A DNA stretch of 64,000 nt from an uncultured Candidatus Bathyarchaeia archaeon (GTDB lineage Archaea > Thermoproteota > Bathyarchaeia > Bathyarchaeales > Bathycorpusculaceae). The notes under the pieces were generated by a model, which worked only from the letters and a program-made list of their open reading frames with translations, did no database searches and was not told where the DNA came from. Location of the stretch: positions 1,601-65,600 of the forward strand of contig CAZGNE010000006.1 in NCBI GenBank assembly GCA_964527165.1. The letters run 5' to 3'. The translations under genes and the position numbers were made by a program. Shown here piece after piece: positions 1-64,000 of the stretch. Position 1 is the first letter of the stretch. Every line of letters begins with the position of its first letter.

Positions 1-41
1 AGCTCTGCAAAACTCTTTAGAAACAAACGGATGAATCAGGA

Positions 42-470
42 ATGAATGAAAATCGCGAACAGTTTATATCAGACGAAGAACTGAAGCGTATAAGAGAAAA
101 AAAACTGAAAGAATACATGAAGGTTAAGGAGAGGACAGAGGAAATGAGTAACGAACCTATTCATGTGACTGATGCAAGCTTTGAGGATTTTGTAAACAAA
201 AACCCCTTGGTCTTAATTGATTTTTGGGCTGCCTGGTGTGGACCATGTAGAGTCCTGGCACCGACAATTGAGGAGTTAGCCGAAGACTATTATGGAAAGG
301 TCTTGGTAGGGAAGCTTAACGTTGATGAAAATCCTCAAGCAGCAGAACGCTTTCAGGTTTTCAGCATTCCAACAGTGCTGATAATAAAGAATGGAGAAGA
401 GGTTGACCGGATTGTTGGATGTGTTCCGAAGGAATACTTCGAAACTGCTTTGAAGAAATATCTTGGGTAG
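42..470 (+). CDS. trxA: thioredoxin
   Basis: 142-aa ORF with the canonical WCGPC active site (FWAAWCGPCRVLAP) and a Trx-fold C-terminus. Has a Lys/Glu-rich N-terminal extension of about 35 aa. Confidence 0.9.
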   Translation: MNENREQFISDEELKRIREKKLKEYMKVKERTEEMSNEPIHVTDASFEDFVNKNPLVLIDFWAAWCGPCRVLAPTIEELAEDYYGKVLVGKLNVDENPQAAERFQVFSIPTVLIIKNGEEVDRIVGCVPKEYFETALKKYLG

Positions 471-479
471 GCAAACTGC

Positions 480-620
480 ATGGATATTCCTCAACGTAGA
501 ATAGTCGGTGCTTTGCTACTTCTCTTAGGCATCTCCTTCCTCGCTGTAGGTATCCACACAGACCAACTAAACACAATGATTGAAATGCTTGGTAACTCTT
601 TCAAAACAGTAATACCATAA
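480..620 (+). CDS. possible small membrane protein (46 aa), not in the ORF track
   Basis: ATG ORF read by hand: MDIPQRRIVGALLLLLGISFLAVGIHTDQLNTMIEMLGNSFKTVIP. One clear TM helix, 10 nt downstream of trxA. No homology evidence. Confidence 0.25.
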   Translation: MDIPQRRIVGALLLLLGISFLAVGIHTDQLNTMIEMLGNSFKTVIP

Positions 621-860
621 ATCCTCTCTAATGATAATAGATAATCTTGCTCGAATCTCATCTCTGCGACTATATAGTAGTTCTTCTCCCGATGGAAAGT
701 CGCGTTGAATAAGGACGTTGCTAGGTTGCCACATTAGACCTATTCTTGTTTTGAAATACATTCGTTTGTTCATAGGCTGATTGTTGCATGAAAATTCCAA
801 AACCACACCGTTAGATAAGTCTTTTCCTAACAATGTTTTCATAAATAAAAACATCGTCAA
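567..860 (-). CDS. hypothetical protein
   Basis: 97-aa ORF with no recognisable motif. Lies in a gene-poor stretch next to tRNA-Leu. Confidence 0.25.
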   Translation of the reverse strand: MTMFLFMKTLLGKDLSNGVVLEFSCNNQPMNKRMYFKTRIGLMWQPSNVLIQRDFPSGEELLYSRRDEIRARLSIIIREDLWYYCFERVTKHFNHCV

Positions 861-1184
861 CGAGTATTCTGAACTTCAGGTTTTCTGCGCTCTTGGTTAA
901 ATTTGTGTCGGGTTTTCTCATACTTATCCGCCTAGATTGAACATATTACGTCGCAAGTCTCAATATAAGTGTTTCCTAGCATTTGTTCAACTAAACTACA
1001 AGGAAATTGATCAAACCAAAGCTCCTACCCCTGATAAGAAGCGGTCACACAAACAGAAATGACCTACAAACACCAACCTCCTCAGCATATTTATCACAAT
1101 ATAATGTTAAAAACGCAAAACGTTCAAGTCTCCAATCGCAACCCAACTTGATATGCACAAAATTCGCACTCCTAAAGGTATTAG

Positions 1185-1269
1185 TGCAGCGGGCCGGATT
1201 TGAACCGGCGAACCCCTACGGGAAAGGATCTTGAGTCCTTCGCCTTTGACCTAGCTCGGCGACCGCTGC
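1185..1269 (-). tRNA. tRNA-Leu (anticodon CAA)
   Basis: 85-nt cloverleaf read on the minus strand. Acceptor GCAGCGG/CCGCTGC, anticodon stem AAGGA/TCCTT with loop CT-CAA-GA, long variable arm, T-arm GCCGG-TTCAAAT-CCGGC, discriminator A. No encoded CCA. Confidence 0.9.
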
Positions 1270-1795
1270 TAACTAAGCACTTAAGTTGACCAGAGAATAA
1301 TTAAGCATTGCTTAAAGCAGAAACGTTCACCAATGCAATAGGCGAAATGTGGCTTTGAGACGATGCGTAGATTTTTGGGAAAAATAGGTAGATTGGCAAT
1401 ATGTTTTTTTCGTACGTATGGGTTCATTAAGAGGAAGCATAGGTCGTTCAAATAGCTGAGCAAATGACTTGGACGAATGGTCAAAAAGTAAAGCATTCAT
1501 AGGAAGCTGTTTAGGCTACATAGAAGCTCAACTTCCTTGAAATGAATTATATCCTTAGCATGGACTTGACGATAAGCGTAGGTTGCTTAGAGACCAATTA
1601 ATTCGGACTTGCCCCAGAACCGGGGCTTTTGTTCAACTGATGCAACGCTGCAAGAGTGGAGAAAGACCTCAAGCCAAATATCGGTCAACGATCCGATTGC
1701 GCATATAACGTCGTTATATGGGTGGCGGAATTGACCAATATGGAACTGTCTCTTCAGCCAGTAGTGTTTTTCGATTCTGCCCTATTGATTTTTTC

Positions 1796-2230
1796 TTAAG
1801 GGTTCTGAGGTTTTTTGTATGCTTGGATAAAAGCTTGGGCAAAATCATTTGCGTATTTTTCAGTTCCCTTATGCTTTGAATCTAAGCCTGTCCGAATGTG
1901 ATGGTAGAACTCGTGCAGAATTACAAATGGGTTTTTCAAAATATCACTGTTGAGAACGAAAATGGTTTTATTCTCAGGGTTGTAACAACCAGAAGTGTGT
2001 TTTTTGTGCCCTTTTGGTAATCCAACCTTTAGCTTTGGTGTTTGCGTAGCGTAATGCTCAGCAAGTTGCTGTAAAGCTATCTCTGTCTTTCCGGTTAAGA
2101 TAAGCCAAACTATAAGCGATTTGAATGCTTGTTCGCCCAAGCTTTGTTCCCGAATTGTCTTTTGCGGCATATGTGAAATAGTTTGTGTTTTAAACAGTCC
2201 AAAATTAGGAGTAGAAAACGTTATAGGCAC
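1796..2230 (-). CDS. hypothetical protein with HExxH zinc-metallopeptidase-like motif
   Basis: 144-aa ORF containing ILHEFYHHIRTG (HEFYH fits HExxH). No further family assignment is possible by eye. Start uncertain; an internal Met lies at MPQKTIRE. Confidence 0.4.
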   Translation of the reverse strand: MPITFSTPNFGLFKTQTISHMPQKTIREQSLGEQAFKSLIVWLILTGKTEIALQQLAEHYATQTPKLKVGLPKGHKKHTSGCYNPENKTIFVLNSDILKNPFVILHEFYHHIRTGLDSKHKGTEKYANDFAQAFIQAYKKPQNP

Positions 2231-2399
2231 AGGAACTCTTGAATGAATACAATAAAGTTTATTAGATAGCTGTGCAGTTTACGTTTCTAGTTTATAGTAT
2301 TTGAGATCATTTTTAGGTTGGAGGAAATTGGAGATTTGACGAAGCCCGCATTACATAACATTATCCAAACATGCTCGGGCGCCAGATTGCGGGAGTTGA

Positions 2400-5300
2400 T
2401 TGAAATTGGTTGAAGTCTTAAAGGAAGATACTCATCTTATGTTGAAGTCATTCTTTAGAACGAAAGGACTTGTCCGCCAACATCTAGACTCTTTCAACGA
2501 GTTTATAGATCATGGACTACAAGAAGTGATAGACGAAATCAGCGAAATACCAATAGAAGTCCCCGAAAACCCGTACAAAGTGAAGCTTGGTCAAATATGG
2601 ATAATTGATCCACAAACAAGAATAACCGGATCTTACGTGACCGAGGTAGACGGTACAAAACATGAGATCTACCCACTCGAAGCAAGACTTAGAAACCTAA
2701 CCTATGCAGCACCAATAGCACTTGAAATGACGCCAGTCATAGATGGCAGAGAACAAGATACAGAACTAGTTTACATAGGCAATATCCCAGTTATGCTTAA
2801 ATCAAAACTGTGCTTCCTCTCTCAACTCTCACGAGAAGAACTGATAGCCTGTGGAGAAGATCCCGACGATCCTGGCGGATATTTCGTAGTAAATGGCTCA
2901 GAACGTGCAATAGTCGCCATGGAAGATTTGGCTCCCAATCGTGTTATAGTGGACGTAGATGATAAAGGTGCCACACCTGTATATCAAGCTAAAATATTTT
3001 CCACAACAGTTGGCTTCAGAGCAAGAATAGAGTTAAAAATCAAGGCAGATGGAGCCATATACGTATCAATACCAGGCGTACCAACAGAGATCTCCTTTGT
3101 AGCTTTAATGCGTGCTCTAGGCTTGGAATCAGATAAGAATATTGCCGAAGCAGTTTCCCTTGAGAAAGAAATTCAAATGAAACTAAATCCTTCTTTTGAA
3201 AAAGCCTTAGGGATAGATACTCCAAAAGACGCAATCCTTTTCATCGGAAATCGTGTTGCTCACGGTCAAGTAGAAGAATACAGATTGCAGAAGGCCGAAA
3301 CTGCGATAGACAAGAACTTTTTACCCCACATTGGCAGAACCGCTCAGAATAGGGGAGACAAAGCCCTGTTCCTCGGTGAAATGGCCTGCAGAGCTGTAGA
3401 ACTAGAACTCGGAAGAAGAAAGCTTGACGACAAAGATCATTTTAAGAACAAACGATTGAGGCTTGGAGGTACATTGCTTGCGGATCTTTTCAGAGTGGCC
3501 TTCAGAAATCTTATCAGAGACATAAAATACCAGCTTGAACGGATAGGCGTGAAAGGTCCTATAATAACTGTTTCCGCCGCCGTACGACCGGGAATAATTA
3601 CTGAGCGATTTCAACACTCGATTGCTACAGGAAATTGGGGAAGAGGAAGAGTTGGCATAACTCAGCTTTTGGATAGGACAAACCATATTTCAACTCTTAG
3701 CCACTTGAGGCGACTTCAGTCGCCATTAAGCAGAAGCCAACCAAACTTCGAAGCAAGAGACTTACATGCTACCCATTGGGGGCGTCTATGCCCAAACGAG
3801 ACACCTGAAGGATCGAACTGTGGACTAGTTAAGAATTTGGCACTGTCCGCCTGTATTTCAGTTGGGGTAAATCCAGATAAGATAAAGCAGATGCTTACAG
3901 GCATGGGATTGATCCCTGTATACGAAGCAAACGAAATATTAAGGCTTTCAGGCACTAAAGTTTTCATAGACGGAAACATTGTTGGCTATTGTAACACTCC
4001 TGAAGAAATGACGAAAAGGTTTAGAGAAAGGCGCAGAAGAGGAGAAATTTCGACTGAGGTCAACATAGCCTATTTCTCAAAGACCCAAGGTGAAAGAGAA
4101 GAAATAGATGTCAACGCCGACGAAGGAAGAGTCAGACGACCCCTCATAATTGTCGAGAACGGTGCTTCAAAATTCCAGCCAGAACACATTGAAAAAATAG
4201 TTTCTATGGAATGGTCATGGGAAGACCTAGTCAAAAACGGTATCATAGAATACTTAGATGCTGAAGAAGAAGAAAACGCGTACATAGCATTGAAAACTGA
4301 GGAAATAACACTAAACCACACTCATTTAGAAATCGCGACATATACAATTTTTGGAATTTGCGCTTCAACAATTCCCTATGCCGAACACAACCAATCACCA
4401 CGTAATTCCTACCAAGCCGCAATGGCAAAACAAGCCTTAGGAGTTTATGCTACAAACTTTCAGCAACGGGTAGACTCCAGATCACACATTCTACATTATC
4501 CACAAGTGTCCATAGTTGAAACAGCTTTGATGGAGACAATGGGTTACAAGCTTCGCCCCTCTGGACAAAACTGTATAGTAGCAGTGCTCTCCTATGAAGG
4601 TTACAACATGGAGGATGCTATAGTCTTCAATAAAGCCTCGATAGAAAGAGGATTAGGACGCTCAACTTTCTATAGGATATACGAGGCTGAATGTCGTCAA
4701 TACTTAGGAGGATTGAAGGACAAATTCATCTTGCCAGAGCCTGGAACTCGGGGGTTCCGTGGAGAACAATATTATAGATTACTTGAACCTGATGGGATAA
4801 TCAGCTTGGAATCAAGCGTTACAGGAGGAGATGTTCTAATCGGCAGGATCAGTCCGCCGAGGTTTCTAGAAGAATACAAGGAATTCGAAGTAAAGGGACC
4901 GTCAATGCGTGACACATCTGTAGATATGCGACCTTCTGAAACGGGTATTGTCGATGGAATTTTCATAACAGAGTCAGGGCAGGGAAGTAAACTCGTAAAA
5001 GTGAGAGTTCGCGACCAACGTATTCCCGAGTTAGGCGACAAGTTTGCCTCTCGCCATGGGCAAAAAGGCGTCATAGGCTTAATTGTCCCGCAAGAAGACC
5101 TGCCATTTACAGAAGACGGCATAGTCCCAGACATAATAGTCAATCCTCATGCTATTCCTTCAAGAATGACGATTGGACAATTCATTGAATCATTGGCAGG
5201 AAAACTTGCTGCCATTAGAGGGAAGCCGGTTGATGGAACACCTTTCTCAAATGAAAGTTCTGAAGAAGTTAGAAAAGCTCTCATCAAGCTGGGCTTCAGC

Positions 5301-5771
5301 CATACAGGCGCAGAGGTTTTTTACAATGGTGTAACAGGCGAAAAATTCGTTGCCGACATCTTTGTTGGCATTGTTCATTACCAGAAATTGCACCACATGG
5401 TTGCTGATAAGATTCATGCTAGAGCCCGCGGACAAGTACAAATGCTAACAAGGCAACCTACAGAAGGAAGAGCAAGAGGAGGAGGTCTACGATTCGGCGA
5501 AATGGAACGCGACTGTCTTATTGGACATGGAGCCGCAATGCTTCTCCGTGACAGACTTCTAGAAGAATCAGACAAATACACACTTTACATTTGCCAAACT
5601 TGCGGCCATATCGCGTATTATGACATGAAGCAAAGAAAACACACGTGTAGACTCTGCGAAGATAGAGCTAAGATATCCCCAGTAGTAGTCTCTTATGCTT
5701 TCAAGCTTCTTCTACAAGAGCTAATGAGTCTCTGCATAGCGCCTAAACTGAAATTAAAGGAGAAAGCATAG
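2400..5771 (+). CDS. rpoB: DNA-directed RNA polymerase subunit B (unsplit)
   Basis: 1123-aa ORF with TTG start. N-terminus FFRTKGLVRQHLDSFNEFI, motif GLRFGEMERDCLIGHGAA, C-terminal Zn ribbon CQTCGH...CRLCE. Confidence 0.97.
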   Translation: MKLVEVLKEDTHLMLKSFFRTKGLVRQHLDSFNEFIDHGLQEVIDEISEIPIEVPENPYKVKLGQIWIIDPQTRITGSYVTEVDGTKHEIYPLEARLRNLTYAAPIALEMTPVIDGREQDTELVYIGNIPVMLKSKLCFLSQLSREELIACGEDPDDPGGYFVVNGSERAIVAMEDLAPNRVIVDVDDKGATPVYQAKIFSTTVGFRARIELKIKADGAIYVSIPGVPTEISFVALMRALGLESDKNIAEAVSLEKEIQMKLNPSFEKALGIDTPKDAILFIGNRVAHGQVEEYRLQKAETAIDKNFLPHIGRTAQNRGDKALFLGEMACRAVELELGRRKLDDKDHFKNKRLRLGGTLLADLFRVAFRNLIRDIKYQLERIGVKGPIITVSAAVRPGIITERFQHSIATGNWGRGRVGITQLLDRTNHISTLSHLRRLQSPLSRSQPNFEARDLHATHWGRLCPNETPEGSNCGLVKNLALSACISVGVNPDKIKQMLTGMGLIPVYEANEILRLSGTKVFIDGNIVGYCNTPEEMTKRFRERRRRGEISTEVNIAYFSKTQGEREEIDVNADEGRVRRPLIIVENGASKFQPEHIEKIVSMEWSWEDLVKNGIIEYLDAEEEENAYIALKTEEITLNHTHLEIATYTIFGICASTIPYAEHNQSPRNSYQAAMAKQALGVYATNFQQRVDSRSHILHYPQVSIVETALMETMGYKLRPSGQNCIVAVLSYEGYNMEDAIVFNKASIERGLGRSTFYRIYEAECRQYLGGLKDKFILPEPGTRGFRGEQYYRLLEPDGIISLESSVTGGDVLIGRISPPRFLEEYKEFEVKGPSMRDTSVDMRPSETGIVDGIFITESGQGSKLVKVRVRDQRIPELGDKFASRHGQKGVIGLIVPQEDLPFTEDGIVPDIIVNPHAIPSRMTIGQFIESLAGKLAAIRGKPVDGTPFSNESSEEVRKALIKLGFSHTGAEVFYNGVTGEKFVADIFVGIVHYQKLHHMVADKIHARARGQVQMLTRQPTEGRARGGGLRFGEMERDCLIGHGAAMLLRDRLLEESDKYTLYICQTCGHIAYYDMKQRKHTCRLCEDRAKISPVVVSYAFKLLLQELMSLCIAPKLKLKEKA

Positions 5772-5772
5772 C

Positions 5773-8700
5773 ATGGCATTAGAAGAAATAATCCATAAAG
5801 TCGTTGACGAAATCCATTTTGGCTTATTCTCACCTCAAGATATCCGAAAACTTTCTGTGGTGGAAATTCAAACACCAGACACATACGATGAAGACGGCGC
5901 ACCAATCACCGCAGGACTAATGGATGGTAGACTTGGAACGCTTGAGCCTAGACAAAGATGCCGAACTTGTGGCAACACAGCCATTAGATGCCCAGGTCAT
6001 TTCGGTCACATCGAGCTCGCAGTCCCAATAATACATATTGAATTCACAAAAATAATACATGACCTTTTAAGGGTTACTTGCCGAAACTGTGGTCGCATTT
6101 TGCTTCCCGATGAGACAGTGAAAAAGGTACGCACTAGAACTGATAGGACTCGTCAACTTCTAGGCTTAGTTCCAGACGATACTTACAAAGTGATTTTTCA
6201 AGAAGCAAAAACCAAGCAATGCCCTCATTGTGGAGCTGCTCAGAACAAAATAGTCTTCGAAAAACCTACAAGATTCAATGAGCAAATTCCCGAAAGCGGA
6301 TCAGAACCATTAACGCCGAGCATGGTTCGAGAAAGACTAGGACGCATACCTGACGAGGATTTTGAAGTTCTAGGGTTCAACCCACGAGCCGCACGTCCTG
6401 AGTGGATGGTCTTACAAGTAATACCAGTCCCCCCAGTGTATGTCCGACCCTCAATAACTTTGGAATCAGGCATACGTTCAGAAGACGACTTAACCCATAA
6501 ACTGGTAGATATAATACGCATCAATCAAAGGCTAAAAGAAAACATGGACGCTGGGGCACCTACACTCATAATTCAAGATCTATCCGAGCTTCTGCAATAC
6601 CATGTGACGACATATTTCAATAACGAAGCCTCGGGAATTCCGCCTGCAAGACACCGCTCTGGTAGAGCATTGAAAACACTATCACAAAGATTGAAAGGAA
6701 AGGAAGGAAGGTTCAGAAGCAACCTTTCGGGAAAAAGAGTTGATTTTTCAGCCCGCACCGTCATTTCTCCTGACCCGAACTTGGACATTAGTGAAGTCGG
6801 TGTTCCCCTGGAAGTTGCAGTACGCTTATCTATGCCTGAGAAAGTTACTGAATGGAATATCAAAGAAATGCGAAAATACGTCAGCAATGGACCTGAAAAA
6901 TACCCAGGCGCCCTATACATTATCAGACCTGATGGCAAACGAATAAGGCTCGAGTTTGTCGTTGACAGAGAGAAAATAGCTGAAGCTGTGGAACCTGGCT
7001 ACATTGTTGAAAGGCACCTTAAGAATGGGGATATAGCCATTTTCAACCGTCAACCTTCACTCCATCGCATGTCTATAATGGCACACTACGTCCGTGTTCT
7101 TCCATACAAGACTTTTCGCTTACACCTATGCGTATGCCCGCCCTACAACGCAGATTTTGACGGAGATGAAATGAACCTGCACATACCACAAAGTGAAGAA
7201 GCACGGACAGAAGCTCTTCTATTAATGCAGGTTCAAGACCAGATACTTTCACCCCGATTTGGCGGACCAATAATAGGTGCAATCCGAGACTTCATAACAG
7301 CCGGCTATCTTTTCACAAGAAAAAGCAACTACTTAAGCCAATACGAAGTTAACAGACTATTGCTTGGAGCAGGATATGATGGACCGTTACCTGAGCCCAA
7401 AATCAGAGAACCTCAACCCCTTTGGACAGGCAAGCAAATTTTCAGTTTATTCCTTCCAAAAGACATGAACTACGTCCTCAAAGCAAGCATTTGTCAAGGC
7501 TGTGCAAAATGTGAAGAAGAAAACTGCCCTCACGACGCATATGTCATTGTCAAAGATGGCGAGCTTATTAGCGGAGTTATAGATAGACGTTCAATAGGTG
7601 CAGAACAGTCTGAAAGCTTACATCATAGAATAATAAAGGACTATGGAACGCAAACTGGTCGGGAATTTCTGAACAAAATAACTCACCTACTGAAGCTTTT
7701 CATAACTATGCGAGGCTTCACATACTCCTACGAGGAGCTCGTTTTATCAGCCAAAGCCGAAGACAGAATACGAAAAACCATGGAAAGAATCGAAAAGAAG
7801 ATACTTGAACTAATAGATAGCTACAGTAAAAAAACACTTGATAGACTTCCAGGTCAAACTTTGGAAGAGTCTTTGGAAATCTATGTAATGAGCGAACTGG
7901 CAAAAGCCAGAGATGAATCTGGAAAAATCGCTGATGAAGACTTCACCCTTGAAAATGCAGGCATCGTAATGACCCGCACTGGTGCCAGAGGCTCAAACCT
8001 AAATATCGGTCAGATCAGCGCATGTGTAGGGCAACAATCAGTTCGAGGAAAACGAATACTTCGAGGATATTTGGACCGTGCATTGCCACATTTCAGGGCA
8101 GGTGACGCAACTCCCAAAGCGAGAGGGTTCGTCTATTCCTCATATCAAAAAGGACTTGATGTCATCGAATTCTTCTTCCACTCAATGGGCGGTCGAGAAG
8201 GACTTGTTGACACAGCAGTCAGAACACAGCAAAGCGGATACATGCAACGAAGACTCATTAACGCGCTTGAACACATACGGATGGAATACGATGAAACCGT
8301 CAGAAACTCAGCAGGAGATATAATCCAGTTCCAGTACGGCGAAGACGGAGTTGACCCTGCAAAAAGTGATCATGGAAAAGCAGTCAACGTGCACCGAATA
8401 GTTGACCAGATGAAACTAGCCAAAGGAAAAGGCAACCCTGCTCTAGCTGACCACATCAAGAAACGATTGAAAGAAGTTGAAGACAAGCTCACACCCATTT
8501 TAATGGAAGAACTTAAACAGGAACTGACCAGAGCAAACCTTAGATCATCAACCGTTGATAATGCAGTCCAGCTAACAGTCGAACACTACAAACGTGCGCT
8601 AATGGAGCCCGGCGAAGCTGTTGGCATAGTTGCGGCTCAATCAATTGGCGAACCTGGCACCCAGATGACCCTTAGAACATTTCACTATGCTGGAGTTAGA

Positions 8701-9597
8701 GAACAAAACGTGACTTTGGGCTTGCCGAGATTGATAGAAATTGTGGACGCTAGGAGATTTCCTTCTACACCAATAATGACGATTTACCTTGATGAGAACC
8801 ACAGAAAAAGCAGAGAAGATGCGGTAAAAATTGCACGAAACATAGTTTTCACGACACTGGAGAATTTGGCTAGAGCAATTTATGAGGACCCGTTGCGAGA
8901 AGAGATAATAGTAGAGCTTGCCGAAACCATGATGGAAGATCGAGAGGTAACAATGGATGAGTTAAAGGGTTCGCTGCAGATACCAAATTGTGTAATTAAA
9001 GCTAAGAGCAATAGTTTGCACATTAAGCCTAAAAAGGCTGATACTCTGAAAAAAATGCTTGATAAAGTTTCATCCTTCCACGTTAAAGGGGTTCCTGGAA
9101 TTAAACGTGTGTTGGTTACTGAAGAACGTGGAGAATGGGTTATCAGAACAGATGGCTCGAACTTGCCAAGAATCTTGGAGATTTCAGGTGTAGATACTTC
9201 GCGGACAACCACAAATAATGTTCATGAAATAGCGAAAACCCTTGGAATAGAGGCCGCTCGAAACGCCCTTATTCATGAAGCTAGAGGCGTTTTGGAAGAC
9301 CAAGGATTGGACGTGGATGTTCGTCATGTAATGCTTGTTTCAGACATGATGACATCTACAGGTGAAGTTCAACAAATAGGCAGACACGGTATTAGTGGCA
9401 AGAAATCAAGTGTCTTGGCTAGAGCTGCTTTCGAGATTACTATTCCGAACATTGTTGAAGCAGCAGTAAAGGGAGAAAATGACCCATTGGCAGGCGTGAC
9501 CGAAAACGTAATAGTAGGGCAATCAATACCCATTGGTACAGGGCTTGTAGAACTGTACATGTCAACGTTTGAACAAGAAAAGGAGAGGAAAAAATGA
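5773..9597 (+). CDS. rpoA: DNA-directed RNA polymerase subunit A, A' and A'' fused in one ORF
   Basis: 1274-aa continuous ORF starting 1 nt after the rpoB stop. Zn-binding N-terminus CRTCGN...CPGHFGH, catalytic NADFDGDEMN, and the A''-type segment AAQSIGEPGTQMTLRTFHYAG in the same frame. Confidence 0.96.
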   Translation: MALEEIIHKVVDEIHFGLFSPQDIRKLSVVEIQTPDTYDEDGAPITAGLMDGRLGTLEPRQRCRTCGNTAIRCPGHFGHIELAVPIIHIEFTKIIHDLLRVTCRNCGRILLPDETVKKVRTRTDRTRQLLGLVPDDTYKVIFQEAKTKQCPHCGAAQNKIVFEKPTRFNEQIPESGSEPLTPSMVRERLGRIPDEDFEVLGFNPRAARPEWMVLQVIPVPPVYVRPSITLESGIRSEDDLTHKLVDIIRINQRLKENMDAGAPTLIIQDLSELLQYHVTTYFNNEASGIPPARHRSGRALKTLSQRLKGKEGRFRSNLSGKRVDFSARTVISPDPNLDISEVGVPLEVAVRLSMPEKVTEWNIKEMRKYVSNGPEKYPGALYIIRPDGKRIRLEFVVDREKIAEAVEPGYIVERHLKNGDIAIFNRQPSLHRMSIMAHYVRVLPYKTFRLHLCVCPPYNADFDGDEMNLHIPQSEEARTEALLLMQVQDQILSPRFGGPIIGAIRDFITAGYLFTRKSNYLSQYEVNRLLLGAGYDGPLPEPKIREPQPLWTGKQIFSLFLPKDMNYVLKASICQGCAKCEEENCPHDAYVIVKDGELISGVIDRRSIGAEQSESLHHRIIKDYGTQTGREFLNKITHLLKLFITMRGFTYSYEELVLSAKAEDRIRKTMERIEKKILELIDSYSKKTLDRLPGQTLEESLEIYVMSELAKARDESGKIADEDFTLENAGIVMTRTGARGSNLNIGQISACVGQQSVRGKRILRGYLDRALPHFRAGDATPKARGFVYSSYQKGLDVIEFFFHSMGGREGLVDTAVRTQQSGYMQRRLINALEHIRMEYDETVRNSAGDIIQFQYGEDGVDPAKSDHGKAVNVHRIVDQMKLAKGKGNPALADHIKKRLKEVEDKLTPILMEELKQELTRANLRSSTVDNAVQLTVEHYKRALMEPGEAVGIVAAQSIGEPGTQMTLRTFHYAGVREQNVTLGLPRLIEIVDARRFPSTPIMTIYLDENHRKSREDAVKIARNIVFTTLENLARAIYEDPLREEIIVELAETMMEDREVTMDELKGSLQIPNCVIKAKSNSLHIKPKKADTLKKMLDKVSSFHVKGVPGIKRVLVTEERGEWVIRTDGSNLPRILEISGVDTSRTTTNNVHEIAKTLGIEAARNALIHEARGVLEDQGLDVDVRHVMLVSDMMTSTGEVQQIGRHGISGKKSSVLARAAFEITIPNIVEAAVKGENDPLAGVTENVIVGQSIPIGTGLVELYMSTFEQEKERKK

Positions 9598-9929
9598 TAG
9601 ACATAAGCAAAGCAATCGCAACAGCTGTCAAGACTGGCAAGGTTTCCTTCGGAATGAACTCAGCTGTGCAAAATGCTAAGACAGGCAAAGCCAAAATCAT
9701 AATCCTAGCGGTGAACTGCCCAAAAATCATGCGTGAAGACATAGAATACTACTGCAACCTTTCAGACGTCCCAGTCATAACCTACGAAGGTGCATCTACA
9801 GATCTAGCTGCTGTTTGTGGCAAGCCTTTTAATGTCTCAGCGTTAAGTATAAGAGAGCCCGGTGATTCTGAGATTCTTAAATTAACAGAAAAGGCAGAAC
9901 CAGAAGATCTTGCTGGAGGGAACGAATGA
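9594..9929 (+). CDS. rpl30e: 50S ribosomal protein L30e
   Basis: 111-aa ORF. ATGA overlap with the rpoA stop. Sequence KTGKVSFGMNSAVQNAKTGKAKIIILAVNCP...YEGASTDLAAVCGKPF is typical L30e. This is the conserved operon position. Confidence 0.9.
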   Translation: MIDISKAIATAVKTGKVSFGMNSAVQNAKTGKAKIIILAVNCPKIMREDIEYYCNLSDVPVITYEGASTDLAAVCGKPFNVSALSIREPGDSEILKLTEKAEPEDLAGGNE

Positions 9930-10363
9930 CTAGCGGAATAAAATTCACAAGCACCGAGATGCGTTACATCGCACTTTTTGAAAGCGTAACTAACGCCGCT
10001 GCCAAAGACTGTATAGTTGACGAAGAGCAAGGGCGTGTAATTTTTATCATCAATGAGGGACAGATAGGTGCAGCCATCGGCAAAGGCGGACGCAACATTC
10101 ACACCCTAGAAAGAATGACCGGAAAAAAACAAGAAATAATCGAGTATTCAGAAGATCCAGTAAAATTCATTAGAAATGCGCTAAAACCAGCAAACGTTTT
10201 CGAGGTTCGTGTGAGTGAAAGACCTGATGGAAGAAAAATGGCAGTTGTAACGGTCAGTCCAAAAGATAAAGGTGTTGCTATAGGAAAGAACGGAAAAAAT
10301 GCTGAACGCTTGCGTTTTCTGGCCAAAAGATATTTCCAAATAACAAACGTGAGTATAACATAG
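9926..10363 (+). CDS. nusA: archaeal NusA-like transcription termination factor (two KH domains)
   Basis: 145-aa ORF. ATGA overlap with rpl30e. Two GxxG KH motifs (IGKGGRNI, IGKNGKNA). Conserved position after rpl30e. Confidence 0.88.
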   Translation: MTSGIKFTSTEMRYIALFESVTNAAAKDCIVDEEQGRVIFIINEGQIGAAIGKGGRNIHTLERMTGKKQEIIEYSEDPVKFIRNALKPANVFEVRVSERPDGRKMAVVTVSPKDKGVAIGKNGKNAERLRFLAKRYFQITNVSIT

Positions 10364-10397
10364 CTTAAAGAGGGCATGCAATGTGAAAAGGCGAATT

Positions 10398-10562
10398 ATG
10401 TTTGTTTTCCATTTCTTACTTTTTTTGTTTGCTTTGGCGGGTTATGTTTACGCCGCAGAGGAGTCTTTTTCAGATCGGTTTATTGGCAGCCCACTACTGA
10501 TTCTTACGGTGATAATAATCATTTACATTATAGCCTTTGTTTACCATAAAATAAGAAAATAG
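10398..10562 (+). CDS. possible small secreted/membrane protein (54 aa), not in the ORF track
   Basis: Hand-translated: MFVFHFLLFLFALAGYVYAAEESFSDRFIGSPLLILTVIIIIYIIAFVYHKIRK. N-terminal signal-like helix plus a C-terminal TM and basic tail. Composition-based only. Confidence 0.3.
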   Translation: MFVFHFLLFLFALAGYVYAAEESFSDRFIGSPLLILTVIIIIYIIAFVYHKIRK

Positions 10563-10586
10563 GTATTAAAGCTTCAGAGTCGCTTT

Positions 10587-11198
10587 TTAGCAGCATCCTT
10601 TTTTGAGAATACACAGTTTCCTGCTTCCAGTGAGGACTACTTGTTCAGGGGTTTTCAGAATCGTTTTGCCATTATGCGATAAAAAGACTTTGTCTGTAGA
10701 CCTGTAAATGAGTTTGTTGTTGTGGGCAATGAGAACATCAAGCTTGCTGGATTTGTTTGGAAATGCAAAGATAATGCCGTGTTCATGGTCACATGAGTTG
10801 CCGCGTATACCTATTTTCCTGAAGAACTGTGTACATAATTTTTCAGCTTCGACCATGAACGCTTTTTCGTTTTCATAACCTGTTTTCTCGCAATCTTCAT
10901 TATCTGCTTCAATAAGGTGTTGCTGTACTCCATTTATGGGACCAAGCATTAGAAAGGGTTCTTCCACCTCTTTATCTTCTGGTTTGCCAACCGCGCCTTT
11001 TTCAGTTTCTACGATAGTGTCCAAGATTAGTCTGCCTTGTCCATGAAATATGAAGCCCCTTTGTTCATTATCTAGCATTATTGGGATAGCTAGAGCGTCT
11101 TTGCCAATCTCCACGATTCCTTTTTCCGTTTTCCATAGTATTATAGTTCCTGTTACTTTAGAGATGTTGCTGCCTAATCTATAGTTTTGCCAGATCAT
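10587..11198 (-). CDS. hypothetical protein
   Basis: 203-aa ORF. 4-nt overlap with the upstream ArsR-like gene, so probably operonic. No recognisable motif. Confidence 0.5.
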   Translation of the reverse strand: MIWQNYRLGSNISKVTGTIILWKTEKGIVEIGKDALAIPIMLDNEQRGFIFHGQGRLILDTIVETEKGAVGKPEDKEVEEPFLMLGPINGVQQHLIEADNEDCEKTGYENEKAFMVEAEKLCTQFFRKIGIRGNSCDHEHGIIFAFPNKSSKLDVLIAHNNKLIYRSTDKVFLSHNGKTILKTPEQVVLTGSRKLCILKKGCC

Positions 11199-11755
11199 TC
11201 GGTGTTCCCTCTTTCAATGAATTTTGTGATTCGGGTTGCCATTTTGTAGGCCGTCCTGCCGGGCATAGTGATCAGATAGCGTCCTCTAACTTTTTCTTGA
11301 ACGACCAATCCAGCTTCTTCCAGCACTTTTAGATGGCTTGAAAGAGTGCTTCCTGTAATGTCTGAGAGCTTCCCTTGAAGTTCGTTGACATATTTGCCAC
11401 CGCTAACAAGCTCTTTCAATATTCCGAGTCTATGTTCCTGACCTAATGCACTCATAATCTGTGCAGTTCTTGGAAGATCGATGTCTGCTTCTTCAGGTTC
11501 TTTACAAGGCTCTTTATTTCCTCTGATTATCCTTACTCCTCTCGGACCGATAAAGATGGATTTCTCTAGCTCACCGTGAATGCCTTCTGCTACGCTTTCC
11601 ATAACATCTCCCATGTAGTCTTGAACGCGGTTGCCAACGTCGATGTATATACCTTGCCTTCTTCTTTCTTTTTCCGTCGCATTCCAGAGTTGCTCCTTCA
11701 TTTTTGACATTTCTTCTCGAAGTTTCTTAATTTCTTCCTTCACATCTTCAGACAA
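11195..11755 (-). CDS. ArsR-family winged-helix transcriptional regulator with N-terminal coiled coil
   Basis: 186-aa ORF. C-terminal half LGQEHRLGILKELVSGGKYVNELQGKLSDITGSTLSSHLKVLEEAGLVVQEKVRGRYLI is a typical ArsR/SmtB wHTH. A TATA-like AAAGTATATATC lies upstream on the minus strand near 11826-11840. Confidence 0.75.
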   Translation of the reverse strand: MSEDVKEEIKKLREEMSKMKEQLWNATEKERRRQGIYIDVGNRVQDYMGDVMESVAEGIHGELEKSIFIGPRGVRIIRGNKEPCKEPEEADIDLPRTAQIMSALGQEHRLGILKELVSGGKYVNELQGKLSDITGSTLSSHLKVLEEAGLVVQEKVRGRYLITMPGRTAYKMATRITKFIERGNTE

Positions 11756-11887
11756 TTCATGTTCACCATTTCTACTTTCATACCTATCGATTTCATTTCG
11801 ATGATTATCTATTCGAAAACGTCAGATATATACTTTTCTGTGGTTAGTCAAAGCATCTATTTCCAAACCAGTGGACTGGGTAATGTC

Positions 11888-12463
11888 CTATTTTGACAAC
11901 ATCAGGCTTATGAGCTCCTTCGTGTCTACTTCCGCGCGAGTTCTCCAATCCACGTACAATTGTTCATTTTCATCTTGTGCCAAATATCCATAGCGTACAT
12001 AACGGTCGATGTTCAAGCCAACTCTCCATCCTGGAAGTTTGTCGTGGAGCACATCTTCAACTTCTTTCCGTGGAGCTTTACCTTTTTTCGAAATAATGTG
12101 AGATATTGTTATTGCTAATCCTGCAAGGTCGTCTATCCGCCATCCAATCATCTTGGTTTCCTTCGGCGTCAATTCTCCCCTCAACGTTATGTAAAACCTG
12201 GCTTTATCCAATTGCTCCAAACTTGGCTTCTCGATTGCCTTTTCTTCTTCATGAACTATTTTAACTTGTAAATCCAGTGCTTTCAGGTAACCATCCAAGA
12301 TTTTCAACACTTTCGGGTAGTCTGAGCCTAGGGCTTTTCGAAGCTCCCAGCCTTTCACGCCGGGTTTTACGTGTTTCTTGAAGAAGAGCATGTGTGTTGC
12401 CCGTTTTAGCTTGCTTGCGTAGACTGCTTTTCTTCTGCTCATTTGAAATCTCCTCTCTTCCAT
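11888..12463 (-). CDS. tandem winged-helix kite-like protein (ScpB / Nse3-MAGE-like), SMC-operon partner
   Basis: 191-aa ORF. The likelier start is the ATG at 12442 (MSRRKAVY), forming an ATGA overlap with the upstream gene stop. Two WH-like halves. The C-terminal LYVDWRTRAEVDTKELISLM resembles the MAGE-homology YEFLWGPRAxxETSxxKVL pattern. Confidence 0.55.
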   Translation of the reverse strand: MEERRFQMSRRKAVYASKLKRATHMLFFKKHVKPGVKGWELRKALGSDYPKVLKILDGYLKALDLQVKIVHEEEKAIEKPSLEQLDKARFYITLRGELTPKETKMIGWRIDDLAGLAITISHIISKKGKAPRKEVEDVLHDKLPGWRVGLNIDRYVRYGYLAQDENEQLYVDWRTRAEVDTKELISLMLSK

Positions 12464-13266
12464 CGCGCCCAGTCTTCCATTGAAACTGCTATTGGCATGG
12501 AAACTAACTGTTTCTTACTGATTTTTGTCTCAGGGCTTTCATTTGGTCTGATATAGATTTTTTCTTCCAAAGGATAAATTTCCAAGGCAGCGTACCCATA
12601 AGTGATTAGGAAACTTGTCATGAACGCTCTTTGGGCTGTTCCCTCGTAGGTTTCAGCTCCCACAAAATCCCAGTACGATACTTTTCCCTTTTCACCCTTT
12701 TCTGTCACAAAAGTTTTCAACTCATGCCAAAAAATCTCCAAATCTTCCGAAAAGGCTTTCTTCTGTAAAATTTGCTGTTGCACCAGCTCTTCTACAGTGG
12801 CAGAACCTGCTGCAACTTCTTCGGGTAATGATTGATTCCATCTTTCATTCATGGGCAACAGGTTGATCCAGTATGCAGTGGCTTCTGCCAGACTATGTAG
12901 TGAGATTTGTTCCAATTCCAGTATTGGATGCCACACTTGGACAAAGATTCCAATGATTTCTTCCTTTGGCAAACTCAGAATTTTTTCTTCCAGCAGGAAG
13001 GGATCGGTGTAAAGAGATGTTGAACGGTGTTTTACCCATTCGCTCTGAAGCTTGATTACTGACGCTAGATGATGAATCGTTTCAGCGTCTAAGCATAGGT
13101 CTTCGGGAAGGTTCCACTCTGAATAGTAATCCTTAATCGTTTTGATGTTTTCGCCTACATCTATCAGGAAAGGATCAAGTGAACGTTCTTCAATTGGTTT
13201 GCATATTTCGATTATTCGCTGGAGTTTCTGTCTTCCTATTTTCTCTCGTTCTCTTTTCGACTGCAC
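12439..13266 (-). CDS. kleisin-like protein (ScpA/Nse4-like)
   Basis: 275-aa ORF. GTG start overlaps the TAG of the SMC-like gene by 1 nt. The C-terminal AQRAFMTSFLITYGYAALEIYPLEEKIYIRP resembles the ScpA C-terminal winged helix. Size is typical of prokaryotic kleisins. Confidence 0.55.
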   Translation of the reverse strand: MQSKREREKIGRQKLQRIIEICKPIEERSLDPFLIDVGENIKTIKDYYSEWNLPEDLCLDAETIHHLASVIKLQSEWVKHRSTSLYTDPFLLEEKILSLPKEEIIGIFVQVWHPILELEQISLHSLAEATAYWINLLPMNERWNQSLPEEVAAGSATVEELVQQQILQKKAFSEDLEIFWHELKTFVTEKGEKGKVSYWDFVGAETYEGTAQRAFMTSFLITYGYAALEIYPLEEKIYIRPNESPETKISKKQLVSMPIAVSMEDWARWKRGDFK

Positions 13267-15230
13267 TATGATACCTCTCTGATTATGGATTTGCCTTCGA
13301 TGTTTTGAACGGTGATTATGGTGATGCTTTCCTTTGCAAATGTTATTTGGCTCGGTGTAATTACCATATATTGGGCGTTTGCGTCATTTACTGTTGAAAT
13401 GAGCATTTTTGCGATCAATTCACGGTTTTTTGGGTCCATGTGGACATCATATTCGTCGACTGCTCGAAAAGGTGAACGGACATGTTGCTGTAAAGCTAAT
13501 AGAAAGCTCATTGTGGCTGTTGTTCTTTCTCCGCCACTTTGAGTGTAAGCATCTAGAGGAACGGGTCTGCTGCCCTTAAATCCTACGAGAATCTCTAATC
13601 CAGCAGCTTCTATGTCGTGCTCGTGCACAAGTCTAACTTCTCCAATCGCCTGTGTTTGCATTAAAATCCTTTGGTATGCTAGGTTTGCGCGTTCCAACAT
13701 GCTTTGTATTACTGTTCGCCATGCCTGCATTCGTATTTTGACTTCTTCCAGGGTTTTTTCACGATTTTCCGCAACCAATTGTGCCTTTTCTTTAAGTTCT
13801 AAGTAGAGTTTTGAATAGGATTCGTACATTCTTTCTATGTCTTCTGAAACATCAGTAAGGGCAGCTAGATGACCTTCTATAACTCTCATCTCGTCAAGAA
13901 TCTCGCCTGCGCTTTTTAGAATTGCGATTCTTGAGCCTGTCTGTTCTGCTTTGCTTATGACTTCGTCTAAGTGTTTCTTTTCCGTTCCCAATTCTTTTTC
14001 GAGTTTCTCTATGTCAGCTGTCGCATTTTCTTCGCGATATTGCAGTAGTGCTAGCTTTATTCGAATCTCTAAAATCTGATTGCCCACTTTTTCAACTTTT
14101 TCCTCGACGTCTCTGATTTTCATCTGGTTTTCGTTTATTTTAATGTCTGATTCTGATAGCTGTTGGCTTGAGTTTTGTACTAATTCCTTCAAATTTTCGC
14201 TTCTCAAAAGCTTGAGCTGTACTGTGTTCTGGTCTACTTGCTGATTTATGTTAAGAGATGAATTTCCACGGCTTAGACTGGTTTGTTCTAGCACAGCCGT
14301 TTCTTTTAGCAACTGCTGACACAATGATATCTTGGATTCGTTTCCAGCTTTTTCGCGTTCGAGGCTTAAGCGTTCGTCAAAAAAAGTTTTTCCCTCATCC
14401 TTCAGTTTTTGTAGTGTATTCCGCTGGATATGCAGAGCATTTTTCGCGTTTGTTGCTTCTTCCTCTATATGACCTAGAATTCCTTGCAGTTTTTTTCTTT
14501 CGCCTTCCATTTCTTTGAGCATGTTTTCTCTGCGGATAACTTCTGCCCATGCAAACTCTCGCTCCAGGAATCTTCTTTTTGCTGAAAGCTGTTTTTTCTC
14601 TTGAAAACGGTCGTACTGCTCTCTCCAATAATTGAGCGTTTGTTCTGCAGATTCCAAAAGTTTGCTCATAGATTCTTCTTGGCTCAGGGCACGAGTCAGC
14701 TTTCTTTGTGCCTGCAACACGTTTTCCCGATAGGCTTCAAGCCCAACTGCTGACTCGACAATTCGCAATTTTTCGTGCATAGAAAGCACTGTGAATTGTT
14801 CAACCATGTTTTGATGCATTATGATTAGTATGTTATCCGGATCAACGCCCAATCTAGATAAAAGCCTGCAAACATCTTGTTTTGTAGCAGCCCTATTTTC
14901 GAGCTCAGACCAGTATTTACCATCCCGCCGCAAAACGCGTGTGAGAAAGATTTGGTCCTTATTGTATTTTGAAACCGGTCTGTTCTGTCCTTTTTTAGTA
15001 TTGTCCAAAACTAGTGTAATGCGGGCTTGGTCTTTTCCCCAGCGGATTAAATCGCTCAGCTTCCGTGAGCGCTCAGTATAAGATTGTCCTAATGCCACGG
15101 AGATTGCGAGTAACAGCGATGATTTTCCAGATCCATTAGGTCCGCAGATAACGTTTACGCCAGATTTGAAGGGTACTCTGGCATACTCGTAGCTCATGAA
15201 GTTCTCCAAGATTACTTCCTGAATCAACAT
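13266..15230 (-). CDS. short SMC-like ABC ATPase without hinge (SMC5/6- or ASRP-like)
   Basis: 654-aa ORF. Walker A GPNGSGKS (aa 30-37), ABC signature SGGERT, Walker B/D-loop FRAVDEYDVHMD. A heptad-rich E/K/L/Q middle of about 330 aa has no hinge domain and no CxxC hook. Confidence 0.8.
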   Translation of the reverse strand: MLIQEVILENFMSYEYARVPFKSGVNVICGPNGSGKSSLLLAISVALGQSYTERSRKLSDLIRWGKDQARITLVLDNTKKGQNRPVSKYNKDQIFLTRVLRRDGKYWSELENRAATKQDVCRLLSRLGVDPDNILIIMHQNMVEQFTVLSMHEKLRIVESAVGLEAYRENVLQAQRKLTRALSQEESMSKLLESAEQTLNYWREQYDRFQEKKQLSAKRRFLEREFAWAEVIRRENMLKEMEGERKKLQGILGHIEEEATNAKNALHIQRNTLQKLKDEGKTFFDERLSLEREKAGNESKISLCQQLLKETAVLEQTSLSRGNSSLNINQQVDQNTVQLKLLRSENLKELVQNSSQQLSESDIKINENQMKIRDVEEKVEKVGNQILEIRIKLALLQYREENATADIEKLEKELGTEKKHLDEVISKAEQTGSRIAILKSAGEILDEMRVIEGHLAALTDVSEDIERMYESYSKLYLELKEKAQLVAENREKTLEEVKIRMQAWRTVIQSMLERANLAYQRILMQTQAIGEVRLVHEHDIEAAGLEILVGFKGSRPVPLDAYTQSGGERTTATMSFLLALQQHVRSPFRAVDEYDVHMDPKNRELIAKMLISTVNDANAQYMVITPSQITFAKESITIITVQNIEGKSIIREVS

Positions 15231-15358
15231 TGATGGCTTTGCCTCTTATTGAAGGCATAAATAGGTGAAAAACTCTTATTAAAACAATTGGGACATATTC
15301 TTTTATAATTAGGTGTAGTTTCTCGTTTTCTTTTCTTGATTAGTTTGACGCTTTCCAC
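15224..15358 (-). CDS. possible 44-aa basic Cys/His mini-protein, or the tail of a decayed gene, overlapping the SVC-like start
   Basis: GTG ORF read by hand: (M)ESVKLIKKRKRETTPNYKRICPNCFNKSFSPIYAFNKRQSHQC, with CxxC...HxC. Its stop overlaps the start of the SMC-like gene by 7 nt. The same frame is open upstream without a start codon. Confidence 0.2.
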   Translation of the reverse strand: MESVKLIKKRKRETTPNYKRICPNCFNKSFSPIYAFNKRQSHQC

Positions 15359-15679
15359 ACCACATACGCGTTCGAGCCTGTTTTCTACTAGTGCTTTAGC
15401 TTCATCTGCGGTTTCAGTGGTTGCAGAAGGATACCCATCGTTTCCAAGATCTACCAGCTGCGTGTAGATTAAAGCTTTCTGGAAGGTTATACAAAAGGCT
15501 TAACGCGTATCTGTCCAATTTTCTCGGCGATTTCCTTGAGAAAAGTTTTATCAAAACGCTGTTTCAGAATTTCTTCTATTTTTCAGACTTACACTGTTGA
15601 CGGCGTTGTCTGGCTTGCTTGTTTTCCAGCAGAGCGTTGGCGCCGGGCTTTGTAGGCGGCTTCTGAGGGAACAGTATGG

Positions 15680-15933
15680 GCGCAGCGCCTGCTGTTCAGG
15701 TAACGTTTCTTTGAATATATTTTCAAAAATACATTTCCCAGAGCGCTCCATTATTGCTCTGCTTCTGCCAAATCATCTAGCATCATATTGATAAATATTA
15801 GGCACACATAAGAAGTCAAGAGCTAAGCGTATTGGAGGATCTGTAGCTCATTAAAGTCGGCTATTCGCCTGTAAAGAGAGGTATCGAAAAACTGCGAACT
15901 TCAGTTAGAAATGTGACAATAGTAATCAAGTAA
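15680..15933 (+). pseudogene. decayed paralog of the small ArsR-like wHTH genes at 26872..27159 and 30082..30360
   Basis: Hand translation ...AHIRSQELSVLEDL*LIKVGYSPVKRGIEKLRTSVRNVTIVIK* aligns with ...SEAYISQEVRRLEDLKLIKVSYAPGKRGIRKICELAVQKISIIIKK*. Has an in-frame TAG plus upstream indels. Nucleotide similarity continues into the 3' flank. Confidence 0.7.
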
Positions 15934-16007
15934 TAGGTGGGGTCTACCTATGCAACTTCGGCAGACTACTCAGAGGAGGTAGAATAATCAAGAAAGCTAT
16001 GCCTCCA

Positions 16008-17270
16008 TCACTCCTTATGCAAGAATGATTTGTAAATTTCTAATGTTTGTTCCGCGGCTTTTCTCCATGTGAAATATTCTAAAACTCTTTTGCGCCCGTT
16101 TTTGCCCCATGTCTTCGCTCTCTGCTGATCCTTTAACACCGCGTTTATTCCCCAAGCTATGTCGGCTGCTTCTTCGCCGTTAACATGGACTCCGTTTTGA
16201 TCTGGACCAGACGGTATTATTTGTTCCCGAAAGCCTACCACCCCTTTGGAGCCCACCACAACAGGTTTCTCCATGGCCATGGCTTCTAGGCTGACGATGC
16301 CGAACGGTTCATAAACCGATGGAAAAATGCATACATCCGCGGCAGCGTAATGCAGTATTCTCTCATCTTCTGGCACAAACTCAAACCGGTAGATAATCTT
16401 GTCTTCTATTCCAAGCCTACTCGCTGTTTCAACGATGTCTCTTTGCTTCTCACCTTTGCCTAGAATTACAAGTTTCGTTTTCGGATATTCCTCCAAAACC
16501 ATGGGCATTGCCTGAACCAAGTTATCAACACTTTTCACCCAGGTTAGTCTCCCTACAAAGAGAAGCATTGTCCAATCTTTTTCAATACTATATTTCTCCC
16601 GAATCTCCTGTACATCTTCCTGTTGACAATTCTGCGGATTGTAGCGTTGGGGGTTTACTCCATTCCAGACCACGCTTATTTTTGATTGTGGCCAACCGTG
16701 CTGCGTTAAGTCATCCCGCATTGAATGGCTCACTGTAATTATTCCATCCGTGTTATGGGCTGCTGCCCATTCAAGATGCGAAACAACCCTTGAACCGTGC
16801 CCTCTGCTTCTTCCCCATTCAGTACTGTGCACATGAAAGATCACAGGAATCTTTGTTTCATTTTTGATTATTACTCCTGCTATGCTACTCAACCAGTCAT
16901 GCACGCATACTACGTCAAAACTGTAACCCTCTTTCTCGATCAAATCATTGATGAATTTTGTTGCGCTCAAAACATTATGTATGAAGATGTCGCTGAAAAA
17001 GCGGATGTTAGTTCCCCACTCTTTCAAGTCCTCGGCAACAAACATTGGAAAAACGTTGCCAGCATCCGCTATCAAGGGACGGTGGATCTCTACTCCTTTC
17101 AAAATCTCTCTAGTCTTCAAATCGCCCGGATTAAGGGTGAAAACTGACACGTCGTGACCTAAACTGACAAACTCTCGCGTTATATAATCGGCATATGTGC
17201 CTAAACCGCCCACAATTTTTGGGGGATACTCGTAAACAAAGAAGCCTATTCGCAAAACACAACTCTCCAT
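16008..17270 (-). CDS. GT-B glycosyltransferase, family 4/5 (glycogen-synthase-like)
   Basis: 420-aa ORF. N-terminus IGFFVYEYPPKIVGGLGTY. C-terminal EPFGIVSLEAMAMEKPVVV (E-x7-E region) is typical of group-1 glycosyltransferases. Confidence 0.85.
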   Translation of the reverse strand: MESCVLRIGFFVYEYPPKIVGGLGTYADYITREFVSLGHDVSVFTLNPGDLKTREILKGVEIHRPLIADAGNVFPMFVAEDLKEWGTNIRFFSDIFIHNVLSATKFINDLIEKEGYSFDVVCVHDWLSSIAGVIIKNETKIPVIFHVHSTEWGRSRGHGSRVVSHLEWAAAHNTDGIITVSHSMRDDLTQHGWPQSKISVVWNGVNPQRYNPQNCQQEDVQEIREKYSIEKDWTMLLFVGRLTWVKSVDNLVQAMPMVLEEYPKTKLVILGKGEKQRDIVETASRLGIEDKIIYRFEFVPEDERILHYAAADVCIFPSVYEPFGIVSLEAMAMEKPVVVGSKGVVGFREQIIPSGPDQNGVHVNGEEAADIAWGINAVLKDQQRAKTWGKNGRKRVLEYFTWRKAAEQTLEIYKSFLHKE

Positions 17271-17493
17271 GATCCTTAGGCTGCTAAATCATTGGGGTGA
17301 TTGGTTTTTAAAGCTTATCCATTGCGGTAGAAGGCAACTTTCTTGACTTGTTTCGGTGAAGAACGAGCTCTTATGCGTAGAAGCAGGGATGGACAAAAAT
17401 GCAAGCATTCAATGACGAAAGAGGAAATATGAAATATGAGCCTGCAACAGTTTTAATTAGGGAATAAATCTTTGGCAGTATGCTCTAAAAATT

Positions 17494-17690
17494 GGAGAAA
17501 CATTCCTAAAACTTGAAACAAGCGGAAAAGGCTTGACAACGCTGAAGCAGAGAAGAGACTGCAGACATATGAAGCAAACGAGCTGGAAAAAGCAAAGAAA
17601 ACAAGCAAACTGGCTCTGCTCGTACATCAACTTAGAGTTCTCTTGTCGGCGTCCTCGTTGCTGCAGCGCTGTCCGCCTTAATGGACGTTA
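17494..17690 (+). pseudogene. frameshifted N-terminal fragment of a P-type cation ATPase (paralog of 31264..34044)
   Basis: Three frames read ETFLKLETSGKGLTT / AEAEKRLQTYEANELEKAKKTSKLALLVHQL / LVGVLVAAALSALMD. These match EEVFKKLGTSERGLTTAEAEKRLQTYGANELEEEKKTTKLVLLMRQLKNPLVGVLVVAALVS. No continuation follows. Confidence 0.8.
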
Positions 17691-17883
17691 GCGCGATTGA
17701 GAGGGTCTGGATGCGAAGCTATAGTTTCGCAAAAATAGGCGAACAGGTGCGTGTCCTTCATCAATAGTGAGGAAAAGAATGAAAGAGAGTATAAAGAAAT
17801 GAAAGGGAAAAGGCAAAATAAATGGACTTGACAAAGGCGGGCGGGCTTATGATAAGTGACCAAAGCCAGCTATAAACACTTCT

Positions 17884-18465
17884 TTGACTCACTATTCTCT
17901 TAGTATACTAGCAGTCTTGCTTCTTTCATACACAGTAGCAAAACATATAGCGAACTCGATAGAACTTAATGGAAAGATACAACTGAAGAGAGCGAGAAGA
18001 CGTATGTTAGAACAGGAGGTTGCTGAGAGACTGAGGAACATGCATGCACAACATATTTTAGAAGCAACTGTTCCCCGAGCAGGGCAAATTATTTTGTGTG
18101 TGAACAAAACAGGTTTCTGGAAGTTGATCGAATCGTTGAAAAATGAGGGTTTTGCCCACTTGTCCACGATTACAGGTCTCGAAGTAGGCGGTGCAATTGA
18201 ACTTCTCTACCATCTAACTGGAGAGCGCATCATATTGACTGTGCAAGTGAACTTGCCTCTGGATGAACTCTCAATGCCCACAATCACCGATATTATTGCA
18301 GGAGCGTCTCTTTATGAACGCGAAATTTACGACTTTTTTGGGGTGAGATTTGAAGGACATCCAAACTTGGAGCGTTTAATCTTGCCAGATGATTGGCCAG
18401 AAGACGTTTATCCTCTACGTAAAAGTAAGACAGAAGAAAAAGGAGAAGAAACACTATCAAGCTAG
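17884..18465 (+). CDS. group-4 [NiFe] hydrogenase NuoC-like (30-kDa) subunit
   Basis: C-terminal YEREIYDFFGVRFEGHPNLERLILPDDWPEDVYPLRK is the typical Complex1_30kDa motif. The real start is probably the ATG at 18004 (MLEQEV..., 153 aa). Confidence 0.8.
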   Translation: MTHYSLSILAVLLLSYTVAKHIANSIELNGKIQLKRARRRMLEQEVAERLRNMHAQHILEATVPRAGQIILCVNKTGFWKLIESLKNEGFAHLSTITGLEVGGAIELLYHLTGERIILTVQVNLPLDELSMPTITDIIAGASLYEREIYDFFGVRFEGHPNLERLILPDDWPEDVYPLRKSKTEEKGEETLSS

Positions 18466-18513
18466 CACGAAGGCAGAGTTACAGTAAGGTATATAATATT
18501 AGTCTCTGTCTTT

Positions 18514-20571
18514 TTGTTTTTTCTGAAGTGTGTGACCTCGCGATCGACCCTGAAACATGGTGGCTTGAGGTTCATTAACTTGGTTGATCATTCTTTGCTT
18601 GCGTTTGGGGCGATACTATCGCCAATAATGGTAGCTCTCCTAGCCCATCTTGTAGCCAGAACTCCGAAAATTGGAAACGGTTTGGCGAAAGCCCTGTGCG
18701 TTACCACATCATATACTACACTTCTGATGATTCTTACAATAACTTACATAGTGGTGGAGAACGGCCCAATTGCGAATTCTTTTTCAATTACGCCGTTGCC
18801 CATTGGGGAACTTGCATTAGCCATATATGTTGATGAATTGGCGTTGATTCCCACGATTTTCTTCGCGTTATTTGCCTCTCTCGCAATTACCTATTCTGTC
18901 AAATATCTCAGTCCTGAAAATAGGTATCGCCCAGTTCCGAACACCTTTAACAAAGGCTTTTCTTTCATGTTGCTTTTCTTAGGCTCGCTAATAGGGTGTT
19001 GCTTTTCTAGTAACATGATAGCCTTCCTAATCTTCTGGGAGATGACAAGCATCTGTTCGTTCTTTCTCGTTGGCTTCTGGTATGAAGACTTGAAATGCAG
19101 AGCAGCTGCCTTCAAAACCTTTATCCTGTTGCACATTGGCACATTTGGCTTATTGATGGGGGCAATAGCAATCTACCCAGTTGTTGGAACGTGGGAAATT
19201 CACAGTTGGAGCCAGAACCTTCTTGAACATCCAGTATTACCCATAGTAATTCTGTTGTTTTTCATCGGAATTCTGCCAAAGGCTGTTCAATTTCCCTTTC
19301 ACACATGGCTTCCAGATGCGACCGTCACAGCAACTCCCATAACAGTCTATGTTCACGCTGGCTTTCTACTGGGTTTATATGCTCTTCCCAGGTTTTTCGG
19401 TCAAATCTTCGCTCCCTACATTAACACAACGCAAATGCTGCCTTTTCTACCGTCCTTGCTCTTCGGCAATATTAGCATATGGACATTTATTATATCCTTC
19501 ACAGGCGCCCTAACCTCAGTAATAGCACCATTTTTCGGGTTACTAGAAAATGAGAGTAAAAGAGTTGTAGCATACTGCCACGTTTCCGCACTTGGAAGCA
19601 CAGTAATGACCCTTGGGTTTGCCACGCCCCTAGGAATCGCTGCTGGTTTACTCGGCATGGTCTACCATGTTCTTTTCATCGCGCTCATCTTTCTCGCCGT
19701 AGGCGGGGTGATATTTCAAGTTGGAAAAACCTCAATGAACTCAATGGGTGGATTAGGCAACCACATGCCCATCACGGCTGCCAATGGAGTTCTAGGAGCC
19801 CTTTCCATGGCCGGTTTTCCCTTTCTTGGCTATTTTACAGCCATGTGGCTTGGAATTCACGCCGCATTGGAACTAAACGCCCCGATATTTGTCATCCTAC
19901 TCTTGTTCAGCTCTGTTTTAAAAACTGCGGCTATCTTGAGGATGACAAACACAGTCTTCTTTGGCAAAGCCGTTAAATATAAAAGGAAAATAGTTGAATC
20001 CCATACCTTAATGCTGGTTCCGATGCTGCTTCTTTCAGCATGTCTTCTTGTCTTCGGAGCTTTTCCCCAGCTGTTACTCAATTATCTCGCAATACCGGCG
20101 ATAAGCCGCTTACAACCCGGATCGAGTTCACAATTAGCCTTAATGCCCAGTGACATCATCACAGAATCAGGCTTCTGGAATCCATTCTGGGCTACATTTG
20201 CATTCTTATTCTACCTGGTTCTGATAATCGCTGGAATTTATGTAACATCAAAAAGGAGTGTTGCTCGCATAGAGAGAGTCTACATCAAAGAAGACGAGGT
20301 CTTTAAACCTTTTCTCTGTGGAGAAGATGTCCACTTGCTGGATGGCGCATGCGCTTACCACTTTTACCATACGCTCACAAGCGTGTTAAGAATCGAGGCT
20401 ATGTGTCGTGCATTTGATATTGACCGCTTGTACAATGCATCATCTGAGGTTTTCTTCAATTTTTGTAGAAAACTACTTCACTTAGACATACAGCAAAAGT
20501 ATTTTCCGGCAATCCTATCATTCATATTGGGAGCAGTAATCGTTGTGATAATCGCGATTCTAGGAGGTTAA
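18514..20571 (+). CDS. hydrogenase membrane subunit, NuoL/HyfB/MrpA-like antiporter module
   Basis: 685-aa polytopic ORF with HTWLPDATVTATP and the overall NuoL-like pattern. The TTG start is uncertain. Confidence 0.8.
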   Translation: MFFLKCVTSRSTLKHGGLRFINLVDHSLLAFGAILSPIMVALLAHLVARTPKIGNGLAKALCVTTSYTTLLMILTITYIVVENGPIANSFSITPLPIGELALAIYVDELALIPTIFFALFASLAITYSVKYLSPENRYRPVPNTFNKGFSFMLLFLGSLIGCCFSSNMIAFLIFWEMTSICSFFLVGFWYEDLKCRAAAFKTFILLHIGTFGLLMGAIAIYPVVGTWEIHSWSQNLLEHPVLPIVILLFFIGILPKAVQFPFHTWLPDATVTATPITVYVHAGFLLGLYALPRFFGQIFAPYINTTQMLPFLPSLLFGNISIWTFIISFTGALTSVIAPFFGLLENESKRVVAYCHVSALGSTVMTLGFATPLGIAAGLLGMVYHVLFIALIFLAVGGVIFQVGKTSMNSMGGLGNHMPITAANGVLGALSMAGFPFLGYFTAMWLGIHAALELNAPIFVILLLFSSVLKTAAILRMTNTVFFGKAVKYKRKIVESHTLMLVPMLLLSACLLVFGAFPQLLLNYLAIPAISRLQPGSSSQLALMPSDIITESGFWNPFWATFAFLFYLVLIIAGIYVTSKRSVARIERVYIKEDEVFKPFLCGEDVHLLDGACAYHFYHTLTSVLRIEAMCRAFDIDRLYNASSEVFFNFCRKLLHLDIQQKYFPAILSFILGAVIVVIIAILGG

Positions 20572-20574
20572 CTA

Positions 20575-21219
20575 GTGGAGATAACAGTCTTAATAGCATT
20601 GATAGCTGCGGTGTTCGCCACTACTTTAGGATGTTTCGCAAGAAATACACGACAAGCTGTTATTTTTCTCTCAATGCAAGCCATGGCTATAGGCTCCGTA
20701 GAACTAATGCAATGCGTCATCAACCTTCTAGTAGGTTTGCATCCCGAAGCCCTTATGGACTTTTTCACTTCATTTGCAGAATGGTTTTCTGCCGCGGTGT
20801 TGATTCCATTGATCATTTATTGGGGATTGACAAAAACCGAAAATGTGGTTGATAAACCGCTTCTCGGCGGTTGGAAAATCGCAGCCGCAATCACTACAGC
20901 TTCTGTTGTATACATGGCTTTATGGGTTTTCCCATTAGTTGAGATTCCTGCGAAAATCAGTCCCATTCACTTTAGCATGCTTATGTTTTCAATCTCAATC
21001 TTACTTATGGTTACTCGGGACGACCCCTTGAAAATTCTTGTGGGACTCAATATGGCTGAAAATGCCCTTTACCCTCTGTTTGCTAAGAGCCCAGTAGTAG
21101 TAATTCCATTTATCCTCACTTTAATGGTTTTCGTAACAGCCGTAGGTGTTTACATAGTCACAGAAGCTTACCGTGATTATGGAACAATGTCGATTAGAGA
21201 ATGGAGGTGGATAGATTAA
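20575..21219 (+). CDS. hydrogenase membrane subunit, HyfE-like
   Basis: 214-aa hydrophobic ORF. GGAGG SD upstream. Size and position between two antiporter-like subunits match HyfE. Confidence 0.6.
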   Translation: MEITVLIALIAAVFATTLGCFARNTRQAVIFLSMQAMAIGSVELMQCVINLLVGLHPEALMDFFTSFAEWFSAAVLIPLIIYWGLTKTENVVDKPLLGGWKIAAAITTASVVYMALWVFPLVEIPAKISPIHFSMLMFSISILLMVTRDDPLKILVGLNMAENALYPLFAKSPVVVIPFILTLMVFVTAVGVYIVTEAYRDYGTMSIREWRWID

Positions 21220-22682
21220 TGTACTCGCTGCTTCCGCTTCTGTCTCTGGTAATTCCCATTTTTACCGGAGTCTTGTGCTTATTCACAAACTTTTTCAAGT
21301 TTCTAGAATCATTCGCCACGAAAGCCGCAAAAATATCGTTGCTTCTTGGCATTAGTTTGACACTAATAGCAGTAATGTCCATGCTTCCATATGCTGCTTC
21401 TGGAGAGATTTTGGAAACCCCAAGTCTTCATCTGAGAGCCGATTTAACAAACATAGCCGGCATGGCAGGCGTGGTTTTGATTTTCTTTTTGACCGCGATT
21501 TACAATATCAAAGCTGAAAGGGGTGGTCGATTAAAACCTGGCGTATACAACTTTTTCTTATTGCTTTTTCTTGCTTGTATGCTAGGACTTCTGCTCGCTG
21601 ATGACTTGTTCCTCATATTTCTCTTTGTAGAACTAGTCATTGGCGTTTCTGTAATATTGGTCGCTCATAATCCAAGCAAGTTGTCAACAGAGGCAGCGTT
21701 CAAATATTTGATAATCACCGCAATAAGTGCCCTCTTTGTTTTACTGGGAACGTTGATAGTATTCTTCTTGACAGGCGAATCGAATATTTTGACTATACTC
21801 GGCAGTGAAGAGATAAAAGCGCGATTAGTTGAGAATTCGCATTGGCTTATGTTAGCTGTTGCCTGCTTCGTAATCGGTCTAGGTGCAGATATAGGAATAG
21901 TTCCTTTTCACGGATGGTTGCCAGACGTATTTCCCGGATCCACCATAATCATTAACGGTTTCTTCTGTGCAGAGCCCATTGGCTTGATCTTTGCTCTTTA
22001 CAAGATTGCTGACTTCTTCTTTGTAATCTATCGTTCTGACGTTATTGTTCTGTTGATGATAAGCGTGGGGTTGATTTCGATGATATTTGGTGCTTTGATG
22101 GCTTATCCGCAGAAGAACTTCTATCGAATGTTAGCGTATTGCAGCATAGAGGAATATGGACACATAATCTTTGCCTTAAGCTTGTTTTCCTCACAGTTGG
22201 GTTTTATTGCTGGACAATATTATCTTGTAAACAGTGCATTGATGAAAACAGGGCTGATTCTATGCTTGGGTTCGGTATACTTTAGCACTGGAACAAGTAA
22301 CATGGATTTGCTGGGCGGCTTGCTTGGAAAAATGAACAAGACCGGATTGAGCTACGTTGTTTGTGGGCTTTCGTTGGCTGGTGTTCCGCCGTTTAGCGGT
22401 TTCTATGCAAAATGGCTTCTTTATAGTGCTGTTTACGATTTTCTTGGAGACGTAACTTTGGCGACTTTAGCCTTAGTATTGCTTATTTGTGTGGCAATGA
22501 TCTCATTTGTATTTTTAATCCGTTCATTCCATCGAATCTTTATGGGTCCAACACCTGAGAACTTGAAAGAAGTTAATGAGGTTCACTTTGCAATGTGGCT
22601 TCCAACAATAATTCTGGCAATTGTAGCTGTTTTGCTGGGATTCCAACCGAATATTCTACTCAGTCTAATAGGCGCTACCTAG
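21201..22682 (+). CDS. hydrogenase membrane subunit, NuoN/NuoM/HyfF-like antiporter module
   Basis: 493-aa polytopic ORF with FHGWLPDVFPGS. The likelier start is the ATG at 21219, forming a TAATG overlap with the upstream stop. Confidence 0.8.
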   Translation: MEVDRLMYSLLPLLSLVIPIFTGVLCLFTNFFKFLESFATKAAKISLLLGISLTLIAVMSMLPYAASGEILETPSLHLRADLTNIAGMAGVVLIFFLTAIYNIKAERGGRLKPGVYNFFLLLFLACMLGLLLADDLFLIFLFVELVIGVSVILVAHNPSKLSTEAAFKYLIITAISALFVLLGTLIVFFLTGESNILTILGSEEIKARLVENSHWLMLAVACFVIGLGADIGIVPFHGWLPDVFPGSTIIINGFFCAEPIGLIFALYKIADFFFVIYRSDVIVLLMISVGLISMIFGALMAYPQKNFYRMLAYCSIEEYGHIIFALSLFSSQLGFIAGQYYLVNSALMKTGLILCLGSVYFSTGTSNMDLLGGLLGKMNKTGLSYVVCGLSLAGVPPFSGFYAKWLLYSAVYDFLGDVTLATLALVLLICVAMISFVFLIRSFHRIFMGPTPENLKEVNEVHFAMWLPTIILAIVAVLLGFQPNILLSLIGAT

Positions 22683-23173
22683 CCCTCTCTACCCCTGTGG
22701 AAAAACCATTCTTTTGACCTTATTCCAAGTCCAAGGTCTATTGTTAATCGCTCCAATAATTGCTGTATTGCATAGCCGCTGCTGCTTATGAGCTTAATCA
22801 TCTGGTATTCAGCTGTATTGACCGAGTATTGCTCTCCTTCTTCTGTTCCAGCAACAATGTCTTCTTTCAGAACTACATCCCCCAATGTGTAGACGCTGAT
22901 TCTAGCGTCCATATAGTTTCCTTCATAAATCTTGAGGGAAGATAGCTTTCTTTCAATCTCTTCTGAAACTGAAGGAGCACATGTGTCTCCTCCAGAAGAA
23001 GCTTTCCCATTTTTTGCCGGAAGCAGCTTCTTAAGTTCAGACACTTTGTATTCTTTCTCCTCCATCTTTCTGAACCCGTATTTTTCTGTCAGAAATTCTT
23101 CTAATGATCGAAATTCAGGATGACGATAAACAATGTCCTTTAGTACTAAAACGGCTATTTCATCCAGATGCAA
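22679..23173 (-). CDS. hypothetical soluble protein at the convergence point of the two hydrogenase operons
   Basis: 164-aa ORF downstream of the ferredoxin subunit. Tail-to-tail 4-nt overlap with the HyfF-like gene. No motif recognised. Confidence 0.5.
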   Translation of the reverse strand: MHLDEIAVLVLKDIVYRHPEFRSLEEFLTEKYGFRKMEEKEYKVSELKKLLPAKNGKASSGGDTCAPSVSEEIERKLSSLKIYEGNYMDARISVYTLGDVVLKEDIVAGTEEGEQYSVNTAEYQMIKLISSSGYAIQQLLERLTIDLGLGIRSKEWFFHRGREG

Positions 23174-23226
23174 TGATAAATGCTCACCTTCTTCTCTCTA
23201 ATGAAGTCGCCCATCTTTAATAAATC

Positions 23227-23550
23227 TTATTTGGTAACCAGCTCCTCCTTTTCAGAGATCACCATCTCAAAGCTTAAGCTGAATTTGATGGCTTCTTTTG
23301 GGCATATCTGAACACATTGTCCGCAAAACATGCATCGCGATAAGTCAAATGTTACTTTTTTTTCTTCAGTAGATGTGATCGTGCCACTTGGACATGTTTT
23401 GATGCATAGAAGGCAGCCTATACAAGCTTCTTTGTCGTAGACTATTTTGCCCCTATAACGTTCGGATGGAGGAACCATTTCTCCAGGCTTAGTTAAGTAC
23501 TGAACAGTAACTGGCTTATGGAATAATGCTCGCAATGCATCGCGAATCAT
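23227..23550 (-). CDS. hydrogenase 2x[4Fe-4S] ferredoxin subunit (NuoI/HyfH-like)
   Basis: Two CxxCxxCxxxCP motifs (CIGCLLCIKTCP, CMFCGQCVQICP). Start trimmed to the ATG at 23550 (MIRDALR...), which is preceded by GGAGGAG. The upstream part of the 168-aa track ORF overlaps the NuoH-like gene. Confidence 0.85.
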   Translation of the reverse strand: MIRDALRALFHKPVTVQYLTKPGEMVPPSERYRGKIVYDKEACIGCLLCIKTCPSGTITSTEEKKVTFDLSRCMFCGQCVQICPKEAIKFSLSFEMVISEKEELVTK

Positions 23551-23576
23551 ATTTCCTAACTTCAAGCATTCTCCTC

Positions 23577-24527
23577 CTATAATCCCACAAAAGATAGCGC
23601 TAATGACAGCAGCGATAAGACAAGTGGAATTGTCCAATAGAATTTGAAGGCTTGCCCTATTTTCAGTCTGGCGAAAATTGTGCGGGGAACGGTAATCGTG
23701 ACTAACATGAACATTAAGGCAGTTAATAAGCATAGAGGCAAAGCCAATCCTAACCCTGACGAAGAATAGCCTTCAAAAAAAGTTGGCAGATAGAAGAAAA
23801 GGGTAGCTGCTAGAAAAGTTAAAGCAAAACTTGACGCTGCTTTAGCCAACTTTATAAGCGCCAAATATGCTCCTCCATACTCGATTAAGGTACCATGTGC
23901 AATTTCCGTTTTGGCTTCAGAAACATCAAAGGGAATCACGCCAGCCGCTGCAGGTATGCATAGCAAGAAGGCAACCGCTGCCACCAAGATGCTGGGGTTG
24001 GTGAATGCCGAGAGCATTTTTGCCTCTACTTGAAACGAAACAATGTTCCAGAATGCCAATGATAAGCCGGTTTTTAGAGAGAGCGTTATGATCGTTATGA
24101 GCAATGGTACTTCGTAAGCGATAACCATGGTCATTTTTCTTGAAAAGCCTACCGCTCCGTAGGGGTTGCCTGAAGCTGAGCCTCCTATCATGATCATGAT
24201 AGGATACATGGCTAACAGATACAAAACTAAGATCAGGTCGCCGGCGATGCTTGTTCCTGTAATCAAATTGGCTAACGGAATGGTTGCTGCAAGCATTGCG
24301 CAGACAGCAGCTGCAATACTGGCGGCAACAAAGATTGTTGGAGTTGCTGTTTCCGGAATTATTCTCTCTTTGTTGAAAAGTTTGATAAAATCGTAGAATG
24401 GCTGAATAATCGGAGGCCCAATTCTGCTCTGCATTCGTGCGTGGATTTTTCTGTCGATTCCCTCAAAAAGGAGGCTTATGACAAATACCATGGGAAACAT
24501 CAGTAAGGGTGCGAGTACTCCAATCAT
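23577..24527 (-). CDS. hydrogenase membrane subunit NuoH/HyfC/HycD-like
   Basis: 316-aa polytopic ORF with N-terminal EGIDRKIHARMQSRIGPP, typical of the NuoH family. Confidence 0.85.
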   Translation of the reverse strand: MIGVLAPLLMFPMVFVISLLFEGIDRKIHARMQSRIGPPIIQPFYDFIKLFNKERIIPETATPTIFVAASIAAAVCAMLAATIPLANLITGTSIAGDLILVLYLLAMYPIMIMIGGSASGNPYGAVGFSRKMTMVIAYEVPLLITIITLSLKTGLSLAFWNIVSFQVEAKMLSAFTNPSILVAAVAFLLCIPAAAGVIPFDVSEAKTEIAHGTLIEYGGAYLALIKLAKAASSFALTFLAATLFFYLPTFFEGYSSSGLGLALPLCLLTALMFMLVTITVPRTIFARLKIGQAFKFYWTIPLVLSLLSLALSFVGL

Positions 24528-24538
24528 TTTTTCTTTCC

Positions 24539-25744
24539 TCAGTGCAGCAGTTTTTCAAGTTCCAAGATTTTTGTTTCTTTCGTGGTTCTATCGATGACTG
24601 TAATACGATTAGTGCAACTGAGGCATGGGTCAATTGAAGCAACGACCACAGGTATGTCTGCAATCTCGTTGCCTATCAGCATTGGCTTCAATGTGAGCAC
24701 GTTAGCATGTGTAGGAGTTCTTATCTTTAACCGCTGTAATCCTTCTTTTCCATTGGTCTTCACAAAATGCAACAGTTCTCCACGAGGAGCTTCTACAAGC
24801 GAAACTGTTTCGTTTTCTGGAATTTTCCTCATGACTTTGAGAATATTCTCTTCTAGGGCTATGGGACCGCTTGGTAACTGGTCCAAAATTCTGCGGATTA
24901 TGTTAACCGACTCGGAAAGTTCCAATATCCGCACCTCTGTTCTCGAGTATGCATCTGCACCATCTTTAGAAACCACTGAGAAGTCATCTTTCAACAGATC
25001 ATAAGCAGCGTATGGGTGGTCTCTCCTTACATCCATGTTTATTCCAGAGCCGCGAGCTGTGGGACCTACGGCACAGAGTTCTCTGGCTTTCTCATTAGTA
25101 AGCACACCCACTCTGCATAGCCTTTTCTCGATGGTTTTATCTTGAAATACTTCATTAACATGTTTTACGGATTTCTCTATATTCTTCAGCGTAGTATCGA
25201 GTTTTTCAGTTTGTTGGGATGTTAAGTCCCAGCGAACTCCACCGATCGTATTCATTGAGTGGTGAACACGGTTGCCTGTGATTTCTTCGAAAAGATCGAG
25301 AACACCTTCTCTCACATGCCAAACAGACATAAAAAGAGTGTCAAATCCAACTTCGTAAGCCATGAGTCCGAGCAACAACAGGTGGCTGTGTATGCGTTCT
25401 AGCTCAAAGATTAGAGTTCTGAGGTATAATGCGCGGTCTGGGAGTTTTACTTCGCCGATTTCCTCTAGAGCCTGTGCGAAACATGTAGTGTGGCTGTGAG
25501 AGCAGATTCCGCAGATTCGTTCAACCAAATATAATGTTTGCACCAGATTTCGTTTCTCAGCTAATGCTTCTATTCCTCTATGGACATGTCCAAGCCTTAT
25601 TTCAACATCAAGAATCTCCTCTCTTTGAACAGTAACTCTGAACCCTACAGGTTCTTTAAGTGCAGGGTGCACAGGACCAAATGGCACGCGCAGCCGAGTA
25701 TAATCCACATCAACTTCTTTCAGATCGTCTGCCTTGTCTGTCAT
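24539..25744 (-). CDS. group-4 [NiFe] hydrogenase large subunit (NuoD-like, Ni-binding cysteines intact)
   Basis: 401-aa ORF. N-terminal RICGICSHSH and C-terminal DPCLSCTNR NiFe-ligand motifs. About 21 aa follow the C-terminal motif. Confidence 0.9.
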   Translation of the reverse strand: MTDKADDLKEVDVDYTRLRVPFGPVHPALKEPVGFRVTVQREEILDVEIRLGHVHRGIEALAEKRNLVQTLYLVERICGICSHSHTTCFAQALEEIGEVKLPDRALYLRTLIFELERIHSHLLLLGLMAYEVGFDTLFMSVWHVREGVLDLFEEITGNRVHHSMNTIGGVRWDLTSQQTEKLDTTLKNIEKSVKHVNEVFQDKTIEKRLCRVGVLTNEKARELCAVGPTARGSGINMDVRRDHPYAAYDLLKDDFSVVSKDGADAYSRTEVRILELSESVNIIRRILDQLPSGPIALEENILKVMRKIPENETVSLVEAPRGELLHFVKTNGKEGLQRLKIRTPTHANVLTLKPMLIGNEIADIPVVVASIDPCLSCTNRITVIDRTTKETKILELEKLLH

Positions 25745-25750
25745 GTATGA

Positions 25751-26194
25751 TCACCCAAACTTCATCTTCACAGCTGTAACAACACCTCTAACAATCGCTT
25801 CTGGTCTTGGAGCACATCCAACTACATAAGCATCAACCGGGATTATTTTGTCCATGGGACCTTCAATCATCTCGCTGCCTATGAAGGGAGCTCCAGAGGT
25901 TGCGCATGTTCCTACAGCGACAACAGCTTTGGGTTCAGGCACCTGTTCGTAAACCCTTATGATTCGTGGAAGCATTTGGCGGGTGACGGGTCCGGTAATT
26001 AGCAGAACATCGGCGTGTCGAGGGGACCCCACAAGTAGGCATCCAAGACGTTCAACATCGTATCGAGGAGTTAAAGTTGCCACTATTTCTATGTCACAAC
26101 CATTACATGATCCGCTGTTTAAATGGAAAAGCCACGGGGATTTCATTCGACTTAGCTTAACAACATTCATGTTGCTTTTCACTTTTGTCTTCAA
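25751..26194 (-). CDS. group-4 [NiFe] hydrogenase small subunit (NuoB-like)
   Basis: 147-aa ORF with CNGCDIE, GTCATSG and GCAPRPE, the cysteines of the proximal cluster. Confidence 0.9.
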   Translation of the reverse strand: MKTKVKSNMNVVKLSRMKSPWLFHLNSGSCNGCDIEIVATLTPRYDVERLGCLLVGSPRHADVLLITGPVTRQMLPRIIRVYEQVPEPKAVVAVGTCATSGAPFIGSEMIEGPMDKIIPVDAYVVGCAPRPEAIVRGVVTAVKMKFG

Positions 26195-26718
26195 ATTTCT
26201 CTTTGTAACGTTGAATCTCCGACTGTATTATTGTTTCTGCTGCTTTCACGTTCTTCCATCCTTTGATCTTAACCCATTTTTTAGGTTCAAGTTTTTTGTA
26301 ATGAAGGAAGAAATCGGCAATTTCAGCTCTCAAATGTTGGGCAATATCCCTCACATCAGTAACCTCTTGAAATCTGGGATCGCTGATAGGAACTCCTAAG
26401 ATCTTACTATCTTCCCCATTTTCATCTTCAGTTGTGAGCACGCCAATTGGTCGAACAGTCACCATGCAGCCAGTAAACGTAGGCTTTGGTCAACACCAAA
26501 ATATCTGCTGGATCTTCGTCAATGGACCATGTTCTCGGTATTATGCCATGATCACCTGGATAATAAAGTGCGGAGTACAATACGCGATCCAGGAAAAAAG
26601 CTCCTGTTCCACAGTCAAATTCATATTTATTGCTGCAGCCGTTAGGCACTTCCACTATTGTGTAAATCCTGCGGGGTGGATTTGGTCCAGAAGGAAGCTC
26701 TTTCCACAAGTTCGTCAT
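26157..26718 (-). pseudogene. ppa: family I inorganic pyrophosphatase interrupted by a 1-nt frameshift
   Basis: N-terminal frame: ...VEVPNGCSNKYEFD...YPGDHGIIPRTWSIDEDPADILVLTK. C-terminal frame: PTFTGCMVTVRPIGVLTTEDENGEDSKILGVPISDPRF...FFLHYKKLEPKKWVKIKGW. The frames join only if one A of the AAA run (plus-strand TTT at 26485-26487) is removed. Confidence 0.8.
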
Positions 26719-26871
26719 TTTGCATCATCATTGCATTTCTTTTTGCTGGTTTGCGTGACCGATAAATATAATTGATCGTTTATAAATATACCCAAAAATT
26801 AAAGAAATTGTGTTGCGAAATTATTATAAGCAGATGCTTAAAAGTGCTATATACCTTAAGAAAGTGGAAGT

Positions 26872-27159
26872 GTGAACTTGAAAGAAATGGTAGTAAAAGG
26901 CCAGCAAGCCTTAAAAGTCGCTGATGCTATTACTTCTGCAAACTTCAAGATCTTGCAATTGGTTTCCAAAGAACGCCTAGACGTTTCAATGATTGCTGAA
27001 CGATTGAAGTTTAGTGAGGCCTACATAAGCGAACAAGTACGTCTCTTGGAAGAATTGAAACTGATTAAAACAAGTTATGAGAAGGGCATAAGAGGGGTTC
27101 GAAAGATGTGTGAATTGGCAGTTAAGAAAATTACCATTTTAATAGTTCCAGAAGGATAA
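26872..27159 (+). CDS. small ArsR-like wHTH regulator (paralog 1)
   Basis: 95-aa ORF. FKILQLVSKERLDVSMIAERLKFSEAYISEQVRLLEELKLIKTSYEKGIRGVRKMCEL is clearly paralogous to 30082..30360. TTTATAAATATA box at 26779-26790. Confidence 0.75.
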   Translation: MNLKEMVVKGQQALKVADAITSANFKILQLVSKERLDVSMIAERLKFSEAYISEQVRLLEELKLIKTSYEKGIRGVRKMCELAVKKITILIVPEG

Positions 27160-27551
27160 TCAGACGCGAAATCGACCAATGATTTAAAAATGACGCTGGA
27201 TGGAACATCAGAAATCAGAGCAAATCTCTCGTCACGTCTTGAACAGAAGAAAAGGGAGATCTGTTTACTTGGTTCTGATTTGTCTTTGAGTTTAGGGATT
27301 TTTTGCTCCTACGGGACTTAGGTCTCCAACTACTGCTACAATGGTCACTGGCAGCAAGGTTTCTGCATAAGCCTAGAAAGGTTTGCTGTAGCCAAGCTAT
27401 CCCTTGGTCCACGGGTAAGGTAACGCGGAGATGCGTAATCTGTAGTGATGGTAACGCCCAGCTTCTACACGTGGAATGTTGTTAATCAAACGAGCATCGG
27501 CGCCTTCTGCATTTTCTCCGAGAAATACGTTTACACTTATCCTTTTCACGC

Positions 27552-28685
27552 TTAACTTACTAATTCTGTTTTAACCCGAATTGCGTACAATATGTCGCTG
27601 CGTGTGACTATGCCGACAAGCCGTCCATTTTCTTGAACTGGAAGTCGTCCTACATTCTGCTTTGACATCTTTATGAGAGCATCAGCGGCGTTTTCTTCAA
27701 GGCTTGCGCACTTGAGCTTCTCGCAAGGGGTCATGGTGTCAATGACTCTGGTTTCTTTCCATTTTTCTCTTGGAACCTTTCTCACGTCTTGTAGAGTGAT
27801 GAGACCGACCAATTTTGAGTCCTTTTCAACTGGAAATCCGCCATGCTTGTACTGCGAAAAGTGTGTTTCCACAATATCTTTTAACGAAGCATCAGGATCC
27901 ACGGTGTGAACGCTGCGAGTCATTATGTCCTTGACGGTAACTCCTACTAATGCTTCGTTGATTACTGTTCGCTTATAGCTTGATTCAGCTCCGTTCTTCA
28001 GGAACCAGCCGATGAGAATAAACCACAAACCTCCAATAAGCGAGCCGCTCATGATGAACACAAAGCCTCCGAAAATCATTAGATAAGCAAAGAAGACTCC
28101 CACTCTAGTTGCGATTCTGGTAGCTTGAACCAGATTTTTCTTCCAATGCCAAATCCCCGATCTAAGGACTCTCCCTCCGTCGAGAGGAAAAGCAGGAAGC
28201 AAATTGAAGCCGCCTAACAACAAGTTAATGTATGCCCCATATTCTAAAGGCGCCATAATCATAATGTCGGCTTCCAAGGTACGTGCTCCATAATGCAGTG
28301 ACCATAGAACAAACGCGATAACAAAGCTCGATAAGGGTCCAACTATAGCTATTCTAAATTCAAGACTGGCATTCTTCGGCTCTTCCTCAATCTCAGACAC
28401 TCCACCAAAAATAAAGAGAACTATACGACGCACCGGCAAGCCGTTTCTCCTAGCCAAATAGGAATGTGCCAGCTCGTGAATCAAGACGGACGCAAATAGT
28501 ACGATTGCGCCTGTTATACCAATCAGCCAGTACGTTGTTGCAGGCTGATCTGGATATTCCATTGGCATATAACCCACAGCGAGAGTCCAAGCTATAAGCA
28601 AAACACCAAGAACCAACGTGTAATGAAGCCTTACAGGAACGCCCAAAAGGCTACCAACCCTTAAAGACAAAACATCCTCCTCCAA
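27552..28685 (-). CDS. site-2 protease (peptidase M50) with C-terminal CBS pair
   Basis: 377-aa ORF. HELAHS (HExxH) in a TM segment, NLLPAFPLDGGRV (the LDG motif), then two CBS-like repeats (VTVKDIMTRSVHTV...; VIDTMTP...RLVGIVTRSDI). Confidence 0.9.
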   Translation of the reverse strand: MEEDVLSLRVGSLLGVPVRLHYTLVLGVLLIAWTLAVGYMPMEYPDQPATTYWLIGITGAIVLFASVLIHELAHSYLARRNGLPVRRIVLFIFGGVSEIEEEPKNASLEFRIAIVGPLSSFVIAFVLWSLHYGARTLEADIMIMAPLEYGAYINLLLGGFNLLPAFPLDGGRVLRSGIWHWKKNLVQATRIATRVGVFFAYLMIFGGFVFIMSGSLIGGLWFILIGWFLKNGAESSYKRTVINEALVGVTVKDIMTRSVHTVDPDASLKDIVETHFSQYKHGGFPVEKDSKLVGLITLQDVRKVPREKWKETRVIDTMTPCEKLKCASLEENAADALIKMSKQNVGRLPVQENGRLVGIVTRSDILYAIRVKTELVS

Positions 28686-28777
28686 AGAGCATCATTGATT
28701 TGTAACCTTCAAGAGATTCTGAGTAGTTATCTGTGTAAGCAGTTATTTATAAACAGTCGATCTGGCTGTTCAAGATT

Positions 28778-29275
28778 CTATGAATATAACCATTCCAACA
28801 ATTTCGGGAACAAGATAAACACAATCCTCAGAGCGAGGAAGAAAATCCAGATAAGCACAACCAATAGGACTACACCGTTGATTGCAGGATGAAAGCTCAT
28901 TAGAAACGGGAAGTAGAGTAAATATACAATCATGGCAGCAATTATATACAATATATGCTTAGACAAGACCAGCGAATTTCCATGGCTAAGTCTCATTCTT
29001 CCACTATATTTTCTAGCAAGAGGAATAGAAAAAGCGTCTACCAGCTTCTTCAGATTTGGAATGGATCTTAATATGATAATGGAAAAGGCAGTGAAGAAAA
29101 TTAAGGTGCACATAGTTCGAGCTTGCCAGCCTAGTGTGTCAGTTAATGGAATAAATACCAAATTGCCAAAAAGCCATATTAACAAAGCCGATAGGAACCC
29201 GTGGATTGTCTTAGGACCATATGTTTTCAAATCTTTTGCAAAGTCTTTCATTTCTACCTTAACTGGTTTTTCCAT
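28778..29275 (-). CDS. 4-TM membrane protein (paralog of 29335..29970)
   Basis: 165-aa ORF. LIWLFGNLVFIPLTDTLGW matches LIWIFGKMIFLPIAEGMTGVW of the neighbour. Same topology pattern. Confidence 0.6.
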   Translation of the reverse strand: MEKPVKVEMKDFAKDLKTYGPKTIHGFLSALLIWLFGNLVFIPLTDTLGWQARTMCTLIFFTAFSIIILRSIPNLKKLVDAFSIPLARKYSGRMRLSHGNSLVLSKHILYIIAAMIVYLLYFPFLMSFHPAINGVVLLVVLIWIFFLALRIVFILFPKLLEWLYS

Positions 29276-29334
29276 TTTTTACTGCTCCCTTTGTCAAAGA
29301 GATTTTCATTGAAAAAAAATTGGGGTTTAGAAAC

Positions 29335-29970
29335 TTAGACTTTTTTGACTTGTCTCTCTAGTTCTTCAGCCCATTGTGAAGTGTATCTTCCGAGTATTGA
29401 AGCAATTGCCTTGCAGCTTCTCCATAGAGCAAACACTGACCATATAACTATCAAGATCAACAGTATTGCTGGTAAGGCTCCGGTACGGTCGATTCCTACC
29501 AAATAATCCTTGAATAACATGTACGCCAGAGATACAATGACTACGTATAATATGCCGTCTAGAAAAGTTCTATAGTTTTTGAATGTGTCAATGCTCATTT
29601 CGCCGCTCGTTTTTCCGAAATGGTAAGCCAATACTCCCGCCATGCCACCAGTAAGGCGACGGACATCAATAAAGACTGTGAAGATTATGATTGCCAGAGC
29701 AATTACGATGATGAAACTGATGATTTCACTCACTGGATAGCCAAACCACACCCCAGTCATGCCTTCTGCAATGGGTAAGAAAATCATCTTTCCGAAGATC
29801 CAAATCAGTATCGCTGCACCGACTGAAAGGATCACTCTTGCGCCCACTTGTCGCAGTGCTTTTGCGGATTCAAGGTACATTTCTGATCCAAATTGTTCTA
29901 TTCTTCTGTCATCTCGGGTTTCCTCTAGTCTCGGTTCATCTTTCTTTGCCATGTTTTCACCATGCAACAA
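29335..29970 (-). CDS. 4-TM membrane protein with charged N-terminal tail (paralog of 28778..29275)
   Basis: 211-aa ORF. First gene of the minus-strand TM-TM-S2P string. Divergent from the wHTH gene at 30082. Confidence 0.6.
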   Translation of the reverse strand: MLHGENMAKKDEPRLEETRDDRRIEQFGSEMYLESAKALRQVGARVILSVGAAILIWIFGKMIFLPIAEGMTGVWFGYPVSEIISFIIVIALAIIIFTVFIDVRRLTGGMAGVLAYHFGKTSGEMSIDTFKNYRTFLDGILYVVIVSLAYMLFKDYLVGIDRTGALPAILLILIVIWSVFALWRSCKAIASILGRYTSQWAEELERQVKKV

Positions 29971-30081
29971 TAGGTATCACTTTTACTTTATAAATATTTC
30001 TATATTTTTATTTTATGAGTAAAATAGTTAAGCTTATATTTATACATAGAACCTAATAGCTATGGGGGATGTTCCTCACCA
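29971..30081. promoter_or_regulatory. AT-rich bidirectional promoter region with TATA-like boxes
   Basis: 111-nt intergenic spacer between divergent genes. CTTTATAAATATTT at 29987-30000 and TTATATTTATAC at 30034-30045, about 40 nt upstream of the 30082 start. The same TTTATAAATA-type box recurs upstream of 26872 and 31264. Confidence 0.4.
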
Positions 30082-30360
30082 TTGAAAGAATTAACATTAA
30101 CAGGTAGAGGCGCATTAAGAATAGCACGTGTACTCTCTTCAGAAACTAGCGTAAGAATTTTGGAGCTGCTTTCAGAAGAAAAGTTGGATGTTTCAACATT
30201 GGCCAAACGCTTGGCACTGAGCGAGGCATACATAAGCCAAGAAGTAAGACGATTAGAAGATCTAAAACTAATCAAAGTCTCATATGCACCAGGAAAGAGA
30301 GGCATCAGAAAAATATGCGAGCTTGCAGTTCAGAAAATAAGCATAATAATCAAGAAATAA
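30082..30360 (+). CDS. small ArsR-like wHTH regulator (paralog 2)
   Basis: 92-aa ORF with TTG start. VRILELLSEEKLDVSTLAKRLALSEAYISQEVRRLEDLKLIKVSYAPGKRGIRKICEL. Confidence 0.75.
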   Translation: MKELTLTGRGALRIARVLSSETSVRILELLSEEKLDVSTLAKRLALSEAYISQEVRRLEDLKLIKVSYAPGKRGIRKICELAVQKISIIIKK

Positions 30361-30435
30361 GGGAGCATATATAGTAATATCGAGAACACGACAAGTTAAG
30401 TCGATCTACCAATCAAGTGGTTTCTAATTTCCTTT

Positions 30436-30524
30436 CAAAGTGGATTTTTGAAAATCCCTAATGCTTGTTCTGCAGCCTTTTTCCATGTAAAATATTCTAG
30501 AATCCTTTTGCTGCCATTTTCACC
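30436..30524 (-). pseudogene. C-terminal remnant of a glycosyltransferase (paralog of 16008..17270)
   Basis: Minus-strand translation GENGSKRILEYFTWKKAAEQALGIFKNPL* matches GKNGRKRVLEYFTWRKAAEQTLEIYKSFLHKE*. It is preceded by an in-frame TGA. The rest of the gene is absent. Confidence 0.75.
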
Positions 30525-30737
30525 TCACACTCTCGACATTTTTGGTATCGTGATTTTCAAAAAGAGTATACAATCATTGAAGGCGTTACGTATTCTACAT
30601 TTAGTGCCTGCGTCTCAAGCATTTTCAGACCTTGGTTTCGAAGCATTCACTTCTAAGTGAAATTCTGCTTGCTATTCCTAAAGAGATGGTCTAGATTCAT
30701 GTTGTTCTTTTTTCCTAACACTTTGCCAGTAAGTCTT

Positions 30738-31016
30738 TCAGAAGTGAGTAAAATACCATGGCTCTTCTGACTTTTCCCTAGAGCCTTTCCTAAGCTCTAT
30801 GTTCACATTCTTCCCGTGTTTATCTTTTGGTGCAATAAGGATGGATTCACCACGTTCAAGACTTCGCAGAATCTCCAAGAAAGCTACTTCGTCAGCTACT
30901 GCCCTCTCAACTCTTTTATCTTCGTTTTTTAGAAAGAATAGCTGGAATTGCTGTTTTTCTTCGTATGCTTTGTTATTTCTTATTGGTGATTGTTCTTCTA
31001 CCATTATATTCACCAC
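30738..31016 (-). CDS. hypothetical small protein
   Basis: 92-aa charged ORF with no motif. Occupies the space where the glycosyltransferase body was lost. Confidence 0.4.
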   Translation of the reverse strand: MVNIMVEEQSPIRNNKAYEEKQQFQLFFLKNEDKRVERAVADEVAFLEILRSLERGESILIAPKDKHGKNVNIELRKGSREKSEEPWYFTHF

Positions 31017-31263
31017 AGAACAATAAGTATAGACTGAAACTTATAAATATTCTCGTCTACAGCTTTCCGCCAACCGTTGAATTCGAATGCTTCCAATGTT
31101 TAATATAACAATGTAGAAATATTTATAAACATACTGCTATATTTATTGTAAATTCAGAAAGGTGGAAATATACTCACTTTGGCTCCGGAATAAAAGATGA
31201 TGAAAAGAATAAAAATGCTTTCGAGCATTAAGTTCAATGGTTCAAATCATGAACGCTTGAACG

Positions 31264-34044
31264 ATGTTGATTCGACCCTTTCAAACAATCATGGAGGATG
31301 TAGGGAATTTGGCTCAAGAAAAAGTGTGGCACACCCTAAAGGCTGAAGAAGTATTCAAAAAGCTTGGCACAAGCGAAAGAGGACTAACAACTGCTGAAGC
31401 AGAAAAGAGACTACAAACTTATGGAGCGAACGAGCTTGAAGAAGAAAAGAAGACAACAAAATTAGTTCTACTCATGCGTCAACTGAAGAACCCACTTGTC
31501 GGAGTGCTTGTCGTTGCAGCGTTAGTTTCGTTGTTTGTCGGCAAATTAGTTGACATGATGGTCATTATTGTGGTCATAGGCTTCAACACTTCTATAGGGT
31601 TTTTCCAAGAATACAAGGCGGAAGCAGCCCTTCAAGCCTTGAAAACAATGGCTGCACTTGAATCTGACGTGATTAGAGACTGCCCTGAAACTGGCGGTTG
31701 TCTTGAAATACGTGTCAAAACGAGAGAAGTGGTTCCAGGCGACATAATACTCTTTGATGCTGGAGACAAAGTTTCTGCTGATGCCCGCGTTTTTGACGCG
31801 GCAAATCTTGAAATAGATGAATCCATGTTGACTGGCGAATCAACACCGGTGAAGAAAACAGTTAGTGTTCTAAAGAAAGACTTGCCAGTCGCTGATAGGA
31901 CAAACATGGCTTTTTCAGGTTCGATAATTACACGGGGAAGAGGGAAAGCGGTTGTTGTAGCTACAGGAATGGAAACCGAAATAGGGAAAATAGCCAGGCT
32001 AATTAAGGAAACCGAAAAAGCCGAAACTCCGATTCAGAAACAGACAAAAGATTTGAGCAGAAAGCTCGGATTGTTTGCGTTGCTAGCGAGCAGCTTGATA
32101 TTAGTGGTCAGCCTTCTTCGTGGATTTGAATTTTCTGAGGCATTTTTGTTCGTTCTAGCAGCGGCGGTGTCCGCTATCCCTGAAGGGTTGCCCGTAGTGA
32201 TCACGATAACTTTGGCAATTGGAGTACATAGAATGGCAAAACGAAATGCTATAATCAGAAATCTACAGGCAGTTGATACGTTAGGCTCCGCCACTGCAAT
32301 TTGCACAGACAAAACTGGAACTTTGACGACAAATCAGATGACTACCCAGAAAATATTCGTAAACAATAAAACGGTAAAAGTCACTGGTGTCGGATTTGCG
32401 CCCGAAGGCCATTTTGAATTTGATGAAAATCTGGTAGACCCATCAAAGGATGAACACCTTACTCTCTTGCTGCAAATTGCCACTCTCTGCAATGATGCCC
32501 GACTAAGGCGTCACAAACTCGACGGAGAAAGTCGGTGGGAGATTTATGGAGATCCAACAGAAGGAGCATTGGTTGTTGCCGCAGCAAAAGCAGGTTTTCA
32601 GAAAGACGAATTGGAGGAGAAATCTCATCGTGTGGATGAGATTCCATTTGATCCAAAGGAAAGATACATGGCTACCTTCAACAAAATCTCACCAAAAAAG
32701 CTGAACACCTACGTTAAGGGCGCGCCTGAGACCGTTTTAGAAATGTGCACTGAAATACTTGAAGACGGAGCGACAAAACGACTAACCCGGCAAAGAAAGG
32801 AAGAGATTCTGAAAGTCAGCACACAGATGGCCAGCGAAGCCTTAAGAGTACTTGCCATGGCGTATAAGCCAATCGAACCGAAAGAGCTTGAAAATGTCAA
32901 GATAGACATCCAACGAGGTCGCACCAAATTGGTCTTTGTCGGCCTAGCAGGGATGATTGACCCGCCCAGACCTGAGGTCAAGTCTGCAGTTCAGCTATGC
33001 AAAAAGGCTGGCATCAAAGTTATCATGGCTACAGGAGACCACAAACTCACCGCACAGGCTATTGCGAAAGAATTAAGCATTCTAGATGCAAACACGAAAG
33101 TTCTTACAGGCGGTGACTTGGATGGCATTTCTGATGACGAATTGGACGTTGTAGTTAATGGGACAACCGTTTTTGCTCGTGTGTCTCCGTCGCACAAACA
33201 TCGGATCGTGAAATCCTTGAGGCGGATAGGACATGTTGTAGCCATGACAGGCGATGGCGTCAATGACGCTCCTGCTTTGAAGGCGGCGGACATAGGCGTT
33301 TCAATGGGCATTACAGGAACTGATGTGACAAAAGAGACAGCGGACATGGTTTTGACTGATGACAATTTTGCGAGTATTGTCAACGCGGTAGAAGAAGGCC
33401 GTGTAGTGTTTGAAAACATTAGAAAAGTTGTGAAATATCTCATCTCAACTAACACGGGAGAAATCATCACGATACTTTCTGCCCTGATGTTTCTGCCGGG
33501 CTTCCCTTTAATCTTTACCCCAGTTCAGGTATTGTGGGTTAACCTTGTAACAGACGGATTGCTTGACAAGTTTCTAGCAATGGAATCGAAAGAAGAAGGC
33601 ATCATGGATCAGCCCCCCAAAAAATCCAACGAAAGAATAATCAACAGAGACATTATGTTAAACGTCGTTTACATAGGCATTTTCATGGCTATCGGGACAC
33701 TGTGGATTTTTGCAAACGAATGGAATGACGGAGATATTCAAAGAGCTCGAACTCTAGGCTTCACTACAATGGCGATGTTTCAAGTGTTCAACTCGCTGAA
33801 CTGTAGATCAAGAACCACATCAGTTTTCAAACTCGGCTTGGTTGCGAACAGGTATTTGCTCGTTGGCATTGCAGCCTCAGTTTCGTTGCAGGTGTTGGCA
33901 ACGTTTTTGCCACCTTTGCAAGGTGTATTGGGCACGACTCCGCTTTCGGTTTGGGACTGGTTGACAATATGCCTTGTTTCCAGTTCAGTCTTTGTTGCTG
34001 ACGAAATAAGGAAATTAGTAAGAAGCAAAGTGAAAGGAAAGTGA
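31264..34044 (+). CDS. P-type cation-transporting ATPase (type II, Ca2+/cation pump-like)
   Basis: 926-aa ORF. TGES (MLTGESTP), PEGLP, phosphorylation site CTDKTGTLT, hinge TGDGVNDAPALK, 10-TM pattern. An alternative start is the ATG at 31291 (MEDVGN...). Confidence 0.93.
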   Translation: MLIRPFQTIMEDVGNLAQEKVWHTLKAEEVFKKLGTSERGLTTAEAEKRLQTYGANELEEEKKTTKLVLLMRQLKNPLVGVLVVAALVSLFVGKLVDMMVIIVVIGFNTSIGFFQEYKAEAALQALKTMAALESDVIRDCPETGGCLEIRVKTREVVPGDIILFDAGDKVSADARVFDAANLEIDESMLTGESTPVKKTVSVLKKDLPVADRTNMAFSGSIITRGRGKAVVVATGMETEIGKIARLIKETEKAETPIQKQTKDLSRKLGLFALLASSLILVVSLLRGFEFSEAFLFVLAAAVSAIPEGLPVVITITLAIGVHRMAKRNAIIRNLQAVDTLGSATAICTDKTGTLTTNQMTTQKIFVNNKTVKVTGVGFAPEGHFEFDENLVDPSKDEHLTLLLQIATLCNDARLRRHKLDGESRWEIYGDPTEGALVVAAAKAGFQKDELEEKSHRVDEIPFDPKERYMATFNKISPKKLNTYVKGAPETVLEMCTEILEDGATKRLTRQRKEEILKVSTQMASEALRVLAMAYKPIEPKELENVKIDIQRGRTKLVFVGLAGMIDPPRPEVKSAVQLCKKAGIKVIMATGDHKLTAQAIAKELSILDANTKVLTGGDLDGISDDELDVVVNGTTVFARVSPSHKHRIVKSLRRIGHVVAMTGDGVNDAPALKAADIGVSMGITGTDVTKETADMVLTDDNFASIVNAVEEGRVVFENIRKVVKYLISTNTGEIITILSALMFLPGFPLIFTPVQVLWVNLVTDGLLDKFLAMESKEEGIMDQPPKKSNERIINRDIMLNVVYIGIFMAIGTLWIFANEWNDGDIQRARTLGFTTMAMFQVFNSLNCRSRTTSVFKLGLVANRYLLVGIAASVSLQVLATFLPPLQGVLGTTPLSVWDWLTICLVSSSVFVADEIRKLVRSKVKGK

Positions 34045-34048
34045 TTTT

Positions 34049-34996
34049 ATGCCTTCAAGATATGAAGTTAGACCTATTTCAATAGAAGAAAAAGACGCGT
34101 TAATGAGGAAATACGGTGAGCGCCTTCTCTATGAAGAAAGGGCAGACATAAACGGATGCTGTGTGAAACTCTTGACTGATATAAAATATGTGAAAGAACG
34201 GTGGGAAGAAAACTTTTATCCTATGTCTGCACATGTCCGTTCGCACGGTAGAATGCTGGTCACAGAACAAGCTGGTGAAAACCAACGCGTTTTCTATGAT
34301 CAACTTTCAAAAACAGCTTTCCTAATTAACGTGGATTATTACGGCTGGATAAAATCAATAGCCTTAAGCATTGCAGGTGATATCCTAGAAGACAGCCACG
34401 GCATAGATTCGGTTCACGGCGCTTGTGTGGACATAGATGGAAAAGGCGTTTGCCTGATAGCGCCTTCAGGAACGGGCAAAACAACGCACACTTATGGTCT
34501 TCTAAGACTTAAAGGTGTCAGAGTAGTGTCTGACGACTGGTTTTTTGTCCGCTTTATGGCTGAAAATGCTGTTGCCTTCAGCTCTGAAAAGAATTCTTAC
34601 ATTCAAGCAGACATTGCTGATACGTGGGACGAATACATGAAGCTTGTGGATAAAGCAGAATTTGATTCTAAGGGCAGAGCTGTTGTCAACGTTCGGTGGG
34701 TAGTAGGCAAAGGAAAACTACTACCTATGACCACACTAAAAAAAGCAATACTGCTAAAGCGGGATGCTAAAGACAAGAATGTCTATAGAAAAATGTCGTC
34801 CGAGGAAGCGACAAGCTACATTGAGAAAGTAGATTTCTGTAATCCACACCAGTTAGTGAGAGATCAAAGGAAAATGGCCTTGAGAAAACAGTTTTTCAAG
34901 GAATTCTTTGATTCTCTGGAAATCTACGTTGTCAACACCGCAGCTCCGGTTCTCGATGCTCACAAAGCAATTAAAGAAGAAATTATAGGCGTATAA
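34049..34996 (+). CDS. HprK/PEPCK-superfamily P-loop kinase-like protein
   Basis: 315-aa ORF. P-loop APSGTGKTTHTYGLLRLKGVRVVSDDW resembles HprK C-domain GPSGxGKS...LVADD and the ATP-PEPCK GLSGTGKTT core. Too short for PEPCK. Starts 4 nt after the ATPase stop. Confidence 0.55.
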   Translation: MPSRYEVRPISIEEKDALMRKYGERLLYEERADINGCCVKLLTDIKYVKERWEENFYPMSAHVRSHGRMLVTEQAGENQRVFYDQLSKTAFLINVDYYGWIKSIALSIAGDILEDSHGIDSVHGACVDIDGKGVCLIAPSGTGKTTHTYGLLRLKGVRVVSDDWFFVRFMAENAVAFSSEKNSYIQADIADTWDEYMKLVDKAEFDSKGRAVVNVRWVVGKGKLLPMTTLKKAILLKRDAKDKNVYRKMSSEEATSYIEKVDFCNPHQLVRDQRKMALRKQFFKEFFDSLEIYVVNTAAPVLDAHKAIKEEIIGV

Positions 34997-35025
34997 GCCA
35001 ACACAATCTGTCTGGAGAGTTTAGC

Positions 35026-35988
35026 GTGGAAAAAATTGGTGTAGTAACGGCGGGCGGCGACGCGCCAGGCATGAATGCCGCAATTCGCGCAGTAGTGCGG
35101 ACAGCAATATTCAACGGACTGCATGTCTTAGGTGTCGAAAGAGGGTATGCAGGGCTTATAGAAGGAAAGATTTGTGACTTGGATATCCGATCGGTTAGTG
35201 GAATAATAAACCATGGAGGAACAATGCTTAGAACTGCACGATGCGAAGAAATAAGAACAGACCAGGGCATCCAAAAAGCTGTTCATTCGCTAAGAACTCA
35301 CAAAATCGAAGGGCTCGTGGTGATAGGAGGCGACGGTTCTTTCAGAGGAGCAAGCGAGCTTCACGAAGTAAGCAGAATACCAATTATAGGTGTGCCTGCG
35401 ACAATCGACAATGATGTCTTCGGCACGGACACCACTATAGGTTTTGACACGGCTGTGAACACTGCTCTATTTCTGATCGACAAAATCCGTGACACTGCTA
35501 CTTCACACGAGCGAGTGTTTGTGGTCGAAGTTATGGGACGGAAAAGAGGTTTTCTAGCTCTTGCTGTCGGGTTTGCTGCAGGCGCTGAGTTTGTCCTTGT
35601 CCCAGAAATAAAATCTGATATGGTGTCCATCTGCAACAAACTAATGGAAGGACGAAGAAATGGTAAAACATCAGAAATAATAGTAAAGGCTGAAGGTGCA
35701 GGAAGCTTACCGTTGATTGCTGAAGAAATAAAAAAGAGAACGGAGTATGACGTTCGATTATCGATCCTCGGTCACGCTTTGCGAGGAGGAGCACCTACGG
35801 CCCAAAGCAGAACTCTCGCCAATCGATTTGGAGCCTGCGCAGTGGATCTTCTCTTAAAAGGAACAAAAAAGAACATGGTTGGAATCAAAGGACAAAAGAT
35901 AGTGTGCATCGATCTAGATAATTCTTGGAAACAAAAGAAACCCCTCAACAAACAGTTATATCGCTTAGCTGAAATCTTATCATCTTAA
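35026..35988 (+). CDS. pfkA: 6-phosphofructokinase, PFK-A family (ATP-type signature)
   Basis: 320-aa ORF with GTG start. GVVTAGGDAPGMNAAIRAVV, VIGGDGSFRGA, GVPATIDNDV, MGRKRG. Confidence 0.9.
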   Translation: MEKIGVVTAGGDAPGMNAAIRAVVRTAIFNGLHVLGVERGYAGLIEGKICDLDIRSVSGIINHGGTMLRTARCEEIRTDQGIQKAVHSLRTHKIEGLVVIGGDGSFRGASELHEVSRIPIIGVPATIDNDVFGTDTTIGFDTAVNTALFLIDKIRDTATSHERVFVVEVMGRKRGFLALAVGFAAGAEFVLVPEIKSDMVSICNKLMEGRRNGKTSEIIVKAEGAGSLPLIAEEIKKRTEYDVRLSILGHALRGGAPTAQSRTLANRFGACAVDLLLKGTKKNMVGIKGQKIVCIDLDNSWKQKKPLNKQLYRLAEILSS

Positions 35989-35993
35989 GGAAT

Positions 35994-37679
35994 TTGAAGA
36001 GAATGAACCGATCAGAAGAAAGTTTGATGAAACAAAAAATCGCATACTTCTCTATGGAAATTGGCTTGTCAAACGACATTCACACCTATAGCGGAGGTCT
36101 CGGTGTACTCGCCGGCGACACTATAAGATCCAGCGCTGATCTAAATCTCCCTCTAGTAGGAGTAACGCTAGTCAGCAAGAAAGGATATTTTAGACAAGAG
36201 TTGACGCCAGAAGGGCGTCAGATAGAGCACCAAAATCCGTGGGAGCCTTCAAAATTTACGCGGCAACTTCCAGCGGAGGCTACAGTACAAATTCAGAACA
36301 GAGATGTTAGAGTTAAAAGTTGGCTTTGCAACATAGAAAGTCAGACGGGCGGCACTGTGCCTGTCTATCTTCTGGACACTGATGTGGAGGGGAACAATCC
36401 TGAAGACAGAGAAATCACCTCTTTCCTGTATGGCGGAGATGAAAAATACCGTCTTAAACAAGAGATTGTTCTAGGCATTGGCGGTGTAAGAATACTTGAA
36501 AAACTAGGACTTGACATTCGCAAGTACCACTTGAACGAAGGGCACTCAAGTCTCCTAGCTCTGGAGTTGTTACGAAGGCATGAAATGAACGTAGGCAACG
36601 TTAGAGATCTATGTATCTTCACGACGCATACTCCGGTTGAGGCAGGACATGACAAATTCTCCTACGACCTCGTTCATGAAATGCTCGGCGAATTTGTTCC
36701 ATTTGAAACTTTGAAAGAACTAGGCGGTCAAGACCGGCTAAACATGACTCTTCTAGCCCTCAATTTGAGCAACTATGTCAACGGCGTAGCTAAGAAACAC
36801 CGAGAATCTTCCCTAAAGATGTTTCCTGGCTATGAAATTCACGCGATCACCAATGGCATTCACTCCTACACATGGACCTGTGAAAGCTTCAAGAAAATAT
36901 ACGACAAGTACATTCCAGGATGGGCGCATGAACCCGAAATGTTTGCAAGAGTTGACATCATCCCAGATGGAGATATTGGGCTGGCTCATGAAGAAGCAAA
37001 GAAGACTCTAGTTGATTATGTCAACGAAATAACACATATTGGAATGGATTATGATACGTTAACCATCGGATTTGCTCGAAGAGCCACTGAATATAAAAGG
37101 GCAACCCTGCTGTTTTCAGACCTGGAAAAACTGAAAAAAGCAAACAGAAGAGGAAAGCTGCAATTAATTTTTGCTGGAAAAGCTCATCCAAGAGACGAAG
37201 CGGGTAAGAAACTGATTCAACAAATCTTCAATCACATTAAGATTCTGAAAGACGAGATCAAAATTGCTTATTTGAATGATTATGACATGAACGTTGCAAC
37301 TAAGCTGGTTTCCGGCGTTGATGTTTGGCTTAACACTCCATTACCGCCCAAAGAAGCTTCGGGCACAAGTGGCATGAAGGCAGCCCACAACGGTGTGATA
37401 AACTTCAGCGCTTTAGACGGTTGGTGGATCGAAGGCTGGATTGAAGGTGTCACAGGCTGGGCAATAGGACCGTCTCCGGAAGAACATGTTTCTAACGAAG
37501 AACGCTACATTAGAGAATTGGATGATCTGTACAACAAGTTGGAATACATAATTATTCCGATGTTTTACACTAGAAGAGATCAATGGATAAGGATTATGAA
37601 GAATTCTATTGGAAAAATCGCATGTTATTTCAACAGCCACTCGATGATGCGCAGATACGTGACCGAGGCGTACCTATAG
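35994..37679 (+). CDS. glgP: alpha-glucan (glycogen/maltodextrin) phosphorylase, GT35 short archaeal type
   Basis: 561-aa ORF. KIAYFSMEIG N-terminus, PLP-lysine region EASGTSGMKAAHNG. The likelier start is the ATG at 36027 (MKQKIAYF). Confidence 0.88.
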   Translation: MKRMNRSEESLMKQKIAYFSMEIGLSNDIHTYSGGLGVLAGDTIRSSADLNLPLVGVTLVSKKGYFRQELTPEGRQIEHQNPWEPSKFTRQLPAEATVQIQNRDVRVKSWLCNIESQTGGTVPVYLLDTDVEGNNPEDREITSFLYGGDEKYRLKQEIVLGIGGVRILEKLGLDIRKYHLNEGHSSLLALELLRRHEMNVGNVRDLCIFTTHTPVEAGHDKFSYDLVHEMLGEFVPFETLKELGGQDRLNMTLLALNLSNYVNGVAKKHRESSLKMFPGYEIHAITNGIHSYTWTCESFKKIYDKYIPGWAHEPEMFARVDIIPDGDIGLAHEEAKKTLVDYVNEITHIGMDYDTLTIGFARRATEYKRATLLFSDLEKLKKANRRGKLQLIFAGKAHPRDEAGKKLIQQIFNHIKILKDEIKIAYLNDYDMNVATKLVSGVDVWLNTPLPPKEASGTSGMKAAHNGVINFSALDGWWIEGWIEGVTGWAIGPSPEEHVSNEERYIRELDDLYNKLEYIIIPMFYTRRDQWIRIMKNSIGKIACYFNSHSMMRRYVTEAYL

Positions 37680-37911
37680 CTTACTGGTGAACAATCAGCA
37701 TGGAATTACTTTCATGTTCGATCGAAAATGCTCCTATGAAGGCTGCAGAAGATAATCTATTGCAACAAATGTTGACAAAAAAGCTGACTTCCTCCAGACT
37801 GATAATACGTAACAATCAGTCAACTATCCCTCAAAAAGCAATTTTCTTACGAACCTCAAAACCACTATGGGCAGAATCCGCACAAACGCTGAATATGCAA
37901 GCGAATCCATT

Positions 37912-38589
37912 TCATTTTGAGAATCTGTCATTCTTCCATACGTCTGCAATGTCGCTGTAGCCTCTAACCTCCCAGTAACCTAACTTTTTCTGCACGGTGA
38001 AATTCATCCGAGTAAGCCACAAGGCACTTTTATATGCATATTTACCTGGCACAACCAGCCGCAAAGGAAACCCGTAACCTACTTCAAGCGGTTTGCCATC
38101 AAGCCTATAGGCTAAAAGAACATCGTCGTGTGAAAGTTCTTCCAGCGTTAGCGATGTCGTATAACCATCGGCACAATCGAAAGTAACAAATTTCGCGGAT
38201 TCCTTTGGCACCACCAAATCGAAGATAGTTTTCAGCTTGACCCCCTTCCATCGGCAACCAAGCACACTCCAACCCTCAACACAGTGAAAATCACTCACCG
38301 ATTCCACCTTCGGAAGCTTTAAAAACTCTTCCCAATGCAACCTCAAGGGGTTTTTAACTTCTCCGTCTATTATCAAAACCCATGTGTTCAAGTCAATCTT
38401 CGGAATTTCTCTTGTAATTCCAGGATGGTCTGTGCCCCATCTCAACAATCGCTTAATAGGAAATTGACCCGGCGGAAGATCTTCACTCTTTGACGACATA
38501 GTCGTTCGTGAAGTTCTACCCGCCTGTGAGAAGATAAGCCTTGCCCAAAAAGACTTCGACAAAGCACAACACGGGTTGTATGGGTTCAC
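37912..38589 (-). CDS. molybdopterin-binding oxidoreductase (sulfite-oxidase/YedY-like domain)
   Basis: SDFHCVEGWSVLGCRWKGVKL and LAYRLDGKPL...GFPLRLVVPGKYAYKS are typical of the Oxidored_molyb fold. The likelier start is the ATG at 38499 (MSSKSED...). Confidence 0.8.
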   Translation of the reverse strand: MNPYNPCCALSKSFWARLIFSQAGRTSRTTMSSKSEDLPPGQFPIKRLLRWGTDHPGITREIPKIDLNTWVLIIDGEVKNPLRLHWEEFLKLPKVESVSDFHCVEGWSVLGCRWKGVKLKTIFDLVVPKESAKFVTFDCADGYTTSLTLEELSHDDVLLAYRLDGKPLEVGYGFPLRLVVPGKYAYKSALWLTRMNFTVQKKLGYWEVRGYSDIADVWKNDRFSK

Positions 38590-39689
38590 CCAAAAAAACT
38601 TGTCAGTTTTTTCTGGCTTTTCTCTTCTCTAACAAAACCTGTAATTTTGACGCCTATCCTTCTTATCTTAAGCTGAAACTCGTTTACGAATTTTCCAAAT
38701 AATTCTTTAGCGGCTTCTCTAAGAAGAACTGGATCGTTTGTAGGATTTTCGAAAGTCTTAGACCGGCTGTGGCTACTCAGATCAACCATAATAGCCACAA
38801 TGCCTAGCGTTTTGAAGCTGAGTTCTCGTTGCAAAAGCTCAGCGTGAACTTCATTGCATAATTGGTAAGCCTTAACGAGTATTTCGTCTATATCGTTCGT
38901 ATCTTCCTTCAAGGTTGAGATTCGGCTTATAGATGTGATTTCACCCCTCTCCTGAACTGGTTCATAGTCAATCCCCAGCGAAGCATTATGAAAATACATG
39001 CCCAAGCTTTTGCCGAAAACGTCAACCAGTTTCTGCACATCATACTTCGCTAAGTCTCCAATTGTTTCGATGGCCAAGCCCTGCATTCTTTCTTGGGTTT
39101 TGATTCCAACGCCGACAAGACGGTTTACAGGCAACGAAGCCAAAAAGCTTTCAACTTGTTTCGACTCGACTATCGTCAATCCATCAGGCTTTTGAATGTC
39201 AGCAGCTATCTTAGCGACGAGCTTGTTGGGTCCGACTCCGATTGAGCAAGTGAGATTTTGCCGAGTCTTGACTTCTTCCTTTATCCTTAATGCTAAGCTT
39301 TCTGCTTTTTCGAAGTTTGCATTAACCTTTTGACTTACGTCCAAATATGCTTCATCTATTCCAACTTGTTCAAAACGATCCGCAAACTCTCTCAGAATAT
39401 TCATTATTTTCTCTGAGACTTCTTCATAGAAAGCGTGGTCTACAGATAGAAAAACAGCCTCAGTGTCTTGTAGTCTTTTCTTTGCCAAAGCAATGGAAAT
39501 TCCTGATTTGACTCCATATTCCCGCGCTATATAATTTGCCGTGCTCACGGCTCCGCTGTCTTCGCTGCGACCCGAATACACGCATACAACTATTGGCTTG
39601 CCTCTTATGTGGGGGTTCCGCATCTCTTCAACCTGTGCAAAAAAATAGTCTAAATCCACCAGCATTATTATCCTGTTTTCCAACGACAA
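38586..39689 (-). CDS. dinB: Y-family DNA polymerase IV (Dpo4/Dbh-like)
   Basis: 367-aa ORF. MLVDLDYFFAQVEE, GIDEAYLDVS, HhH LPVNRLVGVGIKT. Confidence 0.93.
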   Translation of the reverse strand: MSLENRIIMLVDLDYFFAQVEEMRNPHIRGKPIVVCVYSGRSEDSGAVSTANYIAREYGVKSGISIALAKKRLQDTEAVFLSVDHAFYEEVSEKIMNILREFADRFEQVGIDEAYLDVSQKVNANFEKAESLALRIKEEVKTRQNLTCSIGVGPNKLVAKIAADIQKPDGLTIVESKQVESFLASLPVNRLVGVGIKTQERMQGLAIETIGDLAKYDVQKLVDVFGKSLGMYFHNASLGIDYEPVQERGEITSISRISTLKEDTNDIDEILVKAYQLCNEVHAELLQRELSFKTLGIVAIMVDLSSHSRSKTFENPTNDPVLLREAAKELFGKFVNEFQLKIRRIGVKITGFVREEKSQKKLTSFFG

Positions 39690-39785
39690 GATCCCCCAGA
39701 AAACAAGGATAAACGTGGCAATTTACGTTTTTCTACTATATACCTGTTGAATTACCCAGAATATGCAAAGATTGAATATTGGAAA

Positions 39786-40169
39786 CTAGCGTTTGGTCAT
39801 CTGCAGCTTCAACTTTTTTCCTTCACGATCGTATATTGCCACGTTTTCCTCACTTGCGTAAGGAAAACCTACAATCATGAGAATGCTTCCGAAGAAATGG
39901 TTTAGGTCTTCGGGCGAAGGCTTCAAGTTTCCAGAAGGATGCGAATGCGTCGTCCCAACAATTGAAAAATCGATAGGCAACATATGCAAAGGCAGACTTG
40001 CAAAACCCTCACCATAAGTTGCAAGCGGAGGAACGACAAGCTCAAAAACCCTAATTACACCCCTTGTCTTCTTACCCCTAAGCAGCAGAATTGTCTCTTT
40101 CGGATGAAGCCATCGAGCACCTTCAAGAATTGTACGCATCAATTCTCCATCAATTTCGACAACACTCAT
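39786..40169 (-). CDS. JAB1/MPN (JAMM) metalloprotease domain protein
   Basis: 127-aa ORF with JAMM motif HSHPSGNLKPSPEDL (HxHx7Sx2D) and an upstream Glu. Confidence 0.85.
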   Translation of the reverse strand: MSVVEIDGELMRTILEGARWLHPKETILLLRGKKTRGVIRVFELVVPPLATYGEGFASLPLHMLPIDFSIVGTTHSHPSGNLKPSPEDLNHFFGSILMIVGFPYASEENVAIYDREGKKLKLQMTKR

Positions 40170-40382
40170 ATGCGAAAACAGACATCTTCAATCCTAATTA
40201 GTCTTACCAACAATCTCTGTTAGTATGGAATCATCCACAAGAGCTTGTAGTGAGGTTAAATGTATATCAGGTCTGAAACATCACTAAGAACAATAGAGGC
40301 AGGTTCGCAAGGCAGCTGTTGGGCGAAAGACAAAAATCAACCCTAAGCCAAATTAGAACACTAATCACAGGAAGCGCTTTCC

Positions 40383-41177
40383 ATGGACAATTGGCGATTA
40401 CTGAAGCTCGAAACATACGACGCATATACAAACATGGCCATTGATGAAGCCGCATTGAACGCTAGAATCACTGGTCATGTTCCTAATACTGTAAGGTTTT
40501 ATCGATGGAACCCATCTGCAGTTTCTATTGGCAAGTTTCAAAGCATGGAAAACGAGGTCCATCTTGACAATTGCAGGCTCAACAGCATAGACGTTGTGAG
40601 GCGCATCACAGGCGGTGGCACGGTCTATCATGACACCGGGAACGAGATAACCTACAGTATCATAATTGAAAAAAACGCTATGCATACGCAAGACATAGCA
40701 TTTATTTATGCAAAGATATATGCGGGCTTAACCGAAGGTCTAAGGATTTTAGGAATAACTGCTGATTATGGCGATGGAAACGCAAAAACTTGTCCGAACC
40801 TCACGGTTAGAGGCCGAAAAATATCAGGCAGCGCCCAATCGCACAAAAGTGGAGTAGTTTTGCAGCATGGCACCCTTCTTTTGGATGTGTGTTTGGAGAA
40901 GATGTTCGATTTATTACGGGTTCCGTGGGCAAAGACGTGCATGGAAGTCGTCAATGTTGCCAAAAATAAAATCACCTCCATAAAAGACGAAATAGGAAAA
41001 GACATTTCGATAGAACAAGTGAACATGGCATTGATTGAAGGTTTTCAAAAAGCTCTAAACGTAAAACTCGTAGAAGGATGTCTGACAGCTTATGAACGTG
41101 AACTTGCAGAAAAACTGCGCAAGACGAAATATGCAACTAGCGAATGGAACTTCCAAGTTGAAAATTCGGCAATCTAG
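40383..41177 (+). CDS. lplA: lipoate-protein ligase A, catalytic N-terminal-domain type
   Basis: 264-aa ORF. RRITGGGTVYHD, GRKISGSAQ. Its length corresponds to the two-component archaeal LplA-N form. No LplB-like small gene is adjacent. Confidence 0.88.
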   Translation: MDNWRLLKLETYDAYTNMAIDEAALNARITGHVPNTVRFYRWNPSAVSIGKFQSMENEVHLDNCRLNSIDVVRRITGGGTVYHDTGNEITYSIIIEKNAMHTQDIAFIYAKIYAGLTEGLRILGITADYGDGNAKTCPNLTVRGRKISGSAQSHKSGVVLQHGTLLLDVCLEKMFDLLRVPWAKTCMEVVNVAKNKITSIKDEIGKDISIEQVNMALIEGFQKALNVKLVEGCLTAYERELAEKLRKTKYATSEWNFQVENSAI

Positions 41178-42613
41178 CGTTTTTCAACTCGCCATCTGAC
41201 ACCTTGAGAAGTGTCTTCGATTATTATACCCATGGCTTTTAGCTGATTTCTGATGTGGTCTGCGGTCTCCCAATCCTTGGCTTTTCTGGCTTCTTCCCTG
41301 TTTCGAACAAGTTCTTCTGCTTCTTTTGGCAGTTTCTCCAATTTCTCAACTTTGCCAATTACGCCTAGAACTTCGTCAAACCCAATCATCAAGCTGTAAA
41401 CCTTTTTTGCTTCTTCCCTGCTTAACAGATTATCATCGATCAGAATGTTCACGTCTCTGACAAAATTAAAAAGCGTCGCTAATGCAATGCCAATGTTCAA
41501 ATCGTCATCAATAGCCTTTACAAAACCATCCAGTACACGTTGGGTTAGTCGCTTCATCCTTGTTCCAGAGCCTTTACCATCAGCTTCCAGCAATCTACGC
41601 GTGAAGTTTCTCAAGCGGAAAACCGCGTTCTTGGCGGCTTCCAAACCATCGAATGTGAAATTGAGCTGTTGCCTGTAATGGGTTGACATGAGAAGATATC
41701 GAACAGCCATAGGATCATGCCCCAGGTTATCAACCAAATCCCTAACGGTGTAGTAGTTGCCAAACCGTTTACCCATGCGTTTTCCTTCAACGAGCAAATA
41801 CGCACAATGAAGCCAATAATTCACAAGTTTCCTACCAGTTGCCGCTTCGCTCTGGGCAATCTCATTTTCATGGTGTGGAAACATGTTATCCACTCCACCA
41901 GTGTGAATGTCAAATGTTTCGCCCAAGTATTTCATGGACATCGCCGAACATTCAATATGCCAACCAGGTCTTCCGTTTCCAATTTCTGTTTCCCAAAAAA
42001 CATTGCCATCGTCCTCAGTCCAAGCCTTCCATAAGGCAAAATCCTGTGCCTCGGCCTTATCATACTCGTCTACTTTGACTCTCGCGCCAGCCTTTAGCTT
42101 TTCAACCTTGAACTTAGAGAGCTTACCATAATTCCTAAACTTCGAAATATCAAAATATATTGAGCCGTCCTCTCCTCTGTACGCGTAGCCTTTCTCCATT
42201 AACTTCTTGATTAAAGCAACCATCTCGGGGATATGCTCTGTTGCACGTGGGTATCGGTCTGCCTTTTCAATATTTAGTCTTGCCAAATCTTCAAAGAAAG
42301 CCTCTGCAAATTGCTCTGTATGCGCAGCAAGCGACATTTTATACCTTTTTGATGCTGCAATTGTTCGGTCATCAACGTCTGTCAAATTCATAACCTGAAT
42401 AACCTTAAAACCTCGATATTTCAACCATCTGCGCAACAGATCCTCAAAGATGAATGCTCTAAAATTACCTATATGGGCAAAATCATAAACCGTAGGTCCA
42501 CATGTGTACATTTTTACGTTGCCTTTTTCCAAGGGAACAAATCGATCCTTCCTACGTGTCAATGTATTGAAAAACTGGATTTTCTCAGCCGAAGTTTGCA
42601 TCGGATTTCCCAA
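41174..42613 (-). CDS. cysS: cysteine--tRNA ligase
   Basis: 479-aa ORF. MYTCGPTVYDFAHIGN (HIGH-type motif), WHIECS, KMSKS-variant GKRMGKRFGN. Confidence 0.93.
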   Translation of the reverse strand: MGNPMQTSAEKIQFFNTLTRRKDRFVPLEKGNVKMYTCGPTVYDFAHIGNFRAFIFEDLLRRWLKYRGFKVIQVMNLTDVDDRTIAASKRYKMSLAAHTEQFAEAFFEDLARLNIEKADRYPRATEHIPEMVALIKKLMEKGYAYRGEDGSIYFDISKFRNYGKLSKFKVEKLKAGARVKVDEYDKAEAQDFALWKAWTEDDGNVFWETEIGNGRPGWHIECSAMSMKYLGETFDIHTGGVDNMFPHHENEIAQSEAATGRKLVNYWLHCAYLLVEGKRMGKRFGNYYTVRDLVDNLGHDPMAVRYLLMSTHYRQQLNFTFDGLEAAKNAVFRLRNFTRRLLEADGKGSGTRMKRLTQRVLDGFVKAIDDDLNIGIALATLFNFVRDVNILIDDNLLSREEAKKVYSLMIGFDEVLGVIGKVEKLEKLPKEAEELVRNREEARKAKDWETADHIRNQLKAMGIIIEDTSQGVRWRVEKR

Positions 42614-43039
42614 AAAGATGACGCTGGAGAATATTTAAGCCTTCTACTCTAAGCCATCAATCATACCTCTTAAAACGAATCATCTTTCTATAGCTTCGAA
42701 GATCGGCAGCCACTCGCTTGAGAAAATGCAGTTCTTCCATTGTGTTCTGGAAGCTTGCTATCTCTTCTCGAAATCGCCGAACAATTGCATAATCCTCAGG
42801 CATCATTATCACACTCATAAAAGGGCTTTTGGAGGGCTTTCATCGTTTATTGGCCAACCTCCTAGCCACTTCCGTAATCGAGGAGAAAGGAGAAGGCTTC
42901 GAAAACGGAAAAAACCTCGGATGGCTATTAGTGGTTTTGCCTTCAACCTTGGCCCTCCAGTGTCTCGTAAGACTTAAGATAAAAGTCTCATATAAAAATG
43001 TTACTGATTGACACTAACGTAGAAAAGTTCGCTAGATGA

Positions 43040-43594
43040 TCAGCCTATTGCTAAGATACCTTCCAGAATTCTCTTTTCATCAACACTCAGCTGGGTTGAG
43101 AGCCAAATCTTCAAGAGCGAAAGAACCTTTGGGACTTCGCCACTGTATGTTATGATTTGGTCATTCTTCAAAGCGTCAACCTGAAAAGTCCTCTCTGCTT
43201 CTCTATACAAGAAGGATAGGGTTTGAGCATGATGGGCGAGGGTAAGAAAATCCTCCCATTGCTTGCAACGCAAGATCACAGGTGGACCTCGAACATCTCT
43301 TTTTTGCTCTGTCTCCCCACTCCGTGGAGAAACTTGGGGAGTAAAAATCTGAGCTGGTTCGTGTGGAGTTGACAAATAGGATATCAAGTTTGCTATTTCA
43401 TTCTGCAAATTGCCCAGTCTTTCTTCAACCTTCTCCACTTTTACGCTCAGTTCTCCAGTATCACCCATTTTCTCAGTTATTGTGCCTAGCTCGTGAATTA
43501 ATCTGTCCAAGTCTTTCTCATGCTCTTTCAGGACATTCACAATAAAATCTATAGCTTCTAACGCTTCATCTCTTGGTGGTGACTTCTTGGACAT
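43040..43594 (-). CDS. hypothetical protein with N-terminal coiled coil
   Basis: 184-aa ORF with no recognisable motif. Divergent from the GS-like gene. Confidence 0.5.
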   Translation of the reverse strand: MSKKSPPRDEALEAIDFIVNVLKEHEKDLDRLIHELGTITEKMGDTGELSVKVEKVEERLGNLQNEIANLISYLSTPHEPAQIFTPQVSPRSGETEQKRDVRGPPVILRCKQWEDFLTLAHHAQTLSFLYREAERTFQVDALKNDQIITYSGEVPKVLSLLKIWLSTQLSVDEKRILEGILAIG

Positions 43595-43766
43595 TGCTCA
43601 ACCTTTCCTTTAGCCTATCAATATTATACTCTATAGATAAACGTAGCGAATCCTCAAAACTTATCCACATGAAGACATATCCATATTTATTTACAATTAA
43701 AACTCAAATGGGAGAGTTAAAATATCTGCTTTTGAAATGATCTAGATGCTAATATGAGGCTGATGG

Positions 43767-45188
43767 TTGATGCACGGACTGAACTTCTCTCGAAGAGAGG
43801 AAATTGTAAAATTTGTTTCAGAAAATGGTATCCGAATTCTTAATCTGTGTCATATTCCAGAAGATGGACGACTAAGAACTTTAAGCTTCTCTGCTACGAA
43901 TATGGAGCGAGTAAACGATGTTTTGGAATATGGTGAAAGAGTTGATGGATCAAACTTGTTTTCATTCATCGAGCCGGGAAAAAGCGACATTTACATCCAG
44001 CCTAGGCTGGACAGTGGTTTCATGAACCCCTTTTCAAAGCTGTCAACGTTGAATCTCCTATGCGACTATCTAGATGAAAACGGATTGCCGCTGGATGTCG
44101 CTCCGAGGAATGTTTTGGCTAGAGCTGAAGAGCGGTTAGGCGCTTCTCATGGTGTTGTTCTCAAGGCTTTGGCTGAACTTGAATTCTACATAATGGCAAA
44201 ACAAGGAATTGATGTACTTTTTTCTGGGCAGTCTGACAGGAACTATCACGACTCGGCCCCATTTACGAAGTTTGAAGATGTGAGAAACGAGATTCTGGCA
44301 ACATTGGCTGACGTTGGAATTGCCAGTAAGTATGGGCACAGTGAAGTCGGTCGAATACTGGACAAAGACAACACGCTTATAGAGCAACATGAAGTGGAGT
44401 TTATGCCGCAGAATTTGGCTGAAACAGCGGATGATGTTGCTATTGCAAAGTGGGTTGTCCGAAATGTGTGTGCAAGACACGGCTTGTCAGTGTCATTCAT
44501 TCCCAAATTGGCGCTAGAACATGCCGGGACTGGAATGCATATTCACCTTTGTGCATTGAGAAAAGGTGAGAACATTGTTGCAAATTCAAAAGAAACTTTG
44601 AGCTCTGAAGGGTTATCAATCATTGGCGGAATCTTGAAACTTGCATCGAGTCTTTCGGCTTTTGGTAATCCAACTCCTATCTCGTATTTCCGTTTTATTG
44701 CACAAAAAGAGTCGCCAATGCACATTTGCTGGAGCGCCAAGAACCGTCTAGCCTTAATACGGATACCCTTGTGGTGGACTTTCAAACAGAAACATGCAGC
44801 GAAAGACTCTTGTCGAGAGACATTCGAATATAGAGCTCCAGACGCCTTCGCAAACGCATATCTGCTCCTTGCTGGCATCACAATAGCCGCTAACTATGGC
44901 CTAGAAAACCCAGAAGAGGCAATAAAAATTGCTGAAAACTTGCATACTGAAACTGCAGATGAGAAGCAAAAGAAGCTTGAGTTATTACCCCACTCTTGTA
45001 GCGAAGGCGCAGAAAACCTTGAGAAAGATAGACAATACTATGAAGCTTATGGCATTTTTTCCGCAAGGTTGATTGACAAGACAATTGAGAAACTGAAAGC
45101 CTATCAAGACAAGGACTTATGGAAGCGACTGACGCATAAACCTGATGAAATTGAAAACCTATTAAGGCAATATCACCATTATGGTTGA
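43767..45188 (+). CDS. glutamine synthetase family protein (divergent GS-like)
   Basis: 473-aa ORF. GS catalytic-domain pattern KYGHSEVG...QHEVEF, AGTGMHIHL, and NRLALIRIP (the NRSA..RIP region). Confidence 0.75.
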   Translation: MMHGLNFSRREEIVKFVSENGIRILNLCHIPEDGRLRTLSFSATNMERVNDVLEYGERVDGSNLFSFIEPGKSDIYIQPRLDSGFMNPFSKLSTLNLLCDYLDENGLPLDVAPRNVLARAEERLGASHGVVLKALAELEFYIMAKQGIDVLFSGQSDRNYHDSAPFTKFEDVRNEILATLADVGIASKYGHSEVGRILDKDNTLIEQHEVEFMPQNLAETADDVAIAKWVVRNVCARHGLSVSFIPKLALEHAGTGMHIHLCALRKGENIVANSKETLSSEGLSIIGGILKLASSLSAFGNPTPISYFRFIAQKESPMHICWSAKNRLALIRIPLWWTFKQKHAAKDSCRETFEYRAPDAFANAYLLLAGITIAANYGLENPEEAIKIAENLHTETADEKQKKLELLPHSCSEGAENLEKDRQYYEAYGIFSARLIDKTIEKLKAYQDKDLWKRLTHKPDEIENLLRQYHHYG

Positions 45189-45248
45189 TCTAAAGAAACG
45201 CTTATAGGCTTTTTTCAATGTTAAAGTTTCGGAAAACAAAGCCTTTGC

Positions 45249-45323
45249 GGGCGGGTAGATCAGTTTGGTATGATCGCCACGTTGGCATCGTGGAGGTCGC
45301 GGGTTCAAATCCCGCCCCGTCCA
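45249..45323 (+). tRNA. tRNA-Ala (anticodon GGC)
   Basis: 75-nt cloverleaf. Acceptor GGGCGGG/CCCGTCC with the G3:U70 alanine identity pair, anticodon stem CCACG/CGTGG with loop TT-GGC-AT, T-arm GCGGG-TTCAAAT-CCCGC. No encoded CCA. Confidence 0.92.
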
Positions 45324-45351
45324 CTATACGCCACTAGGACGATAATTTTCG

Positions 45352-45359
45352 TTTTTTTT
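45352..45359 (+). terminator. oligo-T tract (archaeal-type terminator) after tRNA-Ala
   Basis: T8 run 29 nt downstream of the tRNA 3' end. Confidence 0.45.
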
Positions 45360-45375
45360 GTGTTTCAGCAAGCAT

Positions 45376-46926
45376 TTAGAAAATGAACTCTTTGTTTAAC
45401 CAGTCTGGATACCACCTATAGTTCTCTATTGGAGCTGCTCTGCGCAATCCTTCATAGGTTGCTTTGATTAGTAATATTGTCCCGCGGCTGTCACGGTAAG
45501 TATTGACCAGTTTTTGTGATTCAAGGCTTTCTAGTAGTTGATTAAGGTTCTCATCTGCTATGTCTATGAGTCTTTCTCTTAGGTCTTCTCTGCTCATGTA
45601 CAGACCTGGATTCACCTGATAATCTTCTGACAACAGTCTAATTATGGCTTCTTCAGTGGATTCTAGTCTTGGCAACGGTTCTGTTGTGGATATTGGAACA
45701 CCGAGTTTTTCATGTATTCGTCTACGGGGCATCTTTAGATCGTTTCGTAGGGCTTTTAGACCTCCGCGATGTATAACCAGTTTCATGATGTCGTTCGTTC
45801 CTGCTCCAATCTGGTTTACTTTTGCGTCTCTGAGGTAGGTTTCAACAGGGTAAAATCGTGTCCACCCATCGCCACCCATTATTGTTATGGCGCTGCTTAT
45901 GAGGCTTTCATAGATCTCTGAAGCGTACATTTTTGCAGTAGCCGCCTCAACCATTGCTTCTGTATGCTCGTCTAATAGATGGGCTGCGTGATAGACGAGT
46001 AATCGTGAAGTATACAAACCTGCCAGCATGTCAGCGATTTTCGCTTGGTTCGTTGGCAGATCAACAGTCGGTTTGCCGAACTGCATTCGCCTTTGAGCAT
46101 AATTTACTGCGTAACGTATTGATTCTCGCATCGGTCCAAGCATGCCTGCCGAGTAGACGACGCGTTCAAAGTTCAAGCCTGCCATCATGACTTTCCAGCC
46201 TTCACCTTCCTTGCCTATTATATTTGCTGCTGGAACCTCAGCGTCATTGAAGTCCAGAAAACCGTTTGGTAACCCTATCCATCCTGAGAGTTCGTTAATC
46301 TTCTCTACAGAGAATCCTAATATGCCCTTCTCTACAAGAAAAGCTGTAAGGTGTCGATATTTGGCTCGATCTTCAGGTTTATCGCTTGTTCTAGCGTAAA
46401 CAACATAAATATCGGCTAATCCAGCATTCGTTATAAAACGTTTTTTGCCGTTAAATAGATAGCTATCTCCTTCTCGTATTGCTATGGTTTCGATTCCTGC
46501 GGCATCTGAACCTACACCAGGCTCAGTTATGCAAACTGCGCCAACAACTTCGCCTTTAGCTATTCTCGGCAACCATCTTTGTTTCTGCTCTTCAGTTCCG
46601 AAAGCCAGAAGTTGCTCCACACCACCAAACATAGAAACAGCGTAAGCCTCTGCTAAGGCTGAGCCAATCCTGCTCAATTCTTCAGCAACAATAGCTGCTC
46701 CTGTAACGCCAGTATTCAATCCTCCATATTCTTCCTGAATAACCGTTCCAAACCACCCTTTACGAGCAACTTCCTTAAGCAGTTCAGAAGGGAATTTTTT
46801 GGTCCAGAAAACCTCTTCGCCCTTAGGCAAGTTCTTGTCGCCAAAAGCTTTCGCGTCTTCCATTAGGCTCTTTTGGCGGGTGGTCCACCATGGAAAAGGC
46901 TCCATATCAAGCACTCCTAACAACAT
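45376..46926 (-). CDS. acyl-CoA dehydrogenase with ~130-aa C-terminal extension
   Basis: 516-aa ORF. ACAD pattern CITEPGVGSDAAG, GGDGWTRFYPVETYLRDAKVNQIGAGTNDIM. The extra C-terminal segment (...LLSEDYQVNPGLYMSREDLRERL...LVNTYRDSRGTILLIKATYEGL) looks winged-helix-like. Confidence 0.85.
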   Translation of the reverse strand: MLLGVLDMEPFPWWTTRQKSLMEDAKAFGDKNLPKGEEVFWTKKFPSELLKEVARKGWFGTVIQEEYGGLNTGVTGAAIVAEELSRIGSALAEAYAVSMFGGVEQLLAFGTEEQKQRWLPRIAKGEVVGAVCITEPGVGSDAAGIETIAIREGDSYLFNGKKRFITNAGLADIYVVYARTSDKPEDRAKYRHLTAFLVEKGILGFSVEKINELSGWIGLPNGFLDFNDAEVPAANIIGKEGEGWKVMMAGLNFERVVYSAGMLGPMRESIRYAVNYAQRRMQFGKPTVDLPTNQAKIADMLAGLYTSRLLVYHAAHLLDEHTEAMVEAATAKMYASEIYESLISSAITIMGGDGWTRFYPVETYLRDAKVNQIGAGTNDIMKLVIHRGGLKALRNDLKMPRRRIHEKLGVPISTTEPLPRLESTEEAIIRLLSEDYQVNPGLYMSREDLRERLIDIADENLNQLLESLESQKLVNTYRDSRGTILLIKATYEGLRRAAPIENYRWYPDWLNKEFIF

Positions 46927-47469
46927 TGCCTAACATGTCAAGTCAATTTTAAACTTTCGCTGAGCAGGAGAAAAACTGCATGAACTGTTGGCCAGAAACA
47001 GAAAAAGAAAAACAATTGTGCTCGTCCATCTTGCTAATGCGTCCTCGATTAATCCATCTACGGTTGCTATCATCGCCCTAAAGATACTCAGGAGGATTGA
47101 TGCTACACCTAAAGCTAAGCTAGCAACGCCCAATATATTGTGCCTACTCCAAAGCCAGTTATCCCGCCTATTGCTCCGAACACTATGACTACAAGTATTG
47201 TAACAATTGTTCACCCGAATATTCCAGCAAGAAAGCGTGATAACGCTCCTCTTCCCGATGTTTCTCCTGCTACGAGACTCGCAACAAATCCGCCAACAAG
47301 ATATCCGACTAGTATCATCGACCAACTGAAGATGGCAATTATGATGAATTCTACGAAAGCTCTGGCCAAAAGGCTCTCAGATTAAAACGTTCTTTCCATT
47401 CAACTGCAGCTGTCCATGAGAAGCGTTTTCCGTTTCACGTAAGCACGTGTATGTCGATTTGTAAGAGCG

Positions 47470-47982
47470 TTAGAACTCCAAAGGTTTACCATAAACCTCT
47501 TTGAAAAAGATTTCTTTAAATGCTTTTCTAGATCTATGAGGCGGCTTCTCGTCAGGAACACCTATGGGAAGCAATGCGACAACAGCATAATTCTCAGGGA
47601 TCTTCACGATTTCTTTTATTTCAGTTTCCTTGAAAGCTCCAATCCAGCATGTCGCATAACCTAGGGCAGTTGCAGCTAAGACCATGTGTTCCAACGCAAT
47701 CATTGGATCCTGTCTGAAAAGATTTCTAGAAGCTCCTGGATCACCTAACGCCACAATCACCGAGTCAGCGTCTGCAATGAATTTCTGATTGTTGGAAGCT
47801 GTAGACAAAGCCTTCTTTTTTTCTGCGTTTCTAACCACTACAAACATCCAAGGTTGACGGTTGCCGCCCGAGGGAGCTAAGCGGCCTGCTTCCAGAATCT
47901 TCTTCAAATTGTCATCAGGTATTGGATCTGGCTTGAACTTTCTTATGCTTCTTCTCTCTTCAATCGCCTTGAACAAATCCAT
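47470..47982 (-). CDS. nitroreductase-family flavoprotein
   Basis: 170-aa ORF. ERRSIRKF, GRLAPSGGNRQPW, and typical size. Confidence 0.85.
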   Translation of the reverse strand: MDLFKAIEERRSIRKFKPDPIPDDNLKKILEAGRLAPSGGNRQPWMFVVVRNAEKKKALSTASNNQKFIADADSVIVALGDPGASRNLFRQDPMIALEHMVLAATALGYATCWIGAFKETEIKEIVKIPENYAVVALLPIGVPDEKPPHRSRKAFKEIFFKEVYGKPLEF

Positions 47983-48116
47983 AGCTCTTCACATCTACAT
48001 TGCAAATAATATATTGATTAGACCATATTAGCTTTAGGACATCAACTGACAACACATATTGGATACAGCATGTTTGGCCTTCTTACGCTTCAATCGGAAG
48101 CAATTTATATAGTCAA

Positions 48117-48944
48117 TTGTACGTCAATATTCTGGTGATAGTGTTGATAGAAACCATATTTGCCATTTTCGTTCTTCTGATAATCGTGATTTCGATTCTG
48201 GCATCATCCATCAAGATAGTGAAGGAATACGAACGAGGAGTCATCTTCAGATTAGGGCGTCTCGTCGGCGCTAAAGGTCCAGGATTGTTTTTCATAATTC
48301 CAGGCTTTGACAAAATGCGAATAATTGATTTGAGGACATCTACGTACGATGCCCGAATGATCAAAGTAATCACTAAGGACAACATCCGATGCGATGTAGA
48401 CTCCTTCGTCTATTACCGAGTAGTGGATCCCATCAAAGCCATTTGTGATGTGGAAAACTTTGTTGTTGCCACTCAGAACCTAGCTAAAACCGTTTTGCGA
48501 GACATTTTGGGACACGCTGAACTAGATGATTTGCTAACGAAAACTCCAGAACTCACGAAGGAAATCCAGCAAGAACTCGACGAAACAACAGATCCGTGGG
48601 GAATCAAAGTCAGCGCTGTGGTTATCAGCGATGTCAGCCTTCCAGCTGATATGCAACGGGCAATTGCGAAGCAAGCGGAAGCTGAAAGAGAGAGAAGAGC
48701 AAGAATCATCGTGGCTGAAGGAGAATATCTAGCAGCTGAAAAAATGCAGCAAGCCGCAGAGCTCTATGGAAAGCATCCCATATCGCTCAGGCTTAGGGAA
48801 CTTCAAACATTGGCTGAAATTTCGCGGGAGAAGAACTTGGTCGTGGTTACTTCGACAACCGACTTGCAGGAAATAGGAAATATCGTTGCCATGACCCAAG
48901 CGACTAAAGTCAAGAGAGAACAAGTCAAAACGGAAGAAAGATGA
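48117..48944 (+). CDS. SPFH/band-7 stomatin-like protein
   Basis: 275-aa ORF. N-terminal TM then VKEYERGVIFRLGR...PGLFFIIPGFD, and a C-terminal coiled coil AEAERERRARI. Confidence 0.9.
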   Translation: MYVNILVIVLIETIFAIFVLLIIVISILASSIKIVKEYERGVIFRLGRLVGAKGPGLFFIIPGFDKMRIIDLRTSTYDARMIKVITKDNIRCDVDSFVYYRVVDPIKAICDVENFVVATQNLAKTVLRDILGHAELDDLLTKTPELTKEIQQELDETTDPWGIKVSAVVISDVSLPADMQRAIAKQAEAERERRARIIVAEGEYLAAEKMQQAAELYGKHPISLRLRELQTLAEISREKNLVVVTSTTDLQEIGNIVAMTQATKVKREQVKTEER

Positions 48945-50320
48945 AAACGTCACTGCACACTTTAGGACATAAAAAGAACAGAATGAAAGTTCGGAGCGTT
49001 TCAAATGCCATTTTGCTTCTGGTAATCCTTTCTTCTATTGTTTTATCATCTCCCAAGGTTGCTTCTGTCTTTGGTTTGAACGATAAACAGGTTGTTGTCA
49101 TTGAGCTTGACAGCGTCGTTAACGTAGCAGCTGTGGATCTGATCAAAGAAGGAATAGACTACGCCCATAATACCGGTGCCACAGCTGTTGTGCTCCTTGT
49201 AGACACTCCAGGAGGTTTGCTAGACGCAACTTTCGAGATCATCAGGCTCATTGACCAATCCTCTGTTCCTGTGATCTCATTTGTATATCCAAGAGGAGCT
49301 AAAGCATTATCTGCAGGCGTTTTTATTGTTCTATCGTCGCATGTAGCTGTAATGGAACCTTACTCCATTATTGGTTCTGCCCAACCTAGAGCGTATCCTT
49401 CTGGAGAGTTGATAGGTGATCAGAAGCTGATTAATTACCTGGTTGGAGAATTGGAGCTACGAGCGAGGATGCACAAAAGGAATGAGACAATTTCAGCAAA
49501 ATTTGTGACTGAAAACCTTAACGTTGACGCATACACCGCGAAAGATTATGGTATCACTGAGGCAATAGCTTCTTCCTTGGAAGAACTATTAGCGGTTGTT
49601 GACGGCATGAGTGTGCAAGTAGCGGGAGAACAAGAAGTTATACTTAGAACTAGATATGCCCAAATACATTATTTTGGTCCAACCATACGTGTTCAGGTTC
49701 TCCGAGTTATTTCAGATCCGTTGATCGCTTATCTCTTGTTCATCCTAGGAGTTTGGGGCATCATCTTCGGTTTTCTTACGCTTGGATTTGAGGGAGAAAT
49801 CATCGGAGGAATTCTTCTAATATTAGGCCTAATTGGAATGGGATTTTACGTTGATTTATTTGTAATAACCCTTCTTATCATAGGAGGGGGACTGGTTTAC
49901 GTAGAAATGAGAGAGCCAGGCTTGCAGTTTTTTGGTCCTGCCGGAGTTTTCTGCCTCTTGGTAGGATCGTTGCTTTTGCTACGTCTTAATCCGACCCAGT
50001 GGCTGATTTCTCCTGAATGGTACTGGTTTTTCATGGCAATTGTGCTAATGCTTACAATCATTCTTGGAGGCTTTTCAATGATAGTTCTCTACAAACTGTT
50101 TAGAACAGTGAAAAAGAGACCTAGCGTTCTTGGTTTCATTGGAGAATCAGGTCGAACGATAGATGAAATCGACCCAGACCATGACGGATTTGTTCTTTTC
50201 CACGGTGAGCATTGGAAAGCGCGTTCACGTACACTCATTAAAGCAGGTCAGAAGATAAGAATCGTCGCTAAGGAGGGTTTGACTCTTATTGTCGAACCTG
50301 TAATAGAAGACCAGAACTAG
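48941..50320 (+). CDS. nfeD: NfeD-like membrane-bound serine protease (ClpP-class) with C-terminal OB domain
   Basis: 459-aa ORF. 4-nt overlap with the stomatin gene. VDTPGGLLDA, GAKALSAGVFI, a central TM bundle, and C-terminal GFVLFHGEHWKARS...KIRIVAKEGLTLIVEP. Confidence 0.88.
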   Translation: MKTSLHTLGHKKNRMKVRSVSNAILLLVILSSIVLSSPKVASVFGLNDKQVVVIELDSVVNVAAVDLIKEGIDYAHNTGATAVVLLVDTPGGLLDATFEIIRLIDQSSVPVISFVYPRGAKALSAGVFIVLSSHVAVMEPYSIIGSAQPRAYPSGELIGDQKLINYLVGELELRARMHKRNETISAKFVTENLNVDAYTAKDYGITEAIASSLEELLAVVDGMSVQVAGEQEVILRTRYAQIHYFGPTIRVQVLRVISDPLIAYLLFILGVWGIIFGFLTLGFEGEIIGGILLILGLIGMGFYVDLFVITLLIIGGGLVYVEMREPGLQFFGPAGVFCLLVGSLLLLRLNPTQWLISPEWYWFFMAIVLMLTIILGGFSMIVLYKLFRTVKKRPSVLGFIGESGRTIDEIDPDHDGFVLFHGEHWKARSRTLIKAGQKIRIVAKEGLTLIVEPVIEDQN

Positions 50321-50514
50321 GGCGCATTTGGAATTTGAAGATTTTGTTCTTGCTTTAAGGTAGAAATATGTCAGAGGATTCTAAGCGGATGTTCTAGGGT
50401 GACCTTAGTTAAAACTTTAGTTGATTTTGAAGTGTTAAAACATGTTAATTCTTATATGGATGTTTCCAAGATAACAAATAGACGCGTTGCTCGATTTATA
50501 GGAAGGCGCATTGG

Positions 50515-51810
50515 TTGAGGAAGACAATATTTAAGAAACTTGAAGCCCAGGGCTTAATAGCAAATTATAATCGGCTGCGAAAGAATTTGCCTTCAAAATT
50601 GCCTGAGAAAGTTTTTATTTGGGATGAAACTCTGAAAGAGGGAATTCAAACTCCAACTGTTTTCTTGACTTATGTGGAACGGGTCAAGTTTGCCAAGATG
50701 CTGGATGAAATAGGAGTTGCTGTGATCACAGTTGGCTATCCTGCGTTATCAGAAGAGGAGCGGAATAGTGTAAGAAGGATTGCGAACGAAGGATTCAAGC
50801 AAGCAAGTTTAGCTGCTCCTGCACGCCCGATCAAAAGCGAGATCGACGCGTGCTTAGAGAGTGGAGTGAGAGAAATTCCTATAGTCACGCCCTTTAACGG
50901 AATCAATCTTCAATATAGGCTGAAAATGACTAGAGAGCAGCTATTGGAAAAAACCGTCGAATCAGTCGAATACGCAAAAAAACATGGTGTAAAAGTGGAT
51001 TTTGTTTTAGAAGATGCTAGCCGAACTAGTCTTGAAGATATTCTGAAAATTTTTCAGGAGGCAGTAAAGGCTGGTGCAAGCCGTTTGGTGATCGCTGACA
51101 CCTTAGGTTTTCTTAGGCCTTTGTCTACACGCTACTTGATTTCGCGTGTTAGGGAAGGGCTTTCACAATTAAAGGTGAGTGCTCCGCTTTCAGTTCATTG
51201 TCATAACGATTTTGGCTTGGCAACGGCGAATACTCTTGCGGCAGTAGAGGAAGGAGTCGAATGTGTGCATACCTGTGTTGCAGGATTCGGGGCTCGGGCA
51301 GGGGCAGCACCTTTAGAGGAGGTTGTTACTGCTCTGGAGCTGCTTTATGACAAAGACACGGGCATAGATTTGAACAAGCTTTACAGGCTCTCACAACTTG
51401 CTGAAAAAACTTTTGCAATCCCGATGCATTTTCACAAACCCCTAATTGGAGACAATGCTTTCTCACAAGAAGTTGAGGAATTGATAGAGGATACACTTGT
51501 CCAGCCATTGATGTATGTGCCTTTCCCGCCGGAGATCATCGGGAGGGAAGCACAATATTACCTTAGCAGGCAAGTTGGAAAACAAGCAATTGAAAATCGT
51601 TTGGTGCAAGCTGGAATAACGGCAACACCCATGCAAGTTCAGGAAATTATCAGAAATCTACGAAGAATGCGCGAAAGTGCTGACAAAGGCGAAGCTCAGA
51701 TGATCTTTTATCAGATTAAGAAACTGATGAAAGAAGTTAGAAAGGGTTTAGCTGAAGATGAGTTTTGGAGAATGGTGGAAGAGGTTACAAGACAAAAACC
51801 TAGACTGTAA
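50515..51810 (+). CDS. DRE-TIM metallolyase (isopropylmalate/homocitrate/citramalate-synthase family), divergent
   Basis: 431-aa ORF. HCHNDFGLATANTLAAVEEG is typical, but the N-terminal signature reads DETLKEGIQ instead of DTTLRDGEQ. Confidence 0.7.
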   Translation: MRKTIFKKLEAQGLIANYNRLRKNLPSKLPEKVFIWDETLKEGIQTPTVFLTYVERVKFAKMLDEIGVAVITVGYPALSEEERNSVRRIANEGFKQASLAAPARPIKSEIDACLESGVREIPIVTPFNGINLQYRLKMTREQLLEKTVESVEYAKKHGVKVDFVLEDASRTSLEDILKIFQEAVKAGASRLVIADTLGFLRPLSTRYLISRVREGLSQLKVSAPLSVHCHNDFGLATANTLAAVEEGVECVHTCVAGFGARAGAAPLEEVVTALELLYDKDTGIDLNKLYRLSQLAEKTFAIPMHFHKPLIGDNAFSQEVEELIEDTLVQPLMYVPFPPEIIGREAQYYLSRQVGKQAIENRLVQAGITATPMQVQEIIRNLRRMRESADKGEAQMIFYQIKKLMKEVRKGLAEDEFWRMVEEVTRQKPRL

Positions 51811-51818
51811 AAGGAGAT

Positions 51819-52610
51819 CTATTTGACTCGCGGGATGTATATTCCGTTAGGATCAACTTCCCTTAGAAGCTTCAGCTCCTCTCGTGTGGGCAGCTCTGTA
51901 GTTGGGACGTCAGGCGGAATTATCAAGTCGAAGCCCGAATTCTCTATAACTTGCTGCACGGAAACGCTTGGATGAACGGTGGCAAGCCTAATACGTTTAG
52001 TTTCGGGGTCAAAGTCCATTTGGCACAAGTTTGTGACCACGAGGGCAGGTCCCCCGCCAAGCAAACCAGTTTTTTCTCGGGATGTAGGACCGCTTAGGAA
52101 GCCTGGGCTTGTTAGGTAATCGAGTTTTTTGACCGTTTTTCTCTTTTCATGAGTCATTATTACTACTATACGTTTTGCTGAACTGATGATGTCGTTTCCT
52201 CCGCCGCTGCCTGGAAGCCTAACCGTTGGTTTTTCGAAGCTTCCAATATACGTGGTATTAATGTTTCCATATTCATCAATCTGCGCTGCACCTACAAAGC
52301 CCACATCTACGTGTCCGCCTTGCAACATAAGTCCAAGTGTCTCTATTAACCCGATAGCTCCTGATGCACGATATCCTAATCTTGAGTCTGCTATGGATAG
52401 GGCGATGTCTTTGGCGTTTGAATCGATGAATCCGGCTTCATAAACGATTTTGGCTGCAGGTGCGTGGGTCTTTTTGGCCAGCATTGCAGCTATCAGCGGT
52501 AAACCTGTTCCTATGAAAACTACTTCACCGTTTTTGATCTGTTTAGAACCGCACACTGCCATAAGTTCCAAGGTTGTGAATTCTTCCGGTTTTGCATAAT
52601 CTTTTTCCAT
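51819..52610 (-). CDS. CoA-transferase subunit B (glutaconate/3-oxoacid CoA-transferase family)
   Basis: 263-aa ORF with general family I CoA-transferase beta pattern (GTGLPLIAA..., LPGSGGGNDI). Follows the subunit A gene by 20 nt. Confidence 0.75.
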   Translation of the reverse strand: MEKDYAKPEEFTTLELMAVCGSKQIKNGEVVFIGTGLPLIAAMLAKKTHAPAAKIVYEAGFIDSNAKDIALSIADSRLGYRASGAIGLIETLGLMLQGGHVDVGFVGAAQIDEYGNINTTYIGSFEKPTVRLPGSGGGNDIISSAKRIVVIMTHEKRKTVKKLDYLTSPGFLSGPTSREKTGLLGGGPALVVTNLCQMDFDPETKRIRLATVHPSVSVQQVIENSGFDLIIPPDVPTTELPTREELKLLREVDPNGIYIPRVK

Positions 52611-52629
52611 TTATTGTTCTCCTCCTCTC

Positions 52630-53541
52630 TTAGTACGGAAGCGGTTTTTTGGCTTTAAGCTTCAATAACCGCTCGATGCCTATCTTCTGCAAGAATTCAA
52701 GGTGATTATTGAAGCTTGTTATGTATTCTTCACTGTATTTTTGCCATCCTTCCTCGGTCTTACATTGTTCATAGTACGTTCGCACGTGTTCCATATCGTA
52801 GTCATAGTAATTGTAAACCATCATTGGATATGACCCCCAAGGACACTCAACTACATGTGTTACATAGATGTTCGGTATTACCGTCTGGTCTGGTTGCGCT
52901 CGAACAAACTCGGTGTCCACAATTTCCTCTGCCATAACAATCAGCTTTTTTCCAGCCCTTGCCCCTTCAATGTCTTCGCCTTTAATGCCATCTATCTGGG
53001 CATTTCCCTCTTTGTCAACGCGAGAAACGTGGACTATGCTGAAGTCTGGACGCACGGATGGAACAAGCACCACTTTTTCACCAGTAAACGGGCATACGAT
53101 CTCTTCAGCTTTTTTGCTTCTAAATCTAGTTTTTGCAAGTATGTCTGTGCCCAGCATGCTTTTCAGGGGCATGAATGGCACGCCTAATGCGCCACCTAGA
53201 AAGCGAAGTGCCATAGCCAAGTTAGAATAATCCTCGATTTGTATTGCTCCTTCACGGATTCTTCTTTGAATGTTCGGCACCAGACCTATGCCTTCTATGG
53301 CGAAGAATGCCAGTTCAAAGCGTGAAACCACATAGGAGCCTGATAGTATATCTATGTCCATTTCTGAGCCGCAAGTGTAAATGGTCAAGTTACGCTTTTT
53401 CTGTCGGACAAGTTCATAGGCGAAAGCCATGGGCGGTCGTTGAAAGCCAAAGCCTCCCCAGAATAGGTGAGCGCCATCCGGAACAAGCCTTACAGCTTCT
53501 TTCAGAGTTAGACGTTTATCTTCTACAGGTGCTTCAACCAA
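52630..53541 (-). CDS. CoA-transferase subunit A (glutaconate/3-oxoacid CoA-transferase family)
   Basis: 303-aa ORF. LKEAVRLVPDGAHLFWGGFG N-terminus is typical of alpha subunits. Confidence 0.75.
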   Translation of the reverse strand: MVEAPVEDKRLTLKEAVRLVPDGAHLFWGGFGFQRPPMAFAYELVRQKKRNLTIYTCGSEMDIDILSGSYVVSRFELAFFAIEGIGLVPNIQRRIREGAIQIEDYSNLAMALRFLGGALGVPFMPLKSMLGTDILAKTRFRSKKAEEIVCPFTGEKVVLVPSVRPDFSIVHVSRVDKEGNAQIDGIKGEDIEGARAGKKLIVMAEEIVDTEFVRAQPDQTVIPNIYVTHVVECPWGSYPMMVYNYYDYDMEHVRTYYEQCKTEEGWQKYSEEYITSFNNHLEFLQKIGIERLLKLKAKKPLPY

Positions 53542-53619
53542 ACTCTAACACCAACCAGTTTTGAAGTGCACTAACGCTGAGCTTACAAATAGATTTTTCG
53601 ACTAGTAAGTCTTCAAATG

Positions 53620-55515
53620 CTATGTTTCAAGCCATCTTGAGATCTCGGTTTTCTTATCCATTTCTAACTTGATGCCCATCGGTTCGAATGTCTGGTTCAT
53701 AGCTGTAAGTAGGTTTCGGATGTAATCTTCTGTATTAATCTCGATGAGGTTTTTCACGAGTTCAGCAGGTTTTACTGTGAAAGTCCTATTCTTGTACTTG
53801 AAGGGTTTAACTTTGATGAATGATACTGTGTCCGATTTTTTCAGTTTTCTGCCTGCATCAACGAGTTGTAGCGCACATTGGTAAGGTTGAGAGGCTGTCT
53901 TCATATCTGCAGTTTTCTCGTTTGGATCGAAGTAAAGTCGCACGGAATAAGTCAGATCTTCCAGGTCGATTCTTCTGTTTTTCAAGGCGAATATGCCTTT
54001 TTGCACTATTGCTTTGATTGCCGCTTTGGCTTCTTCATATTCTTCTTGGTTTTTTATTGTAGATAGTTCGTTCAAGCATTGTTGAAAAATTTTGTTTATG
54101 TAGTTTGGCGAGTTGGATTTTACTGCGGTAACCCCTTTGATGTCTGGTGTGCCATCTTGCAGTATCCCGAAATATGCTTTCTTGGCTTTTGGCAAAACAC
54201 ATAGGCTATAACGTTTGTCAACCGCTAAGTCCAGATGAAACCTTTCCTTAACCGCCTTGATCAGCAATTCGACCTGTTCATCAGAAGCATTGTCCAGAAA
54301 CAGCGAATCTGTATCGCCATAGAGCGGGCGCAAAGCTCTTTCTTCTGCCATCTGCCAGCTTTCTCTGAGTACATATCGTCCATAACCTGTTATGGCTTCG
54401 GCTAAAGGTGGACAAGCTAGCCCGTGTATTCGAACAGTAACCCCATAGCTTGAAACTAAAATCAGTTTCAACAATTTTGCTGCTATTGCGGCTTTCTCTT
54501 TTTCTTCTCTAGTCAGCGTGTTGTCCTTTGAAGCTGGTTTGAAAAGTTTTATTCGCAAATCTTTTAAGGCTCCTATGAGAACGGCATAAAAGCCTCTTCG
54601 TTGGAGGCACACATGCCCATCAAAATCTGGAATCTTGTTTTTCATGCAGCTTATGTGTTCGCAATCAACTGTCTCATAAGACAGGTTGAAGCTGTCGATG
54701 CAACTGGGGTATAGGCTTTCGAAATCGCATACAACCGTGTTAAAATAGATTCCAGCTTTGGGCGCAACCGTCAATGCGCCTACAACTCTGTGCGGTGTTT
54801 TTCCTTTTGTTAGTTCTTCAGCAGTTGGAATGAGTATATTGCTTTTTCTTAGGTGGGTGTAGATTATTGATTTTAGCCATTCACTCACATGATGGCTGGT
54901 CAAGGCTTCAGTTAATGGAAGATTGGCTATTCTGGAAAGCATCCATGCAGCATAGGCTCTCTCAATATCAACTTCGTTAGTGCCAAAAAAATCCGAGTCT
55001 AAGTTCGGTATTGGTTGATTAAGTAAAGTGAACCAATAGAAGATTTGAGCGCACTTGAGCGGGTCTTGGGTTTGCACTTCCGTAAAGACTTCTTCGAACT
55101 CTGTCTTTATCGATGTGGATGGTTCTAGAACTGGTTTTAGATTGTTTTCGGAATGTAATGCTCCGAAAACTAGACCTTTATCATAAACGTAGGATTTTGT
55201 GAAGTCGATCTCTTTTTCCCAACAAGGACTGAGCTTTTCTGCGGCTCTTGAGGCTATTTTGACGTTTGGCCAAGAGATTTTTGTCAGAGATTTTTGTTCA
55301 CCTGTGAATAAATCAGTTTTCTCTACAATTTGGGTATCGCCGCTAAAATAGTCCACCGTGGCCCTATCTTCGCTTGTCAAAGAATGCGGCGTCAGAAAAT
55401 ACGGTTTATACTTGTCGTCTATGAATTCTTCAATTTCTCCGTTTGTGCCTAGGAATTTGAGCTTTATCGAGTTTGTCTCAGTTACCCTTGCATCAAGCAA
55501 GTAAAGCTCAGCCAT
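53620..55515 (-). CDS. family B DNA polymerase lacking the 3'-5' exonuclease domain
   Basis: 631-aa ORF. Polymerase motifs are intact: A VVCDFESLYPS, B KLLKLILVSSYG, C LYGDTDSLF, and KAKKAYFG. Only about 95 aa lie between the N-terminal YVYDKGL and the finger/palm entry, with no ExoI/II/III acidic motifs. Confidence 0.85.
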   Translation of the reverse strand: MAELYLLDARVTETNSIKLKFLGTNGEIEEFIDDKYKPYFLTPHSLTSEDRATVDYFSGDTQIVEKTDLFTGEQKSLTKISWPNVKIASRAAEKLSPCWEKEIDFTKSYVYDKGLVFGALHSENNLKPVLEPSTSIKTEFEEVFTEVQTQDPLKCAQIFYWFTLLNQPIPNLDSDFFGTNEVDIERAYAAWMLSRIANLPLTEALTSHHVSEWLKSIIYTHLRKSNILIPTAEELTKGKTPHRVVGALTVAPKAGIYFNTVVCDFESLYPSCIDSFNLSYETVDCEHISCMKNKIPDFDGHVCLQRRGFYAVLIGALKDLRIKLFKPASKDNTLTREEKEKAAIAAKLLKLILVSSYGVTVRIHGLACPPLAEAITGYGRYVLRESWQMAEERALRPLYGDTDSLFLDNASDEQVELLIKAVKERFHLDLAVDKRYSLCVLPKAKKAYFGILQDGTPDIKGVTAVKSNSPNYINKIFQQCLNELSTIKNQEEYEEAKAAIKAIVQKGIFALKNRRIDLEDLTYSVRLYFDPNEKTADMKTASQPYQCALQLVDAGRKLKKSDTVSFIKVKPFKYKNRTFTVKPAELVKNLIEINTEDYIRNLLTAMNQTFEPMGIKLEMDKKTEISRWLET

Positions 55516-56542
55516 CGGTTAAAGCCTCTTCAGAGTCTAATGTACTTCGTATTTCTGAAAGCTCCTTTTCCGTCAAGTTTCTTGGATAGTTATAGATGGG
55601 ACCGCTTGGCTTCTCGTTATAGTATGGCCTATTGCAGTTTGGACATCCAGAAGTGAGAAAAGGGTTGCCCGTTTGGATAATCCGCATTACCGTCTGTTTT
55701 TCCACACCGAAATCGGTTATTTGCCCTTCTTTGTTAAAGCGTATTTTCTCAAATCTTGCAAATCCTTCCCGGATTAGGTCTCTGGCGATTTGGATTCGTC
55801 TGTAACTTTGAATTGACGGTTGAGTCTTGTCTTCTAATGCTGTTCCGTTGATAGGCGTAAATGCGAAAAGTGCCGGCAAAACTTTCATGTCTACACAGTT
55901 CTGGATAATGTGAATCATTTCTTTCTCAGTTTCGCCCAAGCCAACGATAAGATGTGTGCTAACTCTGGCTTCACCGAAAATGTCAACTGCCTCCCTAAGC
56001 AGTTCAAGCTGGTCTTTCAAATTGTACGGTCCACCAGCACGTTCTCCCTTGATCTTGTCAAACAGTTCTTCGGTTGCCGCATCTAACGGTATCCCTAATC
56101 TTTGGACACCAGCTTCAGCTAACAGCGTCATGTTCTTTTTGTTTAATGGCTGGCATGAAACCGAAATCGGCACTTTAGTGTTTTCATAAATGGTTTTGAC
56201 TAGAGCCTGCAAGTGCATGAATACTGAGGGATAATTTATAGCTTGTATACAAACACGCTTTATTACACCTTGCTTGTGTGCTTTTTGTATCCCATCAATT
56301 ACTGGGTTTGTTGAAAAAATCGGCCATGAAACCCTTGAAAGCATGTCAGCTCGGCTACTGCTGTCTTTAGCTTGTGTGCAGAAACCACAATTTGCAGAAC
56401 ACTTGCCTTCGCTGTAAGTCATCAAATAGGCAGTAGTGGGCAGGGCGTCAAGTTTTGTGCACAGGAGCCCCAGAACCATGGCAGTGCCTACTGAAATTCT
56501 GATCCTTTCAGGCACATGTTCGCTTGTGACTTTCAGATTCAT
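55508..56542 (-). CDS. radical SAM protein, BioB/LipS-like (candidate archaeal lipoyl synthase component)
   Basis: 344-aa ORF. CSANCGFC (Cx3Cx2C), a TIM-barrel-like pattern, and an extra C-terminal CPNC. Its stop overlaps the PolB start by 8 nt. Confidence 0.7.
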   Translation of the reverse strand: MNLKVTSEHVPERIRISVGTAMVLGLLCTKLDALPTTAYLMTYSEGKCSANCGFCTQAKDSSSRADMLSRVSWPIFSTNPVIDGIQKAHKQGVIKRVCIQAINYPSVFMHLQALVKTIYENTKVPISVSCQPLNKKNMTLLAEAGVQRLGIPLDAATEELFDKIKGERAGGPYNLKDQLELLREAVDIFGEARVSTHLIVGLGETEKEMIHIIQNCVDMKVLPALFAFTPINGTALEDKTQPSIQSYRRIQIARDLIREGFARFEKIRFNKEGQITDFGVEKQTVMRIIQTGNPFLTSGCPNCNRPYYNEKPSGPIYNYPRNLTEKELSEIRSTLDSEEALTDG

Positions 56543-56670
56543 GGTATTCCTCAGTGAAGCTGTGAAAACAGTTCTTTCAGATTTTAAGCATGAGTGCTCG
56601 GCGGAATTAAAGGTTTCACCATCGACGCTTCATAGGCAGTCTATCAGTTGATGTGAGCGAAAACTATTAA

Positions 56671-57696
56671 GTGAGGCTGCTTGAAACAATTTCACGGAGA
56701 ACCATAATGCATCTTTCAGCTGAAGCAGTCTGGCAGATGAATGATAGGAAGCTATTACACATTCTGGAGAGCGATTCTTTTTTGCCAAGACGAAAGCAGC
56801 TTCATTTTTATGCTCCAAGCTTCATGTATTACAAAACAAGTCAGTATCATTCTTCACCTGCAGATTTTCCGACTATATCAGTAACAGGCAGAGGTTGCTC
56901 GTTAAGATGCAAACATTGCGGTGGAAAAGTCCTAGAAACAATGTTTCCAGTGAACAAGCCTCAAGAACTGCTTGAATTGTGCAGAAAGCTCAAAAGTGAA
57001 GGAGCTTTAGGGTGTCTCATAAGCGGAGGCTGTCTTCCAGATGGCTCTGTACCGTTTAGGAGCTTTGTTGACGTTATTGGAAAGGTCAAGCGTGAACTAG
57101 GGTTGACGGTTTTTGCTCACACCGGGGTCATAGATTTCCAAACTGCAAAGCTGCTTAAAGATAGCGGTGTTGACGCTGCGTTAATTGACGTTATTGGATC
57201 AGATGAAACTATAAGAGAAGTCTATAGGCTTAAGGTCTCGGTTGAGGATTATGCTAACTCCTTGAAAGCGTTGAGCGACTCTGGGATAGATTTTGTGCCA
57301 CATGTTATTGCAGGGCTTCATTATGGAAGGCTGAAAGGCGAGTTCCAGGCGCTGAAAATAATATGCACGTATAATCCTTCCGCACTTGTAGTCATTGCTT
57401 TCATGCCTATACATGGAACTGAAATGGAAGTAACCAGACCTCCTGAACCCTTAGATATAGCCCGAGTCATTGTAGCTGCAAGGTTGCTGTTTCCTCAAAC
57501 ACCGCTGGCTCTAGGTTGTATGCGACCAAAAGGAAAACATCGCTCGCGAACAGATGTGCTCGCCATAAAGGCAGGAGTGGACGCCATAGCATTTCCAGCA
57601 GAAGACGCCATTCATTTTGCTCAAGAAAGTGGATATGAAACTGTTTTTTCTTCGCTTTGCTGCTCTCAAATCTTTCTTGATGTGAAAGGCCCTTAA
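56671..57696 (+). CDS. radical SAM protein, BioB/LipS-like (candidate archaeal lipoyl synthase component)
   Basis: 341-aa ORF. CSLRCKHC (Cx3Cx2C). Divergent from the other radical-SAM gene across 128 nt. An alternative ATG start lies at 56707. Confidence 0.7.
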   Translation: MRLLETISRRTIMHLSAEAVWQMNDRKLLHILESDSFLPRRKQLHFYAPSFMYYKTSQYHSSPADFPTISVTGRGCSLRCKHCGGKVLETMFPVNKPQELLELCRKLKSEGALGCLISGGCLPDGSVPFRSFVDVIGKVKRELGLTVFAHTGVIDFQTAKLLKDSGVDAALIDVIGSDETIREVYRLKVSVEDYANSLKALSDSGIDFVPHVIAGLHYGRLKGEFQALKIICTYNPSALVVIAFMPIHGTEMEVTRPPEPLDIARVIVAARLLFPQTPLALGCMRPKGKHRSRTDVLAIKAGVDAIAFPAEDAIHFAQESGYETVFSSLCCSQIFLDVKGP

Positions 57697-57932
57697 CGAT
57701 TTCTCAGTAGAGAATCTTTAATACTTCGCATCATGTCGTTTTTCAGTTTGGTGTATTGTGTACTCAGCCTCTCTGCGTCTTTCTTGTTCATTCCTTGGTT
57801 AACCAGTTCTTTTTCGAAGGCTTTTCTGGCTTTGCGGACTTTCCAGCCAAATGTAATCCACAAACCAAAAAGACTGAGGATAAGGCGAGTTAAAGAAAGA
57901 CCTGAGCTTATGATGCTGCGGGCTTTCTTCAT
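57693..57932 (-). CDS. small membrane-anchored protein
   Basis: 79-aa ORF with one TM (LTRLILSLFGLWITFGW) followed by a basic amphipathic tail. Last gene of a four-gene minus-strand string. Confidence 0.45.
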   Translation of the reverse strand: MKKARSIISSGLSLTRLILSLFGLWITFGWKVRKARKAFEKELVNQGMNKKDAERLSTQYTKLKNDMMRSIKDSLLRNR

Positions 57933-57968
57933 GGTATTTCACTTTGGCAGTCTAAAAAAAGAGGATTA

Positions 57969-58382
57969 TCAATCCTCGCCGTCTTCGTCTTCCTCTTCTT
58001 TTTCTCTCTTCTTCTCTCTTAGTTTTTCTTCGATTTTTCTTGAGAGTTCTTCGCCGAGCTTTTCCTTTTTGAACTCTCCTTTTCCGCTTGTCGCATGTTT
58101 GAGCATGTCTCCTAGGCTTGTGAAAGTTCCCATGTAGTTTTCAGTCATCTTGACCGCGGTTTCTTCAGGCATGCCTGCTGCTCTTAACTCTTTGTAAAAG
58201 GCTGCTGCCGCTTTGCCCATGTCTCTCCCAGCGTCTTCGGAAAATACACTTCCGATTATCCCTTTGACTAGTGCGGGTACTTCTTTTGAAACTACTCCTA
58301 GGACCTCTCTTAGTTCTTCGACATCTTCTTTTCCTTCTTTTTTCTTTGCCTTTTCTTCGATCATTTCAAGTTTCACCTCCAT
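57969..58382 (-). CDS. hypothetical highly charged protein
   Basis: 137-aa ORF. Its K/E-rich termini explain the polypyrimidine tract at 57965-58040. Confidence 0.5.
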   Translation of the reverse strand: MEVKLEMIEEKAKKKEGKEDVEELREVLGVVSKEVPALVKGIIGSVFSEDAGRDMGKAAAAFYKELRAAGMPEETAVKMTENYMGTFTSLGDMLKHATSGKGEFKKEKLGEELSRKIEEKLREKKREKEEEDEDGED

Positions 58383-58402
58383 TTAATCTCTTTTTGCTGT
58401 AA

Positions 58403-58627
58403 TTAACGGTTTTGTAATCTTTGAGCGAGTTGAACTGCTTGGGCTTTTGTGTGTTCGGCTTCCTGTAGAGTATTCATTGCCTCTCTGTTTATTGGAACAC
58501 TCTTAGCCCAGCTGATCCTTTTATCTAGTCTTCCGTGTTTTTTTCCATATCCCATCATTCCAAAGAGCTTGTCTAGAATGTTGTTTCTACGATTTCCTGC
58601 TCGTATTCCTTTTTTGACTATATCCAT
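58403..58627 (-). CDS. hypothetical small basic protein
   Basis: 74-aa ORF in the same string. No motif. Confidence 0.4.
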   Translation of the reverse strand: MDIVKKGIRAGNRRNNILDKLFGMMGYGKKHGRLDKRISWAKSVPINREAMNTLQEAEHTKAQAVQLAQRLQNR

Positions 58628-58704
58628 TTTCTTTCACCTCTACAGTATGTAAAGGCGTGGTTACTGCTGTTATTCATTATGGAAAAAAGTGGTCAGACAT
58701 TCGG

Positions 58705-59166
58705 TCACTCTGTAAGCTCGTAGACGTTTCCGTACCCTTCAGCTTTACGGATGATGACTTTTTCTTCTAGGCGCTCCACTCTTTCTCTTATGATTCTTCG
58801 TGAAGATTTGCCGCGCATCTTTCTGACTTGCCGCGTTATTGCAGAAATGTTCAGTTTTTCGTGCATGGCTAGGGCTTGCACTATGCATCTTGAAATGTCG
58901 TCCTGTACAATCTCTGGCTTCTTCAGGTGTTTTTCAGCGGTTTTTAGACGTGCTGCCACCTTTAGGGGTTCGCCATATAAGCCTACGCCTGTGCGTGTCA
59001 TGCGTAAGTAAGGCGCTAAGCTGGCGTATTCAGAATTTTCTGTGATGAACGTTTCCAGTGTTTCAAGCCTTTCCATTATTAGGTCAAGTTTCTTGCTTAG
59101 CTCTTCTATGCTTGCGCCTTTTTTCTCGGTTGTGCCAGTGTCTTCTTTTGGGGTCATGCCTTTCAT
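58705..59166 (-). CDS. winged-helix DNA-binding protein
   Basis: 153-aa ORF. The C-terminal [51 protein letters not shown]...YELT has a wHTH pattern. Confidence 0.55.
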
Positions 59167-59262
59167 GTTCTTATACGTTTAGCTTTGATAAAGGTGTTTG
59201 TGGCTTTCGAACTTGTTCGAAGTGTATGAGAAAGGTTTCACAGGCTCAATTGATATGCTAGT

Positions 59263-59880
59263 TTAGCTCCTTGATTGTGAAGCTTGTTTGAGCATGTTGT
59301 TGCCTAAGACTATAGCCCACGTTGAAGCTGATAGTGCAGAGATGGTTTCGGGAATGGCCACGTTTGGGGCATATTGCACTGCAAAATAGACCCCCCACGG
59401 TCCTGCTGCCACTAGGGCTATGGTCAACGTGAACAGACCCATCTTCATCTTGCCCATCTGTAGAAAAGCAGCAACAAGAACAAGTAAGGCTAATGGTAAA
59501 AGTGCAAAAAACGCCACAGAAGCATAATAGTGCAGTGGCTTGATGTTCTCAGGAAAAATGCCAATAGCAATTAGAGCCAATGTCGCGAGAACAAAGGTGA
59601 ATGTGCCGATCTTGGCAAGAGTTTTCTTGCTAAGAGAGTGGAATAGACCGATAGCGAAAGCTAGTGCGAAGAGCCCGCTGGTTATTAAACCGTAGTTGAA
59701 TAAGGGTGCGGTCAAGCCTTTTTGGATGCCTAAGTTGCTTAATGCGTTATCTGTCCAGCTGAACTCAGGAGAATAGTGAATTGCAAGTAATATGCATGTG
59801 AACGCAACTAGGGGTGTGATTACGCCGCAGACTCCGCTTATTCTAAGCCAAATTAGGTCTCTCTGGTTCATAATTTTCAT
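59263..59880 (-). CDS. polytopic membrane protein (DUF998-like pattern)
   Basis: 205-aa ORF with about 6 TM helices. Family assignment is tentative. Confidence 0.5.
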   Translation of the reverse strand: MKIMNQRDLIWLRISGVCGVITPLVAFTCILLAIHYSPEFSWTDNALSNLGIQKGLTAPLFNYGLITSGLFALAFAIGLFHSLSKKTLAKIGTFTFVLATLALIAIGIFPENIKPLHYYASVAFFALLPLALLVLVAAFLQMGKMKMGLFTLTIALVAAGPWGVYFAVQYAPNVAIPETISALSASTWAIVLGNNMLKQASQSRS

Positions 59881-60057
59881 TTATTCATAAGGGATGCTGT
59901 TTCTTAAAAGAATTGAGGAAGCCGTTTGCTTGGTTTTTGGATCGTGCTGGAACATGCTTCACAATAATGAATCATTCTCAGTTTTGACTAATCGATTGAG
60001 CGTTAATCTTTATCAGATGCTCACCTCTTCTGTAACCTTTTGAGAAGTGGATAAGCT

Positions 60058-60492
60058 TTGGTGGTTAATTTGCGATCGGCTCAAAAAAAACACGTGGATA
60101 TCTTGGAAAAACTCTTCAACGAGTTTTCTGAGCAGCAACTGAAGAGAGGCTTGTCCATTCAAAAAGCTATTTGCGATCCAAACGCGGAGATCCTGGTTGC
60201 CGAAGTTGAGGGTGAGATTGTTGCGTTTCTTCATCAGGTCTTTTTTGAAGACCCACTTCACGCAGGCGTCAATTCTTTGATAACTAGCCTTTTTGTCGGC
60301 AGGGCTTATAGAAAGCGTGGCATCGCTGCAAGTCTGATCGCGAAGGCAATTGAGAACGCAAAAGCAAGAAAAGTGCAAGAAGTGCATGTGACTACTAGAG
60401 TGAATAACACTCAAGCTATCCGTTTGTACGAGAAACTTGGGTTTCACAAAGAAGGCGTACTCCTCGAAATGAACCCCCGGAACGCAAATTGA
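60058..60492 (+). CDS. GNAT-family N-acetyltransferase
   Basis: 144-aa ORF. RGIAASLIAKAIENAK (acetyl-CoA Q/RxxGxG/A-like loop) and NTQAIRLYEKLGF. Confidence 0.85.
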   Translation: MVVNLRSAQKKHVDILEKLFNEFSEQQLKRGLSIQKAICDPNAEILVAEVEGEIVAFLHQVFFEDPLHAGVNSLITSLFVGRAYRKRGIAASLIAKAIENAKARKVQEVHVTTRVNNTQAIRLYEKLGFHKEGVLLEMNPRNAN

Positions 60493-60555
60493 GAGCATAC
60501 ATGGTTTAGGACATAGAGAGAATTATAGCACTATAGGGTAATCGGAATCGAGTAT

Positions 60556-61030
60556 ACGTCCACATTGGGGAAAGCGTGGGCGGCTTGGGCTGTAAGTAGT
60601 AGAAGCTCCGAAATCACGAACCACTACTACTTTTAAGCTGAAACTGTCCAAGGGCTTCCCAGCGAGGCTTAGGGCTGGAAGCAGTCGACACTAAGACCTA
60701 TAGGACTACTACTATTGTGGGGAAAATGCCACAGCCATTCGCCGAAAAACGATCAATCGTGGGCTGAAAGAACAAAAAAAAGCCGCACACAAAGTTTTTT
60801 TCTTCTTCCAGCGTGAAAACTGCCCTACGAAGCGCAAAAGAAGCCCTCGTGAAGATCGAGCGATACCTGCAAACTCGTGGAAGCAGAATTCGAGTGTGTC
60901 ACAGAGTTGAAAGGCGCCAAAGTCTTCAAGAAACGCAAGTAACCGCACACATCCCCCAAAGTGCGGAGGGTTTATCCAGAACAATGTTGAAAGTGCGGGG
61001 GTGGGACCCCCACCCGAATTTCCCGGTAAA
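60556..61030. ncRNA. candidate structured non-coding RNA(s), identity unknown
   Basis: GC-enriched ORF-poor island. Hairpins: AAGTAGTAG...CTACTACTT, TGTGG-GGAAAATG-CCACA, CTTAG...GCTG-GAAG-CAGT...CTAAG, ACTCG-TGGAAGCAGAAT-TCGAGT, CCGCAC...GTGCGG and GGGTGGG-ACC-CCCACCC. Repeated TGGAAGCAG and CCGCACACA. Central A8-GCCGCACACAAAG-T7 tract. Ends can pair (GGGAAA..GTGGG with CCCAC..TTTCCC). Confidence 0.4.
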
Positions 61031-61062
61031 AAATCATATCAAATATGCTCGATGAAAGTTTC

Positions 61063-61605
61063 TCACAAGGCTTGAATGGTTTGTAAAATTGTAAGCACGC
61101 CAGCTTCTTTGGCTCTTCTTTGAAGGTATTTATTGTCCAATTTGTTTTCTTGTCTGGTCAACACGCTTTTTACGTCTTGTTCATCAATTACTCCTCTATC
61201 GGGTCTGGCTAGCTTGTTTACTATGAAATCCTCTGCGGAAACAATCCATGCCCAAATGTTCGTATCTAGCTGAACCTTCTGTCTTCTTCTTAAGGTTTCG
61301 TCATCAAAAATAATTCCATCAGGTCTCAACCATAGTTCAATTTCTATTTTCTCCTTTCGGTCGAGAATAACAATTAAAGGGTTTTCGGGAGAGGAGATGG
61401 TAGGTTCAAAATCCTTTGATTGTAGCAAATTTAGAAGTTGGTTTAATTCTTTGTCGGTTTTTATTGCTACTGCCAAGTCAATGTCAACCGTTGTTCGAAT
61501 TCTTCCATAGAAAGGAAGAGCATAGCCCCCAATTATCATGTAGGGAACATTGTTGTCTTCAAATAGTTTCAGAAGTCTCTGAAGAGATTTTAATATTGCT
61601 GGCAA
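61063..61605 (-). CDS. minimal nucleotidyltransferase-fold protein (MNT/AbiEii-like)
   Basis: 180-aa ORF. PYMIIGGYALPFYGRIRTTVDIDLAV is the GG...G..R.T.DxD signature of the Pol-beta NTase superfamily. Confidence 0.7.
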   Translation of the reverse strand: MPAILKSLQRLLKLFEDNNVPYMIIGGYALPFYGRIRTTVDIDLAVAIKTDKELNQLLNLLQSKDFEPTISSPENPLIVILDRKEKIEIELWLRPDGIIFDDETLRRRQKVQLDTNIWAWIVSAEDFIVNKLARPDRGVIDEQDVKSVLTRQENKLDNKYLQRRAKEAGVLTILQTIQAL

Positions 61606-61969
61606 TTGTGTTCAACTCCACAAAAATCTGGAAAGGCGAATGACCGTTTGCAACAAGTCTACTGGTATACGCTGCATCTCTTACTGCGTGTTCCAAGTCC
61701 TCTTTTCTCGCTCTAAGTGGTTTCATTTTCAATTTCCTGTAAGTTTCCAGAAACTCAAAACCTAAGGGAGTGCATATTATGTTCTTTTTAGGTCTACCTC
61801 TCCTCGAATGTGCAGCCTTTTGTAGATCAATGAGCTTCTCTTTGTTCATCTCTCTTAATAAAGAGACAACCTTTGATGTCTTCCATTCCAGCGCTTGGAC
61901 TAGATCTCTGACACCGCAGGTGGTCGATACAGCGGCTTCAAGTATTCGAGCTCTTTGATCCAAAGACAT
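61559..61969 (-). CDS. winged-helix protein upstream of the NTase (putative antitoxin/regulator)
   Basis: 136-aa ORF overlapping the NTase gene by 47 nt. The N-terminal RDLVQALEWKTSKVVSLLREMNKEKLIDL...GRPKK has a wHTH pattern. Confidence 0.55.
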   Translation of the reverse strand: MSLDQRARILEAAVSTTCGVRDLVQALEWKTSKVVSLLREMNKEKLIDLQKAAHSRRGRPKKNIICTPLGFEFLETYRKLKMKPLRARKEDLEHAVRDAAYTSRLVANGHSPFQIFVELNTIASNIKISSETSETI

Positions 61970-62249
61970 TTTGTTTCCCTTCTGGAAACTTATTCACGTA
62001 TAAAATGAGAGAAACAACTATTTAAACATGCCGCAATCTTTTCTTGTGACATATTACCTTTTATTGGTAAACATGTGTTCAAATTTCAACCCTCAACCAC
62101 AAAGCCATAAATCAGGATTTTTCCACCAGAAAATAAGCTCATAAAACGCCCCAACTCGAGTGCGGGGGATTAGGTTTAGATATTGGTTTAAACTTTCGGA
62201 TTTTGCTTGGTCCTAGAAAGTCTGTTTGAAGAGAGGTCATTAATGTTTT

Positions 62250-62645
62250 TTATTCATCATACTCTACTATTCTGTTTATTCGTTTGGCAGTTTCAACCGC
62301 ATTCTTCGCTTCTTTAGGCAACGGAGCTATTCCATCAAACCCTGTTCTCTTGATGTAGGAGATCAACATTTTCCTCAGTTCCTCAGAATCCCAGCTGGCC
62401 ATTTTGTCTGGTGTATCTACGCCTGCATCATAATACAGTCTTGCTCTTACGCTTTTAATGGCTCCAAGTCTGCTTAAGTCAGACAACTTGACATATTCCA
62501 GAATCGATTCTAATGGTATCCCTGTTTTCTGGGACAGTTTTTTTCTGTCTTGTGAGGTTTTTCCTTTTTCGAGCATATGATTAACAGTTGTTATTCCTTC
62601 CTTTTCTAGCAGTCGCTTTGTATAGCTGGTCAAGGTTATACTCAC
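62250..62645 (-). CDS. helix-hairpin-helix protein (DUF4332-like)
   Basis: 131-aa ORF with two HhH-like repeats (EKEGITTVNHML; YDAGVDTPDKMA). Tentative. Confidence 0.5.
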   Translation of the reverse strand: MSITLTSYTKRLLEKEGITTVNHMLEKGKTSQDRKKLSQKTGIPLESILEYVKLSDLSRLGAIKSVRARLYYDAGVDTPDKMASWDSEELRKMLISYIKRTGFDGIAPLPKEAKNAVETAKRINRIVEYDE

Positions 62646-62699
62646 CGATCTTCTTTACAGAATCATTTACTCAAATTCTATTGACAGTGATGGTGAACA

Positions 62700-62905
62700 T
62701 AGGACTCTTAGCCTTCATTTTGGTGACCATGATAGTCCCGAACTGGATCTTGGAATTCAAGGCTGATAGAATTGCGGCAAAATTCGCAGGAAAAGAGAAC
62801 ATCAAATCAGCCTTGCTTAAATTTGTGAACAAAGAAGATTACGAAGAACCATCAGAGACACATCCATCAATAGCCGAAAGAGTAAAGCGCATTGACAAGG
62901 CATAG
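62700..62905 (+). pseudogene. C-terminal fragment of an M48/HtpX-like peptidase
   Basis: The end of the 62588..62905 ORF reads EFKADRIAAKFAGKENIKSALLKFVNKE...ETHPSIAERVKRI, a typical M48 C-terminus. No HExxH part exists. Its upstream part collides with the opposite-strand gene. Confidence 0.55.
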
Positions 62906-63009
62906 TTACTTGATGTAAGTCTTCTTCGAGAGCAAACGGGCTCCATAACCTCTGTAATTTGTACGCTTATTGAAATAAACAAGCGTTAAATTTTGGAACT
63001 AGGTTATTA

Positions 63010-63669
63010 TTGTCCCTTGACCGATTCGTGACTTTCTACAACCTTGCGAAAGAAAATAACAGAAAAATCATAATTTCGAAAAGGCATGCGTACTTGCTTG
63101 AAGAATTGCAGAATGTGCCTGCGCTCCAAAAAGCTATTCCGGAAATCGATGATGAGAACATTCTCATCTACATCGATAGGAAAGATACTGGTCGGTTTGG
63201 AGAATCTGACTATGATAATTGGGAGCGAAAATTCTTAGAAATGGCTAACGCTGTTAAAGCAGACATGATACACGAAAATCAGGCAGATGCTCTTGTCTGC
63301 TTGACTTTTTTTGACGTAAATGAACTAATCGATATTGCGCCAAACGCTGGAAGCATCTATGTGCATTCAACCTCTGAACCGCATAACGAAGAACAGATAT
63401 TTGATGAACAAAGATTGAACAATTGGATTGACTTCTTTCGCTTGAAGAAGCATCACTTTCATTGTTCAGGGCATGCCAACGGAAAAGAGATTCGGGAAAT
63501 GATTCAAACCATCAATCCAAAAGAGCTAATGCCAATTCACACTAAACAACCTGAACTCTTTGAAAAAATGCATGATAACGTTAAGAAGCCCAAACTAGAA
63601 GATCCAAGCCCAGATGTGATATTTGCTTCAAGCTCACTTTCGTCAAGGACGTCTCGGAGTCTTTCTTGA
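63010..63669 (+). pseudogene. 5'-truncated beta-CASP / metallo-beta-lactamase RNase (RNase J / aCPSF2-like), C-terminal half only
   Basis: The 219-aa ORF contains the beta-CASP and final MBL motif HCSGHANGKEIREMIQTINPKELMPIHT. It lacks the N-terminal HxHxDH domain, and the upstream 100 nt is full of stops. Confidence 0.6.
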
Positions 63670-64000
63670 AGTTCTCCCCGCTCAGCTTCTCTGAAGATGT
63701 TAGGGTGCGTACGACCATGGAACGTCGTTTGGCACCCTCGGCTTTGACCCGGGGTCAAAGTTTGAAGGGGTGGCCTTAGCCTCTAAAGAGAACGCTTTGT
63801 TAACTGGCATGCTGGAGCTTCCAAAGGGCATAGCTAAAAAGATGGGGCAGAGGAGACAGCAGAGACGTTTCAGGCGATACAGAAAATGTCGGAGGAGACA
63901 GTGCAGATTCGACAATCGCAAGCGGAAGGACGGATGGATAGCTCCCTCGCAGAAGGCGAAGGTAGGGTTCAAACTGAAAATCATAGAGGAATTGAAGAAG
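63620..64000 (+). mobile_element. IscB/IsrB-like (OMEGA-family, IS200/IS605-associated) RNA-guided nuclease gene; 5' part only, N-terminus disrupted; runs off the window
   Basis: The frame open from 63704 to the window end reads GTLGFDPGSKFEGVALA (RuvC-I), then the Arg-rich bridge helix KKMGQRRQQRRFRRYRKCRRRQCRFDNRKRKDGWIAPS. No start codon lies upstream of the catalytic Asp. PLMP-like traces (FVKDVSESFLKF / SPRSASLKMLGCVRPWNVVW) lie in two other frames. Confidence 0.6.

Follow-up and report, generated by a model that had tools for sequence, protein, structure and literature searches.

A three-gene operon of Bathyarchaeia encoding a short-armed ATPase, a kleisin and a kite, probably an archaeal SMC5/6-related complex

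Results

Organization of the operon

The window, a 64,000-nucleotide stretch of DNA from a Bathyarchaeia archaeon, contains three overlapping open reading frames on the minus strand, encoding proteins of 654, 275 and 191 amino acids. The genes and their upstream signals were assigned as follows:

15258–15292, minus strand: operon promoter, BRE/TATA-like, cCTAATTG(T/C)TTTAATAAGAG, conserved upstream of the ATPase gene
Between the promoter and the ATPase ATG, minus strand: ribosome-binding site of the GAGG type, with an SD-like GAGG in 65 of 66 loci
13266–15230, minus strand: probable SMC5/6-related ATPase, 654 aa, with short arms and without a hinge; ATG start; Pfam SMC_N at 2e-37
12439–13266, minus strand: Nse4-like kleisin, 275 aa; GTG start, overlapping the ATPase stop by 1 nt
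11888–12463, minus strand: Nse1/Nse3(MAGE)-like kite, 191 aa (or 184 aa from Met8 at 12442); ATG start, overlapping the end of the kleisin gene

An earlier note on this DNA described the three genes as translationally coupled, which proved correct: the ATPase stop and the kleisin start share one nucleotide at 13266, in the sequence TAGTG. At the second junction, the note had pointed to an ATGA at 12442–12439. The kleisin stop codon (TGA, 12441–12439) does lie within it, but the ATG is Met8 of the 191-aa reading frame and not its start, which is at 12463 and gives a 25-nt overlap with the kleisin gene. The NCBI annotation of the kite is the 184-aa form; the longer N-terminus (ME..R) is conserved among homologues.

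The sequence TTTAATA was found in 65 of 66 Bathyarchaeia loci, mostly 51–69 nt upstream of the ATPase start. The neighbours of the operon are core genes: rpoB, rpoA, L30e and NusA-type genes, cysS, glnA and polB. No nuclease or other effector gene was found in or beside the operon by inspection of reading frames, Pfam matches and flanking genes, and no conserved gene besides these three belongs to the transcription unit in the window or in the Bathyarchaeia loci. The operon forms a single transcription unit: it has a conserved promoter of its own, and translation of its three genes is coupled.

The ATPase head

The ABC head is split and complete, with the Walker A motif in the N-terminal part and the signature, Walker B and D-loop in the C-terminal part:

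15120–15143, minus strand: Walker A (P-loop) GPNGSGKS, residues 30–37; seven of the eight positions do not vary across nine lineages, and position 34 is S or A
13521–13541, minus strand: ABC signature QSGGERT, residues 564–570; S565–R569 invariant in nine lineages; aligns to QSGGER of SMC5
13434–13469, minus strand: Walker B and D-loop FRAVDEYDVHMD, residues 588–599; aligns to PFRVVDEINQGMD of yeast and human SMC5

All three motifs quoted in the earlier note are present, and their core residues are invariant in the nine comparison lineages, whose ATPases are 34–43% identical overall to the window protein. Residues D592, E593, D595, H597 and D599 are among those invariant across these lineages, as are T625 and P626, which belong to an SMC5/6-type 'ITP' motif after the D-loop (residues 624–626) that aligns to (L/F)ITP of yeast and human SMC5.

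Searches against the PDB bore out the proposed likeness to SMC5/6, as SMC5 and SMC6 were the best-scoring of all solved structures. With the single sequence, SMC5/SMC6 matched at 2e-29 and Pyrococcus Smc at 4e-26; with the C-terminal head alone, SMC5 matched at 2e-18 and Smc at 1e-8. When a profile of the ATPase family was used, the top ten matches were all SMC6 or SMC5 (4e-66 to 9e-59), followed at lower scores by Smc (8e-56), SMC2 (2e-48) and Rad50 (4e-16), so that with the full-length profile SMC5/6 lead archaeal Smc by no more than about 10 orders of magnitude. The SMC_prok_A model gave 160 bits on the ATPase, and the Rad50, RecN and RecF models scored far below the SMC models. By HMM score, SMC5/SMC6 are nearer to the ATPase head than are canonical Smc and SMC1–4.

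Short arms and the missing hinge

Between the two halves of the head, the AlphaFold2 model of the ATPase shows a coiled-coil hairpin, with helices at pLDDT >90 joined by a 15-residue apex loop; the heads in this model have a pLDDT of only ≈30. The parts of the hairpin are:

14271–14738, minus strand: N-terminal arm helix, residues 165–320; AlphaFold2 helix, pLDDT >90 over about 170–310
14202–14270, minus strand: apex, residues 321–343, a variable loop and short helix at the usual hinge position; pLDDT <50 for 318–340
13644–14201, minus strand: C-terminal arm helix, residues 344–529; AlphaFold2 helices 344–431, 441–457 and 464–529

Residues 165–235 form a conserved, head-proximal 'neck', while the C-terminal arm helix has joint-like breaks at 432–440 and 458–463, the joint and the proximal part being highly conserved. 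The block at 316–343 has the highest entropy of the ATPase (1.97, versus 0.30–0.34 for the heads and neck); it contains indels and no invariant residue, and the apex is where the length of the ATPase varies between lineages. Pfam SMC_hinge did not match the ATPase at E<=1, and CxxC was absent from all 69 SMC-type reading frames (fetched loci and window) and from nine diverse homologues. The model and the sequence thus show a predicted short coiled-coil hairpin arm; the absence of a hinge domain and a zinc hook agrees with the earlier note.

The arm of the window ATPase measures ≈155–165 residues per strand, or ≈23–25 nm, within a family range of 119–165 residues, and the invariant head anchors are 238–331 residues apart in the ATPases of the nine lineages. 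The arm of B. subtilis Smc has 344 residues and measures ≈47 nm (PMC5344682). Arms of one third of the canonical length, as previously estimated, are found only in the shortest relatives (≈119 residues); those of the window protein are ≈45–48% of B. subtilis Smc, or about half. By a strict SMC definition, the protein has the split ABC head and lacks the hinge and the ≈45–50 nm arm (≈340 residues per strand). The observation is not due to chance: the ATPase has more than 4000 homologues, and each of the 120 best is 637–703 aa long.

The kleisin and the kite

12463–12657, minus strand: C-terminal winged-helix region of the kleisin, residues 204–268, Nse4_C-like; Pfam Nse4_C at E 0.003

The 275-aa protein had been described as a ScpA-like kleisin. 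The matches agree with a kleisin, but of the Nse4 type. Pfam Nse4_C matched all 54 close homologues, with a best E value of 4.8e-5, all of them below the curated cut-off. A profile of 11 diverse homologues had a single significant match, to residues 270–350 of yeast Nse4 (E 2.1e-5); human NSMCE4B/EID3 came at 0.065. The N-terminal 130 residues are also conserved across lineages (DPF..DV, D60, Q74).

For the 191-aa protein, a MAGE/Nse3-like kite had been proposed; profile matches to Nse3/MAGE and NSE1, together with Pfam SMC_Nse1, support a kite of the Nse1/Nse3 type. The profile, built from 33 diverse homologues, matched Xenopus Nse3/MAGE (7dg2_C) at 2.3e-4 and MAGE-G1 (5hvq_D) at 1.5e-3, and more weakly 9lwi_E (6e-3) and NSE1 (6–8e-3). 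Its top match, a designed repeat protein, was discarded as an artefact of the repeats in that protein. Among the 33 members, SMC_Nse1 matched eight (best 4.7e-6) and MAGE two. The order of helices and strands fits two winged helices; in the model, which has a mean pLDDT of 57.8 overall, the first half is confident, while residues 101–191 fall below 50. Foldseek with this low-confidence model listed JetB, Nse1 and MAGE-A11, none of them significant (best E 0.13), and aligning the two halves to each other with hhalign yielded E 0.3. Cysteine is absent from the kite, which therefore has no RING.

No Pfam match to the ScpA or ScpB families was obtained at E<=1 for these proteins or their homologues. 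Rad50 partners and defence effectors were likewise missing from the matches of the family profiles. With partners that match Nse4 and Nse1/3 and not ScpA/ScpB, the SMC–kleisin–kite complex is distinct from Smc–ScpAB, as had been suggested.

Conservation of the triad

Species-representative genomes contained at least 563 relatives, the best 80 of which, with proteins at 67–82% identity to the window ATPase, are all Bathyarchaeia-type loci. Conservation of the triad in relatives, a point raised by the earlier note, was confirmed among these 80: the three genes were contiguous, in fixed order, in all 73 loci where the contig reached far enough. Contiguous triads were also present in eight loci from more distant kite groups, with short ATPases of 561–663 aa; the named sources among these eight are Nitrososphaerota or Thermoprotei MAGs. 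In three loci of other lineages, a kleisin–kite pair follows cysS with no SMC gene within 5–8 kb, which indicates that the pair is separable from the ATPase. No triad was found in viral contigs, and no canonical Smc–ScpAB lies within the window. The triad probably encodes a vertically inherited housekeeping complex, conserved across a whole archaeal class and beyond.

Discussion

We consider it probable, at roughly 80%, that the operon encodes the Bathyarchaeia version of the archaeal SMC5/6-related complex, the three gene products being its SMC-type ATPase, its Nse4-like kleisin and its Nse1/3-like kite.

Another reading is that the operon is an SMC-like anti-plasmid or anti-phage system resembling Lamassu or Wadjet, with the short-armed ATPase as the sensor of foreign DNA and a partner as the executor of the defence. 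LmuB-type proteins are also short-armed SMC-like ATPases, and three PADLOC models matched the ATPase, namely mad3 (1e-25), LmuB (4.8e-18, with almost the whole length aligned) and JetC (3e-10). Eukaryotic SMC5/6 is reported to restrict extrachromosomal DNA (PMC10586767). However, the SMC5/SMC6 scores of the ATPase are far above the PADLOC scores, and the kleisin and kite had no PADLOC match at E<=1, leaving no LmuC, JetA or JetB partner model. Neither an effector of the LmuA or JetD kind nor another nuclease gene accompanies the operon. Defence systems are patchy and fast-evolving, whereas the triad is present in at least 563 species genomes, with fixed order and a conserved promoter, and missing from viral contigs. 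We therefore regard a defence system as very unlikely, and the results lend no support to the action on extrachromosomal DNA that the earlier note had raised.

Slightly less likely still is that the ATPase is a repair or segregation protein of the Rad50, RecN, ASRP or coalescin type, with small neighbours unrelated to kleisins and kites. In size (654 aa) and in having a short coiled coil it is like ASRP (≈590 aa) and RecN; an NCBIfam model for ASRP aligns with it from end to end (residues 18–601) at 1.6e-14, and Rad50 models reach 2e-23. The ASRP score (NF045487) is, however, 53.4 bits against a cut-off of 300, and the SMC models are far ahead, with SMC_prok_A at 160 bits and SMC5/6 at the top in the PDB; moreover, no Mre11-type gene adjoins, and the neighbour genes match Nse4 and Nse1/Nse3.

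The least likely reading, that the small genes are the only ScpA/ScpB of the genome, serving a long Smc encoded elsewhere, with the short ATPase a separate or degenerate paralogue, could draw on the three kleisin–kite pairs without a nearby SMC gene, but it conflicts with matches to Nse4_C, SMC_Nse1 and MAGE in place of ScpA/ScpB, with the coupling of the short ATPase to the kleisin and its contiguity in the 73 Bathyarchaeia loci and eight distant triads, and, at the class level, with the ScpB-like kite that most Bathyarchaeia rows of Table S3 list besides the Nse1/3-related one, one example having a complete second operon (van Hooff, Raas, Tromer & Eme, bioRxiv 10.1101/2024.01.07.573240).

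The SMC5/6-related family itself is not new, contrary to what the earlier note implied. SMC5/6-related aSMC occur in Bathyarchaeota (Yoshinaga & Inagaki 2021, PMC8665677), and SMC5/6-related SMC–kleisin–kite operons were described in TACK and Asgard archaea, Bathyarchaeia included (PMC8665677; 10.1101/2024.01.07.573240). A published example is Bathyarchaeota E29_bin60 (genes SOJC01000029.1_1-3), and in Table S3 the Bathyarchaeia rows have Nse4-related and Nse1/3-related genes next to each other (10.1101/2024.01.07.573240). The operon in the window belongs to the same family, with the same SMC/kleisin/kite order on one strand and nothing different in kind. Those analyses used gene neighbourhood and head-domain phylogeny on 263–293 aligned positions with the coiled coil removed (PMC8665677; 10.1101/2024.01.07.573240). 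In text searches, neither of the two papers nor the supplements of the latter referred to absent hinges or shortened arms, and we found no other paper that reports them.

The eukaryotic SMC5/6 core provides the best solved-structure relatives of all three proteins, and shares with them QSGGER, PFR(A/V)VDE..D..MD, the ITP motif and the Nse4 C-terminal winged helix. It contains Smc5 plus Smc6, whereas the operon has one SMC gene, so that the ATPase is presumably a homodimer, and Nse1 (with a RING) plus Nse3, where the operon has one kite gene and no RING. Nse2, Nse5 and Nse6 have no counterpart in the operon, and the arms here are ≈23 nm long with no hinge domain. Smc–ScpAB is similar in its SMC–kleisin–kite logic and operon organization, presumably also with an SMC homodimer, one kleisin and a kite dimer, but its Smc of ≈1170–1190 aa has 344-residue arms (≈47 nm) and a hinge (PMC5344682), and the partners here are neither ScpA nor ScpB. 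The ASRP family (coalescin ClsN, Sph1/2; PMC9389158) likewise comprises archaeal SMC-superfamily ATPases of ≈600 aa with a short coiled coil; most ASRPs, however, have an apex zinc hook and form a separate clade (PMC9389158), whereas the window ATPase has no CxxC and is accompanied by a kleisin and a kite.

We infer the stoichiometry and function of the archaeal members by analogy with the known complexes. The heads of two ATPase subunits would engage around two ATP, one kleisin would link the two subunits, binding one at its neck and the other at its cap, and a kite dimer would sit on the middle of the kleisin. DNA would be clamped above the heads once these are engaged, to be released or moved when ATP is hydrolysed. 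Since conservation within the ATPase is lowest at the apex, the dimer is most likely held by the heads and the kleisin, perhaps with arm-to-arm zipping and with no dedicated dimerization domain, although apex-to-apex dimerization may occur. In that arrangement, the compartment for DNA would be the one between kleisin and heads, not a ring closed by a hinge. Work with an engineered Mini-Smc and with an Smc bearing a Rad50 zinc hook showed that SMC function tolerates much shorter arms as long as their length falls within certain windows, and that dimerization domains of different folds can replace one another (Bürmann et al. 2017, PMC5344682). Those constructs always kept an apex dimerization domain (PMC5344682), whereas none is recognizable in the window ATPase. 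A second, canonical complex is present in many of the same genomes (10.1101/2024.01.07.573240), and the complex described here probably works beside Smc–ScpAB. By analogy with SMC5/6, a role in DNA repair or junction handling is plausible.

The family matters for the origin of the eukaryotic chromosome machinery because it is an archaeal relative of SMC5/6, a point already published. What this analysis adds is the architecture: an ATPase of 561–663 aa in Bathyarchaeia and the eight distant triads, with a confidently modelled coiled-coil hairpin and no hinge or hook, that nonetheless keeps fully conserved ATPase motifs, the neck, the joint and both partners. Head-only phylogenies, the kind used so far, conceal how strongly the archaeal proteins differ from SMC5/6 in structure. 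More tentatively, and at somewhat less than even odds, we propose that the SMC5/6-related complexes of Thermoproteota are natural hinge-less SMC machines, with 18–25 nm arms, an unconserved apex and a dimer closed only by the ATP-engaged heads and the kleisin. If this is true, hinge closure would be dispensable for an SMC–kleisin–kite complex, and the question would arise whether the hinge of eukaryotic SMC5/6 came from an archaeal lineage that had kept it or was regained, or whether the short form arose secondarily in TACK archaea. With three genes and no hinge, so small a complex would also be a convenient minimal system, and could help to tell whether DNA clamping, kleisin gating or translocation, as steps of the SMC cycle, depend on a closed arm compartment.

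Operon structure and genomic setting

The earlier note described three minus-strand genes, encoding an SMC-type ATPase, a kleisin and a kite protein, as a translationally coupled unit with a 1-nt overlap between the ATPase and kleisin genes. This triad is a real feature and had been read correctly. The ORFs, the promoter motif upstream and two large neighboring ORFs are:

13266..15230, minus strand: ATPase ORF, 654 aa
12439..13266, minus strand: kleisin ORF, 275 aa, GTG start
11888..12463, minus strand: kite ORF, 191 aa, first ATG at 12463
15258-15292, minus strand: promoter motif cCTAATTG(T/C)TTTAATAAGAG upstream of the ATPase, found at the equivalent place in L002-L080, the Bathyarchaeia-type loci of other genomes
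2400-5771: large ORF
5773-9597: large ORF with RNA-polymerase largest-subunit motifs

The ATPase is an intact ABC ATPase and contains the motifs previously quoted for it (GPNGSGKS, QSGGERT and FRAVDEYDVHMD). Its stop codon shares one base with the kleisin start in the sequence TAGTG. The proposed ATGA coupling between kleisin and kite needs a small correction: the kleisin stop does lie inside an ATGA (12442-12439), but the ATG is Met8 of the kite ORF and thus belongs to a 184-aa start, not to the 191-aa ORF, which from the ATG at 12463 overlaps the kleisin gene by 25 nt. The NCBI annotation starts the kite at Met8 (184 aa) and the ATPase at Met12 (643 aa), differing from our ORFs at window positions 12442-12463 and 15198-15230. 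We favor the longer start in both cases, because homologues conserve the N-termini MLIQEVILENF (ATPase) and ME..R (kite).

A BRE/TATA-like motif, cCTAATTGyTTTAATAAGAG, including its TTTAATA element, and a GAGG site precede the ATPase gene, each kept in 65 of 66 loci. The sequence CTCTAT, 8-9 nt past TTTAATA in 47 of the 66 loci, forms an imperfect palindrome with AAGAG that could be an operator. About 700 bp of non-coding DNA (15293-16007) separate the operon promoter from the upstream glycosyltransferase gene; wide conservation across other loci is limited to the ≈60 bases adjoining the ATPase start (15231-15292), and Rfam and tRNA scans of the 780 bp preceding the operon gave no match. After the triad, on the same strand (10587-11755), come the gene for a 186-aa ArsR-type HTH protein, whose N-terminus is a coiled coil, and, overlapping it, a 203-aa ORF without family. 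Since only 12 of 80 loci have this pair after the triad, both were ruled out as operon members.

Homologues and the 80 genome loci carry source names that identify the organism as a Bathyarchaeia archaeon. By gene content, the window is ordinary core chromosome: it has ORFs judged by eye to be L30e-like and NusA-like, and genes for a glycosyltransferase, Mrp-type membrane subunits, a P-type ATPase, CysRS, glutamine synthetase and a family-B DNA polymerase. The gene for the largest RNA-polymerase subunit is one ORF of 1274 aa and is not divided into A' and A''. No triad was found when viral contigs were scanned, and the reading of the triad as a defense system is disfavored.

The ATPase is related to SMC5/6

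When the ATPase was searched against Pfam, it matched SMC_N at 2e-37, and among NCBIfam models those for SMC came first (7e-47), followed by Rad50 (2e-23), RecF, ASRP and RecN. The ASRP model reached 53 bits, where its cut-off is 300, and the reading of the triad as a Rad50/ASRP system is disfavored. SMC5 and SMC6 ranked first in each of three comparisons with solved structures, as expected from the SMC5/6-like identity previously proposed. The single sequence matched SMC5 at 2e-29 and Pyrococcus Smc at 4e-26; the C-terminal head alone matched SMC5 at 2e-18, human SMC6 at 6.5e-12 and Pyrococcus Smc at 1e-8; and with a family profile of nine diverse members the top ten were all SMC6 or SMC5 (4e-66 to 9e-59), with Pyrococcus Smc at 8e-56, SMC2 at 2e-48 and Rad50 at 4e-16. 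In the C-terminal head alignment, PFRAVDEYDVHMD and QYMVITP of the ATPase correspond to PFRVVDEINQGMD and QYF(L/F)ITP of SMC5. Judged by search score, the affinity of the ATPase is to SMC5/6, consistent with published phylogenies, in which Bathyarchaeota sequences fall within an "SMC5/6-related aSMC" clade (PMC8665677; PMC9389158).

The kleisin and kite are of Nse4 and Nse1/3 type

Single-sequence and shallow-profile PDB searches with the kleisin and kite returned only noise; profiles built from diverse homologues alone worked. The kleisin sequence by itself matched Pfam Nse4_C with an E-value of 0.003, and all 54 close homologues matched the same family (best 4.8e-5), with scores below the Pfam cut-off. 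Eleven homologues drawn from different lineages, sharing 20-29% identity with the window protein, gave a profile that matched yeast Nse4 at 2.1e-5 over the C-terminal winged helix (residues 270-350) and human NSMCE4B/EID3 at 0.065, with no other significant match. ScpA was not matched in either the Pfam or the profile searches. The protein described in the earlier note as ScpA-like is thus indeed a kleisin, but with an Nse4-type cap-binding domain. The alternative that the kleisin and kite are the ScpAB of a distant Smc is disfavored; no canonical long SMC is encoded within the 64-kb window.

Neither the single kite sequence nor its close homologues matched any family. An exhaustive search over 1.84 billion representatives yielded 117 clusters, and 33 full-length members, which share 28-74% identity with the window protein, gave a profile that matched Xenopus Nse3/MAGE (2.3e-4), human MAGE-G1 (1.5e-3), NSMCE3 (6e-3) and NSE1 (6-8e-3). 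Of the 33, 8 matched Pfam SMC_Nse1 (best 4.7e-6) and two matched MAGE. These matches bear out the resemblance to MAGE/Nse3 noted previously and identify the kite, by sequence, as an Nse1/3-type partner. It contains no cysteine and therefore no RING. AlphaFold2, given a shallow alignment of sequences 79-84% identical to the query, produced a model with a pLDDT of 57.8 and no significant Foldseek match, and comparison of the two kite halves by hhalign as an internal repeat gave an E-value of 0.3.

The ATPase has half-length arms and lacks a hinge and a hook

The ATPase has neither a hinge nor a zinc hook, as previously reported: Pfam found no SMC_hinge, there is no CxxC, and AlphaFold2, run on 54 homologues, placed a loop (321-335, pLDDT <50) between helix 165-320 and helices 336-341, 344-431, 441-457 and 464-529. 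The pLDDT exceeded 90 over about 170-310 and 345-510, and the heads were poorly modeled. The arms are about half the canonical length, instead of the one third estimated earlier. Within Bathyarchaeia, the heads, the head-proximal coiled coil (neck) and the joint-like breaks are strongly conserved (entropy 0.30-0.53, with 36-54% of residues invariant), whereas the distal arm is variable (entropy 1.18). The least conserved stretch is the apex at the arm tip (316-343), with an entropy of 1.97, zero invariant residues, and indels. The site where a dimerization module would sit is thus under the weakest constraint in the protein.

The triad is conserved across Bathyarchaeia and beyond

A kite pattern identified 563 relatives in species-representative genomes, and the best 80 of these were used for locus analysis. 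All were of Bathyarchaeia type, including one labeled bacterium: L065 (DASPTR010000042.1), labeled Candidatus Acidoferrum, carries an archaeal triad at 69-74% protein identity and is probably a mis-binned contig. The genes are contiguous in the order ATPase-kleisin-kite in all 73 of these 80 loci with a sufficiently long contig, and the triad is vertically conserved across the class. The sole break among the 73 is in L019, where 3.7 kb (6310-9986) encoding secreted or membrane proteins, an HTH protein and a subtilase lie between kleisin and kite.

A metagenome scan yielded a single locus. We also sampled kite groups that share only 29-40% identity with the window kite. Each triad there had a short ATPase:

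Triads from distant kite groups, with ATPase length and position of the Lhr-type helicase gene
L081 (metagenome contig): 643 aa; helicase 8507-11383
L082/L083 (Thermoprotei MAG): 574 aa
L086 (Conexivisphaerales): 629 aa; helicase 5569-8406
L087 (Nitrososphaerota MAG): 663 aa
L088: 570 aa; helicase 5521-8373
L089: 593 aa; helicase 5518-8382
L090: 561 aa
L091: 630 aa

These ATPases are 34-43% identical to that of the window and differ from it mainly in distal arm length, with 238-331 residues between two invariant head anchors across the sampled lineages. In Thermoproteota, therefore, ATPases of this family are as a rule short and hinge-less, and in the Thermoproteota sampled this form is neither a truncation nor a peculiarity of one clade. 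In L084/L085 (7300-8567) and L092 (4315-5579), cysS is immediately followed by a kleisin-like gene and a kite gene, with no SMC gene within 5-8 kb, showing that the pair is separable from the ATPase in some lineages. In four non-Bathyarchaeia lineages, a convergent gene for an Lhr-type helicase of ≈950 aa (DEAD, Helicase_C, WHD_Lhr, DEAD_assoc) directly follows the kite; the window has no such gene.

Relation to the published family and proposed mechanism

The interpretation in the earlier note was correct, but had already been published, and the triad is a member of the published family. Yoshinaga and Inagaki (2021) defined the SMC5/6-related SMCs of archaea, most of which come from TACK lineages, Bathyarchaeota among them, and found a canonical SMC as well in 44 of 80 genomes with such a protein; coiled-coil positions were removed and 263-293 head positions analyzed (PMC8665677). 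Van Hooff et al. (bioRxiv 2024, v2 2025; 10.1101/2024.01.07.573240) showed two complete complexes to be present in many archaea. Each is encoded as an SMC-kleisin-kite operon, and in one of them, which is SMC5/6-related, the kleisin is related to Nse4 and the kite to Nse1/3. They give a Bathyarchaeota example with both operons, and the Bathyarchaeia genomes listed in their Table S3 have Nse4-related and Nse1/3-related genes next to each other, together with a ScpB-like kite. We found no further papers on archaeal SMC5/6, and word searches of both texts and the preprint supplements found no mention of arm length or a missing hinge. The only hinge-less SMC found in the literature is from an actinobacterial marine clade (PMC12153180) and is unrelated. 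When arm lengths of natural SMCs were surveyed, head and hinge regions were placed by alignment (PMC5344682), so hinge-less sequences may lie outside that survey. The half-length, hinge-less ATPase, of which we found no description in the literature, is general across the lineages sampled.

By analogy with the established SMC-kleisin-kite mechanism, the ATPase heads would engage on ATP, the kleisin would bridge the ATPase dimer asymmetrically with a kite dimer sitting on it, and DNA would be clamped on the heads. There is only a weak suggestion of a repair-type role, from analogy with SMC5/6 and from the Lhr-type helicase next to the kite in four other lineages. Since the apex is under no constraint, we favor a model in which only the heads and kleisin would close the ATPase dimer, its arms possibly zipped together, and DNA would be held in the kleisin compartment.

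Follow-up and report, generated by a model that had tools for sequence, protein, structure and literature searches.

In class II (pNOB8-type, lambda-like) integrase modules (PMC8371274), only some tens of nucleotides separate the end of the integrase gene from an att core that copies the 3' end of a tRNA, and archaeal att sites are typically 40-50 bp long (PMC8371274). Three relatives of the archaeon studied here carry such modules in integrated form with the integrase intact, their full-length PF00589 integrases ending about 50 nt from tRNA-Leu genes (L011, L012 and L016). Tandem or decayed elements at tRNA genes, the 'gene capture' of She et al. 2001/2004 (cited in PMC8371274), leave att copies and integrase fragments behind, and similar leftovers have been described beside accessory genes, in a variable region, for the iMGEs of Thaumarchaeota (PMC6563490). 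The locus described here is like all of these: it has an integrase end lying close to a tRNA-derived att core of the usual length, leftover att and integrase pieces beside accessory genes, and an order of tail, core and arm as would be expected at the junction of tandem elements. It is unlike the class II modules in having only the last ~30 integrase codons, and unlike the tandem elements in that a bounding second att was not found on the contig and in that integrase tails of two different tRNA specificities are joined to the three-copy repeat among its debris.

A second set of relationships concerns the rest of the locus. In headful-packaging phages the pac site lies within the small-terminase (TerS) gene itself, as in gene 3 of P22 and gene 1 of SPP1; the known pac sites are not long perfect hairpins. 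The gene family to which the left two thirds of the locus are related is similar to TerS in that its product is small and has an HTH at the N-terminus, in that the gene immediately precedes that of the large terminase, and in that a conserved nucleic-acid feature is carried in its own coding sequence. It differs in being assigned to GcrA-like proteins by Pfam and to transcriptional regulators by PHROGs; a terminase-subunit role is without support, and some members are found in plasmid-like elements that have no terminase. With GcrA (PF07750) it shares the N-terminal W..E..L..G.S...IA..LG.....V..K..RLGL helix-turn-helix, and with PHROG 323 ('transcriptional regulator, D5-like') it aligns over its whole length at E 1e-11, though this archaeal family, carried by mobile elements and ~150 aa in length, has a C-terminal helical domain of its own, and the window holds just a dead middle fragment without the HTH. 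Finally, a short, hairpin-bearing, dispersed non-coding repeat of low copy number, with a hairpin motif that is patchy and multi-copy across genomes, recalls REP/BIME elements and MITEs, but here the copy number is 1-10 rather than hundreds, TIRs and TSDs are lacking, and the hairpin is of coding origin.

Taken together, the data presented below indicate that the locus is very probably the eroded integration end of a mobile element, itself probably provirus-like, of a Bathyarchaeia archaeon, and not an RNA gene.

Setting, folding and the RNA question

The window, by which we mean the whole stretch of 64,000 nucleotides that was analysed, corresponds to positions 1601-65600 of contig C6 in a MAG of 1.45 Mb (60 contigs, 93% complete; G000). 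The island under study, 475 nt at 60556-61030, is bounded on the left by a plus-strand GNAT gene at 60058-60492 (PF00583, E 2e-18) and on the right by a minus-strand gene for a DUF6036/DUF2204 nucleotidyltransferase at 61063-61605, so that the GNAT and NTase/wHTH genes are convergent around it. A search for synteny through the GNAT gene found no close orthologues, and the L007 locus is not syntenic with that of the window.

The initial annotation had described a GC-rich, hairpin-dense island with stops in all frames, internal repeats and a central tract resembling a terminator for both strands. Stop codons were indeed found in all six frames. The GC excess is present but modest: the island has 0.46-0.50, whereas the genome averages 0.43 and the flanks have 0.36-0.46. 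The 9-bp stem AAGTAGTAG/CTACTACTT lies at 60594-60602 and 60624-60632 and is 100% complementary; the TGTGG/CCACA, ACTCG/CGAGT, CCGCAC/GTGCGG and GGGTGGG/CCCACCC hairpins were recovered at or within a few bases of the positions given for them, as was the CTTAG/CTAAG stem with its CTG-GAAG-CAG top. The motif TGGAAGCAG occurs twice (60676 and 60878), as do AAAGTGCGG[AG]GG (60958 and 60990), CCGCACACA and ACTACTAC. The A8-N13-T7 tract forms the centre of an 18-nt inverted repeat that is 89% complementary (60763-60780 and 60795-60812). With all of these listed features present, the observation itself is confirmed; the imperfect inverted repeats that had been seen at the two ends of the island proved poor, the best long-range pair being 78% over 18 nt.

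Three origins had been proposed for the island: it might encode one or two structured ncRNAs, it might be an orphan guide RNA belonging to a nearby IscB remnant, or it might be a MITE-like element. The first of these, in its fullest form, would have one or two convergent RNAs ending at the central A8/T7 tract. Folding gives it some encouragement, since the island contains several local hairpins and folds significantly better than dinucleotide-shuffled sequence on both strands (z -2.72 on the plus and -3.53 on the minus strand, with 0 of 100 shuffles folding as well); the GTA-type hairpin, moreover, is kept across genera, with stem extensions that covary. Yet a comparison with Rfam, HEARO, RNase P, SRP and tRNA included, matched the island to no family either at the gathering score or at E<=10. 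At the gathering score, cmscan of the whole window returned two tRNAs, both outside the island, and at E<=10 a scan of the island gave just two chance-level matches, outside it or at its edges. Nor do the three copies of the repeat found in the genome (see below) behave as an RNA family: RNAalifold gives them a positive covariation term (+1.0) with several pairs broken, the 9-bp stem is disrupted by A-C mismatches in two of the three, and promoter-like sequence common to the copies was not found. The conserved hairpin is part of a protein-coding family and is translated in its intact members, and the right third of the island is integrase tail and att debris. An alignment of the island to a decayed protein-coding gene, which the initial annotation had itself named as evidence that would count against its reading, was found twice over, in the integrase tail and in the GcrA-like fragment. 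Structured ncRNAs, left without an Rfam match and without covariation among the three copies, are therefore unsupported and very unlikely here.

The proposal of an omega (guide/scaffold) RNA fares worse still. It draws on an RRXRR/IscB-like ORF that begins near 63770 (PF14239, E 7e-20), but 2.7 kb separate that ORF from the island, an interval occupied by five genes or gene fragments that lie on both strands. Neither of the repeat's two further copies adjoins an IscB or TnpB gene, and a HEARO/omega-RNA match is absent. It is unsupported, and we regard it as effectively refuted. Of the MITE-like option, the mobile part has stood up, in that there is a dispersed repeat of three copies amid the debris of an integrative element; the absence of TIRs and TSDs means that it is no classical MITE.

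Integrase tail, attachment-site copy and arm

On the plus strand at 60850-60942 lies a 3'-end remnant of a tyrosine integrase gene, comprising the last ~30 codons, ending in DTCKLVEAEFECVTELKGAKVFKKRK and its stop, and without a start codon. The homology appears secure on several counts. In a genome-wide tblastn search, the integrase of a relative matched it at E 3e-4 with 61.5% identity; an HMM of the C-terminal 106 residues matches it at positions 77-106 with E 4e-7; and at the DNA level it shows 78% identity over 139 nt to G002 and 74-83% identity to the 3' ends of intact integrases adjoining tRNA-Leu. The segment DTCKLVEAEFECVTELKGAKVFKKRK carries the group-specific C-terminal extension ..CxLIEAGFEYV....K(I/L)FRKRK-stop. 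In this Bathyarchaeia group the integrases continue for ~45 aa past the catalytic Tyr (..EAGFEYV..FRKRK), and it is this extension that survives in many remnants. The catalytic domain (R..H..R..Y) is absent, HMM positions 1-76 being unmatched in any frame and blastx finding the tail only; what is left is therefore a remnant and no gene. The idea that the whole repeat might be decayed integrase sequence was rejected, the match being limited to the tail. The genome has ~10 integrase genes or fragments of the same family adjoining tRNAs, and several of its contigs end in tRNA genes.

The tail is followed, at 60960-61006 on the minus strand, by what is clearly, from its sequence match, a 47-bp copy of an attachment site, made up of the 3' end of tRNA-Leu(UAG) and its downstream flank. 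It is 93.8% identical over 48 nt to C16:25322-25369, and there the match continues, on the opposite strand, into the 3' half of a tRNA-Leu(TAG) at the contig end; the identity of that tRNA was established by comparison with an ARAGORN-called tRNA-Leu(tag) in L011. From this match, the 47-bp block consists of 33 nt of tRNA downstream flank and the final 14 nt of the tRNA itself (TCCCACCCCCGCAC, minus strand), the 33-nt flank including a degenerate second copy of the tRNA end. A second copy is not present on contig C6, the sole other one being that at the end of C16. The element appears once to have been integrated beside a leucine tRNA gene.

Directly adjoining the att copy is a conserved element-side arm, CCCCCACCCGAATTTCCCGGTAAAAAATCATATCAAATATGCTCG, at 61007-61047 on the plus strand, which joins up with the att core in the GGGTGGG/CCCACCC palindrome. 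On the minus strand, the A6 run of the arm reads as a T6 run (61028-61033) 30 nt downstream of the NTase gene. The arm has clear relatives, judged by DNA identity (83-92%), at ~15 loci in other genera, and its exact degenerate pattern was found in 19 stretches, all in Bathyarchaeia MAGs. In these relatives the 3' end of tRNA-Gln comes next after the arm, and then the flank that natively lies downstream of this tRNA gene; the arm is often repeated at intervals of 1.8-3 kb, with cargo genes in between; with Rfam and ARAGORN, neither a tRNA nor another RNA was detected at the arm in these loci. A retro-copied tRNA, as might be read from the CCA that the tRNA-Gln fragment next to the arm carries, was rejected because the native tRNA-Gln genes of the relatives encode CCA.

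The order of tail, core and arm reads as that of an attP site or of a junction between two tandemly integrated elements. The same order of tail, spacer, core and arm is found in L074, likewise without an intact integrase. Bathyarchaeia chromosomes contain many such conserved scars of arm and tRNA end, along with integrase tails, which are easily mistaken by eye for hairpin-rich RNA genes. The present island is best annotated as debris of a mobile element (pseudogene fragment, integrase tail, att remnant) and kept off lists of candidate ncRNAs, and the part of the window from 57.7 to 64 kb is best marked as a variable region derived from mobile genetic elements.

The GcrA-like fragment and its dispersed copies

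The left two thirds of the island, from ~60539 to 60876 on the plus strand, appear to be a pseudogene fragment from the middle of a small GcrA/Myb-like HTH gene, one that occupies the small-terminase position in related viruses; three hairpin units would stand in tandem in it. Unit 1, at 60539-60661, reads ...SESSIRPHWGKRGRLGL, a stop, then VVEAPKSRTTTTFKLKLSKGFP, with the TAA stop at 60593-60595. It matches the family HMM (alignment A4) at positions 34-71 with E 1.3e-5 in a small six-frame set, while its paralogues on contigs C22 and C20 do so with 1.5e-6 and 3.4e-5, the former reaching 1.2e-3 genome-wide. Taken alone, unit 1 of the window reaches just 15 bits and failed a cutoff of E 0.01 in the genome-wide search; its assignment leans on the paralogues and on the DNA-level model, and with these we count the homology as established at the level of sequence. 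In the reading KRGRLGL-stop-VVEAPKSRTTTTFKLKLSKGFP, several features of the family are to be found: the RLGL motif, an in-frame hairpin of the VVV..TTT type and then LxLPK. The hairpin, at 60594-60632 on the plus strand, is an intact one of the family's GTA type, in which AAGTAGTAG and CTACTACTT enclose a 21-nt loop with AAATCAC and which encodes VV...TTT; it matches covariance model R1 (built from alignment A3, 16 sites) with E 5.5e-9, and the same model matches all three copies in the genome. The N-terminal KGKPWT...HTH domain and an intact ORF of ~150 aa are absent in the window, where the match begins at HMM position 34. A TAA stop directly follows RLGL in all three copies, with further stops upstream in the window.

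The dispersed repeat to which these copies belong extends from 60571 to 60876 on the plus strand of the window, and its other members lie at C20:618-830 (minus strand) and C22:317-544 (plus strand). The copy number, which the initial annotation had suggested should be checked, is plainly three by blastn against the archaeon's own genome, with 84-91% identity (C20 90%, C22 84-88%). The part in common corresponds to window positions 60571-60681 and 60760-60876, with 60682-60759 missing from the C20 and C22 copies. A BLAST-level search of 331 other genomes of the taxonomic family did not find the repeat, only the archaeon's own genome matching, and exact scans with its 20-mers through genome, viral and metagenome contig collections gave just one chance match. 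The dead module is ~230-310 nt long, and one copy adjoins a tRNA-Val with a different, frameshifted integrase tail. Neither an intact copy of the GcrA-like gene (including by a search for an intact gene ending in RLGL) nor a large terminase was found in the genome. Since the three copies carry the same lesions, they would have spread or been copied after the gene had died.

Unit 2, at 60660-60759 on the plus strand, is a putative diverged tandem copy of the RLGL-hairpin segment, reading QRGLGLEAVDTKTYRTTT, with its left arm decayed to AAGCAGTCG. It is present in the window copy alone, is flanked by the 11-nt direct repeats AGGGCTGGAAG and TGGGCTGAAAG, and has a loop, CACTAAGACCTATAGG, that resembles hairpin loops in G024 and G019; against the family HMM it gives a weak match at positions 43-60 (E 0.64). 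Unit 3, at 60757-60866 on the same strand, would comprise RGLK, a hairpin of the A/T type (KNKKK...FFSSS) and the start of the C-terminal helical domain, VKTALRSAKEALVKIERY. Its arms are the two halves of the inverted repeat at 60763-60780 and 60795-60812, that is, of the A8...T7 tract. The HMM matches of unit 3 are weak but consistent in all three copies (for the C20 copy, ARLGLKEQKKPHAKFFSSFSLETALGSAKEALVMIDRYLQT, positions 44-86 with E 0.34), and its Lys/Phe and Glu/Ser pairing agrees with the family rule described below. The direct repeats TGGGCTGTAAG, AGGGCTGGAAG and TGGGCTGAAAG at 60586, 60671 and 60760, together with the repeats ACTACTACT... at 60623 and 60705, mark three units of 85-89 nt, each opening with (R/L)GL, and the spacing within direct-repeat families D1 and D3 is 82-89 nt. 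The weak HMM matches (E 0.3-1.6) and the periodic direct repeats together suggest that units 2 and 3 are copies of the family hairpin, and the A8...T7 tract would then be that hairpin in Lys/Phe codons. After ...IERYLQT the reading frame switches to that of the integrase tail, which points to a deletion junction. An independent, natural fusion of a GcrA-like gene to an integrase C-terminus is found in P0046, and pseudogene modules that combine a hairpin with an integrase tail recur in G024, in three copies, and in G346.

Archaeal RNA polymerase terminates at oligo-T. Three runs of at least five T are placed where they could act on the neighbouring genes: T7 at 60795-60801 on the plus strand, T8 at 60773-60780 on the minus strand and the T6 of the arm, also on the minus strand; under the oligo-T rule, the transcripts of the neighbours probably stop there. 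It is thus plausible, from the position of these runs, that the island serves as a bidirectional terminator as a by-product of its sequence, much as had been suggested for the central tract. That it has been retained for this purpose, as a terminator for the convergent GNAT and NTase/wHTH genes, is a stronger claim and an unlikely one. The T7 and T8 runs do lie between the two convergent genes, the arm's run does follow the NTase stop by 30 nt, and the C20 and C22 repeats likewise sit after the 3' end of a plus-strand ORF; however, ~10 nt would suffice out of a 480-nt island, and descent would account for the tract, namely as the family hairpin written in Lys/Phe codons. The present-day role of the island is most likely none beyond an incidental stop to transcription from its two convergent neighbours.

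Another possibility is that the module is still mobile, as a non-autonomous mini-element that keeps only the cis sites needed by a helper virus (attP and possibly a packaging signal). The three dispersed copies with the same inactivating lesions, their positions next to tRNA or att sequences, the contiguous attP-like order of the window copy and the tandem multiplication of the hairpin segment would all fit such an element, and similar modules of hairpin and integrase tail are multi-copy in G024. Against it, an alignment of the three copies with their flanks showed neither TIRs nor TSDs, and direct att repeats were not found to flank any of them; the copies are only 84-91% identical; the C22 copy lacks the integrase tail; in this MAG a helper integrase of matching subtype does not adjoin tRNA-Leu, and a terminase and an intact version of the small gene are missing; and the repeat is absent from the 331 related genomes. 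We consider a still-mobile element improbable.

An eroded integration module accommodates these observations in the following way. From left to right, the island would consist of the middle of a GcrA/Myb-like HTH gene, its hairpin segment repeated in tandem three times with a period of ~85-89 nt (the three stems being one intact GTA/TAC, one decayed and one A-run/T-run, and all copies being disabled by stops); of a deletion junction, beyond which come the final ~30 codons of a tyrosine integrase in the lambda/pNOB8 style; of the 47-bp attachment-site copy, with the tRNA-Leu(UAG) 3' end and its downstream flank; and of the conserved arm, which adjoins the att core in elements of other Bathyarchaeia as well. 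The deletions would have brought these parts together, and the spread of the three copies would have come after the death of the gene. The island itself is ordinary genome debris of this kind, and the interesting lead lies outside the window.

The hairpin within the GcrA-like gene family

Among 151 genomes from the taxonomic family, 17 contain an exact match to the pattern of the 9-bp GTA-type hairpin and 0 contain the reversed control, and covariance model R1 finds sites in 30 of the 151, with up to ~10 sites per genome. The 5' flank of the hairpin reads in frame as ..VRQKIRRLGL-E-V-V-V, and its third-position differences between genera are synonymous, a coding signature. A k-mer-based protein search from an intact-looking ORF of G034 gave one homologue, and an exhaustive phmmer search with that homologue revealed the family, 126 representative proteins typically of 115-160 aa. 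They begin with an HTH (KGKPWT..E..L..G.S..IA..LGK...V..K..RLGL in alignment A4), continue with a linker, EVVV-x6-TTTS, and end in the helical C-terminal domain (LPxELPSIEEALKxLxAAL...); the hairpin is placed between the motifs RLGL and LPxELPS. Of 28 members, Pfam recognizes 21 as GcrA-like (PF07750). In three independent members the gene is directly upstream of a large terminase, which is the position of a small terminase: the downstream terminase is identified by PF03237 at E 2e-16 in L142 and L143, and the ORFs downstream in L152 and L150 are homologous to the L142/L143 terminase at E 9e-20 and 9e-19. Another member lies in a plasmid-like element with an integrase and ParA.

The residues encoded by the two arms change in concert. 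Among 49 short members, the pair found after RLGL and before LxLP is Val/Thr in 32, Glu/Ser in four and Lys/Phe and Ile/Ile in one each, mixed pairs being few, and this pairing fits complementary DNA arms that are read one nucleotide out of phase. At the DNA level, five members have stems of 8-15 bp that differ in sequence (GUA, GAA, GUU) and occupy the same codon position; in the GTA-type stems Val is always GTA and Thr always ACT, while the adjoining Arg and Leu codons vary freely. Fixed Val and Thr codons, paired residues and varied stems point to selection on nucleic-acid structure, the family hairpin being kept inside the coding sequence through compensatory codon changes. Stem sequences vary between members (GTA/TAC, GAA/TTC, GTT/AAC, AAA/TTT), and with them the amino acids on either side vary pairwise (Val-Thr, Glu-Ser, Lys-Phe, Ile-Ile). 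The hairpin may be a selected cis-acting signal, of which the island's hairpins would be relics, a reading that we hold tentatively; the alternative is that the palindrome is maintained by self-templating instead of by selection on its structure.

Candidates for such a signal are a pac-like packaging or recombination signal acting on folded DNA, and an mRNA element controlling the downstream terminase or integrase. The small-terminase position makes a packaging or recombination signal the most attractive guess, and if that were true, the tailed viruses of the uncultured class Bathyarchaeia would thereby gain their first defined cis-acting site. We found no published description of an intragenic hairpin in the GcrA-like family, and the Bathyarchaeia virus paper PMC10848311 mentions neither a small terminase nor such a hairpin. 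Several other identities were considered for the hairpin and set aside: a split or permuted tRNA or a BHB mini-intron was rejected in view of an unbroken helix that lacks bulges, has a length that is mostly a multiple of 3 and is translated in intact genes; an integron attC was dropped, the R-box (GTTRRRY) being absent; and the end hairpin of an IS200/605 or REP-RAYT element is unnecessary given the coding origin. As a cis-acting signal, the hairpin could also be a deletion hot spot at which the gene would repeatedly have been fused to integrase tails.

The GcrA-like gene family and its fusion to an integrase

The GcrA-like HTH family, a dead fragment of which lies in the window, comprises proteins of about 150 aa from Bathyarchaeia viruses and mobile genetic elements (126 proteins, P0002-P0127), and its genes keep an in-frame hairpin of 8-15 bp. 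Hairpin-bearing genes are found among the compared loci at L142:241-696, L145:5001-5450, L148:5001-5453, L150:376-855 and L151:67-345. The stem sequence is variable, with the encoded residues changing in pairs (Val/Thr, Glu/Ser, Lys/Phe), and in three members a large terminase gene lies directly 3' of the GcrA-like gene.

One member, P0046 (a metagenomic ORF at L144:224-646), is a natural in-frame fusion of a GcrA-like gene with an integrase C-terminus; its GcrA-like portion extends to ..ALKGLETEG, and its integrase C-terminus reads HKSLNNTMLYTQL...EAGFEYVCDF. The deletion junction in the window, where the GcrA-like fragment runs into the integrase tail, is of the same kind as this fusion point.

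Other mobile-element regions and apparent scar arrays

The IscB-like element placed near the island by the initial annotation is confirmed as an IscB/IsrB-like ORF with an RRXRR domain (PF14239, E 7e-20), which begins near window position 63770, runs to the window edge at 64000 and continues to the end of contig C6. Also in the window are a C-terminal fragment of an M48 peptidase (62588-62905) and a beta-CASP RNase represented only by its RMMBL end (63010-63669).

In the source MAG, C22:1-5300 is a second mobile-element region. Alongside a wHTH gene it holds a Cas4-like N-terminal fragment and, at 2292-4886, a primase/helicase-like protein of 864 aa. A further ORF there, of 134 aa (4829-5233), joins a non-integrase N-terminus to the integrase tail domain at its C-terminus.

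In several Bathyarchaeia, quasi-palindromic modules of about 230 nt lie between cargo genes at a spacing of 1.8-3 kb: three copies in L079 (at 414, 3455 and 5651), others in L066 (1021, 4029) and L078 (4913, 6893), and also in L014 and L027, both in genome G018. In each module, TTTACCGGTAAAC and a degenerate tRNA-Leu end are separated by 75 nt of spacer from the inverted tRNA-Leu end, after which come an arm and the 3' end of tRNA-Gln, CCA included. Together the modules resemble cassette-like arrays of recombination scars.

tRNA genes, contig breaks and composition of the MAG

In the source MAG, the breakpoints of many contigs fall within a tRNA gene or at its very edge, including the start of C12 and the ends of C10, C16, C22, C48 and C57. 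The tRNAs at these breaks are mostly tRNA-Leu isoacceptors sharing the 3' end GTGCGGGGGGTGGGA, and the pattern fits strain-variable elements integrated there. Only 22 tRNAs were called across the whole MAG, so many of its tRNAs are likely to be intron-bearing. At C2:57664-57759 on the minus strand, ARAGORN calls a "tRNA-???" of 96 nt whose anticodon has four bases (cata); it is probably a mis-modelled intron-containing tRNA. Contigs C36, C40 and C43, at 62-63% GC against 43% in the remaining MAG, are probably binning contamination.

Follow-up and report, generated by a model that had tools for sequence, protein, structure and literature searches.

Remains of an isrB gene, truncated on both sides, at the end of a Bathyarchaeia contig

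The right-hand edge of the window, the 64,000-nt stretch of DNA analysed here (positions 1601-65600 of contig C6), very probably carries the relic of a horizontally acquired IsrB element that was inactivated by deletions on both sides. IsrB, a relative of IscB without the HNH domain, is a small enzyme that nicks DNA under the guidance of an RNA and is akin to the ancestor of Cas9. The intact protein, about 350 residues long, comprises a PLMP domain, a split RuvC domain with a bridge helix, a phosphate-lock loop, and the WED and TI domains; guided by an omega RNA, it finds a TAM-flanked target and nicks it. What is retained at the locus described here is the RuvC domain together with the start of the phosphate-lock loop. 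Good descriptions already exist of IsrB/ISC1 elements, of the HEARO omega RNAs that go with them and of how nicking works (PMC9581776; review PMC13565253).

Results

Extent of the retained reading frame

Contig C6 ends at its position 66122, so that 522 further bases could be read beyond the window. Positions below are those of the window, continued to the contig end, unless a contig is named. The IsrB frame is open from 63704 to a stop at 64418-64420, a run of 238 codons; those that follow 64348, 23 in number, are unrelated to IsrB. When a profile of 42 full-length relatives was run against the six-frame translation of the contig end, it scored 363 bits and matched over profile positions 58-261 of 348 only. 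The features of the locus are the following.

63010..63669, plus strand: C-terminal half of a beta-CASP/RMMBL metallo-hydrolase, a 5'-truncated fragment (Pfam RMMBL, E 1e-6)
63632..63664, plus strand: probable last trace of PLMP, AHFRQGRLGVF, sharing its frame with the RuvC core (profile positions 33-43)
63692-63694 and 63701-63703, plus strand: two in-frame stops, TGA and TAG, in a PLMP-RuvC linker that is 8 codons longer than the relatives'
63704..64000, continuing past the window to 64348, plus strand: IsrB core reading frame (family profile positions 58-261 of 348)
63740..63754, plus strand: RuvC-I motif GFDPG, with the catalytic Asp codon (63746-63748) lying 5' of every possible start codon
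63770..63811, plus strand: first in-frame starts, GTG 63770 and ATG 63809; a product from either would be without the RuvC-I Asp
63848..63925, plus strand: Arg-rich bridge helix and REC-linker region, QRRQQRRFRRYRKCRRRQCRFDNRKR (from the DtIsrB domain map, PMC9581776)
63932-63949, plus strand: GWIAPS, directly after the Arg-rich region
64019-64036, plus strand, beyond the window end: RuvC-II motif VVIEDV
64226-64243, plus strand, beyond the window end: RuvC-III motif SHAIDA
64350-64522, minus strand, beyond the window: internal fragment of a wHTH-like protein (residues 112-146 of a protein of 182-217 aa)

A sequence-only reading of the window had described a frame from 63704 with a RuvC-I motif, an Arg-rich stretch and GWIAPS, and all of these are present exactly as quoted. 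It had also stated that no start codon precedes the catalytic Asp. This holds: between the TAG at 63701 and the Asp codon there is no in-frame ATG, GTG or TTG. Reading past the window edge, which the same source had proposed as a check, revealed both RuvC-II and RuvC-III, separated by a linker of 63 residues over which the relic is colinear with DtIsrB. The three parts by which the split RuvC of an IsrB is recognized (the RuvC-I Asp, the RuvC-II Glu and the RuvC-III His/Asp motifs) are therefore all there.

Assignment to IsrB

The Pfam RRXRR family matches the frame with an E value of 2e-32 (112.9 bits, the cut-off being 25). Among solved structures the best match is DtIsrB (8DMB; E 1.3e-48, residues 11-214), with which the relic is colinear and about 50% identical over 204 residues; IscB structures match only the bridge-helix/RuvC-II part, with E values of about 1e-8 to 1e-9. 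The NCBIfam guided_IscB profile scores 105.7 bits, below its cut-off of 175, and covers only profile positions 54-160. No HNH domain was found in the relic, either as a Pfam match or as an insert between RuvC-II and RuvC-III. Since RRXRR occurs here without HNH, guided_IscB stays below its cut-off and DtIsrB is by far the best structure, the relic gene is isrB (ISC1-type, HNH-less) and not iscB. The proposal of a degraded IscB/IsrB-type OMEGA nuclease in an archaeon is thus supported by RRXRR, by 8DMB and by the family profile, and can be narrowed specifically to IsrB; profile searches placed the frame in RRXRR/IsrB and not with an unrelated Arg-rich protein.

The protein database holds 342 homologues of the relic. 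The best of them, 352-355 aa long, come from a Hydrothermarchaeota MAG (72% identity) and from Ca. Alkanophaga liquidiphilum (71%). Intact archaeal relatives measure about 350 aa and are 66-72% identical.

The left end

The frame that leads into the relic from the left is the beta-CASP fragment which had been noted as ending at 63669, and which corresponds to the C-terminal part of a beta-CASP/RMMBL protein. With its relatives, proteins of 450-460 aa, the alignment is confined to residues 3-194 of the 219-aa ORF, so that the beta-CASP homology ends near 63591. The natural stop of the gene has been lost, and the ORF runs into the IsrB junction.

Traces of the PLMP domain had been proposed in two other frames (FVKDVSESFLKF, then SPRSASLKMLGCVRPWNVVW), with a shift at a run of four Cs. 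The N-terminal profile, used with filters off, had no hit in either of these frames and gave no support to a frameshift at this run, which in fact occupies 63676-63679. The best match of that profile is instead AHFRQGRLGVF, in the core frame itself, in which A33, L40, G41 and F43 are kept with exact spacing. This match is not significant alone, and the PLMP profile (positions 1-57; filters off) gave no significant match in any of the six frames. In a tblastn search with the Hydrothermarchaeota MAG protein, the alignment runs in the core frame, across the two stops, as far as RLGVF. Rather than at least two frameshifts, as previously suggested, the 5' end thus appears to have lost the omega RNA and some 32 codons by deletion, in addition to having the two in-frame stops. 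Read-through of the TAG, or its decoding as Pyl, was rejected, because a TGA precedes it by three codons with no start codon in between.

The left junction would lie at about 63591 to 63632, or at 63740 at the latest if the PLMP trace is a chance match; as the trace is not significant by itself, the breakpoint is uncertain within 63591-63740. With the junction so placed, neither an omega RNA nor the first 32 or so codons could fit in.

Other features of this region may be mentioned. The tail of an M48 peptidase (105 aa) and the beta-CASP half (219 aa) stand back to back at 62588-63669. No full-length copy of the beta-CASP gene is present in the genome, whereas all good-quality relatives (23 of 23) have one. 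Within the final 3.5 kb of the contig there are four gene fragments: the M48 tail, the beta-CASP half, the IsrB relic and the wHTH fragment.

The right end

Alignment of the DNA with the Alkanophaga locus showed that similarity is lost right after the sequence cacagattcc, at 64349. A C-terminal profile (positions 263-348) found nothing significant in the six frames of the contig end: WED and TI are gone. This 3' truncation is damage additional to that described in the sequence-only reading and lies beyond the window edge.

The sequence that follows belongs to a wHTH-like gene of which two genomes of the host's family have intact copies. The fragment contains a 1-nt frameshift in an A run, its match stops at the IsrB junction, and the N-terminal part of the protein was not found in the assembly. 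Since the match is on the minus strand, the IsrB frame reads its last 23 codons from the antisense strand of another gene fragment. From this junction to the contig end there are 173 nt.

Omega RNA and copy number

In the loci of relatives, the Rfam HEARO model detected an omega RNA directly upstream of isrB in nine of ten cases (49-84 bits), ending about 20 nt before the start codon. An nhmmer profile made from these nine RNAs found a match in 9 of the 11 other loci, bringing the overall count to 18 of 20. The omega RNAs of intact relatives are about 210-280 nt long. The same two tools, Rfam HEARO and the clade-specific nhmmer profile, detected no omega RNA in the host's own whole genome, at the contig end or in the interval 58000-64000, including the 60.5-61.0 kb island that had been singled out for such a search. 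The earlier statement that there is no room for an upstream omega RNA agrees with this result.

The relic is the only IsrB copy detected in the 1.45-Mb genome. Searches for further copies, also proposed in the sequence-only reading, were negative by tblastn with the remnant and two full-length relatives and by blastn with the element's DNA. With full-length relatives as queries, the missing ends of the protein (PLMP and positions 262-348) were not found elsewhere in the genome.

The only other OMEGA/IS605-type genes detected in this genome are one gene for an IS200/IS605-type Y1 transposase (TnpA), at C9:43830-44186, and one TnpB-like gene, a 380-aa frame at C59:505-705.

Distribution and origin

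Archaea account for nearly all of the closest relatives of the relic (Hydrothermarchaeota, Alkanophaga, Asgard groups, Bathyarchaeia and Methanoperedens), which does not fit the remark that genes of this kind are uncommon in archaea. The remark applies at closer range: an IsrB match occurs in just 4 of the 300 other genomes from the host's class, two of the four being broken as well, and within the host's family a single one of 60 other genomes has any match, covering PLMP only. As to the host, the PolB gene in the window shares 66% identity with those of Bathyarchaeia MAGs. The IsrB core has a GC content of 46.9%, as against 39% in both flanks. The GC difference, the rarity in family and class, and the position of the nearest relatives in other archaeal phyla all point to a foreign origin. 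Horizontal acquisition followed by decay would be the simplest reading of these sequence comparisons.

The family match just mentioned is a 206-aa open frame (G055:C22:5115-5264) that aligns only with the PLMP part of IsrB (positions 3-52). Possibly this is some other protein with a PLMP domain, such as an IshB-like one. The two class genomes with broken copies retain profile positions 3-214 plus 262-338 (G151:C309) and 243-339 only (G215:C235). At positions 3001-3218 of a Ca. Methanoxibalbensis ujae locus, only profile positions 51-97 were found. In a locus of Ca. Methanoperedens nitroreducens (from DYGR01000001.1; positions are those of the locus), 17 CRISPR repeats with weak RF01373 matches form a minus-strand array at 1107-2320. 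Some 270 nt downstream of its end come a HEARO omega RNA (2595-2804) and an intact IsrB gene, which places an OMEGA element right next to a CRISPR array. No paper on IscB in Bathyarchaeota came up in a literature search.

Discussion

How the relic may have arisen

We envisage that an IsrB element of the ISC/IS200-IS605 kind, made up of an omega-RNA gene and isrB, entered a Bathyarchaeia-like archaeon horizontally. A deletion on the left would have removed the omega RNA and approximately the first 32 codons, joining the rest to the 3' end of the beta-CASP fragment. A deletion on the right would have taken everything after codon 262 or so (part of the phosphate-lock loop, WED and TI) and placed the relic next to an antisense internal fragment of the host's wHTH-like gene. 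Two stops lie in the linker that remains, and no start codon allows translation of the RuvC-I Asp.

In DtIsrB the domains are PLMP (1-59), RuvC (60-253), the phosphate-lock loop (254-267), WED (268-286) and TI (up to 353), and nicking is abolished by deletion either of PLMP residues 1-52 or of the TI beta7 strand (PMC9581776). Lacking a guide RNA, a TAM reader and a complete active site, the relic should be unable to work as an RNA-guided nickase, and its nicking activity is predicted to be absent. The surviving core keeps every conserved residue, which suggests that inactivation was recent in comparison with the 28% divergence from the nearest known relative. Since this relative is only 72% identical, synonymous sites are saturated.

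Alternative explanations

The relic lies at the extreme end of its MAG contig, amid several abrupt gene fragments, and its core differs in GC content from the flanks. Such an arrangement could arise if the contig end mixed reads of different genomes or loci, with an intact IsrB present in the population. We consider a chimera of this sort very unlikely. A separately assembled Logan contig of 1858 nt, from run SRR8652709, is 100% identical to positions 62583-64440, with the M48 tail, the beta-CASP fragment, the two IsrB junctions, the C run and the stops all present in it. This contig argues against a chimera specific to the MAG, although it possibly comes from the same sample; were that so, a shared assembly error or a minority variant would still be conceivable. 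Furthermore, the missing IsrB ends and the omega RNA are on no other contig of the bin, and the junctions contain no repeat that might have misled an assembler.

The state of the core raises a different question, namely whether selection has kept it. According to the family alignment, the columns covered by the relic include 35 invariant ones, all of which are kept, and 37 near-invariant ones, of which 35 are kept; the two lost ones belong to the disrupted N-terminal stretch, ahead of every possible start. Over 238 codons the frame is free of stops, whereas the 24 codons just upstream contain two, an asymmetry that fits selection on a product made from an internal start, and gene callers do predict a product (203-207 aa). 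The fragment could thus be a guide-less, nuclease-dead RuvC core of 203-216 aa, translated from GTG 63770 or ATG 63809 and recently domesticated for a non-nuclease role, such as nucleic-acid binding via the Arg-rich helix. Nuclease-dead TnpB derivatives that act as regulators provide a parallel. Domestication, if true, would explain why the conserved core residues are intact beside upstream stops. Several observations nevertheless leave it with a very slight chance. Not only are PLMP, WED and TI gone, when the activity of DtIsrB needs the PLMP-RuvC-TI scaffold (PMC9581776), but the omega RNA is absent throughout the genome. The C-terminal 23 codons of the would-be protein are the antisense of a host gene fragment, the four neighbouring features are all gene fragments themselves, and 60 genomes of the family contain no conserved homologue with a similar truncation. 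Finally, both stops fall inside one 8-codon insertion and may represent a single event.

The presence of the RuvC/RRXRR part alone and the guided_IscB score below cut-off could also suggest a mere look-alike of IsrB, be it an Arg-rich protein of unrelated origin or a RuvC-like resolvase standing alone, but the chance of this is close to nil given about 50% identity to DtIsrB over 204 residues (E 1e-48), 66-72% identity to proteins of about 350 aa that have PLMP, TI and upstream HEARO RNAs, and homology that breaks off abruptly inside conserved blocks at both ends.

Implications

The relic is an ordinary pseudogene of a known family and is not novel; neither a new editing tool nor new biology comes from it. 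Annotators should label the locus an isrB pseudogene and not a "hypothetical" or "RRXRR domain-containing" protein. Under the reading favoured here, decay of a horizontally acquired element, IsrB would have entered a Bathyarchaeia-like lineage in which it is rare (about 1% of genomes) and would then have been quickly disabled. The end of the contig, as a cluster of at least four gene fragments, is useful for judging the gene content of the MAG. Practical interest lies with the intact close relatives that have omega RNAs, such as those of Alkanophaga, Sifarchaeum and Freyarchaeota.

Comparison with known systems

IscB (ISC2, HNH-containing; OgeuIscB, 7UTN/7XHT) has the RRXRR/bridge-helix and RuvC-II region in common with the relic. 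It differs in the HNH domain inserted in its RuvC, which is absent from the relic, and the similarity is much weaker than that to IsrB.

The DtIsrB-omega RNA complex of Desulfovirgula thermocuniculi (8DMB; Hirano et al. 2022, PMC9581776) resembles the relic, with which it can be aligned over the entire RuvC domain, in its succession of RuvC-I, bridge helix, REC linker, RuvC-II, a short linker replacing HNH, and RuvC-III. DtIsrB, however, also has PLMP (1-59), the full phosphate-lock loop, WED, TI and its omega RNA, whereas in the relic PLMP is a broken trace, the part from within the phosphate-lock loop through WED and TI (about 264-353) is gone, and so is the omega RNA.

The intact archaeal IsrB loci of Alkanophaga liquidiphilum (JAPHEF010000002.1) and the Hydrothermarchaeota MAG share with the relic a core that is 71-72% identical and alignable at the DNA level. 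They have a full ORF of 352-355 aa and a HEARO RNA just before the start codon, while the relic is without either end.

Other decayed copies are those in Ca. Methanoxibalbensis ujae and in the two class genomes (G151 and G215). Like the relic, these are partial or split archaeal IsrB frames, but different parts have been kept in each, as independent events at other loci. Decayed copies of IsrB are a recurrent feature of archaeal MAGs.
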